Shown here: positions 1 to 32,000 of the stretch, piece by piece | Layout of the letters: every line of letters begins with the position of its first letter | How positions within the stretch are numbered: the first letter of the stretch is position 1 | Assembly (NCBI GenBank): GCA_024720975.1 | Contig: JANJXX010000007.1 | Location: 3,816 to 35,815 of the forward strand | DNA: 32,000 nt | Source: Thermoproteota archaeon | GTDB lineage: Archaea > Asgardarchaeota > Njordarchaeia > Njordarchaeales > Panguiarchaeaceae | Reading direction: 5' to 3' | Program-made: the position numbers and the translations under genes | The notes under the pieces: generated by a model | Seen by the model: the letters and a program-made list of their open reading frames with translations, nothing else | The model's database searches: none | What the model was told of the DNA's origin: nothing

Positions 1-615
1 GGTGCGTACAAATACATACAAGCGTTCTGGGCTGACAAATCATCGGAGGAATTTACGAAAATAATGAGGGATCGGTTGATACAATGGAGGAAAGAAGCTG
101 CGGTCGTCAGAATAGAACGACCAACCAACATAACAAGAGCACGTAGGTTAGGGTGGAAGCCAAAGCAGGGGTTTATACTAGTTAGGGTTCGCGTCAGGAA
201 AGGTGGACAGAGAAAACAGAGACCCAGAGCTGGTAGAAAAAGTAAAAGGTTAGGAATTAAAGGTCATACTGTTGGAAAATCGCTTCAATGGATTGCTGAA
301 GAAAGGGCGGCTCGAAAATATCCCAACTGTGAAGTTCTAAATTCATATTGGGTAGGCGAGGATGGACAATATGTTTGGTATGAAGTTATTCTTGTTGAAT
401 CAAGCAACCCAGTAATACTAGCCGACAAAAACATAAACTGGATTGCCAGCAATAAGCATCGCGGGCGTGTCTTTCGTGGTTTAACATCGGCAGGCAAAAA
501 AGCTCGTGGTCTGAGAAATAAGGGCTTTGGTGCTGAAAAAGTCCGTCCATCGCGTAGAGCTAGGTTAAAGAGACAGGCAAGAAAGAAGCACCCAACAAAG
601 GTAAAATTCACCTAA
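1..615 (+). CDS. rpl15e: 50S ribosomal protein L15e (eL15), 5' end outside window
   Basis: Frame 1 is open from base 1 (GAYKYIQAFWADKSSEEFTKIM...). The translation shows the L15e pattern RPTNITRARRLGWKPKQGF..VRVRVRKGG and a very basic C-terminus. Confidence 0.9.
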   Translation, partial: GAYKYIQAFWADKSSEEFTKIMRDRLIQWRKEAAVVRIERPTNITRARRLGWKPKQGFILVRVRVRKGGQRKQRPRAGRKSKRLGIKGHTVGKSLQWIAEERAARKYPNCEVLNSYWVGEDGQYVWYEVILVESSNPVILADKNINWIASNKHRGRVFRGLTSAGKKARGLRNKGFGAEKVRPSRRARLKRQARKKHPTKVKFT

Positions 616-652
616 TTCTGGTGTCAAGCTCTTTGAAAGCGGTAAATTTGCA

Positions 653-1255
653 ATGTCTCATATTATTGTTCCTTTTAACACAAGGTTTTTAGTTACTTGT
701 CAACAACGCTATGAACTGGATGCTGCTTCAGAAGTTTGGCATTGTCTCTATGTTTCTGGTTATGGTGAAGATATAGAGGTACACTTTATAAGAAAGTACG
801 ATAGAGCAATAGCAGGACTTATTGCGATTGTCTTTAATGGCGACCCTATTGAAGCTATTGAAAAAATGCGGAATTACTTACTCAAAAAGCCCTGGATACT
901 TAGATACACGCACAAGATAATTCCAGTAGAATTTGTAACCAATTCTATTGATGCATTGTTAACATTCATTCATGATAAAGCTAGGCTTAGGATAAAAGAG
1001 GATGATCACTGGAGGATCTCCATTTCAAAAAGAGCCTCAAAAATCTCGTCAAAGAAACTGATTGAACAAATCGCCCACACTATAAGCTGGGGTAAGGTAT
1101 CTCTTCAAAATCCTCAGTGGATTGTAAATGTTGAAGTTGTAAGGGATGTATTTTTGGCTTCCCTAATAAAACCAGAATGGATAATTCACAAGAAGACACT
1201 TATGAACACTATCCTTAGAGTGAAGCCACTGGAATACGTAGACAGACCACCCTGA
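653..1255 (+). CDS. Conserved hypothetical protein, possibly a THUMP-like RNA-binding protein
   Basis: A 200-aa ORF lies 37 nt downstream of L15e on the same strand. The assignment rests on my memory of small THUMP-domain proteins next to rpl15e in archaea. I saw no diagnostic motif. Confidence 0.4.
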   Translation: MSHIIVPFNTRFLVTCQQRYELDAASEVWHCLYVSGYGEDIEVHFIRKYDRAIAGLIAIVFNGDPIEAIEKMRNYLLKKPWILRYTHKIIPVEFVTNSIDALLTFIHDKARLRIKEDDHWRISISKRASKISSKKLIEQIAHTISWGKVSLQNPQWIVNVEVVRDVFLASLIKPEWIIHKKTLMNTILRVKPLEYVDRPP

Positions 1256-1269
1256 CTGGAGAGAGTTAC

Positions 1270-1854
1270 TTAACGATACTCCCCTAACGCAATTGAGAGT
1301 GGAATTCGCAGCTTTGATTTAGTTTTAGCAAGTTTTTCATAAACCCTTATATACATCATAGCGACGCGCGGATAACCAAGCAAGTAGCTTACAATAGCAA
1401 GATTTAGAAGCACACTCATTATGTTGTATCTGTTATTGAGGAGAATTCGGAGGGCATTGTAAGCCAAATTTAAGTACCCAGTTTCGATGAGGACATCAGT
1501 AAGACCCGCAAGTAAATCAGGATTCATCTTAAGTGTGTCTATGATCTTTTCTCCGAGTCTATTAAATTGGATATCAAATCCAACTAAACAAACATTTTTC
1601 AAAAACTCAAGCCCAAGCTCGAAGCTTAGCGTGCTCGTTATGAGGTGCATTATAGTCCTTTCTATTTTCTCGTAGTGTCTAGTGATCTCCCTTAAGATGG
1701 CCCTCTTTTCGCATGTCTTTACGTTGGGCGTAAGAATGGCTGAAGCGAGATATTTGCTAATGTCAAGGATATTGAGAAAACTTGAGTAAATCTCCTTAGA
1801 ATCTACTTTTGGATATTCGCATAAAATATTCAAGAGGTTTTCAAAAGAACTCAA
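1270..1854 (-). CDS. Hypothetical all-helical protein
   Basis: A 194-aa ORF sits directly downstream of S19e on the same strand. I recognised no family. Confidence 0.5.
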   Translation of the reverse strand: MSSFENLLNILCEYPKVDSKEIYSSFLNILDISKYLASAILTPNVKTCEKRAILREITRHYEKIERTIMHLITSTLSFELGLEFLKNVCLVGFDIQFNRLGEKIIDTLKMNPDLLAGLTDVLIETGYLNLAYNALRILLNNRYNIMSVLLNLAIVSYLLGYPRVAMMYIRVYEKLAKTKSKLRIPLSIALGEYR

Positions 1855-1874
1855 GGCTATCCGGATTTTATCCT

Positions 1875-2345
1875 CTATTTTAGAATCCCCGATTCACGAG
1901 CTATGCGTGTAGCTATGCGATCAAGGAGGGAGCGTCCCGCGCGGGTTAGTCGGCGTCCGATACAAATCTGCTGAAGTTTTGGATGGGACTGGTAAACTTT
2001 TTCAACGAGCCCAGATTTCTCAAGCTGTTGCATTATCGTCCGGATGATTTTAGCCCCGGCTGGGGTTTTTATTTTTGGTCTATGTCCTCTATCTTTACAA
2101 CCTCCATAGTGATATCTTAACTCTCCAACGCCAGTTATTCTTCGCTTGTAAATTTGGTATAGTATCGATGCTGCCCGATAATACCACCAGTCAGGCTGGT
2201 CTGGAGATCTCTCCCTGTGGGCACCAGTTTTAACAAATTTAGCCCATTCAGGAGGAGTTATATCCTTTATGTTTTTGAGTTCATCTTTAAGCTTTTCAAT
2301 GAATACGCTTGGAGGGATATCATAAGGTGTAGCCATATAGTTCAC
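1875..2345 (-). CDS. rps19e: 30S ribosomal protein S19e (eS19)
   Basis: The translation MATPYDIPPSVFIEKL...PEWAKFVKTGAHRERSPDQPDWWYYRAASILYQIY...GG is the typical S19e pattern. The start may be the M at 2336. The annotated start overlaps the L44e stop by 4 nt. Confidence 0.9.
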   Translation of the reverse strand: MNYMATPYDIPPSVFIEKLKDELKNIKDITPPEWAKFVKTGAHRERSPDQPDWWYYRAASILYQIYKRRITGVGELRYHYGGCKDRGHRPKIKTPAGAKIIRTIMQQLEKSGLVEKVYQSHPKLQQICIGRRLTRAGRSLLDRIATRIARESGILK

Positions 2346-2644
2346 CTCTTAAGTTCAAGCTTCTTAATTCTCTGCCCGAGGGATCGGTGATGGGTTTTAC
2401 CGCATTCTGAGCACTTGAGAGTCAACACACCTTTTTTGGTGGTTTTCGCGTGTGTTTTGATTTGTGTTATAGGTTTCTTTGAATATCGACCCTTATTTCC
2501 ATGTCCTCTGCGTCGTCTCTCAGCTCTTCTTTGACCTTGTGATAGTGCTCTCCTCTTAGGTGCTGTTTTGTAAATCGAAACTGAGTGGTTCGTATGTTTG
2601 TTGCAGTGGGGACAGTATGTTCTTAAACTTTTGGGAATTAGCAT
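2342..2644 (-). CDS. rpl44e: 50S ribosomal protein L44e (eL42)
   Basis: MLIPKSLRTYCPHCNKHTNHSV...LKCSECGKTHH has the CxxC...CxxC zinc ribbon and basic core of L44e. I trimmed the ORF-track start (2758) to the internal ATG at 2644, which matches the family N-terminus. Confidence 0.9.
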   Translation of the reverse strand: MLIPKSLRTYCPHCNKHTNHSVSIYKTAPKRRALSQGQRRAERRRRGHGNKGRYSKKPITQIKTHAKTTKKGVLTLKCSECGKTHHRSLGQRIKKLELKR

Positions 2645-2764
2645 CAAAATCCCCCAGCAAATGCTTACTAACTCCATTAATAATTCAATGGATTTTAATA
2701 TCTTCACAAAGTACTGAAAATATTGATGCTTGTTATGTTCTAATAAAAACAGGTGCACATTATA

Positions 2765-3109
2765 ATGCTTGCTGAAGACGAAGAACTAGAATCACTAATG
2801 TTGCGAAGGAGACAGCAATTAGAGCAGGAAATGAGACGAAAAGCCGCTGAAGAAAGACGTGTGCAAGCTGAGCTACAACGGGAAAGCATTCTAAGACAAA
2901 TATTATCAAGCGAGGCTAGAGAGAGGTTAACACGTCTTAAGATGGTCCGCCCTCAGTTTGCGCGAGTTGTTGAGGATCATCTTATCGCACTTGCCCAAGC
3001 TGGACGTATTCAATCGATAATAACGGATGATCAATTAAAAGAGATTTTAAAGCAACTTTTAAAGCATTTCTCGGCAGGTAGTGGTAGGGTCGAAATAAGG
3101 CGGAAGTAA
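2765..3109 (+). CDS. PDCD5/TFAR19-like double-stranded DNA-binding protein
   Basis: LQRESILRQILSSEARERLTRLKMVRPQFARVVEDHLIALAQAGRI...ITDDQLKEIL matches the archaeal PDCD5-homolog pattern. The ATG at 2765 follows AGGTG at 2751-2755. The track start at 2753 is GTG. Confidence 0.8.
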   Translation: MLAEDEELESLMLRRRQQLEQEMRRKAAEERRVQAELQRESILRQILSSEARERLTRLKMVRPQFARVVEDHLIALAQAGRIQSIITDDQLKEILKQLLKHFSAGSGRVEIRRK

Positions 3110-3265
3110 ATGGCAAGGGTCAAGCCATTAGCCAAAAAAATTAGATTAGCAAGTGCTTCAAAGTCGAATAGAATGCCCCCTCTATTCGTTAGAATTAAGA
3201 CCAACTTTAGAGTCATAAGATCACCAGCACAACGCAATTGGAGAAGAGTAAAGATTAAGCCATGA
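3110..3265 (+). CDS. rpl39e: 50S ribosomal protein L39e (eL39), 51 aa, below the ORF-track cutoff
   Basis: My translation is MARVKPLAKKIRLASASKSNRMPPLFVRIKTNFRVIRSPAQRNWRRVKIKP*. The ATG comes immediately after the PDCD5-like stop. The gene sits just before L31e, which is the usual L39e-L31e order. Confidence 0.85.
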   Translation: MARVKPLAKKIRLASASKSNRMPPLFVRIKTNFRVIRSPAQRNWRRVKIKP

Positions 3266-3276
3266 GGTGTTAGTAC

Positions 3277-3819
3277 ATGGCGGCTCAAGATTCAAGAATC
3301 GAAGAAGAATCTGAAATTGAGAAGAAGAAAGAATCTGTTGAGGAAATCTCTCGAAAACGGATGCAAAAGAGAGGGATCCGCAAGAGGGGCCCGGGAAAAA
3401 TGTCAGACATAATCACGGACAAATACAAGGACTATGACGACGAGCGCTTTATTACACTTCATTTCTCTCCAGATCTACTCAAAAAAGCTCCTAGATGGAG
3501 GCGTGCTCAAAGAGTAGCTAAGTATGTACGTGAATTTGTCATAAAGTACGTTAAACACATAGAGGGCACGATCGAGAGCGAAGGCGGCATTAAAAGACGG
3601 ATGAAACTAAGAATCTTGGAACACAGGGTTTGGCTTAGTCCTGAAATAAATGAGGTAATATGGTCAAGAGGAGCAGAAAATCCACCTAAGAAGCTAAGGC
3701 TTCGCATTCTGGCAAAAGTTGAGGAAGTAATTCGCGACGCTGAACAAAGACCCATAGGGTTCAAGGCTGAACTGCGGGTATTCCCGGCAATATCAAAATT
3801 AGCACCAAGTGGAGAGTAG
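3277..3819 (+). CDS. rpl31e: 50S ribosomal protein L31e (eL31) with N-terminal Glu/Lys-rich extension
   Basis: The core ERFITLHFSPDLLKKAPRWRRAQRVAKYVREF...VWLSPEINEVIWSRGAENPPKKLRLRI fits L31e. The ORF is 180 aa, against the roughly 90 aa I recall as typical. An alternative start is the ATG at 3400. Confidence 0.85.
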   Translation: MAAQDSRIEEESEIEKKKESVEEISRKRMQKRGIRKRGPGKMSDIITDKYKDYDDERFITLHFSPDLLKKAPRWRRAQRVAKYVREFVIKYVKHIEGTIESEGGIKRRMKLRILEHRVWLSPEINEVIWSRGAENPPKKLRLRILAKVEEVIRDAEQRPIGFKAELRVFPAISKLAPSGE

Positions 3820-3821
3820 CT

Positions 3822-4370
3822 TTGTCATTGGACGAAACCAGTATTGATGAATGGCTCGGTTACATAAGGAAAAGAATAGAAGAAATAAACGCACTGATAG
3901 ATAGACTCGAGAGGATAATTAAACATTATGAAAAACGTAGGTCTAAAGTAATTGATAGAGACATTTATAAACTTGAAGCAGTGATCGAGGAAGCTGATGG
4001 CGAGCTGGAAGTTAGAATCTACATGGCACCAAAAATTGACATAGACCCGAAGTATCTGTTTGCGATATATTTCACAGACTTCTTTCCAGAACTACCAACA
4101 TTCTTGTTAGATCCAAGTAAAAGCAGAATTCTTGCAAATAGGGTAGTATTATTCTTTAGGGTCCTACCAGATCTTTTTGATGCCGACATCCCGCGGCGAT
4201 TAGCGAAGATAGATAAATTTTGGAGAAGAATTAGTGACCCAAACGTAAGAGCAGAGCTTGATGGAATTCTATCAGAGCTCTTTGAGCTCATCAAAAAAAC
4301 GGATCCCGACTCTCAGCGAAGGGTAAGTTTGCTAAAAATGAAAGTGAATGACATACTACTTTACGAGTGA
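3822..4370 (+). CDS. Hypothetical protein
   Basis: A 182-aa ORF with a TTG start lies 2 nt after the L31e stop. I recognised no family. It is not aIF6, which often follows L31e. Confidence 0.5.
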   Translation: MSLDETSIDEWLGYIRKRIEEINALIDRLERIIKHYEKRRSKVIDRDIYKLEAVIEEADGELEVRIYMAPKIDIDPKYLFAIYFTDFFPELPTFLLDPSKSRILANRVVLFFRVLPDLFDADIPRRLAKIDKFWRRISDPNVRAELDGILSELFELIKKTDPDSQRRVSLLKMKVNDILLYE

Positions 4371-4404
4371 GCATACGACATTCTATAGAAGAGTGACTCT
4401 GAAC

Positions 4405-4411
4405 TTTTTTT
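4405..4411 (+). terminator. Oligo-T tract, candidate archaeal terminator
   Basis: A T7 run lies 35 nt after the stop of the 3822-4370 ORF. Confidence 0.4.
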
Positions 4412-4505
4412 GGGCGCATTTTGCTGCTGAAGCTTATCAGATAGTTCGCCTCTGAATTGCTACTTTATATCAGTATTTTTTGTTTGTTAGTAGGTGCTGA
4501 GAAAG

Positions 4506-5393
4506 ATGACTACATGTGTCATCCCAGCTGCTGGGTATGGAACTAGACTATTACCTGTGACGCGTTTCCTTCCTAAAGCTGTTTTACCTCTGGGAACAAT
4601 GCCGATCATAGTAGACATCTTATGGGAGGCCTATCGAGCAGGGATACAAGATGTGATTTTGATAACACACTGGAGAGAGAAAATCGTGGAGGAGATATTT
4701 CAAGATGATTCTGGGGAATTAATCCAATGGCTTAAGCAGAGAGGTCGCAATGATCTCGTTGAAAAACTAGTGAATTGTCTACCGAAGTTAAATCTGATTT
4801 TCTTGCATCAACCAAAACTCAATGGCCTAGGAGGTGCGATATTGCTAGCGGAGAGGTACATCGAAGACATTTTTGTGGTTATGTTAGCTGACAATGTAAT
4901 AATTGAAGTCGAAAAAGGGAGTCTAATTGAAGAAATGCTTAAAGTGCAGAAGTCGACAAAGGCTTCTACAGTATTATCAACTGCAAAAATTGACTGGAAA
5001 GACGTTTCCAGATTTGGCGTGATAAAATTTAGCAAAATTGAGACGATTGATAATGTAAGAGTTTATTGTATTGAGGATCTGATTGAAAAGCCACCACCGG
5101 AAAGTGCTCCTAGTAACTTTGCTATCGTTGGGCGTTATGTGCTCACGCCCGAGATCTTTGATTATCTCCGACAGGTACCAGAGGAAAAAGGAGAGATCGA
5201 TGAAACGAAGGCTTTTAAAATGCAACTCGTTGATGGTAAAAAAATCATCGCGATCGATTTGGATTATCGAAAGTGGTTTGATGTCGGTAATATAGAGGGG
5301 TATTTTAAGGCATTCCTAGCGTTTATACTACGAAAAGAAGGGGAAGACAAGGTTGAGCAGTGGATTCGAGAAGTCTGCGAGCCTGCTCATTGA
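4506..5393 (+). CDS. Sugar-1-phosphate nucleotidyltransferase (UTP-glucose-1-phosphate uridylyltransferase-like)
   Basis: The N-terminus MTTCVIPAAGYGTRLLPVTRFLPKAVLPL is the G-rich nucleotidyltransferase signature. The ATG at 4506 follows GGTG at 4493-4496. Confidence 0.75.
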   Translation: MTTCVIPAAGYGTRLLPVTRFLPKAVLPLGTMPIIVDILWEAYRAGIQDVILITHWREKIVEEIFQDDSGELIQWLKQRGRNDLVEKLVNCLPKLNLIFLHQPKLNGLGGAILLAERYIEDIFVVMLADNVIIEVEKGSLIEEMLKVQKSTKASTVLSTAKIDWKDVSRFGVIKFSKIETIDNVRVYCIEDLIEKPPPESAPSNFAIVGRYVLTPEIFDYLRQVPEEKGEIDETKAFKMQLVDGKKIIAIDLDYRKWFDVGNIEGYFKAFLAFILRKEGEDKVEQWIREVCEPAH

Positions 5394-6138
5394 TAGTATA
5401 GTTCCGATATCCCTAAACGACGTCGTAGGTGAAGTAAGTTTTGTTATATTCTTCTGTGGGTGCAATTTTAGATGTCCTTACTGCCAAAACTGGCCAATCA
5501 TCGAGCAAGCGAATAGAATATGCAGTGTTAAGCACGTAGATGTAATAATAAAAGAAATTGAGGGTTTCAAAAAATTTATCTCTTATGTGCAGGCGAGCGG
5601 AGGAGAACCCACACTCCAGGCAGACTCAATAAAGATTCTCTTCCAGCGCGTAAGATCAGAAAATTTAAAAACATCACTAAACACTAACGGCTCGAATCCC
5701 ATTGCAATTAATGATCTTATCAGAAGCCAACTTTTGGATCATTTAGCAATGGACATAAAAACAAGCTTGAATCCAGAAAAATATGCCAAGGCAATAGGAT
5801 TGCCCATCGAGATATCAAAGGCTTACATAGAAAGAATCGTGAAAACGCTTGAAATCGCAAGCAAGATGGACTTTATAGAGGTGAGGACAACGTACGTACC
5901 AGGACTTGTTTGTGAGAGCGATCTCATCGAGGTAGCAGACACGCTTGCCTCATATCTCTCTAAAAAGAGGCACTTTTACGTAATTCAGCAATATGTTCCT
6001 AATCAGAACGCACCCGATCCAAAATTTAGAAAGGGAAATATACTAGATCACAGCAAGCTGCAGGAAATTGCCTTAAAAGTACGAGAGAAGTTACCGAATG
6101 TTGTACTCAGACATATGGGTGGAGTAGAGTATCTCTAG
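5353..6138 (+). CDS. Radical SAM protein, PflA/NrdG-like activating-enzyme family
   Basis: CGCNFRCPYCQN is a CxxxCxxC radical-SAM cluster motif near the N-terminus, followed by GGEPTL. The start is uncertain. TTG at 5353 overlaps the previous gene by 41 nt. Confidence 0.75.
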   Translation: MSSGFEKSASLLIDSIVPISLNDVVGEVSFVIFFCGCNFRCPYCQNWPIIEQANRICSVKHVDVIIKEIEGFKKFISYVQASGGEPTLQADSIKILFQRVRSENLKTSLNTNGSNPIAINDLIRSQLLDHLAMDIKTSLNPEKYAKAIGLPIEISKAYIERIVKTLEIASKMDFIEVRTTYVPGLVCESDLIEVADTLASYLSKKRHFYVIQQYVPNQNAPDPKFRKGNILDHSKLQEIALKVREKLPNVVLRHMGGVEYL

Positions 6139-6140
6139 AG

Positions 6141-6197
6141 AGGATCAGCGCTCCAGACTTGTCATCATGAATCAGAAGCGCCTTCTCATCACGAATT
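6141..6197 (-). ncRNA. C/D box sRNA (2'-O-methylation guide)
   Basis: The minus strand reads GTGATGA (C, 6186-6192), a 10-nt guide, CTGA (D', 6172-6175), TTC, ATGATGA (C', 6162-6168), a 13-nt guide, then CTGA (D, 6145-6148). It starts about 4 nt after the 3' end of tRNA-Glu on the same strand. Confidence 0.7.
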
Positions 6198-6200
6198 AGA

Positions 6201-6275
6201 TGCCCCGGGCGGGATTTGAACCCGCGATCTCCGGCTTGAGAGGCCGGAATGCTTGGCCGACTACACCACCGGGGC
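6201..6275 (-). tRNA. tRNA-Glu (anticodon CUC)
   Basis: The reverse complement GCCCCGGTGGTGTAGTCGGCCAAGCATTCCGGCCTCTCAAGCCGGAGATCGCGGGTTCAAATCCCGCCCGGGGCA folds as a cloverleaf. It has a 7-bp acceptor stem, anticodon loop CTCTCAA and a GTTCAAATC T-loop. CCA is not encoded. Confidence 0.9.
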
Positions 6276-6358
6276 TTCAACGCTCCACCAGTAGTTTAAA
6301 ACTATATCATTACTAACATTTTTAAAGAGTACGGTTACAACTCTTTGTGTGTTATCGA

Positions 6359-8302
6359 TTAATGCTCTAAAAATTGTCTGGCGTTTGTTAAAATCTCCCT
6401 CAGCTGCCTATTACCTTTATATGGCTCATATACTTGCCACGGAACTTTTGGATAGAAAAATCTAGAGTACTTCCCATATCGGCGATCGAGGATAAATACT
6501 ACTCCGCGGTCTTTCTCGCTTCTAATTAATCTTCCTGTAGCTTGTAGAACCCTACGAAGCATGGGCGAAATTATAGTGATGAATACTGCTAAATTATGAT
6601 TCTGAAGAATTCGTTCGTAATACTCTCGCCTCTTGATCAGATAAACGTTGTATTCTGGAAATGGCAAACCTGCGATTATTACGACCCTAATTAAGGTTTT
6701 TCCTCGATGCGTATAGTCAATGCCTTCAGCAAATTTTCCTCCCGCCACAGCGAAGATTACTGCGTTAGTTTCTAATAACAACTGTACTAGAGTAGATAGC
6801 TTCGTCTTCTTTTTCTCAGTAATTATTGTCCTTTGAATGGGACCCAGTAACTGATGAATCGAGTTCATGATTGTGTAGCTAGGAAATAGTACTAGGATTC
6901 CTACGTGAGGGATTTCACTTATAATTGTTCTTATCCTCTCAGCATACATTTGCAGCATCAGTGGTGTACGCTCAGAATACTTTGTACTAAGTTCCGTATC
7001 TACGTACACTCTCAGATTGTTCGGTGGAAATGGACTGGGAAGAACTATTGTCTCTGTGCGGTTGTAGAGGGGCTCCGTATTAAGTCCTAAGGAGATGCGG
7101 TAGTATTCAACAGGATGTAAGCTTCCAGATAGCAGCACAACACTCTTTATTTGCTGGATTATATCTTTCGCAGGCTTTGAAGGATCCAGAAGAATTAACC
7201 GATACAGATAATGTTGTTTCCCCTTTGCGTTCAGTGGTTCAATTGTAGTAATGTGTGACTCATCGGTGTAGTTCCTGGCGTAATAATCAATAAAATCGTA
7301 CACTCGTAATAATTGTGATGCTAAATCTGGAACTTCTCTAAGTAATACATACGAGGCCTCAACTAGGCTTTCGATACCTCTAAAGTCCATTGAGGAAATA
7401 ATATCGGAGATGTCGACTTCGACTGCATTGCGTGGAGCTATTTCTGAGCCTTTTCGTTCTAGCTCTTCAAGTAACGTACGTGTAATATCTAGAGCTGTTT
7501 CAAAAACTTCAGACGAAACTTCTCCTTTTGAAGTAACGTTTATCCTCTCAAGCTTTTCATATATGAACCCAAGAGTCCGTGTGCTTAATTTCTTAGTGTG
7601 GGTGCTTATGATAAAATCGGGCAAATTATGGGCTTCGTCAATAACAACCCTTAGATCAGAAGTAGTCGTGTCTATGCTGAGAAGAAAATTTTCCCTGACC
7701 GCATCATCAAAGATATATGAGTAAGTTCCTACTATTATATTGGAGATTCGACATAGGTAGCGTGCCAGTTCATATGGGCACAGCTGGTTTCTCACTCCAG
7801 CTTTGAATATTCTTATTGCAGTAGCACCACGTTCCAGTAATCTTAATGCTACGTTAGTATGCTGGGGGGTATATGCACTTCCGCGGAAGCTTGTCTCAAA
7901 GTATGGGCATTTGCCTGTGCGTTTAAGCGCTTCGCAAATCTTAATAAATACGCCATAAGGGACTGCTTGTAATTTTCTAGATTCGCTAACGACTGCACAA
8001 AGCTCCTGTTTAGATCTGATGAAGGTGTATGTCACATCAGGTAATCTTTTTCTTAGAGCCAAAAGTTCCTTAGCGTAGATTTTAGCCTGGCTTTTCGTGC
8101 GCGTGCATATGAATAATTTAGATCGAGGATTAAGCAGATGTCCAGCAAGAACAGCTATCGACTTTCCGAGGCCAGTAGCTGCATAAGCTAAACCCACTTT
8201 CTCCTTGTCAAATACATCGAAGATGAATTCAATAAGCTGTTTTTGATAAGGTCTATAAGACGGATAGGGAAAAACATCATCGAGTCTTCGCATTGAATTC
8301 AC
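6359..8302 (-). CDS. xpd: XPD/Rad3-family 5'-3' DNA helicase (DinG superfamily)
   Basis: It has Walker A AATGLGKS and the DEAH box VIDEAHNL. Four Cys residues spaced as in an FeS domain lie between them (ELCAV, KICEAL, GKCPYF, QLCPYE). At 647 aa the size fits the family. Confidence 0.85.
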   Translation of the reverse strand: MNSMRRLDDVFPYPSYRPYQKQLIEFIFDVFDKEKVGLAYAATGLGKSIAVLAGHLLNPRSKLFICTRTKSQAKIYAKELLALRKRLPDVTYTFIRSKQELCAVVSESRKLQAVPYGVFIKICEALKRTGKCPYFETSFRGSAYTPQHTNVALRLLERGATAIRIFKAGVRNQLCPYELARYLCRISNIIVGTYSYIFDDAVRENFLLSIDTTTSDLRVVIDEAHNLPDFIISTHTKKLSTRTLGFIYEKLERINVTSKGEVSSEVFETALDITRTLLEELERKGSEIAPRNAVEVDISDIISSMDFRGIESLVEASYVLLREVPDLASQLLRVYDFIDYYARNYTDESHITTIEPLNAKGKQHYLYRLILLDPSKPAKDIIQQIKSVVLLSGSLHPVEYYRISLGLNTEPLYNRTETIVLPSPFPPNNLRVYVDTELSTKYSERTPLMLQMYAERIRTIISEIPHVGILVLFPSYTIMNSIHQLLGPIQRTIITEKKKTKLSTLVQLLLETNAVIFAVAGGKFAEGIDYTHRGKTLIRVVIIAGLPFPEYNVYLIKRREYYERILQNHNLAVFITIISPMLRRVLQATGRLIRSEKDRGVVFILDRRYGKYSRFFYPKVPWQVYEPYKGNRQLREILTNARQFLEH

Positions 8303-8324
8303 GTGGATCGATATTATAACCTAA

Positions 8325-8337
8325 AATTTATAAATAA
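8325..8337. promoter_or_regulatory. Near-palindromic TATA-like element in a divergent intergenic region
   Basis: AAATTTATAAATA lies between the divergent XPD gene (minus) and the 8448 ORF (plus). Confidence 0.35.
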
Positions 8338-8447
8338 GTGACTTATTTAGCAGTAATAATGTTGCAGCACAAAATCGCTTGTGATTAGAGTATCTACCAG
8401 CCCATGGAAGCAGTAGTCTAGTTGCTAAAAATTAGTTGTGATTTAAC

Positions 8448-8966
8448 ATGACAAAAAGCAATCGATTCTCTCTCGAGGAAGCTGATCAAATAATTGAAGG
8501 TGCGCTCAGAAAATTTCTTCAAGATAAATACAAACTCTTCGTCATAAAAGTAAAGCCTGGCCTATATTTTATACTGTCCGTTGAGTTCTATTTCCCACCC
8601 GCTCTTGTATCAATAGAATCAGATCCATATGACCGCAACAAGGCATCCTATGCTGTAGTCTCATTACGCATACCCGTACCCTGTGAATTTCTTCCGGAAG
8701 CATTGATGCTCATACGCAATGTAATGATCTTTGAAGTTGAGCAATTACCAATAGGAAGTGGAGACAAGAAGATGTGCTTTCTAAATGTTGGTCTTAAAAT
8801 TCACATTACAAGTATAGCAAGCGATCCAAACTGGTTCATATACATGTTAGCATGTGTCTTGAGGGCGCCTCTAAACATATATCCAAGGCTGCAAGAAAGA
8901 ACTGCCGAGGAATTCAGCCGCTTGGAGGAAGCTAGGAAAGAATATGATGACTCCATGATATGGTGA
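8448..8966 (+). CDS. Hypothetical protein
   Basis: A 172-aa ORF. I recognised no family. Confidence 0.5.
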   Translation: MTKSNRFSLEEADQIIEGALRKFLQDKYKLFVIKVKPGLYFILSVEFYFPPALVSIESDPYDRNKASYAVVSLRIPVPCEFLPEALMLIRNVMIFEVEQLPIGSGDKKMCFLNVGLKIHITSIASDPNWFIYMLACVLRAPLNIYPRLQERTAEEFSRLEEARKEYDDSMIW

Positions 8967-9066
8967 AATGTACTCAAATTTTTATTTGGCAATTTGGCTG
9001 TTTGTGATTATATGGCATAGATTTAGGTCTGTACACTAAGTGACACAGCCAGTAGGTGCGCAGAAA

Positions 9067-9414
9067 ATGTCAATAACCAAAGAACGAGAGATAAAAGAGC
9101 TCAAAGATGAAATCGAGCGGCAGATATCTATTGTTCAAAAGACGGGCAAGCTAAGATACGGACTGCGGAACGTCATAAGAGCCCTACAAAGGGGCGAAGC
9201 CAAAGCTATCGTCGTTGCTGAGAAAATTCCTATCGACATGAAAAACCTCATAAAATACTACGCAGCTCTAATGGGAGTACCAATTATAGAGTTCCCTGGA
9301 ACAAGTGCTGAGTTAGGAACAGCAGCAAAGAGACCTCATATAATTGCAGCAATTGCCGTGCTTGACTTAGGTGTTTCAAAACTATTAGAATATTCAAAAG
9401 AGATCAGTCTATAG
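9067..9414 (+). CDS. rpl30e: 50S ribosomal protein L30e (eL30)
   Basis: TGKLRYGLRNVIRALQRGEAKAIVVAEKIP...LIKYYAALMGVPIIEFPGTSAELGTAAKRPHIIAAIAVLDLG fits L30e rather than L7Ae. A NusA-like gene follows it. I preferred the ATG at 9067 over the GTG at 9040. Confidence 0.8.
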   Translation: MSITKEREIKELKDEIERQISIVQKTGKLRYGLRNVIRALQRGEAKAIVVAEKIPIDMKNLIKYYAALMGVPIIEFPGTSAELGTAAKRPHIIAAIAVLDLGVSKLLEYSKEISL

Positions 9415-9440
9415 TAATCTGGGTAGACCCCTAGTTTTAT

Positions 9441-9893
9441 ATGTTCCAAGAGCTGGGGGAAATCTCAATGGAATTAGAAGTAAACGATCCAAGACTAATC
9501 CAAATAACGACTTTCCTCGGCACGCTAGGTGTTATACCCCGTGATTTCTTCGAAACTGAGGATCGCCTATCAATTCTTCTTGATGAAGAATATTCAGATA
9601 GCCTACCAAAAATGAAAAGTGCATTAACATATCTCCGCAAAATTGCCCACAAAGACGTCGACATAATTTTATTCTCCAATGATCTGAATCGCTTTTGTAG
9701 CTACTTATTTCATCCCGCAAAAGTTAACAAGATAGAACTCAGAAAATCTAAGAAAGGGAGAATTTTAATAGTTCATGTAGACTTCTGGCAAAGAGGCATC
9801 GCACTAGGCAAGCGCTCATATAAGCTGCATCGGGCACGATACTTCATATCGAAGTATTTTCCCAGGATTGAAAACGTCTATATTCAAACCTAG
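9441..9893 (+). CDS. nusA: Archaeal NusA-like KH-domain protein
   Basis: A 150-aa ORF lies immediately after L30e, which is the conserved L30e-NusA order. It shows a two-KH-like pattern (...RILIVHVDFWQRGIALGKRSYKLHRARYFISKYF). The GXXG motifs are degenerate. Confidence 0.65.
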   Translation: MFQELGEISMELEVNDPRLIQITTFLGTLGVIPRDFFETEDRLSILLDEEYSDSLPKMKSALTYLRKIAHKDVDIILFSNDLNRFCSYLFHPAKVNKIELRKSKKGRILIVHVDFWQRGIALGKRSYKLHRARYFISKYFPRIENVYIQT

Positions 9894-11006
9894 GTGCAAT
9901 TTTTGAAAGTCAGAGTTGATGACAAGGAAATAGAAACTAGAGCAATTTTCTTAGAGGATCCCATAAATGGAATAGTGCGAATGATAGATCAAAGATTTCT
10001 CCCATGGAGACTTGTTTTCTACGATAGTGCGTCAGTCGAGGAAACATCCTATGCGATAAGAAACTTCATAGTAAGAGGGGCGCTCACAATTGGTGCTGCC
10101 GCTGCATTTGGTGCATATCAGGCAGTGCTCGAGGCGTCAAGAAACTCTACACAATTTTTGAGTGAGTTTATCAATCGCTTGGAACTCCTCAAAAACACTC
10201 GCCCGACGGCGTATAATCTTTTTCATGCGTTGAATTCTGTGTGCTCTTATGTTTCAGGTCTGGTAGAAGCCGGAGTTTCTATAAGGGATGTGGTAAAATC
10301 AGCCAGGGAATTTGCAATCAACTACGTGGAAAACGAGATTATAGAAAAAAACAAAAAAATCGGAGAGATTGGGGAGAAGGTTATAGAAAATGAATTTAAG
10401 GTCCTAACGCATTGTAACGCTGGTGCATTAGCTGCGGTAGACATAGGAACAGCCACTGCACCGATATATTATGCGCATAGAAGAGGAAAGAAGATTACCG
10501 TATACGTCAGCGAAACCCGCCCTTGGCTTCAAGGCGCACGATTAACTGCATGGGAGCTGTCTCAGGCTGGCATAGAGGTTTATGTAATCTCGGACAACGC
10601 TGTTGGATATTTAATGCAAACCGGTGAGATTGATGTAGTAATCGTTGGCGCTGATAGAATCTGCAAGAATGGAGACACCATAAACAAAATTGGTACATAT
10701 AAAATAGCCCTAGCTGCGCATGACAATGGAATACCTTTCTATGTGGCTGCACCATCGTCAACAATAGATCCAACTGCAAGTTCAGGTAGAGAAGTAGTTG
10801 TCGAGGAGCGCTCAGAGGATGAAATACACTTTGTGTTTGGCGAGCTAGAAAATGGAATGCTGGCACGAGTTAGAATAACTCCAATGGATGTTAGAGCCAA
10901 GAATCCCATATTTGACATTACACCTGCGCGTCTCATAACCGGTTTCATAACAGAATTTGGAATAATAGAGCCAGATAGTATAGGAGCTATTGCTCGTCAG
11001 AGCTAA
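9894..11006 (+). CDS. eIF-2B alpha/beta/delta family isomerase (methylthioribose-1-phosphate isomerase MtnA-like)
   Basis: The protein has MIDQRFLPW near the N-terminus, RGALTIGAAAAFG, THCNAGALA and VIVGADRICKNGDTINKIGTY. It uses a GTG start directly after the NusA stop. Confidence 0.8.
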   Translation: MQFLKVRVDDKEIETRAIFLEDPINGIVRMIDQRFLPWRLVFYDSASVEETSYAIRNFIVRGALTIGAAAAFGAYQAVLEASRNSTQFLSEFINRLELLKNTRPTAYNLFHALNSVCSYVSGLVEAGVSIRDVVKSAREFAINYVENEIIEKNKKIGEIGEKVIENEFKVLTHCNAGALAAVDIGTATAPIYYAHRRGKKITVYVSETRPWLQGARLTAWELSQAGIEVYVISDNAVGYLMQTGEIDVVIVGADRICKNGDTINKIGTYKIALAAHDNGIPFYVAAPSSTIDPTASSGREVVVEERSEDEIHFVFGELENGMLARVRITPMDVRAKNPIFDITPARLITGFITEFGIIEPDSIGAIARQS

Positions 11007-11824
11007 CCTCTATAGGATTGCAAAGTTCGCAGAAGATCCTCTTGTCTTCTTTCCAGTTCTGTTAGTGCTGTACGGTACTCAGATATCGCTGGCTTCAGGA
11101 TATCCAACGGTGGTGGTGAATTATTATTTCCTAGCCAGCTGTGTAGAATCTCGAGAGTGTGTCTGAGCATATCGAGCTTGAGAAGATTTTTCTGCATCAT
11201 GAAGTTAGCGATGATTACAACGTTCCTCAGGTAATTATCGTCTACTAAGATGCCATTCCTTGTACGAACTGGCAAATGCATTTTCTCGGTACTAGTAAGA
11301 TCCATATTAATAAATCCTGCTCTTGGATTTATTGATCTTATTCCCGAATCTTTCAAATTTAGGAGGCGTGCAGCTTTTAAGAAGAATTCCGCCCACTCCA
11401 TTGATGCTACAGAAAAAGCAATTATAAACGAGTCAAATTTGAGCCAGAGTATGTTCTTTGGTTCGTAGTTTTCTATCGAGGCTTTAACCTCCTCATAGTC
11501 CGCTAATTGATGCCAAATGCGGACTTTCTTGCTTTCGTACTTTGGACCAATCAGGGGTGCATCTATCAAGAGTATCCTGCCCGAGCAGGAGCTTGTAGTA
11601 AAGCAAAAGTACATGCTGTTAAGTAAGTTTAGATGAGGTATAATGTACTTGTCAACTTCACCTTTCTTGATGGCGTCATTAAGTTTTGCAAGCATATAAT
11701 TTTTCCTATTCAAGAAGTTCTTGTAGTTAAATCTCACGACGCTTTCTATTATTCGTCTCAATTCGATCACATATTCGTTGCTGATGATGTATCTATATTC
11801 ACTTGTTAAATCCAGGTTAGTCAT
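11003..11824 (-). CDS. taw3: tRNA wyosine-derivative methyltransferase Taw3 (TYW3 family)
   Basis: The signature FTTSSCSGRILLID matches the TYW3 TtSSCSGRI motif. At 273 aa it is longer than the roughly 200-aa enzymes I recall. Confidence 0.75.
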   Translation of the reverse strand: MTNLDLTSEYRYIISNEYVIELRRIIESVVRFNYKNFLNRKNYMLAKLNDAIKKGEVDKYIIPHLNLLNSMYFCFTTSSCSGRILLIDAPLIGPKYESKKVRIWHQLADYEEVKASIENYEPKNILWLKFDSFIIAFSVASMEWAEFFLKAARLLNLKDSGIRSINPRAGFINMDLTSTEKMHLPVRTRNGILVDDNYLRNVVIIANFMMQKNLLKLDMLRHTLEILHSWLGNNNSPPPLDILKPAISEYRTALTELERRQEDLLRTLQSYRG

Positions 11825-11837
11825 ATTTATTCAGGGG

Positions 11838-13076
11838 ATGAACGTGCGTGTTTATTCTGTCCTTCCACAGATCAGATACTCTATAATAAGAAGTATATCA
11901 GAGAAAGTGGCTGCAATTAATAAATCATTACCCCCGGAACAACAGGTAATTGATTTAACGATGGGCCAGAATATGATAGGTGATCCGACATGCATCTTTA
12001 GGAAAATAGCATTCCTGAGAGACACTAAAGTGCCGCCTTTTACCTATGCGCCATCACTAGGAACAATTTCCGCGAGGGAATCCGCGAGCAATTTTTATGA
12101 TCTATGGTTTAAGGTAAAGTTAGAGACAGACTGGATAATGATAACAGACGGAGGTATGGGTGCGCTCAGAAATGCCTTGTGTTCTGTCGTAAATGATGGT
12201 GACATTGTAGTTATCGACCCATTTACATTTACTTACCCGCTTGATACACTCAGAGTTTTCGGTCGAAAATTTAGGGTTGAGGTATTGAATTCAAGTGAGG
12301 ACTTACATTTTGTTCCATCAGCCGATACTGTAATAGAATCTCTGGGTTCTCTTTCACAAAGGAATTCAGATAAAATGATTATCTATTATACCCAACTTGG
12401 CTTCAATCCGCAAGGTGCCTTCAGACCGAGAAATGAACTGAAGAAAATTGTTGAGTTTGTGGATGACTCCAAAAATGTTGTACTCGTGAATGACATCGTA
12501 TATCATCTGATACGCTTTGATAAGTTTGAAATGCCCCTTACCTCGATTATGAGTAGTGAAGGAAGGAATATCTTTGATTGTGATGCCCTCAGTAAACCTT
12601 TCTCACTAATGGGATGTCGAGTTGGGGCTATGATTACCCGGGACAAAGAACTCTTCGAAGCGGCTGCTAAGATTCAGCAATACTCTATCGTATCTCCAAA
12701 CGTAATAGCATGTGAAATTTGGAATGTCGTTGGTAACCCCGAGAACTTCGTTGAGATAGAGAGAGCCGTAAAAGAGCTCAATCAAAAGTTAAGGGAGAAT
12801 TTCGAAATCACTAGAAAGACTCTGGAAAAATTGGGCTTGCATTCAATATCGCCTGGACAAGGTACACTGTATGTCTTCATAAGAACCCTAGAAGACTCAG
12901 AAAAATTTGTCTATAACCTGATCGAACGTGCCAAGGTTGCTCTAGTACCTGGTACGGCATTCGAGCTCACTCCAAAAAATGGACACAAGTATGCAAGAAT
13001 AACAATTTCAGTTCCAAGAGATTTGCTACAAAAAGCATTGGAGCGTATTGAATGTTATATAACCCAAGCAACTTAA
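11838..13076 (+). CDS. Class I/II pyridoxal-phosphate aminotransferase
   Basis: SKPFSLMGCRVG is the PLP-lysine motif (SKxFxxxGxRxG). The overall AAT-like length fits. I trimmed the start to the ATG at 11838 to avoid overlapping the divergent Taw3 start. Confidence 0.8.
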   Translation: MNVRVYSVLPQIRYSIIRSISEKVAAINKSLPPEQQVIDLTMGQNMIGDPTCIFRKIAFLRDTKVPPFTYAPSLGTISARESASNFYDLWFKVKLETDWIMITDGGMGALRNALCSVVNDGDIVVIDPFTFTYPLDTLRVFGRKFRVEVLNSSEDLHFVPSADTVIESLGSLSQRNSDKMIIYYTQLGFNPQGAFRPRNELKKIVEFVDDSKNVVLVNDIVYHLIRFDKFEMPLTSIMSSEGRNIFDCDALSKPFSLMGCRVGAMITRDKELFEAAAKIQQYSIVSPNVIACEIWNVVGNPENFVEIERAVKELNQKLRENFEITRKTLEKLGLHSISPGQGTLYVFIRTLEDSEKFVYNLIERAKVALVPGTAFELTPKNGHKYARITISVPRDLLQKALERIECYITQAT

Positions 13077-13146
13077 ACCTCAGTTTTTAAAATTAAGAGA
13101 TTTTGTTGTTATTTCATATAACCTCGAAGGTCAAAGGTGCGCTACT

Positions 13147-13503
13147 TTGCCCGGCGAAAAATTTTGGGGAACCACGTTTATTCTGGTTGCAATCTTAATC
13201 AGCTGCGTTTGGACAGTAGGACTTATAGGATTAGTCGCTGCCTGGTTCTATAAAATCAGCCTAGAAGAGCTGCTATTTAGTGGAACCAAAATCTGGATTA
13301 TACAGGTACCGCCTCTTATATGGCTCTTGTATCTTCCTATATGGGTTGCTGTAGTGTTAGTTGGACTCATCCTCGGCTGGGTTGGGGTTTCTCTAATAAA
13401 AACCCCACCCCTAGAAGAAGTAAATGTAGAAGAGCTGGAAAAAGAGATTGAGAAAGAGGCCGAGAAGTTAAAGTCGGAAGAACAGAAAACCAGCGGAAGC
13501 TGA
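13147..13503 (+). CDS. Small membrane protein (about 3 TM helices, acidic/Lys-rich tail)
   Basis: It has hydrophobic segments FILVAILISCVWTVGLIGLVAAWF, LIWLLYLPIWVAVVLVGLILGWVGV. The TTG start lies 8 nt after GGTG. Confidence 0.5.
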   Translation: MPGEKFWGTTFILVAILISCVWTVGLIGLVAAWFYKISLEELLFSGTKIWIIQVPPLIWLLYLPIWVAVVLVGLILGWVGVSLIKTPPLEEVNVEELEKEIEKEAEKLKSEEQKTSGS

Positions 13504-13515
13504 CGAAGTAAAAGA

Positions 13516-13521
13516 TTTTTT
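13516..13521 (+). terminator. Oligo-T tract
   Basis: A T6 run lies 13 nt after the stop of the membrane-protein ORF. Confidence 0.35.
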
Positions 13522-13526
13522 GTGTC

Positions 13527-13537
13527 TTTACATATTA
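13527..13537 (+). promoter_or_regulatory. TATA-like box for the C/D sRNA and downstream operon
   Basis: TTTACATATTA lies about 25-30 nt upstream of the inferred sRNA 5' end. Confidence 0.45.
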
Positions 13538-13557
13538 TCAAACATACTTCTTGTTTT

Positions 13558-13618
13558 TAGCGGCTGATGAGACGAACTCACTCTGAACTGCGGGATGATG
13601 GCTGGTATCGCTGATACG
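13558..13618 (+). ncRNA. C/D box sRNA
   Basis: It reads CTGATGA (C, 13564-13570), a 12-nt guide GACGAACTCACT, CTGA (D', 13583-13586), a 5-nt spacer, GGGATGA (C', 13592-13598), a 12-nt guide TGGCTGGTATCG, then CTGA (D, 13611-13614). Both guide spacings are the canonical 12 nt. Confidence 0.75.
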
Positions 13619-13620
13619 AA

Positions 13621-13866
13621 ATGAGAGCCGATGACGCGAGGCAAAAATTGACACAAATTGTGAGCAGTATAGGAGATCAAACCCTTCAAAAGAGAGCTAT
13701 TAAAGCGCTATCTGATTATCTAAAAACTCGAAACATCGTTGAGAAAAGAGTCTATCGAGCAAGGGTTATAACATTTTATGCAGAGTGGCTCAAAAAACAA
13801 AATGACGTGGACAGAAAGGAGAAAATTTCTCTACTCAAAAAATTGTTACATCTAGTTAGAAAATGA
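13621..13866 (+). CDS. Small hypothetical protein (81 aa)
   Basis: The ORF ends in an ATGA overlap with the downstream Trm5/Taw2-like gene, which suggests translational coupling. I recognised no family. Confidence 0.45.
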   Translation: MRADDARQKLTQIVSSIGDQTLQKRAIKALSDYLKTRNIVEKRVYRARVITFYAEWLKKQNDVDRKEKISLLKKLLHLVRK

Positions 13867-14696
13867 GGCTTAAGGAAAAAATCCTCCAGGAACTTCAAGG
13901 AAGAATTCCGGAGAAACTTCTCGATGGTATTCCCTCTAGGTATCCGATAATAGGCAATGCTTTAATCCTGCGACTTAAGGAACAACTAATGAAATACGGT
14001 GAAGAGATAGGCAATACTATTCTGAAGTTGCTACCAAACGTAAAAAGTGTTTGGGCAATCGAAACAACTAAGGGTATACTAAGGCAGCCAAGGGTTCGAT
14101 TTCTAGCGGGAGATAGGAATCCAGTAGTGTTTCACAAAGAGCTAAATACAATATTCAAAGTCGATATAGAGAGGCTTACATTTTCGCCGGGGAATAGGGA
14201 GGAACGAAAAAGATTACTTAAGATTGTAAGACCTTCTGAGGTCGTTGTTGATCTATTTGCCTGTGCTGGTAATTTATCGCTTCCGATTGCAGTCAACATT
14301 GATATAAAGAGGTTGTATGCAGTGGAAATAAATCCGTACGCTTTTCGTTTCCTGGTTGAAAATGTAGTGCTCAATAATGTGCAAAACAAAGTGGTTGCTA
14401 TCTTCGGTAATAACACAAAATTCATGATGAGGGATATAGGCGATCACGTATTTATGGGATTTCTTCCGGATCAAACACCCGAGCAATTGCTTGTTGCACT
14501 CAATGCTGTTAAAGATGGAGGATTGATTCATTATCACACGCTTGTAACCAAAGGTGAAGAACAAATAAAATCAGGCAAAATAATCGAGCGAATTTTGGGT
14601 CTGGGTTATAGACCATTACTGATAGAACAGCAAGTTGTTAAAAGTTACTCTCCATCAAAGAATCACGTTGTTTATAGAATCAGAATACAGAAATAG
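13863..14696 (+). CDS. Trm5/Taw2 (TYW2, Met-10+) family SAM-dependent tRNA position-37 modifying enzyme
   Basis: It has the SAM-binding VVVDLFACAGNLSLPIAV and the catalytic-loop-like EINPYAFRFLVENVVLNNV. Its 277-aa size is closer to Taw2 than to full-length Trm5b. Confidence 0.75.
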   Translation: MRLKEKILQELQGRIPEKLLDGIPSRYPIIGNALILRLKEQLMKYGEEIGNTILKLLPNVKSVWAIETTKGILRQPRVRFLAGDRNPVVFHKELNTIFKVDIERLTFSPGNREERKRLLKIVRPSEVVVDLFACAGNLSLPIAVNIDIKRLYAVEINPYAFRFLVENVVLNNVQNKVVAIFGNNTKFMMRDIGDHVFMGFLPDQTPEQLLVALNAVKDGGLIHYHTLVTKGEEQIKSGKIIERILGLGYRPLLIEQQVVKSYSPSKNHVVYRIRIQK

Positions 14697-14715
14697 GCGC
14701 AATTGGTGAAAGGGG

Positions 14716-15765
14716 ATGCCAACAGCGCTTGACAAGCTATTACCAAGCGAGTATCCATGGGAAAAAGAAACTCTCGTCAGAAAGGTTCTTAAGGTTGAAA
14801 CGAATCCTGACTGGGGCTGCGATCCCAGGAAGCGAAAGATTCAAGACCTGCTTTACTTCGGTCTAATCATTTTGGATAAACCCCCCAATATAACAAGTCA
14901 TGAAGCCGCAGCTTGGGTATCTAAAATACTTGGAGTAGAGCCTGTCGGTCATGGTGGAACGCTTGATCCAAAAGTATCTGGTGTGCTCCCTCTAGCTCTC
15001 GGTAAGGCAACGCCTTTAGCCACTTACTGGTTAAAGTCTGACAAGGAGTATATTTGTGTCATGCGATTGCATAGAGAAGTTCCAGAGGAAGATATACTTA
15101 GAATTCTCAGGGAGTTCACTGGAGAAATTTATCAAAGACCCCCTATTAGGAGTGCTGTCAAACGTAGAACTCGAATACGGAAGATATATGATATTGAGTT
15201 TTTGGAGAGGGATAATCGCGATGTCCTGCTTAGAATAAAGTGCCAAGCTGGAACCTATATACGTAAGCTTTGTGTTGACATCGGAGATGCGTTAGGCGTT
15301 GGGGCGCATATGATAGATCTTAGACGTATAAGATCGGGAGTGTTCTCTGAGGAATACTCAGTAATGATGCAAGAGATAATGGATGCCTACATATTGTGGA
15401 AAGAAACTGGAGATGATTCGGAATTAAGGAGGGTTATTCTACCCATAGAAGTAGGAGCTCTACATATGAAGAGGATAATTATAAGCGATAATACCGTAGG
15501 TGCGATAACGTATGGTGCACAGCTTTATGCACCAGGCGTGGTGGCTTTTGACTACGATATTAAGGCTGGAGATGCTGTAGCTCTATTTACATGTAAGGGA
15601 GAATTAGTTGCTATAGCAGAAGTTGAAGTTTCTGGAGAGGACCTGCTTAAAATGCGCTCAGGACAGGTGACTAGAAAAATGCGAGTAATTATGCCTCGAG
15701 GGATTTATCCCCCCTTCTGGAAAGGAAAGTTTAAGGATAGTAGCCAGACTGATTCAAAAACTTAG
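14716..15765 (+). CDS. cbf5: H/ACA RNP pseudouridine synthase Cbf5 (TruB family)
   Basis: It has KPPNITSHEAAAWVSKILGV..GHGGTLDPKVSGVLPLALGKAT with the catalytic Asp motif, YQRPP, and a C-terminal PUA-like domain. Confidence 0.9.
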   Translation: MPTALDKLLPSEYPWEKETLVRKVLKVETNPDWGCDPRKRKIQDLLYFGLIILDKPPNITSHEAAAWVSKILGVEPVGHGGTLDPKVSGVLPLALGKATPLATYWLKSDKEYICVMRLHREVPEEDILRILREFTGEIYQRPPIRSAVKRRTRIRKIYDIEFLERDNRDVLLRIKCQAGTYIRKLCVDIGDALGVGAHMIDLRRIRSGVFSEEYSVMMQEIMDAYILWKETGDDSELRRVILPIEVGALHMKRIIISDNTVGAITYGAQLYAPGVVAFDYDIKAGDAVALFTCKGELVAIAEVEVSGEDLLKMRSGQVTRKMRVIMPRGIYPPFWKGKFKDSSQTDSKT

Positions 15766-15769
15766 TGAG

Positions 15770-17242
15770 TCAATATTCAGAGAAGAAGAACTTAGACTCC
15801 AGGCCCAAGTCCTCCAGCATAATTCCTAGTCTCTTTAATTCTTCTCTTATCGTATCTGATAGATCATAAATCTTCCTCTTTCGAAGTTCTTTCCTAATCT
15901 CTATAATCAATCGAATGAGCTTCTCAGTGAGCTCTGAGCTTTTAGTTATGTAACCGGGTGGGACTATCTTGTTGATAGGTTTTTTCCTGATATTTTTTTC
16001 ATTAATTCTTTCGTCTAAGGATTGTTGTAGTATGCCCAGAATTCCACCGAGCTCTCTGAGCAGTTTAGTCAGGGTGAGTAATTCATTCTTTGACAGCGCA
16101 TCGGTTTTCTGGATTAGGTATTTAGCTATTTCTCTCAAGATTTTTATAGCCTCTACGAAGTTGAGATTATCGCACAATGCTTCCAGAAATTGTTGCTTCA
16201 TTTGCTTCGCGAAATCATCTACATTATTCCCACTTTGCTGCTCCTTAGCGTGCTCAGCTTTGTACTCAGCTAGGAAGATTGCTCGGTATAATTCATCCAG
16301 AATATCTTCTGCTTCTTCCATCTTCTCCCATGAAAACTCAAGTTGCTTTCGATAGTTTGCATTTAATAGGAAGAGACGTATGGTTTCGTTATCAAACTTT
16401 TCGAGAGCTTCTTTTATCGTTACAAAATTTTTCAGACTTTTTGCCATTTTTTCGCCTCTGAATATCAGTAGTCCAACATGAAACCATATCTTAGCCAGTG
16501 GTTTTTCATTAAGTGCTTCAGATTGGGCTATTTCATTCTCATGATGAGGGAAAATAAGATCCTCCCCGCCTCCATGAATCTCGATAGTCTCTCCTAAATG
16601 CTTAAGAGCCATAGCACTGCACTCTATGTGCCAGCCGGGGCGACCAGGTCCCCACGGGCTTGGCCAGCTTGGTTCGTTTGGCTTTGCTTTTTTCCACAGG
16701 GCGAAGTCGAGAGGATCTTCCTTAAATTCACTGGGCTCCACTCGTGCTCCAGCACGCATTTCATCTATATTTCTCTTCGATAATTTTCCGTAATCCTTAA
16801 ATCTACGCACCCTAAAGTAAACTCCATCCTGAGCATCGTAAGCATAGCCTTTTTCAATCAACTTCTTTATGAACTCTATGATCTCAGGAATATGAGCTGT
16901 GGCTCTGGGCTCTATGTTAGGTGCAAGAATTTTGAGTGCCTTTGTGTAATCATAAAACTCGCGGTAGTATTTGTCGGCAACCTCGAATGGAGAAACGTTT
17001 TCTTCTTTTGCTTTGTTGATTATTTTGTCATCTATGTCTGTAACATTGCGTGCGTAGATGACTTTATATCCAAGGTACGCTAGAAGGCGTACTAGTACAT
17101 CAAAGACCACGTAAGCACGAGCGTGTCCTAAGTGCGGATGGTCATAGACTGTGGGACCACAGAAGTAGGCTCTAACGGTGTCGGAATCAAGAGTGACATA
17201 CTTCCCAGATAAGGTATCATATAATCTGACTTTTAGTGACAT
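15770..17242 (-). CDS. cysS: Cysteinyl-tRNA synthetase
   Basis: It has FCGPTVYDHPHLGHARAY (HIGH), WPSPWGPGRPGWHIECS and KMAKSLKNF (KMSKS). Confidence 0.92.
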   Translation of the reverse strand: MSLKVRLYDTLSGKYVTLDSDTVRAYFCGPTVYDHPHLGHARAYVVFDVLVRLLAYLGYKVIYARNVTDIDDKIINKAKEENVSPFEVADKYYREFYDYTKALKILAPNIEPRATAHIPEIIEFIKKLIEKGYAYDAQDGVYFRVRRFKDYGKLSKRNIDEMRAGARVEPSEFKEDPLDFALWKKAKPNEPSWPSPWGPGRPGWHIECSAMALKHLGETIEIHGGGEDLIFPHHENEIAQSEALNEKPLAKIWFHVGLLIFRGEKMAKSLKNFVTIKEALEKFDNETIRLFLLNANYRKQLEFSWEKMEEAEDILDELYRAIFLAEYKAEHAKEQQSGNNVDDFAKQMKQQFLEALCDNLNFVEAIKILREIAKYLIQKTDALSKNELLTLTKLLRELGGILGILQQSLDERINEKNIRKKPINKIVPPGYITKSSELTEKLIRLIIEIRKELRKRKIYDLSDTIREELKRLGIMLEDLGLESKFFFSEY

Positions 17243-17317
17243 TCCAAAGCCATCACCAAACGGATGGACTAGACTAACTAGTTAATAATCCTCTTAGTTT
17301 TAGCCATTGTATTTTAA

Positions 17318-17326
17318 TTTATAAAA
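17318..17326 (+). promoter_or_regulatory. TATA-like box upstream of tRNA-Val
   Basis: TTTATAAAA lies about 30-38 nt upstream of the tRNA 5' end. Confidence 0.4.
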
Positions 17327-17355
17327 AAGTAAAGATGAAAGTGATATAGAACAAA

Positions 17356-17441
17356 GGGCCGGTTGCCTAGAGGTTATGGCGTCCCGCTTACGAGGTTCCT
17401 GAGAAACGGGAAGGTCGGCGGTTCGAGTCCGCCCCGGCCCA
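17356..17441 (+). tRNA. tRNA-Val (anticodon UAC) with 13-nt canonical intron (37/38)
   Basis: The cloverleaf is GGGCCGG..CCGGCCC-A, with anticodon stem TCCCG/CGGGA and loop CTTACG[intron 17393-17405]A. The BHB has a central helix 17387-17390 with 17400-17403 (C-G, U-A, U.G, A-U) and 3-nt bulges CGA and AAA. Confidence 0.85.
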
Positions 17442-17470
17442 TATGTGTACTCTTAATCTCGCAGCACAAG

Positions 17471-17478
17471 TTTATAAA
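17471..17478 (+). promoter_or_regulatory. TATA-like box downstream of tRNA-Val
   Basis: TTTATAAA lies about 185 nt upstream of the GTPase ATG. This implies a long leader or an unannotated transcript. Confidence 0.3.
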
Positions 17479-17661
17479 GATCATCTTCTACATGTTCGTG
17501 CCTTCTAGTTTTAGGAGCCATTTTCCAAGATTTCATCAGTAGTGCATTCGGGATTTTTCGTCAGTTAGTTGCTACCGTCCTAATTATGTCTGGGAATTTT
17601 TGGCTTATTTAATCTGTTTCCTACTTTATCATGATAAGAGTAGTGCGATTCGGGAGTTCAG

Positions 17662-18498
17662 ATGGTAATAAGGGCAATAGCAGCTTTTGATTCATTTGGA
17701 AACGAGCTCTTCTACGAGGCTTACGCATCATTTACTCCTAATTTTCAACTCCTATCCAGGATATTACTTGGAATGCGAGAGCATTTACCAAAAGAATACG
17801 ACACAGTTAATATGGGCCAGTACAAAATCGCATTAACCATCTCGTCAGACTTAGTACTACTCATTTTAGCTGATAGAGTTAATGGCGACCAGGAGCTCGA
17901 AAAAGTTGTGCGATTCTTACATGAATCTGCGAGAGAGATTTTTAGTGGAAGTGCTAAAACCCAAGAAGACCAGATAGAAAAATTCCGCGAAAAGACCTAT
18001 GAAGCTATTGCTATGTTACCAGTAAAGTGCACTCTAACTGGCTATGGTGGAGTAGGGAAAACTACTATTGTGCGTCTGGTAGCCCGAGGAGAAAGACTTA
18101 CTAAACATATACCCACAATTCTAGCGGATGTTGAAGAGATAAAGATCGAGGGTATAGATCCCTACAAGGTGACATTATTTACCGTAGCTGGACAGCCCCA
18201 ATACTGGCGTACTTGGATGCTCACTACAGAAGGATCAGATTTCGTGATGTTAGTTACAGACTCAACTTACGAGGATGTAGAAAGGCTTCAAAAAGAAATC
18301 ATTCCGTACTTAATGAAGATAACTCCTTATTCACGATTTATCATAATAGCAAATAAGCAAGATTTACCTAACGCACTGCCGCCCTCTGTTATAGAGGAGA
18401 CCTGCGGCATACCTTCGTTTCCCTTGGTGGCGATACGAGATGATGCCAAGGAGAAGTTTGTTGAAATATTGGCTACAATGATAAGAGAGCTACCTTAG
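17662..18498 (+). CDS. Small Ras/Arf-superfamily GTPase with an N-terminal roadblock/longin-like domain
   Basis: The C-terminal half carries G1 GYGGVGKT, G3-like TVAGQ and G4 NKQD. The N-terminal 115 aa or so shows a beta-beta-alpha-beta-beta-beta-alpha pattern (IRAIAAFDSFGNELFYE...QYKIALTISSDLVLLILAD...). That fold is inferred only. Confidence 0.7.
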   Translation: MVIRAIAAFDSFGNELFYEAYASFTPNFQLLSRILLGMREHLPKEYDTVNMGQYKIALTISSDLVLLILADRVNGDQELEKVVRFLHESAREIFSGSAKTQEDQIEKFREKTYEAIAMLPVKCTLTGYGGVGKTTIVRLVARGERLTKHIPTILADVEEIKIEGIDPYKVTLFTVAGQPQYWRTWMLTTEGSDFVMLVTDSTYEDVERLQKEIIPYLMKITPYSRFIIIANKQDLPNALPPSVIEETCGIPSFPLVAIRDDAKEKFVEILATMIRELP

Positions 18499-18532
18499 AA
18501 TTTTGTATGCTATATTTCAAAGTGGATTAAGA

Positions 18533-18805
18533 CTAAAACGCAAATAGATGTACGAGCGCATGGGCGATCTTCTCATTCTTTTCATCGTTCAAGAAGATTA
18601 TGGCGTCTTCATGAATAAATCCCATTGACAAAGCAAGCTTCACGATGTTGTTGCCCAACAAGTTCAGACTCACAGCTCTCTGCATGAGTTCTCGAACTCT
18701 AATAATATCTACAATACTTTCGCAGTAAAAGTCCCTAGAAACTATAATTTCAATTCCCTCATATGAAAGCTTCTTATCAATCAGTTCTAGATCGCATATA
18801 GCCAC
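18533..18805 (-). CDS. DUF424-family conserved archaeal protein; true N-terminus probably upstream
   Basis: VAICDLELIDKKLSYEGIEIIVSRDFY...NLLGNNIV resembles DUF424. The frame stays open up to 18868 (KTIDIKDQFCVKVHQTPYGLL) with no ATG, GTG or TTG in that stretch. Confidence 0.6.
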   Translation of the reverse strand: MAICDLELIDKKLSYEGIEIIVSRDFYCESIVDIIRVRELMQRAVSLNLLGNNIVKLALSMGFIHEDAIIFLNDEKNEKIAHALVHLFAF

Positions 18806-18975
18806 TAAAAGTCCGTATGGTGTCTGGTGTACTTTTACGCAGAATTGGTCTTTAATATCTATCGTCTTTCACCTAATTACTGAACTAGCGACAGATTGTA
18901 CAATGGAAAATAATACCTTAAAAAACACTTACAAGAAAAAGTTGCAGGCTTTGCGAATTCCGTGGTGATAGGTTT

Positions 18976-19863
18976 TTGAATAAAAAAAGCCCAATTATAG
19001 CATGCCATAAAGAGGATATTGATGGTATTGTCTCGGCAGCACTTATTCTTAGGATTTTTCCTGATGCGGTAATAATTTTTGCAAAACCAAATGATATAAC
19101 AAGAATGAAAGCGAAGTTTGATATCGTGTGCGATTTACCAAAACCAAAGTTTTGTGATGTATGCATAGATCATCATATGTCTAATTATCAGCAATTATTG
19201 GAAAGCAATAAACTTTCGGAAAAAGATTTAGTGGATCCTAATGCGAGTTCAGCTGCAAGGTTAGTTGCCAAGTATTTTAATCTAAATGATGAGATTTCTA
19301 GAGAGCTTGTTGAAATGGCAGATAAGGCGGATTCTGGGTATTTTGATGAAGATTTAACCACTCTTGATTTGCTGATAAAACATAATTCAAATGATCCAGC
19401 AAAACTACACTGGATAGCTAAAAAACTAGCTCAGAATGGACGAAAAATATTTGATGATCCCGAGTTCAGAATGGAAGCATTTAAACTAAGACACTTAATA
19501 CTTAAGAAGGACGAGATAATAAAACTCGTGAACAGCATACTTGAAAAGGGCATCAAAGCTTGCATTTTTGATTGTCGCAGTCTAGATCCAGCTCTTGGTA
19601 GGATAGCCCCTACAGTTTTTTGTAGAATCGGGGGAAAAGCTGCTGTTAGTATATATTTTGATGATGTAGGAAACATAAAGGTTTCCATACGAGTTGATGA
19701 TACAGAATTTGATGCCGGTAAATTTGCAAGCCTATATGGTGGTGGAGGGCATGCGAAGGCTGCGGGAGTTGTTTTCGCAGATGAAAATTCTCTAGCTAAG
19801 TTCCTTAGTGACTTTATCAGTATCTTCAAGGAGTACTCAATAGCCTTCTTGAGAATTCTCTAA
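18976..19863 (+). CDS. DHH/DHHA1-family phosphoesterase (NrnA-like)
   Basis: It has the motifs HKEDIDG, CIDHHMSN (DHH) and YGGGGHAKAAG (DHHA1 GGGH). It uses a TTG start. Confidence 0.8.
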   Translation: MNKKSPIIACHKEDIDGIVSAALILRIFPDAVIIFAKPNDITRMKAKFDIVCDLPKPKFCDVCIDHHMSNYQQLLESNKLSEKDLVDPNASSAARLVAKYFNLNDEISRELVEMADKADSGYFDEDLTTLDLLIKHNSNDPAKLHWIAKKLAQNGRKIFDDPEFRMEAFKLRHLILKKDEIIKLVNSILEKGIKACIFDCRSLDPALGRIAPTVFCRIGGKAAVSIYFDDVGNIKVSIRVDDTEFDAGKFASLYGGGGHAKAAGVVFADENSLAKFLSDFISIFKEYSIAFLRIL

Positions 19864-20930
19864 CGTTTTTTGTATACGTAATTCTGGATCACTATTCGTT
19901 CTTCTTCCTTCAACTCATATATATCGAATACAATCTCATTGAGCTCATGCATAAGGAATCCAATCTCGCTTTCTAATTCTTTTCTCTCTGGTCGTTCAGA
20001 CTCCTGCTGAATAGATAAATAGGTTCTAGTTTTTTCAGAGATTTCCTTGGAGTACTTAATTACTTCTTTTCGAGTATTCTCTTCCGCCACCTTTACTGGT
20101 AATATGTTGACGTAGGGTGGCATATACGAATACCATCTGCCTTTCTTGGGTCTTTTAGTTCTCTTCATCAGTCTAGGTGAGTATTGCTTAAAGAAAAACT
20201 CCAGTGTCTCGGAATTAAGAATCCCGAGCGTGTACCAAAGTGCATCGTCGTCATTTCCAAGAATTTTTCTAGCCTCTCTTCCAGCTTCAATAAAGTTCTC
20301 TACATTCAAGGTTGCTTCATTTACTTTCTTCCAATTTTCTGCGTACATTTTTTGCTCTTCATAACTAAGCCATTTTCGTAAGAGTATTGTTGAGTCAAGC
20401 ACATAGTATAGACCTTGTTCATCGATCGCAAAACTTTGCTGTCTTGAAAAGAGAGGGCTTATGATTTTCTTCTGCTCAAAAACCTTTGGATCAAGCGGAT
20501 CCTCAAGTTCCCACCACTTCTTATTCCACGTAAAGACAGCAGCTCTTCGTTCGAGAACTAGTTTGCCACTCTCAAGCCACTTCATTATATTTACGTATTT
20601 GTTCGGCAGATCTGGAAAATGCTTTTCAGAGGCGTATATGATATAGAATCCCTTCCAAGTAAAGCCGAAAGGTCTGATATCGCGTCCCCGAATAATTGGT
20701 TTGAGGGGCTCCTTTTCTAGTGAGTATTCGTCGACGAGGCTTTGTTGTACTACATACAGATAAGGGACACCTGTCCACAGTCCCCTGTGAACAGCGAATA
20801 GCTGGTCAAGTCGTATAGTATCTGTTCTTATTTTTTCCCAGATGGTTCTGTATTTTTCGCTGATTATTGGCATTTTGAATACTTGCACGTATGTCCATGT
20901 GTACTCAAGGGGCATTGTGTATATCACCAA
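19860..20930 (-). CDS. Stand-alone TaqI-like C-terminal specificity (target recognition) domain protein with no methyltransferase domain
   Basis: The pattern LDQLFAVHRGLWTG...IIRGRDIRPFGFTWKGFYIIY...YVNIMKWLESGKLVLERR...KKWWELEDP...LGILNSETLEFFFKQY...ILPVKV matches my memory of the TaqI_C / type IIG TRD. There is no N6-MTase motif (NPPY/DPPY) and no FxGxG. Confidence 0.55.
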   Translation of the reverse strand: MVIYTMPLEYTWTYVQVFKMPIISEKYRTIWEKIRTDTIRLDQLFAVHRGLWTGVPYLYVVQQSLVDEYSLEKEPLKPIIRGRDIRPFGFTWKGFYIIYASEKHFPDLPNKYVNIMKWLESGKLVLERRAAVFTWNKKWWELEDPLDPKVFEQKKIISPLFSRQQSFAIDEQGLYYVLDSTILLRKWLSYEEQKMYAENWKKVNEATLNVENFIEAGREARKILGNDDDALWYTLGILNSETLEFFFKQYSPRLMKRTKRPKKGRWYSYMPPYVNILPVKVAEENTRKEVIKYSKEISEKTRTYLSIQQESERPERKELESEIGFLMHELNEIVFDIYELKEEERIVIQNYVYKKR

Positions 20931-21204
20931 ATTCGACGCGTGAAATTGCTTTTGAACTTAGAGTTTCTCCAGGTAAATATAGATGAGCAGTACAAAAGAT
21001 GACGAATTAAAATGGAATATCAATGGGGCTTGCATTTTATCTATTGTATGGATTTAATTAGCTGGATACAAATGAGATATGAGCAGTGTTCAGAGTTTTA
21101 GGTGGTTTCTCACGTAAGCATATGTTTCAGTCGTAGTTCCTGTGTATTATCTAAATCATGTCGGATCTTTATAATTCACGTATTAATCCCAGATAGGGGA
21201 TTTT

Positions 21205-21978
21205 ATGCAGAACATTATGTCAACTATAAGCTACCTCTATATACTTGAAAACGTGGTAGCAGAGCTAGACACAATCTTCAACAAGCTCCTAGAAGTACGG
21301 CAGCAAAAAATATTCGTAAAAAGAGATATAGACAAAACATTGCTAAGAACATATGCAGCGGTAGGATTAGCACTGCAAAGCTTAATCAAAGATTTGTCTG
21401 GTCAGAAGAAAGTTGAGAATATATCCTTCGGAGAATTCACATTCTTGGCAAATTCTAACATGGCTTCGACGCTTGAAAGTGATTTTAGCATGATTCTAAA
21501 AGCTCTCGGCGCAAGAATACACATGCTAAAAGAGCGTATAAAGGCACTTGATGATATTAAAAGTACGTTGGTACAACTGAACATAATAAACCGTCTTGAG
21601 AGTGATGATGCGATACTTGACATTAGGAGATATGGCAATATTCTTATTATCATCGCAAGCAGGAATATTATCCTGTGTGATAGTCAAATGAATGCGCTTC
21701 AATTGATTTCTATAAATGATCTAGATACCGTGTCCTATAAAAGATCTCTTATATTCCGGGGCTGCGAGATCCGCACGAAATCAAGAGACGTGATACGACT
21801 TCCAGTCAGTCCTGATGTTGCATTTGAACTCAAGAGGATTTTGGATAAAGCAGCTAGAAGGAGAAATTTCTCTCCGGAAGCCTACGTGAGGAACCTGAAA
21901 GCTAGGCGCAGTAAACTTAGACCTGCCATAATTGAAGCTAAATTGAGTATTCTTCGTAAGATAATTCCATTAGTTTAG
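21205..21978 (+). CDS. Hypothetical protein, coiled-coil N-half and possible PH-like C-half
   Basis: A 257-aa ORF follows the TATA-like CTTTATAATT at about 21168-21177. The fold guess is weak. Confidence 0.5.
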   Translation: MQNIMSTISYLYILENVVAELDTIFNKLLEVRQQKIFVKRDIDKTLLRTYAAVGLALQSLIKDLSGQKKVENISFGEFTFLANSNMASTLESDFSMILKALGARIHMLKERIKALDDIKSTLVQLNIINRLESDDAILDIRRYGNILIIIASRNIILCDSQMNALQLISINDLDTVSYKRSLIFRGCEIRTKSRDVIRLPVSPDVAFELKRILDKAARRRNFSPEAYVRNLKARRSKLRPAIIEAKLSILRKIIPLV

Positions 21979-22063
21979 TTTTAATAATTCTGGCACTAAA
22001 GATAGCCCTTAAAATTATAGATTTATAGATTAATTAGGTTACAGAGTTACGATATAGTGGACG

Positions 22064-22159
22064 GCCGGGGTTGCCGAGCGGTACGGCGTCGGCCTGCTAA
22101 CCAAAAGGCTGATAGCCGATGGCGCTAGCGCCTCGCGGGTTCAAATCCCGCCCCCGGCA
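22064..22159 (+). tRNA. tRNA-Ser (anticodon GCU), class II, with 14-nt canonical intron
   Basis: The acceptor is GCCGGGG/CCCCGGC-A and the anticodon stem TCGGC/GCCGA, with loop CTGCTA[intron 22100-22113]A. It has a long variable arm TGGCGCTAGCGCCTC and T-arm GCGGGTTCAAATCCCGC. Confidence 0.88.
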
Positions 22160-22162
22160 TAA

Positions 22163-22221
22163 TGATAATGATGATGGTTCAACCGGCTGAGAAATGATGA
22201 TAGCATGTCTTGCTGAAGTTT
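22163..22221 (+). ncRNA. C/D box sRNA
   Basis: It reads ATGATGA (C, 22168-22174), a 12-nt guide TGGTTCAACCGG, CTGA (D', 22187-22190), GAA, ATGATGA (C', 22194-22200), a 12-nt guide TAGCATGTCTTG, then CTGA (D, 22213-22216). This is textbook archaeal architecture, and it lies between two tRNAs. Confidence 0.85.
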
Positions 22222-22252
22222 AAGTAAGCAAAACTTGCATAAAATAAAGATA

Positions 22253-22338
22253 GGGCCGGTAGCTCAGCCCGGTAGTCCTCATCCGAAAGCGTCCGGCTCT
22301 TAACCGGATGGTCGCGGGTTCAAATCCCGCCCGGCCCA
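22253..22338 (+). tRNA. tRNA-Lys (anticodon CUU) with 12-nt non-canonical intron in the D-arm
   Basis: The acceptor is GGGCCGG/CCGGCCC-A, the anticodon stem-loop TCCGG-CTCTTAA-CCGGA, and the T-arm GCGGGTTCAAATCCCGC. The D-arm closes (GCTC/GAGC) only after 22276-22287 (TCCTCATCCGAA) is removed. Confidence 0.8.
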
Positions 22339-22348
22339 TCAATCAAAA

Positions 22349-22419
22349 GCGCCGGTAGTCTAGTGGTAGGATGCCGGCCTCCCAAGCCGGTGACGCGGGT
22401 TCGAACCCCGCCCGGCGCA
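22349..22419 (+). tRNA. tRNA-Gly (anticodon CCC)
   Basis: GCGCCGGTAGTCTAGTGGTAGGATGCCGGCCTCCCAAGCCGGTGACGCGGGTTCGAACCCCGCCCGGCGCA folds as a cloverleaf. It lies 10 nt after tRNA-Lys. Confidence 0.9.
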
Positions 22420-22439
22420 CTCAGTCAAATTTCATTGTG

Positions 22440-22447
22440 TTTATATA
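22440..22447 (+). promoter_or_regulatory. TATA box for the permuted 5S precursor
   Basis: TTTATATA lies about 50 nt upstream of the leader helix. The expected TSS is near 22470-22475. Confidence 0.5.
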
Positions 22448-22497
22448 CTCTGATAATTTAACAAGAGTTAGCTGTATAGCAGGCCAACGGCGCTAGA

Positions 22498-22663
22498 AAA
22501 CTCGCATCGGGACCGAAAGCTAAGCCGCGCCACGCCGACCTGAGTAGTGTGGGGGAGACCCCACGCGAAAGGGCGGTGCTGTCCGTTCCTAGAGGAGCGG
22601 ACGGCCATAGGGCGCGGGAAACGCCCGATCCCATTCCGAACTCGGAAATCTCGATGCGAGTTT
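22498..22663 (+). other. 5S precursor processing structure: leader/trailer helix with BHB geometry
   Basis: Leader 22498-22512 pairs with trailer 22649-22663 (15 bp, one G.U). The central 4 bp are 22513-22516 (CCGA) with 22642-22645 (UCGG). The bulges are AAG at 22517-22519 and AAA at 22646-22648, on opposite strands. Confidence 0.7.
22519..22647 (+). rRNA. 5S rRNA, circularly permuted gene (3' part, hairpin linker, 5' part)
   Basis: 22519-22588 carries the 3' strands of helices III and II, helix V, the loop E AGUA/GAA motif, helix IV with a GAGA loop D, and the 3' strand of helix I. 22589-22594 is the CUAGAG linker. 22595-22647 carries the 5' strand of helix I, helix II GGCGCGG (complementary to CCGCGCC at 22525-22531) and loop C CCCAUUCCGAACUCGGAA. 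Confidence 0.8.
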
Positions 22664-22676
22664 GACTCCTTTAGAA

Positions 22677-22684
22677 TTCTTTTT
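22677..22684 (+). terminator. T-rich tract after the 5S trailer
   Basis: TTCTTTTT lies 14 nt after the trailer helix. Confidence 0.45.
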
Positions 22685-22720
22685 GAATTGTTACTGGTTG
22701 ATCTATGTGACGGTAAAGAT

Positions 22721-23404
22721 ATGACTACCCCTACTGAGGTCTATGTGTTAAAACTTAAACCTCTTCTTGATCGAGGAGCTATTAGTATTTTACTAAACAA
22801 GGGTGACTCTGAAGTCCTCTTTATAGGAAATGAAAGTTATAAGCACATTCTCCAAACAATGTTATCGTTCACCTTACAAACAAAAAGTAGGATATCCAAA
22901 GAATATATAAGCGAGCTTACACGGCGTGGTATCCGATTAGATTTTGGTGAGGTTGATTTCTATCTGCTAAACTTCTCAATGATGAATCTTAAAGTTTACT
23001 TGGCAACATATGGAGACGTTTTAATATCTTGTGTCTTTGCTAATAACTTTCCGTCAGTCAATGAATTTATTGATATTGTGCGTGATTTAACTACTACTAA
23101 GGATATCGGCAAACACGGAATCAACAAAGAGGAAATAAAGAATCTAAAGGCTCTAATTTTGAGCGCTAGAAGAAGCGCCAGTTCAGGTATTAAAGAAGAG
23201 CTTTTGCGTAATTTAAACGACATTCGCGAGTTTCTTGAAAGGTTGCAGGATCAGGCTTTGGAACCATATTTAGCATCCATAAAAAGGGTATTGCTAATTC
23301 TAGAACAGAAAACCGAGATTACAGACGAATTAAAGTTAAAGTTAAGAAGAATATTATTATTGCTACTAAAAAGTATATCCAAAAGGTTTAAGGAAGAGAT
23401 TTAA
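22721..23404 (+). CDS. Hypothetical protein, possibly with a roadblock/LC7-like N-domain
   Basis: The ATG at 22721 (MTTPTEVYVLKLKPLL...) is the first start outside the 5S gene. The ORF-track start at 22547 reads through the rRNA. The fold guess rests only on alternating beta patterns. Confidence 0.55.
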   Translation: MTTPTEVYVLKLKPLLDRGAISILLNKGDSEVLFIGNESYKHILQTMLSFTLQTKSRISKEYISELTRRGIRLDFGEVDFYLLNFSMMNLKVYLATYGDVLISCVFANNFPSVNEFIDIVRDLTTTKDIGKHGINKEEIKNLKALILSARRSASSGIKEELLRNLNDIREFLERLQDQALEPYLASIKRVLLILEQKTEITDELKLKLRRILLLLLKSISKRFKEEI

Positions 23405-23416
23405 CTAACCAAAGAT

Positions 23417-23986
23417 TTGGCGGTAAGGATGATAGTGGGTAATTCAGAGGACGATAGAATAGCCATAGTTACACTAGTAGATGAAGATAGGTTGGGTGCT
23501 GTAATAGGGTCAAAAGGGAGAGTTGAAAAATATATTGAAAACAAGCTAAATGTCGATATAAAGATTGATACACAAAAGGGTAAGGTACTAATAATAACCG
23601 AGAGAAACAACATAGAGAACGGTTTAAGAGCGAAAATGATCGTAGAAGCTATTGCTCATGGGATTTCCTTTGATCATGCAAAAAAACTTATTGATAATCC
23701 AGACTATGTTCTTGAAGTCTTAGACATAAGTGAGTACGCTCGTAATAAAAGTGACATGATAAGAATCAAAGCCCGTCTTATCGGTCAAGGCGGTAAAATT
23801 AAAACCCTAATAGAAGACGAACTAAGTGTGAAAATATCCATCAGAGACAAGTATGTAGCGATACTGGGTAAGCATACTGATGTCAATATCGCTAAGGATG
23901 TTATTCAAATGATCTGTAGAGGAAGTAAATATGGTCGCGCTTTGAAGAGGATTAATGACTACAGGCTTCTACAGGACATATACTAG
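23417..23986 (+). CDS. Two-KH-domain RNA-binding protein (archaeal Dim2/Pno1-like)
   Basis: It has two GXXG KH motifs, IGSKGRVEKYIE and IGQGGKIKTLIE. Its size is about 185 aa. The start could be TTG at 23417 or ATG at 23429. Confidence 0.75.
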   Translation: MAVRMIVGNSEDDRIAIVTLVDEDRLGAVIGSKGRVEKYIENKLNVDIKIDTQKGKVLIITERNNIENGLRAKMIVEAIAHGISFDHAKKLIDNPDYVLEVLDISEYARNKSDMIRIKARLIGQGGKIKTLIEDELSVKISIRDKYVAILGKHTDVNIAKDVIQMICRGSKYGRALKRINDYRLLQDIY

Positions 23987-24292
23987 ATTATAGTTATGTA
24001 TGTTAACACACTCTTTATCCGTTCGTACGTTCAGCCTAGTCGAGATGAACTTCACAAATGCGAGATAATTGTCCGTTGTTGTACCCCAAACGGATCGACT
24101 TAATTCATGCAAACAAGCGCAATGCGCCTGACAGACCTAGGATTTATTTAAATTCCTGTGATTGATTCTAACCTTCATGTGCGAGTTAATTTAGAAACTA
24201 GCGGAAGATTCTAATGAATCCAACCTAAGGAATATGGTTCCTTAAATATTTTATTAAAACGAATAGTCAGAGAAAAGTAAAAGGCGTAATCT

Positions 24293-25045
24293 ATGGATAT
24301 TGATTTGTTGCATTTTAATAGTGAGATTATATCACTCAATCCGCCACAAGTAAGGTTGTGGATACACCGTACTAAGAAGTTCTTACTGGAGGTAGCAAAA
24401 TCTTTTAATATTCCGACGTCTATATTATACGATGCCATCAATGACTCAGTGCAGATGGTTCTAAATTTCATCCCCAGGAAGATCGATTTGGGTGCCTCGC
24501 TGTATGATCTAGCCCTAGCAGCTTTTTGGGATAGATTAACGAGCTACGGTATCATGGAGATTTCTATCCACAAGCTAATAAAAATAGCAAAAATTAAGCT
24601 AAAACATAAAGTGACTCATGGAAAGGTTCTCAGAGTATTAGCCTTCTTGAAGGAATCCCGCAATGATATCATGAATTTTAATGAGAGAGTCCAATTCTAT
24701 GTGAAGCAGATAGTAAATAGATACTTTGAGCAACGGAATCTTAAGTTGGAGTCACAAGGGATAAATACAGCAAAAGTGAGGGATAACTTGATTTCAATAG
24801 TACTTAGAATTCTTGATAGATTATTCGAAGTAGGAGAAGTAGAGGGTTCTCCAAAAGTTTTGGCTGGAGCTATACTATATCTAACAAGCAGGCTCTGCCG
24901 CAAAGTTATGCCCATAACTATGTCATCAAGCGTTATTGAGAGTCTCACAGGAATAAATAGATTCACGATTCTGAGGCGTTATAAACAGATCCTTAGCGTA
25001 TTAGCGAAGGGTATTTTCATAAACGAAGTATGTTCCTTAGAATAG
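24293..25045 (+). CDS. TFB/TFIIB-core-like (cyclin-fold) protein lacking the N-terminal zinc ribbon
   Basis: The C-terminal repeat GSPKVLAGAILYLTSRLCRKVMPITMSSSVIESLTGINRFTILRRYKQIL parallels the TFIIB repeat pattern (G.sP..vaaAaiYiA...tq.eia...gv.e.TiRnrYkel). There is no Cys in the first 60 aa. Confidence 0.55.
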   Translation: MDIDLLHFNSEIISLNPPQVRLWIHRTKKFLLEVAKSFNIPTSILYDAINDSVQMVLNFIPRKIDLGASLYDLALAAFWDRLTSYGIMEISIHKLIKIAKIKLKHKVTHGKVLRVLAFLKESRNDIMNFNERVQFYVKQIVNRYFEQRNLKLESQGINTAKVRDNLISIVLRILDRLFEVGEVEGSPKVLAGAILYLTSRLCRKVMPITMSSSVIESLTGINRFTILRRYKQILSVLAKGIFINEVCSLE

Positions 25046-25060
25046 TAAAGCCAGGCTAAG

Positions 25061-26629
25061 ATGCCAGAAAACATAAACTCGTATGAGTATAACTTTCTCT
25101 TCTCTCGTTATAGGATCGAGGGAAATAAGTACACGTGTACATTCGACGATAGCTATTACAAAAAATTCAGCTTGATTTATACTCCATTACTTGGTAAATT
25201 AACCGACGACAGATGCAGGTTATTACTGAATGAAGATACCGTAATAAGAGCTCTCAGGTCATTTATTACTCGGTACAAGGAACACTTTACTAAAGGACTA
25301 CCAATAGAACCTGCGGAGGCTGAAGAATATGTAGCTCTTCACGTAATTCTTAAGCTTCTCGGCGTTGAGGAACTTTTTCATATGCTCCTTGATCCATATG
25401 TAAATGAAATTTACATAGATGGAGCGTTCAAAGCAATATACTTAGATCACGCTGTTTTAGGGCGTCTCAAGTCAGAAATAATATTATCAAAGGAGCAAAT
25501 AAAGAATTTTTTACTGTATGTTAAACTAAGATCCAATCTAGTTTTAGACTTCTCAGTCAATCCGGTCAGATTTGACATCAGCTTCTTTAAACAAAGATTG
25601 AGAATAAGCGTCATGCCTCAAAAAGTAGAGGATGATCTTGCAGTAAATATTAGAAAGCTTATTGCTGTTCCTCCATATATTTCCTTCATTCATGACGCCG
25701 TCTCTCGATATTACATTGCTTTGCTATCGACCTTACTAATTATGAGACCTAACATTGTTATTTTCGGCGAAACAGGTTCGGGAAAAACAACACTTGCTAG
25801 CCTATTGATCCATGTAGCTCCCAGGTATTGGAGGATAGCACTAATAGAGGACATATCAGAAATACAACCCCAAATATTACAAAATAAGCATGCTATAAGA
25901 GTGAAAGCTCTCTCTTTAGAAGAAAAAGCTTCAGGAGTTGATGGGTTGAGAAAAGACATTGCCATACTTGAGATGTTACACAGAACGCCTGATCTGTGTT
26001 TTATAAGTGAAGTGCATGATAAAGACGATACTAAAGCAATGTTTCATGCAATGGCATCAGGTTTAAGGACCATTGCTACTACACATGCAAGGAGCATAGA
26101 GAGCCTCCTCGAGCGATGGTTTTCAATTTATAGGTTTCCGCAATCCTGGTTTCAATTAATTGATTTGATCGTACATTTAAGGCGTGTACTGCGCGAAGAT
26201 AGAATCACTAGGCTAATAGACGCTATATATATACCATATAACAATTCTGGCTTAGGCAATGTAGCTGAATCGGTCCTAGAGAAAATGCAAAGCATAGTTG
26301 ATTTTTCTCCACTGAGAATTAAAAACTTGCACATCATAAGGATAAGATTCACTCAAGTAAAAGATGCAATTGAGTGTCATGCGGATTTCGTGAGATTTAT
26401 AGCCAATATTTTAAGGACAAAATCTCATGATTTAGAACTGTCCATAGATATGAACTTAGATAAGATACTGCCGCAAACTTTCAAAGAAGTAGCTACTAAA
26501 TTAAACAACTTTGCAGAATTTTTAAGGCCAATCGCTATGGGTAGTTCAGATTTTCTCATGCAGGAAACTATTCAAGTTATTCAGCAGTGGATAGAGGAGA
26601 TAACTAGAATTCTCGAAGTTTGTAACTAA
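25061..26629 (+). CDS. Type II/IV secretion-system ATPase family protein (FlaI/VirB11/GspE-like)
   Basis: It has LLDPYVNEIYIDGAFKAIYLDH, Walker A FGETGSGKTTL, IALIEDISEI, LHRTPDLCFISEV and the His-box-like IATTHARS. Confidence 0.75.
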   Translation: MPENINSYEYNFLFSRYRIEGNKYTCTFDDSYYKKFSLIYTPLLGKLTDDRCRLLLNEDTVIRALRSFITRYKEHFTKGLPIEPAEAEEYVALHVILKLLGVEELFHMLLDPYVNEIYIDGAFKAIYLDHAVLGRLKSEIILSKEQIKNFLLYVKLRSNLVLDFSVNPVRFDISFFKQRLRISVMPQKVEDDLAVNIRKLIAVPPYISFIHDAVSRYYIALLSTLLIMRPNIVIFGETGSGKTTLASLLIHVAPRYWRIALIEDISEIQPQILQNKHAIRVKALSLEEKASGVDGLRKDIAILEMLHRTPDLCFISEVHDKDDTKAMFHAMASGLRTIATTHARSIESLLERWFSIYRFPQSWFQLIDLIVHLRRVLREDRITRLIDAIYIPYNNSGLGNVAESVLEKMQSIVDFSPLRIKNLHIIRIRFTQVKDAIECHADFVRFIANILRTKSHDLELSIDMNLDKILPQTFKEVATKLNNFAEFLRPIAMGSSDFLMQETIQVIQQWIEEITRILEVCN

Positions 26630-26661
26630 CACTCACTGTGCGTCAATATGACGAATTTGTG

Positions 26662-26671
26662 TATTTAAAAA
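26662..26671 (+). promoter_or_regulatory. TATA-like box upstream of EF-1alpha
   Basis: TATTTAAAAA lies about 50 nt upstream of the GTG start. GGGTGA at 26709-26714 looks like a Shine-Dalgarno element. Confidence 0.45.
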
Positions 26672-26720
26672 GTATTATTCTGTAATGTTATCTAGTCGGT
26701 AAGCAAATGGGTGACTGAAA

Positions 26721-28037
26721 GTGTCAAGAGCGCAAAAGAAGCCACACATAAATCTAGTGGTAATAGGTCATGTCGACCACGGAAAATCAACAATGATGGG
26801 TCACTTTCTATATCTGATGGGAGTTGTTGATGAAAGAGTGATTGAAAAATATCGCAAGGAAGCCGCGGAATTAGGCAGAGAATCCTGGGCATACGCATGG
26901 ATCCTTGATACGCTAAAGGAAGAACGTGAGAGAGGTTTAACAATAGATCCAACATATACAAAATTCGAAACAGATAAATATTACTTCACGCTAATTGACT
27001 GTCCTGGTCATAGAGACTTCATCAAGAATATGATATCCGGTACATCTCAAGCGGACGCTGCAATACTTGTAGTTTCTGCAAAGCCTAATGAATTTGAAGC
27101 GGGATTTAGCAGAGGTGGACAAACTCGCGAGCATGCCATTCTCGCGAGGATTCTGGGTATAAGGAACATGATAGTATGCGTGAACAAGATGGATGCCGTA
27201 GATTACAAGAAAGAGGCTTATGATTACATCAAGAGCGAGCTTAGTAAATTCCTTAAGCAGATAGGATTTAACGTAGATAAAATCCCATTCGTTCCAGTAA
27301 GTGGTCTAAAAGGTGATAATCTAACTGTGCGATCCAACAACATGCCTTGGTATACCGGTCCGTCGTTAAAAGAAGCCCTGGACATATATGTTGAACCACC
27401 GCCTCAACCCATTGATAAACCTTTACGAATACCTATAGGAAAAGTCGTCAAGATTACCGGAGTAGGCACAGTTGCAACAGGGAGAGTTGCCACGGGAGTC
27501 TTAAAGCCCGGAGATAAAATAGTGATTAATCCGCCCGAGATAAAGACAATAGCATCCTCAATCGAAATGCATCATGAAAAACTAGAGGCGGCTTATCCAG
27601 GCGACAACATTGGCATCAATCTAAAGGGTGTTGCTGTTACAGATATAAAGAGAGGTGACGTCATAGGACACGAAACAAATCCACCTACAGTAGTAGGACC
27701 AGGAATCGCTAGGGCCCTAGCTAGGATCTCCATTGTGTGGCATCCAACATCGATAGCTGCTGGTTATACTCCAGTCCTCCATGCTCACACCCTGCAAATG
27801 GCTGTAAGATTTGTTAAGCTCAAAGCAAAATATGACGCCAGCGGCGCGAAAATAGAAGACGACCCCGCCTTCATAAAGAGTGGCGACACAGCAGATGTTA
27901 TCATAGAGCCAATAAAGAAATGTGTTCTGGAGAAAGCAGCTGATATCCCGCAATTAGGACGCTTTGCTATTAGAGATATGGGTCAGCTAGTAGCCGTGGG
28001 CGTAATCCAGAGCATCCTTCCTCCCGATGCTGAATAG
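26721..28037 (+). CDS. tuf: Translation elongation factor EF-1alpha (aEF1A)
   Basis: It has KPHINLVVIGHVDHGKST, LKEERERGLTID, DCPGHRDF, NEFEAGFSRGGQTREH and NKMD. It uses a GTG start. Confidence 0.92.
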   Translation: MSRAQKKPHINLVVIGHVDHGKSTMMGHFLYLMGVVDERVIEKYRKEAAELGRESWAYAWILDTLKEERERGLTIDPTYTKFETDKYYFTLIDCPGHRDFIKNMISGTSQADAAILVVSAKPNEFEAGFSRGGQTREHAILARILGIRNMIVCVNKMDAVDYKKEAYDYIKSELSKFLKQIGFNVDKIPFVPVSGLKGDNLTVRSNNMPWYTGPSLKEALDIYVEPPPQPIDKPLRIPIGKVVKITGVGTVATGRVATGVLKPGDKIVINPPEIKTIASSIEMHHEKLEAAYPGDNIGINLKGVAVTDIKRGDVIGHETNPPTVVGPGIARALARISIVWHPTSIAAGYTPVLHAHTLQMAVRFVKLKAKYDASGAKIEDDPAFIKSGDTADVIIEPIKKCVLEKAADIPQLGRFAIRDMGQLVAVGVIQSILPPDAE

Positions 28038-28222
28038 AGCACCGGAAATTTCACCTAATAATTAGATCGTACCTAATGAATAATAGATAGTCCTGCCCAC
28101 AATTACTATTTTTGGTTCTGTTTATTGGCTCATCACTGTATTTCTAATTAGCATCCGTAACTAGCTCGCCCCAATTGGGACCTACTAACTTCATAAATTT
28201 CTCAAATTATAGTTATTGGGTG

Positions 28223-29566
28223 ATGCAAATGTTAGTTCTGAATCCATCTTTTATTGTCACAATGGATAGGGAGTGCCGAATAATAAAGGATGGATTCATT
28301 GGAATAGAGGAGGGTAAGATCGTATATGTATCTAAAGAGAAACCTCAAGAATACGAAGAAATCATAAGACTTCCTAAAAGAGTTCTTCTTCCTGGATTTA
28401 TAAATACTCACACACACGTGGCAATGACAATTCTAAGAGGTCTTAAGGATGATGTTAATCTTCAAAGATGGTTAATGGAGTATATACTACCCGTAGAGAA
28501 ACTTCTCAAACCTAAGGACGTATACTATGGTGCTCTTTATGGAATAGCAGAAATGATAAAGAGCGGAACGACAACATTTATGGATATGTACTATCATGAG
28601 ATTGAAGTAGCTAAAGCTGCCGCGGATGCAAAAATACGTAGTGTTCTGACATATGGATTAGCAGATGTATTCTTTAATACACTTCCAGAGGAGGAATTTA
28701 AGAAAGCCGAAAAATTCAAGGATGACTTATCAGCACTAGTGTCCTCTAGGGGACTAGATGATTTTCTATTCTTCGCCTACGGGCCGCACTCACCCTATGG
28801 GTGTACAAAAGAATTGCTTCAAATCGTAAGGGAAGCAGCAGATAGGGATAATTTCAGAATTCATATTCACTTGTCTGAGACCAAATCAGAAGTCGAGAAT
28901 TCCGTTAGAACCTCGAATATGACTCCAATTGAATATCTTGAATCAGTAGGATTTCTCAAAAGTGATGTAATGGCAGCTCATGTCGTTTGGCCGACGGATG
29001 GGGATATAGAAATACTCAAACATAGAGGGGTTCATGTACTTCACAATCCAACTTCAAACCTTAAACTAGCCTCTGGGGTTGCTCCTGTCCCCAAGTTTCT
29101 TGAGAAGGGAATAAATGTAGCACTAGCTACAGATGGACCGGCATCTAACAATAGACTTGACATGTGGAAGGAAATTTCTTTAGCAGCTCTGATTCATAAG
29201 GGTATATCCAGGGACCCGGAGGTAATCTCGGCAAGAACTGCATTGCAAATGGCAACAATAAATGGTGCATATGCATTAGGATTAGAGAGGAAAATAGGCT
29301 CCTTAGAAGTGGGAAAGTATGCTGACTTTGTAGTAGTTAACTTAGAACGAGCCTTGGAAAGCGTGCCATTCCATGATGTATATTCAATGATAGTCTACGC
29401 ATTAGACTCGCGATATATAGATTCAGTTTGGATAAACGGTGAGTTAATGTACTCTCAAGAGAATGTCCTAAAAACAATAGATGTTCAGAAGTTGCGTGAA
29501 ATCGTAAACGATATACGCATTAGACTGACTCAGGAGGCAGGTATAAAAACCCCAAGCGAAGTCTAA
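28223..29566 (+). CDS. Amidohydrolase-superfamily deaminase (MTA/SAH deaminase MtaD-like)
   Basis: It has LPGFINTHTHVAMT (the HxH metal motif), IHIHLSET and ALATDGPASNN. The start is probably the ATG at 28223 or 28229, not the track start at 28175. Confidence 0.8.
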   Translation: MQMLVLNPSFIVTMDRECRIIKDGFIGIEEGKIVYVSKEKPQEYEEIIRLPKRVLLPGFINTHTHVAMTILRGLKDDVNLQRWLMEYILPVEKLLKPKDVYYGALYGIAEMIKSGTTTFMDMYYHEIEVAKAAADAKIRSVLTYGLADVFFNTLPEEEFKKAEKFKDDLSALVSSRGLDDFLFFAYGPHSPYGCTKELLQIVREAADRDNFRIHIHLSETKSEVENSVRTSNMTPIEYLESVGFLKSDVMAAHVVWPTDGDIEILKHRGVHVLHNPTSNLKLASGVAPVPKFLEKGINVALATDGPASNNRLDMWKEISLAALIHKGISRDPEVISARTALQMATINGAYALGLERKIGSLEVGKYADFVVVNLERALESVPFHDVYSMIVYALDSRYIDSVWINGELMYSQENVLKTIDVQKLREIVNDIRIRLTQEAGIKTPSEV

Positions 29567-29573
29567 TTTCGCT

Positions 29574-30689
29574 CTAGACGTTTTCGAGCCATTGTTGGTA
29601 GCTGCGTTTAAGATCTTCCCATGATTCTTTATTAATATACCCTTTTTCGAAGTTCCATTTCTGGAGTCTATACAGCGGGCGTAGAATTTCTGGATCTTTT
29701 TCCAATAATCTCCTCACGGGTTCAAGTTTTTGTATTAGTAGTTCAGCAATGGCATTTTTAAGATCCAGTGGGTGAATCTTACCTTCAAGAAAATCCTTCC
29801 CAAGTGCATCTAAGCTTCTGTACTCGACTGGCCCGCCATATTTTTCTGGTCTATCTATTCTCAAGCATTCGTTGTATGGGAATATTATGTAGGCAAGAAT
29901 CGAGAATATAGGATTTTCATCAGGATTAGATGTTGTTGGTGGGCAGTAGGCTTTTTGGAGTTTTTTATTTATCGTTTCTGGCTTGTCGTGAACAGCGATA
30001 TGGGTCTCGGGTTTTGAGGATGACATTTTCTCACCGGCTTTTAGACCTAGAACCATCGGCAGATGTATGCAAATTGTCTTCTTTACTTTTTGCCTTAGTA
30101 TCGAGGAAACCTCACCATGCAAAATGTCGCGTGCAAGCGCATGAATTTTTCGTTGATCTGTTCCTCCGATGGCCAAATTAACCTCTAGATGCACTATGTC
30201 TAGCACTTGCATAATTGGGTATAAAGATGCTGCTACGGAGATAGACTCAGTATGGCGTAGGATCATCTTTACTGCTCTTATAGCTCGGTGAACCGTGACA
30301 AAGCGAGCCAGTGTGAATAAGTCGTATATGTAATCTTGCGATCCCTGAAACTCAGAACCTAGGATGTATTCAGAATTCACACCCAGAGCTCTTAGTACAG
30401 GTATCCAGTAGTTTACAGAAACGTCTTGGAGTAGTTCTAGAGGCCCCTTATCATTTAAATATGCATGATAGTCTGCTAAAAGAACTTTAGCTTTCCCAAT
30501 TTTAGATATTTCTATAATCTTTAGAATCGTTGGGAAGTATCCTATATGGATAGGTCCACTCGGTTCGTAACCGCAATATGCTATGATCTTCTCTTTTTCC
30601 TGTAACAATCTCTCAAGATCTTCCATTGTTAATACAAACTCCTCAAGCGGCTTTGCTACGTTATTTAGTATTATAGATTTTGCATCCAT
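29574..30689 (-). CDS. tyrS: Tyrosyl-tRNA synthetase
   Basis: It has YCGYEPSGPIHIGY (HIGH-like), LLADYHAYLNDKG, and GEKMSSSKP (KMSKS-like), which is typical of archaeal TyrRS. Confidence 0.88.
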   Translation of the reverse strand: MDAKSIILNNVAKPLEEFVLTMEDLERLLQEKEKIIAYCGYEPSGPIHIGYFPTILKIIEISKIGKAKVLLADYHAYLNDKGPLELLQDVSVNYWIPVLRALGVNSEYILGSEFQGSQDYIYDLFTLARFVTVHRAIRAVKMILRHTESISVAASLYPIMQVLDIVHLEVNLAIGGTDQRKIHALARDILHGEVSSILRQKVKKTICIHLPMVLGLKAGEKMSSSKPETHIAVHDKPETINKKLQKAYCPPTTSNPDENPIFSILAYIIFPYNECLRIDRPEKYGGPVEYRSLDALGKDFLEGKIHPLDLKNAIAELLIQKLEPVRRLLEKDPEILRPLYRLQKWNFEKGYINKESWEDLKRSYQQWLENV

Positions 30690-30708
30690 GTGCTTTTCAC
30701 CAGAATTC

Positions 30709-31386
30709 CTATAAGATGTATAAAAACATTATGAAAACCGCAGTGGCAGTCAATACAGCTGAAATGCTAGTTACTTTTCTCAGTAAATGAGTATACGAGT
30801 ATCCATATCCAGACAAGAATGCTGTTATTATCAAGAAGGGTGCATATGAGTACGCCGGCAGTGGATTTAGAGGGCTAGATACTCCGGCTGCTAATGTGAG
30901 GAGTAAACTAAACAGATGTCCAAAGCCAATAAATATCATCGTATATCCAAGTATACTAAATGTGGTTCCGAAGGTTCCTCTTCCACCAATAATCAAAATG
31001 GTAATGTGAAATAGAATGGCTACCGAGATCCAAATAACACTTTGAAGAACTAGTGACATTAAGAAGATAGTTAGCATTACTCCTATAGACAAACTACTTG
31101 CCTTTAGATGAATCATATAGATTACCAGGTTTTTAAGGAATAAAGCCGCAGAGCATAGGGCAAGTACTAATAGTGGTCCTAGCGAATCAGGTGCTGCCGC
31201 GATGTGTTTCACCGCTATGATAGGATGCCTAAGCAGGTAATGAATTCTGTTTAATCTATCCTTAACAGTCAGAGTTGCTAATAGCTTCTCCCGGACAATA
31301 AATCGAAAGTCTAATCCGCAATAGGGACAGAATAAGTAGGTAACAGGGACGTCATTTTTACATCTTGGGCATCTTACATAATCCAC
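30709..31386 (-). CDS. Zinc-ribbon plus multi-TM (Yip1-like) membrane protein
   Basis: An N-terminal CPRCKN...CPYCG motif is followed by about 5 hydrophobic helices. Confidence 0.55.
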   Translation of the reverse strand: MDYVRCPRCKNDVPVTYLFCPYCGLDFRFIVREKLLATLTVKDRLNRIHYLLRHPIIAVKHIAAAPDSLGPLLVLALCSAALFLKNLVIYMIHLKASSLSIGVMLTIFLMSLVLQSVIWISVAILFHITILIIGGRGTFGTTFSILGYTMIFIGFGHLFSLLLTLAAGVSSPLNPLPAYSYAPFLIITAFLSGYGYSYTHLLRKVTSISAVLTATAVFIMFLYIL

Positions 31387-31399
31387 TTAAATAACCTCC

Positions 31400-32000
31400 T
31401 TACGTGAGCTCATATGATTCGGTTCCTCCAATAACTTGCACTGCTTGTTTTCGCATAGTTCTCTCAAACTCAGTGTAATAATTGATCAACTCCGGCGTTA
31501 TGGAGGGTCTACTCCTCGCCAGGGCAATCTCAAAATCGCTCTTTGTTACTTTCGTCACTTCTAGGTTTGAACGCCTCAGTGCCGTCATAGCAGCTTCTCT
31601 ACAGAGAGCTTCAATGTCAGCTCCTGAGAATCCCTTTGTTTTTTTGGCGAGCTCAACTAGATCGACGTCATCCGCTAAGGGCATTCCCCTAGTATGTACC
31701 TTAAATATATCTAGTCTTGCATTAAAATCTGGAGGTGGCACGTAAAGCAAGCGATCAATGCGTCCGGGTCTAAGGAGAGCGGGGTCAAGTAGATCAGGTC
31801 TGTTCGTCGCCGCTATTATAAAAACCTCTCTACGACCAATTAATCCATCCATTTCTGTTAGAAGCTGTGCAATAACGCGTTCCGTCGCTCCGGAGTCTCC
31901 AGTATATAGACCCCGGCGGGGTGCTATTGAATCGATTTCATCGAAGAATATTACTGCCGGTGCTACCTGCCTAGCCTTTGTGAATACTTCTCTGATTCTT
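31400..32000 (-). CDS. cdc48: CDC48/VCP-type AAA+ ATPase, C-terminal part (continues beyond window)
   Basis: The frame is open to the window edge. It reads ...VAPAVIFFDEIDSIAP (Walker B) ...IIAATNRPDLLDPALLRPGRIDR...GFSGADIEALCREA. Confidence 0.9.
   Translation of the reverse strand, partial: RIREVFTKARQVAPAVIFFDEIDSIAPRRGLYTGDSGATERVIAQLLTEMDGLIGRREVFIIAATNRPDLLDPALLRPGRIDRLLYVPPPDFNARLDIFKVHTRGMPLADDVDLVELAKKTKGFSGADIEALCREAAMTALRRSNLEVTKVTKSDFEIALARSRPSITPELINYYTEFERTMRKQAVQVIGGTESYELT

Follow-up and report, generated by a model that had tools for sequence, protein, structure and literature searches.

A longin-ArfL GTPase of the Njordarchaeia with threonine at the G3 aspartate position and an invariant aspartate on strand beta-2

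Introduction

A single open frame on the forward strand of a Njordarchaeia contig (positions 17662–18498 of the window, i.e., the whole 32,000 nt stretch of DNA analysed) encodes a protein of 278 aa. A preliminary description, made from the letters alone, took it to be a roadblock/longin-like domain fused to a small GTPase of the Ras/Arf superfamily in which the aspartate of the G3 motif is replaced by threonine. This raises the questions of what family the protein belongs to, whether a GTPase altered in this way could still act as a switch, and whether the fused domain regulates it.

Gene and domain organisation

A Shine-Dalgarno-like sequence (GGGAG, 17652–17656, +), recognised by inspection, lies 5 nt upstream of the ATG. 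The promoter scan of the locus used a sigma-70 consensus and was uninformative. Full-length homologues at 26–86% identity exist, ruling out an assembly artefact, and the gene is the sole close ArfL match in the assembly. The N-terminal domain comprises residues 1–117 (17662–18012) and the G domain residues 121–276 (18022–18489). They are joined by a linker of about three residues, with a helix ending at 117 and a strand starting at 121 in the predicted model. All motifs named in the preliminary description are present in this frame: G1, the P-loop (GYGGVGKT, residues 127–134, 18040–18063), G3 (TVAGQ, residues 174–178, 18181–18195), in which Thr replaces Asp and the presumptive catalytic Gln178 is kept, and G4 (NKQD, residues 231–234, 18352–18363). 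The G2 threonine is Thr152 (18115–18117), preceded by Pro151, and four residues beyond it, on strand beta-2, lies Asp156 (18127–18129). We regard the identity of the product as a longin-ArfL fusion as highly probable.

The N-terminal domain is a longin

Of the two halves, only one gave a family in profile searches: residues 121–251 match Pfam Arf (E = 1.8e-13), residues 1–118 match no Pfam family, and residues 1–120 gave nothing significant in Pfam, NCBIfam, PDB-sequence or Atlas-feature searches. The longin identification came solely from structure search. In models built from homologue alignments (pLDDT 87 and 90, the latter for the longin domain), residues 3–117 fold as strand-strand-helix, three strands, helix-helix, which is the longin topology (by DSSP), with no N-terminal helix; the predicted orientation of the two domains is defined (pTM 0.84). 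The fold search ranked longins first. VAMP7 is the top structural match to residues 1–117 (Z 13.4, rmsd 3.2, 115 residues aligned), Sec22b matches over the whole domain length (Z 13.2), and the longins of adaptor, COPI and TRAPP complexes likewise align over the whole domain when it is folded alone. Foldseek returned AP sigma and zeta-COP (E about 1e-5 to 1e-6).

Roadblock proteins in general cover just the first 90–100 residues of the domain; MglB, for example, aligns to residues 1–99 only (Z 10.3). A roadblock/LC7 assignment was rejected, as this fold needs an N-terminal helix and a single C-terminal helix, and the model has a strand at its start and two helices at its end. As first suggested, then, this archaeal protein combines a domain of the roadblock/longin superfamily, specifically a longin, with a small GTPase of Arf-like type. 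By hhalign, the longin domain matches neither the family of a 360 aa protein often encoded next to ArfL genes (see below) nor that of the ORF at 22721–23404. The N-terminus being the longin domain itself, there is no N-terminal amphipathic helix, and membrane targeting, if any, would therefore be through partners.

Distribution

The fusion had been presented as an unusual architecture, but it is published (PMC10933270) and occurs across the Asgard phylum. A full-length profile matches 116 of 151 genomes sampled across the phylum, often several times each, and 210 clusters (50% identity) score E<1e-30. The closest named homologues, both of this protein and of the MglA of the same genome, are from Njordarchaeia, and remoter homologues come from Jord-, Freyr-, Thor-, Loki-, Hel- and Baldrarchaeia. 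The full-length protein matches the structures predicted for Thor and Loki clusters across about 270 residues (TM 0.91 and 0.89). Klinger 2016 is said to have described an Asgard ArfL group with an N-terminal longin. Longin-GTPase fusions are in print in Tran 2024 and Zhu 2025; in strain MK-D1, 26 of the 74 small GTPases are fused to a roadblock or longin domain (Tran 2024, PMC10933270), and longin N-termini are also recorded for Arf-like proteins of Asgard archaea (PMC11914678). Being on record already, the fusion adds nothing new on links between Asgard archaea and eukaryotes. Each of the 14 genomes of the order has a homologue; the retention of an Asgard-specific family throughout an ESP-reduced order suggests an important role.

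Family placement of the G domain

The G domain has the sequence traits of the Ras superfamily (G1 GxxxxGK[ST], G2 Thr and G4 NKxD) and the Ras fold, with sequence matches to Arf1 and Cdc42 and a fold match to Arf6 (Z 21). It lacks the DxxG of G3, as does MglA, an accepted member of the superfamily. In a tree of 92 G domains from which the trait columns had been removed, the protein sits in a clade of Thr-type sequences (support 100/99), which is nested in a group of 65 rows, mostly longin-fused GTPases and including DxxG types (95/92). This group is separate from the RasL, Rag-like and MglA proteins of the same genome, and the branch between the Thr-type clade and MglA has a support of 100/100. 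By eye, the motifs of the 65-row group match those of the ArfL-labelled sequences seen in the supplement of bioRxiv 2024.02.28.582541, which lie outside the tree.

Profile scores agree: G domains of the clade score 150–190 bits with an HMM built from D-type members of the family, but 22–56 bits with an MglA HMM (164 and 36 bits for this protein). An AU test of the Thr-type clade joined to MglA gave p = 0.10, so that the tree alone is undecisive and the assignment is carried by the profile scores and the shared longin domain. The protein is a member of the Asgard ArfL family.

Published Asgard longin-ArfL GTPases (Vargová et al., bioRxiv 2024.02.28.582541; 'Rag/Arf-like' fusions, PMC10933270) share the architecture, family motifs and predicted domain arrangement of this protein, but here Thr or Ser takes the place of the G3 Asp, together with a fixed Asp on beta-2, and the gene lies apart from that of the 360 aa partner. 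Likeness to ArfR/AArf and eukaryotic Arf extends to the best Pfam and PDB matches, NKQD in G4 and the N-terminal longins of some AArfs (PMC11914678). True Arfs differ in having Leu-Asp in G1, DxGG in G3 and an amphipathic helix, where this protein has Tyr-Gly in G1, Ala in G3 and a longin N-terminus; the two ArfR/ArfL papers compared (including PMC11914678) both place ArfL outside the Arf clade. Rag/Gtr proteins also combine a GTPase with a domain of the roadblock/longin superfamily, but their roadblock is C-terminal. The present protein ends with its G domain and has no match to PF04670, whereas the Rag-like proteins of the genome do match and form a separate clade (100/98).

Those three Rag-like GTPases (C24:43703-44563, C24:91794-92660 and C7:2120-3130; loci L017-L019) lack both the G3 Asp and a canonical NKxD, and only three RasL proteins among the eight Ras-superfamily members of the genome keep DxxG. 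The genome also encodes a canonical MglA, its gene immediately following an actin-like gene; some 1.5 kb from it, on the other strand, is a Robl_LC7 (MglB-like) gene (L016:1003-4956; C19, about 71500–75450).

The G3 aspartate and the acid on beta-2

The Asp-to-Thr change in G3 is clade-wide and not a one-off mutation. Thr or Ser occupies the position in 12 of the 13 genomes of the order in which the motif was read, the lone exception being a divergent homologue in a 0.9 Mb genome. Residue 174 drifts among T, S and A within the clade, and Asp156 is invariant in 30 clade members, with no changes observed where 3.9 would be expected, judging by the other family members (P about 0.02), a degree of conservation about equalled by Ala155 and Leu172. 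Among 151 distinct G domains of the family, an acid four residues beyond the G2 Thr (+4) is found in all 33 of the T/S/A type versus 66 of 117 of the D type, but this covariation is statistically weak because the rows are related, the Thr members represent just one or two events (a single origin is not rejected, p = 0.51) and more than half of the D-type members (56%) have the +4 acid as well. Asp156 aligns with Asn52 of Arf1, which faces the G3 Asp across the beta-2/beta-3 hairpin as its cross-strand partner in GTP-bound Arf.

The same change is known from MglA, where it is offset by Asp58 acting as the Walker B residue (PMC11016934; bioRxiv 2022.06.23.497301), four residues past the G2 Thr54 (PMC3000849). 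Group 1 MglA proteins (Myxococcus, Thermus, Asgard MglA1) have Thr at the G3 Asp position (Thr78) and Asp at +4 (Thr54-Asp58), an arrangement shared here. They are a separate lineage by HMM and in the best tree, and differ in having an intrinsic Arg finger and a separate MglB GAP, and no fused longin. The Arg finger of MglA sits just before the G2 Thr (PMC4316618), a position held by Pro151 throughout the Thr-type clade.

From the loss of the G3 Asp, the preliminary description had suggested altered Mg/GTP handling. Mg handling probably is changed, but the acid looks relocated, to Asp156 on beta-2 as in MglA, rather than plainly lost. We infer this relocation, and consider it well motivated rather than demonstrated. 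The MglA-like active site was probably reached by convergence. Searches of the literature, of incomplete coverage, found no report of such a change in an ArfL lineage, so that an earlier mention is possible; they likewise returned no TxxG outside MglA and no biochemical study of ArfL, and in the part of the ArfL literature covered, neither the combination of Thr/Ser in G3 with a beta-2 Asp nor the separation from the 360 aa gene was found described. As TxxGQ is treated as diagnostic of MglA (PMC3000849), these ArfL proteins could easily be misnamed.

Relatives with both aspartates exist (family f21). Another Thr group carries Glu at +4 (families f11 and f17), and its f17 sequence is near-identical to one from a Baldrarchaeia cluster. 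The Njordarchaeia Thr group, the Thr-Glu group and the two-Asp relatives fall together in one sub-clade of the full-length tree (98/83). Members of the Thr-Glu group (L102:1271-2119, L105:1379-2269 and P0070), from Baldrarchaeia and one other family, still have the 360 aa gene adjoining. It is possible, though on balance doubtful, that in an ArfL sub-lineage, and independently of MglA, the Walker B acid shifted from G3 to beta-2, perhaps twice (as Asp in Njordarchaeia and as Glu in the group containing Baldrarchaeia), by way of a two-Asp state still present in living relatives; Mg-GTP binding would then hang on the register of beta-2, like the beta-screw switch of MglA, under a longin/roadblock platform. 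The natural series within ArfL (G3 Asp only, both aspartates, beta-2 acid only) provides a test bed for a Walker B shift in a P-loop GTPase.

Gene neighbourhood and candidate partners

The GTPase gene is flanked by a tRNA gene and a DUF424 gene, and has no operon partner at this locus. Farther downstream, an ORF at 22721–23404 (+) encodes a protein with a weakly roadblock-like N-half and a helical C-half, a possible partner by linkage: the ORF is found close to the GTPase gene in each of the five genomes of the genus, and directly downstream in three. Support for the roadblock-like start suggested for this ORF is weak. Residues about 5–127 match archaeal proteins of 118–119 aa, one of them named roadblock/LAMTOR2 (TM 0.65–0.69 by target, in an Atlas model with a pTM of just 0.44), but the Pfam match, to MAPKK1_Int, reaches only E = 0.11 and occurs in one of five homologues. 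No convincing match was found in other families, outside the genus. A complex prediction for the GTPase with residues 1–135 of this ORF scored 0.17 against a mark of 0.32, which favours neither side. Part of the DNA that splits the GTPase from the roadblock-like gene here is an ORF at 19860–20930 (−) with a TaqI-like C-terminal specificity domain; the corresponding loci of related genomes lack a homologue of it.

In eight Asgard families, the ArfL gene has a co-oriented neighbour that encodes a protein of about 360 aa, and in the 0.9 Mb genome a weakly roadblock-like gene comes next. The family of this protein occurs in 79 of 101 Asgard genomes (e.g., L050:1585-2658 and L032:7197-8408), and sequence searches give weak winged-helix matches only. 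The member in the present genome is at C11:203232-204329 (L080:1489-2583). The gene is found in 13 of the 14 genomes of the order, and loss of the partner in Thr-type genomes was accordingly rejected; it is unlinked and divergent in the Thr-type Njordarchaeia, adjoining ArfL in none of their loci that were read. The arrangement is similar to an operon of roadblock, GTPase and DENN genes predicted by Liu et al. (bioRxiv 2020.10.19.343400), and the 360 aa protein may be the DENN-type protein of that operon, a DENN/longin-type regulator. Family f4 (L027:4190-6061, L028, L029, L030, L031 and L033) has a different gene 5′ of ArfL, in the same orientation, whose product of about 625 aa gives weak HEAT-repeat matches.

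Proposed mechanism and alternatives

We propose, as a somewhat better than even reading of the whole, that the longin-ArfL protein is an active GTP/GDP switch. Asp156, the cross-strand neighbour of Thr174, would take the Walker B role (contacting Mg or the P-loop Thr) like Asp58 of MglA, and Gln178 would be the catalytic residue. With no intrinsic Arg finger, hydrolysis would be slow and would need a GAP in trans. The longin domain would serve as a platform for dimerisation or docking onto another longin-type protein, rather than as a GEF or GAP in cis, and the best candidate for this partner is the unlinked 360 aa protein. Membrane or nutrient signalling is the probable, though speculative, cellular context. 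Longins are paired with Arf-like or Rab-like GTPases in SRbeta-SRX (SRP receptor), FLCN-FNIP, C9orf72-SMCR8 and TRAPP; in SRbeta-SRX and the longin/DENN GAP or GEF complexes the two are separate chains and the action is in trans, and the likeness to the present protein is one of domain pairing.

If the fusion instead made the protein a self-regulating unit, the longin, as monomer or homodimer, would act as GEF or GAP on the G domain to which it is fused, so condensing an MglA-MglB or TRAPP-Rab pair into one chain. Longin and roadblock dimers do act as GTPase platforms (PMC10933270), the defined domain orientation is conserved in the Thor and Loki models, and the usual partner gene is unlinked in this clade. 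With so short a linker, however, a longin-dimer platform would have difficulty reaching the switch regions of its own protein, and across the Asgard archaea this fusion is also found in proteins with a normal G3 whose genes adjoin that of the partner. A partner in trans is likelier, and we consider self-regulation unlikely. Marginally less probable still is a weakened or pseudo-GTPase, in which nothing makes up for the missing G3 Asp and the protein is a loose nucleotide binder or a scaffold. The variation of position 174 (T/S/A), the long branch of the clade and the absence of a G3 Asp from the three Rag-like GTPases as well would fit such a protein. It is at odds with the near invariance of G1, G2, Gln178 and G4 among homologues over about 40% identity, with the fixed Asp156, and with the retention of the gene in every genome of the order.

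An MglA origin of the G domain, or recombination with MglA, with 22721–23404 encoding its MglB-like GAP, is very improbable. Asgard MglAs also have TVAGQ, the AU test is compatible with a joined clade, and the roadblock-like gene is adjacent in three genomes of the genus, but that gene has no convincing match outside the genus, homology to DxxG ArfL proteins is full-length, longin included, and the genome has its separate canonical MglA with a Robl_LC7 gene nearby. Assignment of the protein to MglA itself was rejected on the HMM scores and the missing Arg finger, the AU test being undecisive.

Other elements in the window

The tRNA genes at 17356–17441 and 22064–22338 were mislabelled or missed by ARAGORN (anticodon 'stop' or unknown) and have good Rfam scores; they probably contain introns. 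Just upstream of the roadblock-like ORF is a circularly permuted 5S rRNA gene (22498–22666, +), in which the 3′ part (about 22518–22587) lies ahead of the 5′ part (about 22597–22647). A short hairpin closes off helix I. The splicing-type junction, made by complementary arms, resembles a bulge-helix-bulge, and cutting and joining there would restore the 5S consensus. The genome has no other 5S match. In 12 of the 14 genomes of the order there are similar matches, all below the Rfam cut-off.

What the first reader, a model, noticed from the sequence alone, without database searches (positions are those of the whole stretch)
22498..22663. Circularly permuted 5S rRNA gene flanked by a bulge-helix-bulge motif that would rebuild loop C by circularisation
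Every hallmark of a 5S rRNA is present, but in the wrong order. The first block, 22519-22588, reads GCUAAGCCGCGCC (3' strands of helices III and II), then helix V (22533-22540 with 22572-22578). Next come loop E UGAGUA / GAAAGG, helix IV GUGUGGGG-GAGA-CCCCACGC (22547-22566) and the 3' strand of helix I, GCUGUCCGUUC. The second block, 22595-22647, reads GAGCGGACGGC, the 5' strand of helix I. It pairs over 11-12 bp with 22578-22589, including 2 G.U pairs. It then carries GGCGCGG (22611-22617, a perfect complement of 22525-22531) and loop C CCCAUUCCGAACUCGGAA. The conventional 3' and 5' termini are covalently joined by CUAGAG (22589-22594), a C-G pair closing a UAGA tetraloop. Leader 22498-22512 and trailer 22649-22663 are complementary over 15 bp. 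They are followed by a 4-bp helix (22513-22516 with 22642-22645), and 3-nt bulges on opposite strands flank that helix (AAG 22517-22519, AAA 22646-22648). This is the outer-helix, central 4 bp, bulge arrangement that the archaeal splicing endonuclease cleaves. Cutting after the second bulge nucleotide on each strand and ligating would join ...CCGAACUCGGAA(22647) to G(22519)CUAAGCCGCGCC. That recreates the conserved CCGAAC.CGGAAG.UAAGC loop C/helix III sequence exactly and yields a 129-nt circle. The inner helix is weak, so this is an hBH-type relaxed motif. The UCGG used in the precursor central helix must later re-pair with UUCC in helix III, which implies a structural switch. Permuted tRNAs, a circularised permuted SRP RNA and a permuted 23S rRNA are known in archaea. 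I am not aware of a described BHB-processed permuted 5S rRNA.
Basis: partly seen in the sequence, partly recalled or inferred. Interest (0 to 1): 0.95.

Follow-up and report, generated by a model that had tools for sequence, protein, structure and literature searches.

The report
Circularly permuted archaeal 5S rRNA gene
In a clade of hot-environment archaea related to Njordarchaeia, the 5S ribosomal RNA gene is written back-to-front (3' half, then 5' half). It is flanked by a conserved splice-type motif that should cut it out and join its ends, probably into a circular 5S rRNA, which has not been described for any cellular ribosome.

Summary
Window 22519-22588 matches Rfam 5S (RF00001) positions 52-120, and 22597-22647 matches positions 1-51. 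The halves meet exactly at 51|52, the predicted ligation point A22647|G22519. I built a 5S model only from ordinary 5S genes of other phyla, permuted in silico. It hits 22519-22647 full length at 79.7 bits (E about 1e-18).

The same arrangement occurs in seven lineages from independent assemblies. The former termini are closed by different small loops, and helices I, II, IV and V show compensatory changes. The leader/trailer stem has diverged in sequence but stays paired (8 of 12 pairs changed on both sides). The adjacent 4-bp helix and the two 3-nt bulges keep fixed lengths, and their geometry matches the window's own tRNA introns.

The best explanation is excision by the tRNA splicing endonuclease and ligation into a circle of about 129 nt. 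That processing is inferred, not observed, and I could not check for a collinear 5S copy elsewhere in the genome.

The organism is labelled Korarchaeota but groups with Njordarchaeia-like (Asgard) MAGs. No description was found in the literature I could search. Standard annotation would miss this gene.

The parts
22440..22447 (+). TATA-like box (TTTATATA), the presumed archaeal promoter of the 5S transcription unit
   Evidence: Read from the sequence. An A/T-rich TATA-like box lies 40-66 nt upstream of the processing stem in all seven lineages. Inferred, not tested.
22498..22512 (+). Leader strand of the outer processing helix (h), pairs with 22649-22663
   Evidence: 15-nt inverted repeat. In the proximal 12 bp, 8 pairs show changes on both sides and 95.8% of cells are paired across 8 sequences.
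22513..22516 (+). 5' strand (CCGA) of the 4-bp central helix H of the bulge-helix-bulge (BHB) motif; pairs with UCGG 22642-22645 and copies the 5' strand of helix III (CCGA 22625-22628)
   Evidence: 100% paired in 8 sequences. The only change is A to G in L010, which keeps a G.U pair.
22517..22519 (+). 5' three-nucleotide bulge (AAG); predicted cut between A22518 and G22519, so G22519 is the first nucleotide of the excised 5S
   Evidence: Always 3 nt (AAG or AGG) in all lineages. G22519 aligns to RF00001 position 52. There is no adjacent inner helix, so the motif is the relaxed hBH / bulge-helix-loop type.
22519..22588 (+). 3' half of 5S rRNA: loop B side, 3' strand of helix II, helix V, loop E, helix IV, 3' strand of helix I
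   Evidence: RF00001 positions 52-120, 26.0 bits, E 4.7e-4 in truncated mode. Compensatory changes in helices II, IV and V.
22589..22594 (+). Closure of helix I where conventional 5S has its termini: C22589-G22594 pair around the UAGA loop 22590-22593
   Evidence: Other lineages have UCUCA, UUCG, UUUU or UUUG loops here, with compensatory changes in the extended helix I.
22595..22647 (+). 5' half of 5S rRNA: 5' strand of helix I, loop A, 5' strand of helix II, helix III and loop C, ending at the AA bulge
   Evidence: 22597-22647 matches RF00001 positions 1-51, 40.1 bits, E 6.8e-8.
22642..22645 (+). UCGG: 3' strand of central helix H in the precursor, and 3' strand of helix III in mature 5S (a partner switch)
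22646..22648 (+). 3' three-nucleotide bulge (AAA), flanked by H and the outer helix; predicted cut between A22647 and A22648
   Evidence: AAA in all 8 sequences. A22647 aligns to RF00001 position 51.
22649..22663 (+). Trailer strand of the outer processing helix
22680..22684 (+). T5 run, the presumed archaeal transcription terminator
   Evidence: Read from the sequence. T-runs follow the trailer within 0-25 nt in other lineages. Inferred.
22519..22647 (+). Predicted excised and circularised 5S rRNA, 129 nt
   Evidence: Exact extent of the full-length hit of the in-silico-permuted 5S model R1: 79.7 bits, E about 1e-18. Length.

Best explanation
**What it is.** This is the functional 5S rRNA gene of the organism, encoded as a circular permutation. 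The order is 3' half (RF00001 positions 52-120), then a small hairpin loop closing helix I where the normal termini would be, then the 5' half (positions 1-51).

**Transcription (inferred).** It is transcribed from its own TATA-type promoter as a precursor of roughly 200 nt.

**Shown by comparative analysis.** An 11-15 bp leader/trailer helix stacks on a 4-bp helix. That helix forms between a leader CCGA and the UCGG that later belongs to helix III. A 3-nt bulge lies 3' of each strand of the 4-bp helix. This is a relaxed bulge-helix-bulge (hBH) motif.

**Processing (inferred).**

- The tRNA splicing endonuclease cuts after the second nucleotide of each bulge: A22518|G22519 and A22647|A22648.
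- The RtcB ligase joins A22647 to G22519, restoring ...CUCGGAA-GCUAAGCC....
- UCGG then re-pairs with the internal CCGA 22625-22628 to form helix III.
- The product is a covalently closed 129-nt 5S rRNA.
- It most likely stays circular in the ribosome, because helix I is capped by variable, stable tetraloops with no conserved cleavage signal.
For: **It is a 5S.**

- The two halves meet exactly at RF00001 positions 51|52.
- Model R1 was built only from collinear 5S genes of Micrarchaeota, Bathyarchaeia, Woesearchaeota, Nanoarchaeota and bacteria, permuted in silico at 51|52. It hits window 22519-22647 full length at 79.7 bits. It hits the seven related lineages at 62-80 bits. Real collinear 5S genes reach only 43-46 bits with R1.
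- The re-permuted RNA folds into the three-arm 5S shape, z = -4.4.

**It is conserved and constrained.**

- Seven lineages from NCBI, ENA, JGI and Logan assemblies carry it. Their neighbouring KH-domain protein is 51-73% identical to the window's.
- Compensatory changes occur in helices I, II, IV and V, and 98.7% of cells are paired against 31-46% in slid controls.

**The processing stem is selected for structure.**

- 8 of 12 pairs changed on both sides. 0 of 500 shuffles reach the observed covariation score.
- The 4-bp helix and the bulge lengths do not vary.

**The geometry fits the splicing endonuclease.**

- It equals that of the window's own introns. In tRNA-Val 17356-17441 the order is stem, then CUUA:UGAG, then bulges CG|A and AA|A.
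- In tRNA-Lys 22253-22338 the only excision that restores the D stem cuts 2 nt 3' of each strand of a CGGU/UCCG helix.
- These introns also lack an inner helix, and one sits at a non-canonical position. That argues for an endonuclease with relaxed specificity.

**The predicted junction is right.** The junction nucleotide G is what follows ...CTCGGAA in 120 of 120 collinear 5S genes sharing that 24-mer.

**The motif is energetically accessible.** The BHB conformer is the minimum-free-energy fold in 3 of 8 sequences at 37 C and 4 of 8 at 75 C. It is within 2.8 kcal/mol in the rest.

**There is a precedent.** The permuted SRP RNA of Thermoproteus is cut at a leader/trailer BHB by the splicing endonuclease and circularised (PMC4731332).
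Against: - There are no RNA data. Cleavage, ligation and circularity are all inferred.
- The 5' cut site is not in a closed 3-nt bulge. No inner helix h' exists next to it, so the motif is relaxed.
- In the window's own sequence the BHB conformer is not the predicted minimum-free-energy fold (2.4 kcal/mol above it at 37 C). It also competes with native helix III for UCGG.
- I could not check the endonuclease type or the presence of RtcB in this genome.
- I could not scan any whole genome of the clade for a collinear 5S copy. Only the window plus 132 kb of loci from the clade and from unplaced relatives were checked.
- Recent literature states that archaeal 5S rRNAs, unlike 16S and 23S, are not processed by circularisation (PMC12918454). 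This would be an exception.
Confidence: 0.7

Rival explanations
1. The 5S is permuted but never ligated. The mature RNA is linear, with its ends at positions 51/52. The ends are held together by the leader/trailer helix, which is either retained as an extra arm or trimmed by other nucleases. This would resemble the brown-algal mitochondrial 5S, which is permuted in the final product.
For: The gene-level permutation and the conserved leader/trailer helix fit a purely structural clamp equally well. Organelle 5S rRNAs function as linear permuted molecules (PMC4267664). The BHB lacks an inner helix.
Against: A clamp does not explain three things. The 4-bp helix and both 3-nt bulges are invariant in length while the clamp sequence drifts. 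The leader strand copies helix III and sequesters UCGG. Cutting by the BHB rule leaves exactly one copy of every 5S nucleotide, with the consensus G at position 52. Archaea routinely ligate BHB-cut ends (PMC4731332, PMC7758197).
Confidence: 0.15
2. BHB excision and circularisation occur, but the circle is only an intermediate. It is reopened in the helix I loop to give a conventional linear 5S. This would parallel the permuted tRNAs of Cyanidioschyzon and the circular pre-16S/23S intermediates.
For: Circular pre-rRNA intermediates that are re-linearised are the textbook archaeal pathway (PMC7758197; PMC12918454). The helix I loops are small and U-rich.
Against: No sequence or length is conserved in the helix I loop (UAGA, UCUCA, UUCG, UUUU, UUUG). 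Several are stable C(UUCG)G-type caps on a helix extended to 9-12 bp, which looks like a permanent closure. No enzyme is known for such a cut.
Confidence: 0.12
3. The locus is a rearranged 5S pseudogene or an assembly artefact, and a normal 5S gene elsewhere serves the ribosome.
For: No whole genome of the clade could be scanned. RF00001 does not call this locus at its gathering score.
Against: Seven lineages from independent assemblers and sample sets carry the same arrangement with unique flanks. The 5S core is nearly invariant, with compensatory changes in four helices and in the processing stem. That pattern indicates purifying selection on structure. The locus has a promoter-like box and a terminator-like T-run and sits in a conserved tRNA / C/D sRNA cluster. 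No collinear 5S was found in the window or in 132 kb of loci from the clade and from unplaced relatives.
Confidence: 0.03

Closest known systems
Circularly permuted SRP RNA gene of Thermoproteus tenax / T. uzoniensis (Plagens et al. 2015, PMC4731332)
   Same: A permuted gene for an essential structured RNA. Leader and trailer pair into a BHB at the new termini. That BHB is cut by the tRNA splicing endonuclease and, by inference, ligated by RtcB into a functional circular RNA. The host is rich in tRNA introns and has a relaxed endonuclease. A C/D box sRNA gene lies nearby (here 22168-22216).
   Different: A different RNA (5S rRNA, a ribosome component) and a different lineage (Njordarchaeia-like, not Thermoproteales). 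Here the central helix borrows one strand of a helix of the mature RNA, which implies a partner switch. Circularisation was shown experimentally there and is only inferred here.
BHB processing and circularisation of archaeal 16S/23S pre-rRNA, including the permuted 23S of Pyrococcus furiosus (PMC7758197) and circular 23S in ribosomes (PMC12918454)
   Same: A leader/trailer processing stem carrying a BHB, excision by EndA, and ligation to a circle. In some archaea the circular or permuted form is the one in the ribosome.
   Different: In those cases the genes are collinear and permutation arises only at the RNA level. 5S rRNA is explicitly described as not following this route. Here the gene itself is permuted and needs ligation to restore continuity.
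Permuted mitochondrial 5S rRNA of brown algae and other stramenopiles (Valach et al. 2014, PMC4267664; Rfam mtPerm-5S)
   Same: It is a 5S rRNA whose helix I is a closed hairpin and whose termini lie elsewhere.
   Different: It is organellar. The ends lie at the junction of the alpha and gamma domains, not in helix III. The final product is linear and permuted. There is no BHB, no leader/trailer stem and no ligation. The relaxed-threshold Rfam search of the locus listed no family other than RF00001 and one CRISPR repeat.
Circularly permuted tRNA genes of Cyanidioschyzon merolae (Soma et al. 2007, cited in PMC4267664)
   Same: The gene order is 3' half then 5' half. A BHB-like motif lies at the junction of leader and trailer. 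Maturation goes through a circular RNA intermediate.
   Different: It is eukaryotic and nuclear. The circle is reopened by RNase P and tRNase Z at the canonical ends. The RNA is a tRNA, not an rRNA.
Engineered circularly permuted 5S rRNA fused into 23S rRNA in E. coli (recalled from memory, Huang et al. 2020; not checked here)
   Same: It shows that ribosomes tolerate a 5S whose native ends are joined by a loop.
   Different: It is a synthetic bacterial construct, covalently part of 23S. It is not a natural free circle.

Membership tests
5S rRNA (Rfam RF00001) | The sequence, in genomic order, reaches the family gathering score (38 bits) | tested here: not met
   No RF00001 hit at gathering score in the window. 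There are two forced full-model alignments of 25.9 and 24.9 bits, each good in only one half.
5S rRNA (Rfam RF00001) | All model positions are present once, in circularly permuted order | tested here: met
   22597-22647 matches positions 1-51 (40.1 bits). 22519-22587 matches positions 52-120 (26.0 bits). They are contiguous at 51|52. The permuted model R1 scores 79.7 bits full length at 22519-22647.
5S rRNA (Rfam RF00001) | Helices I-V are supported by base pairing and covariation | tested here: met
   98.7% of cells are paired. Changes on both sides occur in helices I, II, IV and V. Slid controls give 31-46% paired. Helix III pairs never vary, so they are uninformative.
5S rRNA (Rfam RF00001) | It is the 5S actually incorporated in the ribosome (the only or the expressed copy) | not testable with these tools
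   No whole genome or RNA data were reachable. No other 5S was found in the window plus 132 kb of loci from the clade and from unplaced relatives.
Bulge-helix-bulge substrates of the archaeal splicing endonuclease | A central helix of exactly 4 bp | tested here: met
   CCGA 22513-16 pairs with UCGG 22642-45. It is 100% paired in 8 sequences, and the one A to G change keeps a G.U pair.
Bulge-helix-bulge substrates of the archaeal splicing endonuclease | At least one 3-nt bulge closed by helices on both sides, with the bulge 3' of the central-helix strand | tested here: met
   AAA 22646-48 lies between H and the trailer helix in all 8 sequences. The topology is the same as in the window's tRNA-Val and tRNA-Lys introns.
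Bulge-helix-bulge substrates of the archaeal splicing endonuclease | A second 3-nt bulge on the opposite strand, closed by an inner helix h' (the strict hBHBh' form) | tested here: not met
   Three unpaired nucleotides (AAG or AGG) are always present. However, no complementarity exists between 22520 onward and the bases before 22642. At best the single pair G22519-C22622 (mature fold; G22519-C22624 in the 70 C constrained fold) forms across a 17-19 nt loop. The motif is therefore the relaxed hBH / bulge-helix-loop form.
Bulge-helix-bulge substrates of the archaeal splicing endonuclease | An outer helix h | tested here: met
   10-15 bp (10 bp in L140, 15 bp in the window). 8 of 12 pairs have compensatory changes.
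Bulge-helix-bulge substrates of the archaeal splicing endonuclease | Cleavage by EndA and ligation by RtcB | not testable with these tools
   This needs enzyme assays or RNA-seq. Neither gene lies in the window, and my protein searches were exhausted.
Permuted non-coding RNA genes matured through a circular RNA (Thermoproteus SRP RNA type) | The gene order is 3' part then 5' part, with the canonical ends joined by a short loop and a BHB at the new ends | tested here: met
Permuted non-coding RNA genes matured through a circular RNA (Thermoproteus SRP RNA type) | A circular mature RNA is detected | not testable with these tools
   No transcriptome access.
Organelle permuted 5S (mtPerm-5S) | The termini lie at the alpha/gamma junction, helix I is replaced by a 5' hairpin, and the product is linear | tested here: not met
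   Here the breakpoint is at positions 51|52 in helix III. The relaxed-threshold Rfam search of the locus listed no match to that family. The family is described in PMC4267664.

The most novel reading that the evidence does not exclude
The ribosomes of this Njordarchaeia-like (Asgard-affiliated) clade contain a covalently closed, circular 5S rRNA. It is made by the tRNA splicing machinery from a permuted gene that is the only 5S gene in the genome. If so, 5S joins 16S and 23S as a substrate of BHB circularisation. It would be the first natural cytosolic ribosome with an end-less 5S, and the permutation would be a shared derived character useful for placing this disputed clade.
Probability: 0.45. 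Interest if true: 0.9.

Novelty: new variant of a known kind. Interest (0 to 1): 0.86.

Why it matters
- **rRNA processing.** 5S rRNA is the one rRNA thought not to use the archaeal cut-and-circularise pathway. This gene cannot give a continuous 5S without that pathway, so the reach of the tRNA splicing machinery would extend to all three rRNAs.
- **First cellular case.** It would be the first permuted 5S gene outside organelles, and possibly the first circular 5S in a ribosome. That gives a natural test of how much 5S topology matters for assembly of the central protuberance.
- **Annotation.** Rfam-based annotation reports no 5S for these genomes. MAGs of this clade will therefore be marked as lacking 5S, and may be downgraded under quality standards that require all three rRNA genes.
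- **Phylogeny.** The permutation is a rare genomic change shared by at least seven lineages whose placement (Korarchaeota versus Asgard/Njordarchaeia) is disputed. Its distribution could serve as a phylogenetic marker.

Tried and rejected
**Searches that gave little or nothing**

- The genome-contig scan with CCCGATCCCATTNCGAACTCGGAA was badly chosen. The hits were reused as the source of model R1 and for the junction-nucleotide count.
- The metagenome scan with a permutation-specific pattern found only three contigs, from two lineages already known.
- Loci around EF-1alpha of further relatives (L134-L138) and around the next-best KH homologues (L141-L143) carry no 5S of either kind. How far the permutation extends beyond the seven lineages is therefore unknown.
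- The supplements of the Panguiarchaeum paper are not held. The exact taxonomic assignment of the assemblies rests on source names and EF-1alpha identity only.
- Literature searches for permuted or circular 5S in archaea, Korarchaeum or Njordarchaeia found nothing.

**Ideas tested and set aside**

- Origin by tandem duplication. The window's leader 22481-22499 resembles the start of the 5' half, but only at shuffle p of about 0.05. The resemblance is absent from the other lineages, and the trailer shows nothing. It is not evidence.
- The plain minimum-free-energy fold of the window precursor does not show the BHB. It pairs leader GGGA with UCCC of loop C. That alternative is rejected because L001 has GAGA there, which cannot pair with UCCC but pairs perfectly with its own trailer.
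- Assembly artefact and pseudogene readings were rejected, as set out under the rival explanations.
Full report
**Observation**

- A 15-nt inverted repeat, 22498-22512 with 22649-22663, has 14 Watson-Crick pairs and one G.U.
- It brackets CCGA (22513-16), AAG (22517-19), a 70-nt block, a 6-nt hairpin closure, a 53-nt block ending in UCGG (22642-45), and AAA (22646-48).
- Rfam finds only tRNAs in the window at gathering thresholds.
- At relaxed threshold RF00001 gives two adjacent hits. 22476-22587 is good only in the 3' half of the model. 22597-22702 is good only in the 5' half.
- Searched on its own, 22597-22647 aligns to model positions 1-51 (40.1 bits, E 6.8e-8; above the 38-bit gathering score by itself).
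- Searched on its own, 22519-22587 aligns to positions 52-120 (26.0 bits, E 4.7e-4).
- The two halves therefore contain each 5S position once and meet exactly at 51|52.
- The re-permuted 123-mer folds into the three-arm 5S shape.

**An independent full-length test**

- I took collinear 5S genes from loci fetched: Micrarchaeota, Bathyarchaeia, Woesearchaeota, Nanoarchaeota and 12 bacteria.
- I cut them in silico at 51|52, joined the native ends with GAAA, and built covariance model R1.
- R1 hits the genomic window at exactly 22519-22647, full length, at 79.7 bits and E about 1e-18.
- Real collinear 5S genes score only 43-46 bits with R1.
- One caveat applies. The training genes were selected for sharing a 24-mer of loop C with the window, which inflates the score somewhat. 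The remaining roughly 95 positions are independent.

**Who carries it**

- The neighbouring KH-domain (Pno1-like) protein is 99% identical to a protein of a MAG labelled Candidatus Korarchaeota (GCA_038842575.1).
- However, EF-1alpha of the window belongs to a tight cluster at 80-94% identity. One member of that cluster is labelled Candidatus Njordarchaeota. The next relatives, at 65-69%, include proteins named Njordarchaeia/Njordarchaeales.
- A 2025 study argues that the Korarchaeota affinity of Njordarchaeia and Panguiarchaeum is an artefact and places them in Asgard archaea (PMC12411855).
- I therefore treat the organism as Njordarchaeia-like. The exact family was not determined.

**Conservation**

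- Synteny (KH gene, tRNA cluster), a metagenome pattern scan and an nhmmer profile found the same permuted gene in seven lineages, represented by eight distinct sequences.
- These are W/L008, L001, L002 (the same sequence occurs in L003-L007 and L131), L132, L133/L009, L010, L139 and L140.
- They come from NCBI, ENA, JGI and Logan assemblies.
- KH-protein identity to the window runs from 73% down to 51-54%.
- In every lineage the former termini are closed by a hairpin. The loops are UAGA, UCUCA, UUCG, UUUU or UUUG, on a helix I of 9-12 bp.
- On alignment A3 the 5S helices are 98.7% paired, against 31-46% for slid controls. Changes on both sides occur in helices I, II, IV and V.
- This excludes an assembly artefact and a decaying pseudogene.
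- RF00001 at gathering score finds no 5S in 132 kb of loci, most of them from this clade. Routine annotation will therefore call 5S absent.

**The flanking motif**

- The leader/trailer helix has almost no conserved sequence but stays paired.
- Of its 12 pairs, 8 changed on both sides and 95.8% of cells are paired. No shuffle out of 500 reaches the observed covariation score.
- By contrast, the next 4 bp (CCGA:UCGG) and the lengths of the two unpaired triplets never change. The triplets are AAG or AGG on the 5' strand and AAA on the 3' strand. The single substitution in the 4-bp helix keeps a G.U pair.
- On each strand the order, read 5' to 3', is helix, 4-bp strand, 3-nt bulge.

The window's own introns give the same order.

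- In tRNA-Val(UAC) 17356-17441, the anticodon stem is followed by CUUA paired to intron UGAG, with bulges CG|A and AA|A.
- In tRNA-Lys(CUU) 22253-22338, the only excision that restores the GCUC/GAGC D stem removes UCCUCAUCCGAA. That puts both cuts 2 nt 3' of the strands of a CGGU/UCCG helix (my reading of the sequences).
- These introns are 12-14 nt long with essentially no inner helix, and one lies in the D arm. This implies an endonuclease of relaxed specificity (inference from established knowledge of archaeal EndA families; see PMC4731332).

Applying the same rule to the 5S precursor cuts at A22518|G22519 and A22647|A22648.

- Ligation gives ...CUCGGAA-GCUAAGCC....
- All 120 collinear 5S genes that share the preceding 24-mer continue with G, and four continue with GCTAAGC exactly.

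**Limits of the motif**

- UCGG 22642-45 is also the 3' strand of helix III, whose mature partner is CCGA 22625-28 (structure line).
- The leader CCGA is thus a decoy copy of the 5' strand of helix III. A partner switch must follow cleavage.
- Constrained folding puts the BHB conformer 2.4 kcal/mol above the window's minimum-free-energy fold at 37 C, and 1.0-1.3 kcal/mol above it at 70-85 C (1.2 at 75 C). It is level with the native helix III conformer.
- Across the eight sequences, the BHB conformer is the minimum-free-energy fold itself in 3 at 37 C and 4 at 75 C, and within 2.8 kcal/mol otherwise.
- The alternative pairing in the window's minimum-free-energy fold (leader GGGA with loop C UCCC) is refuted by L001. 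Its GAGA cannot pair there but pairs with its own trailer.

**Mechanism**

What is shown:

- a permuted, conserved, structurally constrained 5S gene;
- a covarying processing stem with an invariant 4-bp helix and 3-nt bulges.

What is inferred:

- transcription from TTTATATA 22440-47 to the T-run 22680-84;
- cleavage by the splicing endonuclease;
- RtcB ligation into a 129-nt circle (124-129 nt in the other lineages);
- re-pairing of helix III.

I think the circle is the mature form. The helix I caps vary freely and include stable UUCG loops, with no conserved cleavage signal. Re-linearisation cannot be excluded.

The main rival is a linear, unligated permuted 5S held together by the stem. It does not explain the fixed BHB geometry or the exact single-copy junction.

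**Comparison with known systems**

- The closest system is the permuted SRP RNA of Thermoproteus. It has a leader/trailer BHB, is cut by the splicing endonuclease, forms a functional circle, and even has a nearby C/D box sRNA gene. The window has a C/D sRNA at 22168-22216.
- Archaeal 16S and 23S rRNAs are circularised at BHBs, and some stay circular or permuted in ribosomes. Their genes, however, are collinear. A 2026 paper states that 5S rRNAs do not follow this route.
- Permuted 5S rRNAs are known only from stramenopile mitochondria. Those have a different breakpoint, no BHB and a linear product.
- Full-text searches for permuted or circular 5S in archaea, Korarchaeum or Njordarchaeia returned nothing. 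The library lacks most subscription-journal papers, so absence is not proof.

**Verdict**

This is a real and strongly supported new variant of a known kind: a BHB-dependent permuted RNA gene, here for 5S rRNA. Open points are the RNA-level evidence for cleavage and circularity, the absence of a collinear copy, and the phylogenetic extent. My one genome-wide scan was wasted on too general a pattern.

Noticed in passing
window 22168-22216 (+): A textbook archaeal C/D box sRNA lies between tRNA-Ser and tRNA-Lys. Its boxes are C ATGATGA 22168-74, D' CTGA 22187-90, C' ATGATGA 22194-22200 and D CTGA 22213-16, with two 12-nt guides (TGGTTCAACCGG and TAGCATGTCTTG). Sub-threshold Rfam C/D hits occur at the syntenic spot in L008, L002 and L001. 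Targets were not identified. C/D sRNA genes have been noted next to split or permuted RNA genes before (PMC4731332).
   Followed up: partly
window 22253-22338 (+): tRNA-Lys(CUU) carries a 12-nt intron (UCCUCAUCCGAA) inside the D arm, between positions 22 and 23. This is a non-canonical position. ARAGORN misses this gene entirely, and Rfam finds it with an 18-nt insert.
   Followed up: partly
window 22064-22159 and 17356-17441 (+): tRNA-Ser(GCU) and tRNA-Val(UAC) have 14- and 13-nt introns at 37/38 with almost no inner helix. ARAGORN mislabels them as tRNA-??? and tRNA-Stop. In lineage L010 the tRNA-Gly next to the 5S also has an intron that the window's copy lacks.
   Followed up: partly
window 22481-22499 versus 22602-22621: The leader segment GGCCA-ACGGCGCTAGAAA resembles the start of the 5' half, GGCCATAGGGCGCGGGAAA. 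This could be a relic of an origin by tandem duplication. However, shuffle p is only about 0.05 and the resemblance is absent from the other lineages.
   Followed up: yes
window 23417-23986 and all related loci: The KH-domain Pno1/Dim2-like gene (named a ribosomal RNA assembly protein by some sources) lies within about 1 kb of the permuted 5S in all seven lineages. This holds although the 5S-tRNA cluster sits upstream of it in some lineages and downstream in others.
   Followed up: no
whole window; L135, L139, L140: The taxonomic label conflicts with affinity. The MAG is named Candidatus Korarchaeota, but its EF-1alpha groups with proteins named Njordarchaeota/Njordarchaeia. An Arf/Ras/Roc-family small GTPase, a typical Asgard signature protein, is encoded at 17662-18498.
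   Followed up: partly
window 22547-23404 (+): The mechanical ORF list gives a 285-aa GTG ORF that starts inside the 5S gene. The real gene is most likely the 227-aa protein starting at ATG 22721, as called in L008. It has no Pfam match and is specific to this clade.
   Followed up: partly
L062 2482-2505 and 2630-2653: One bacterial MAG contig from the pattern scan carries two matches 148 nt apart. This looks like tandem 5S genes, the kind of arrangement from which a permuted gene could arise by loss of the outer halves.
   Followed up: no
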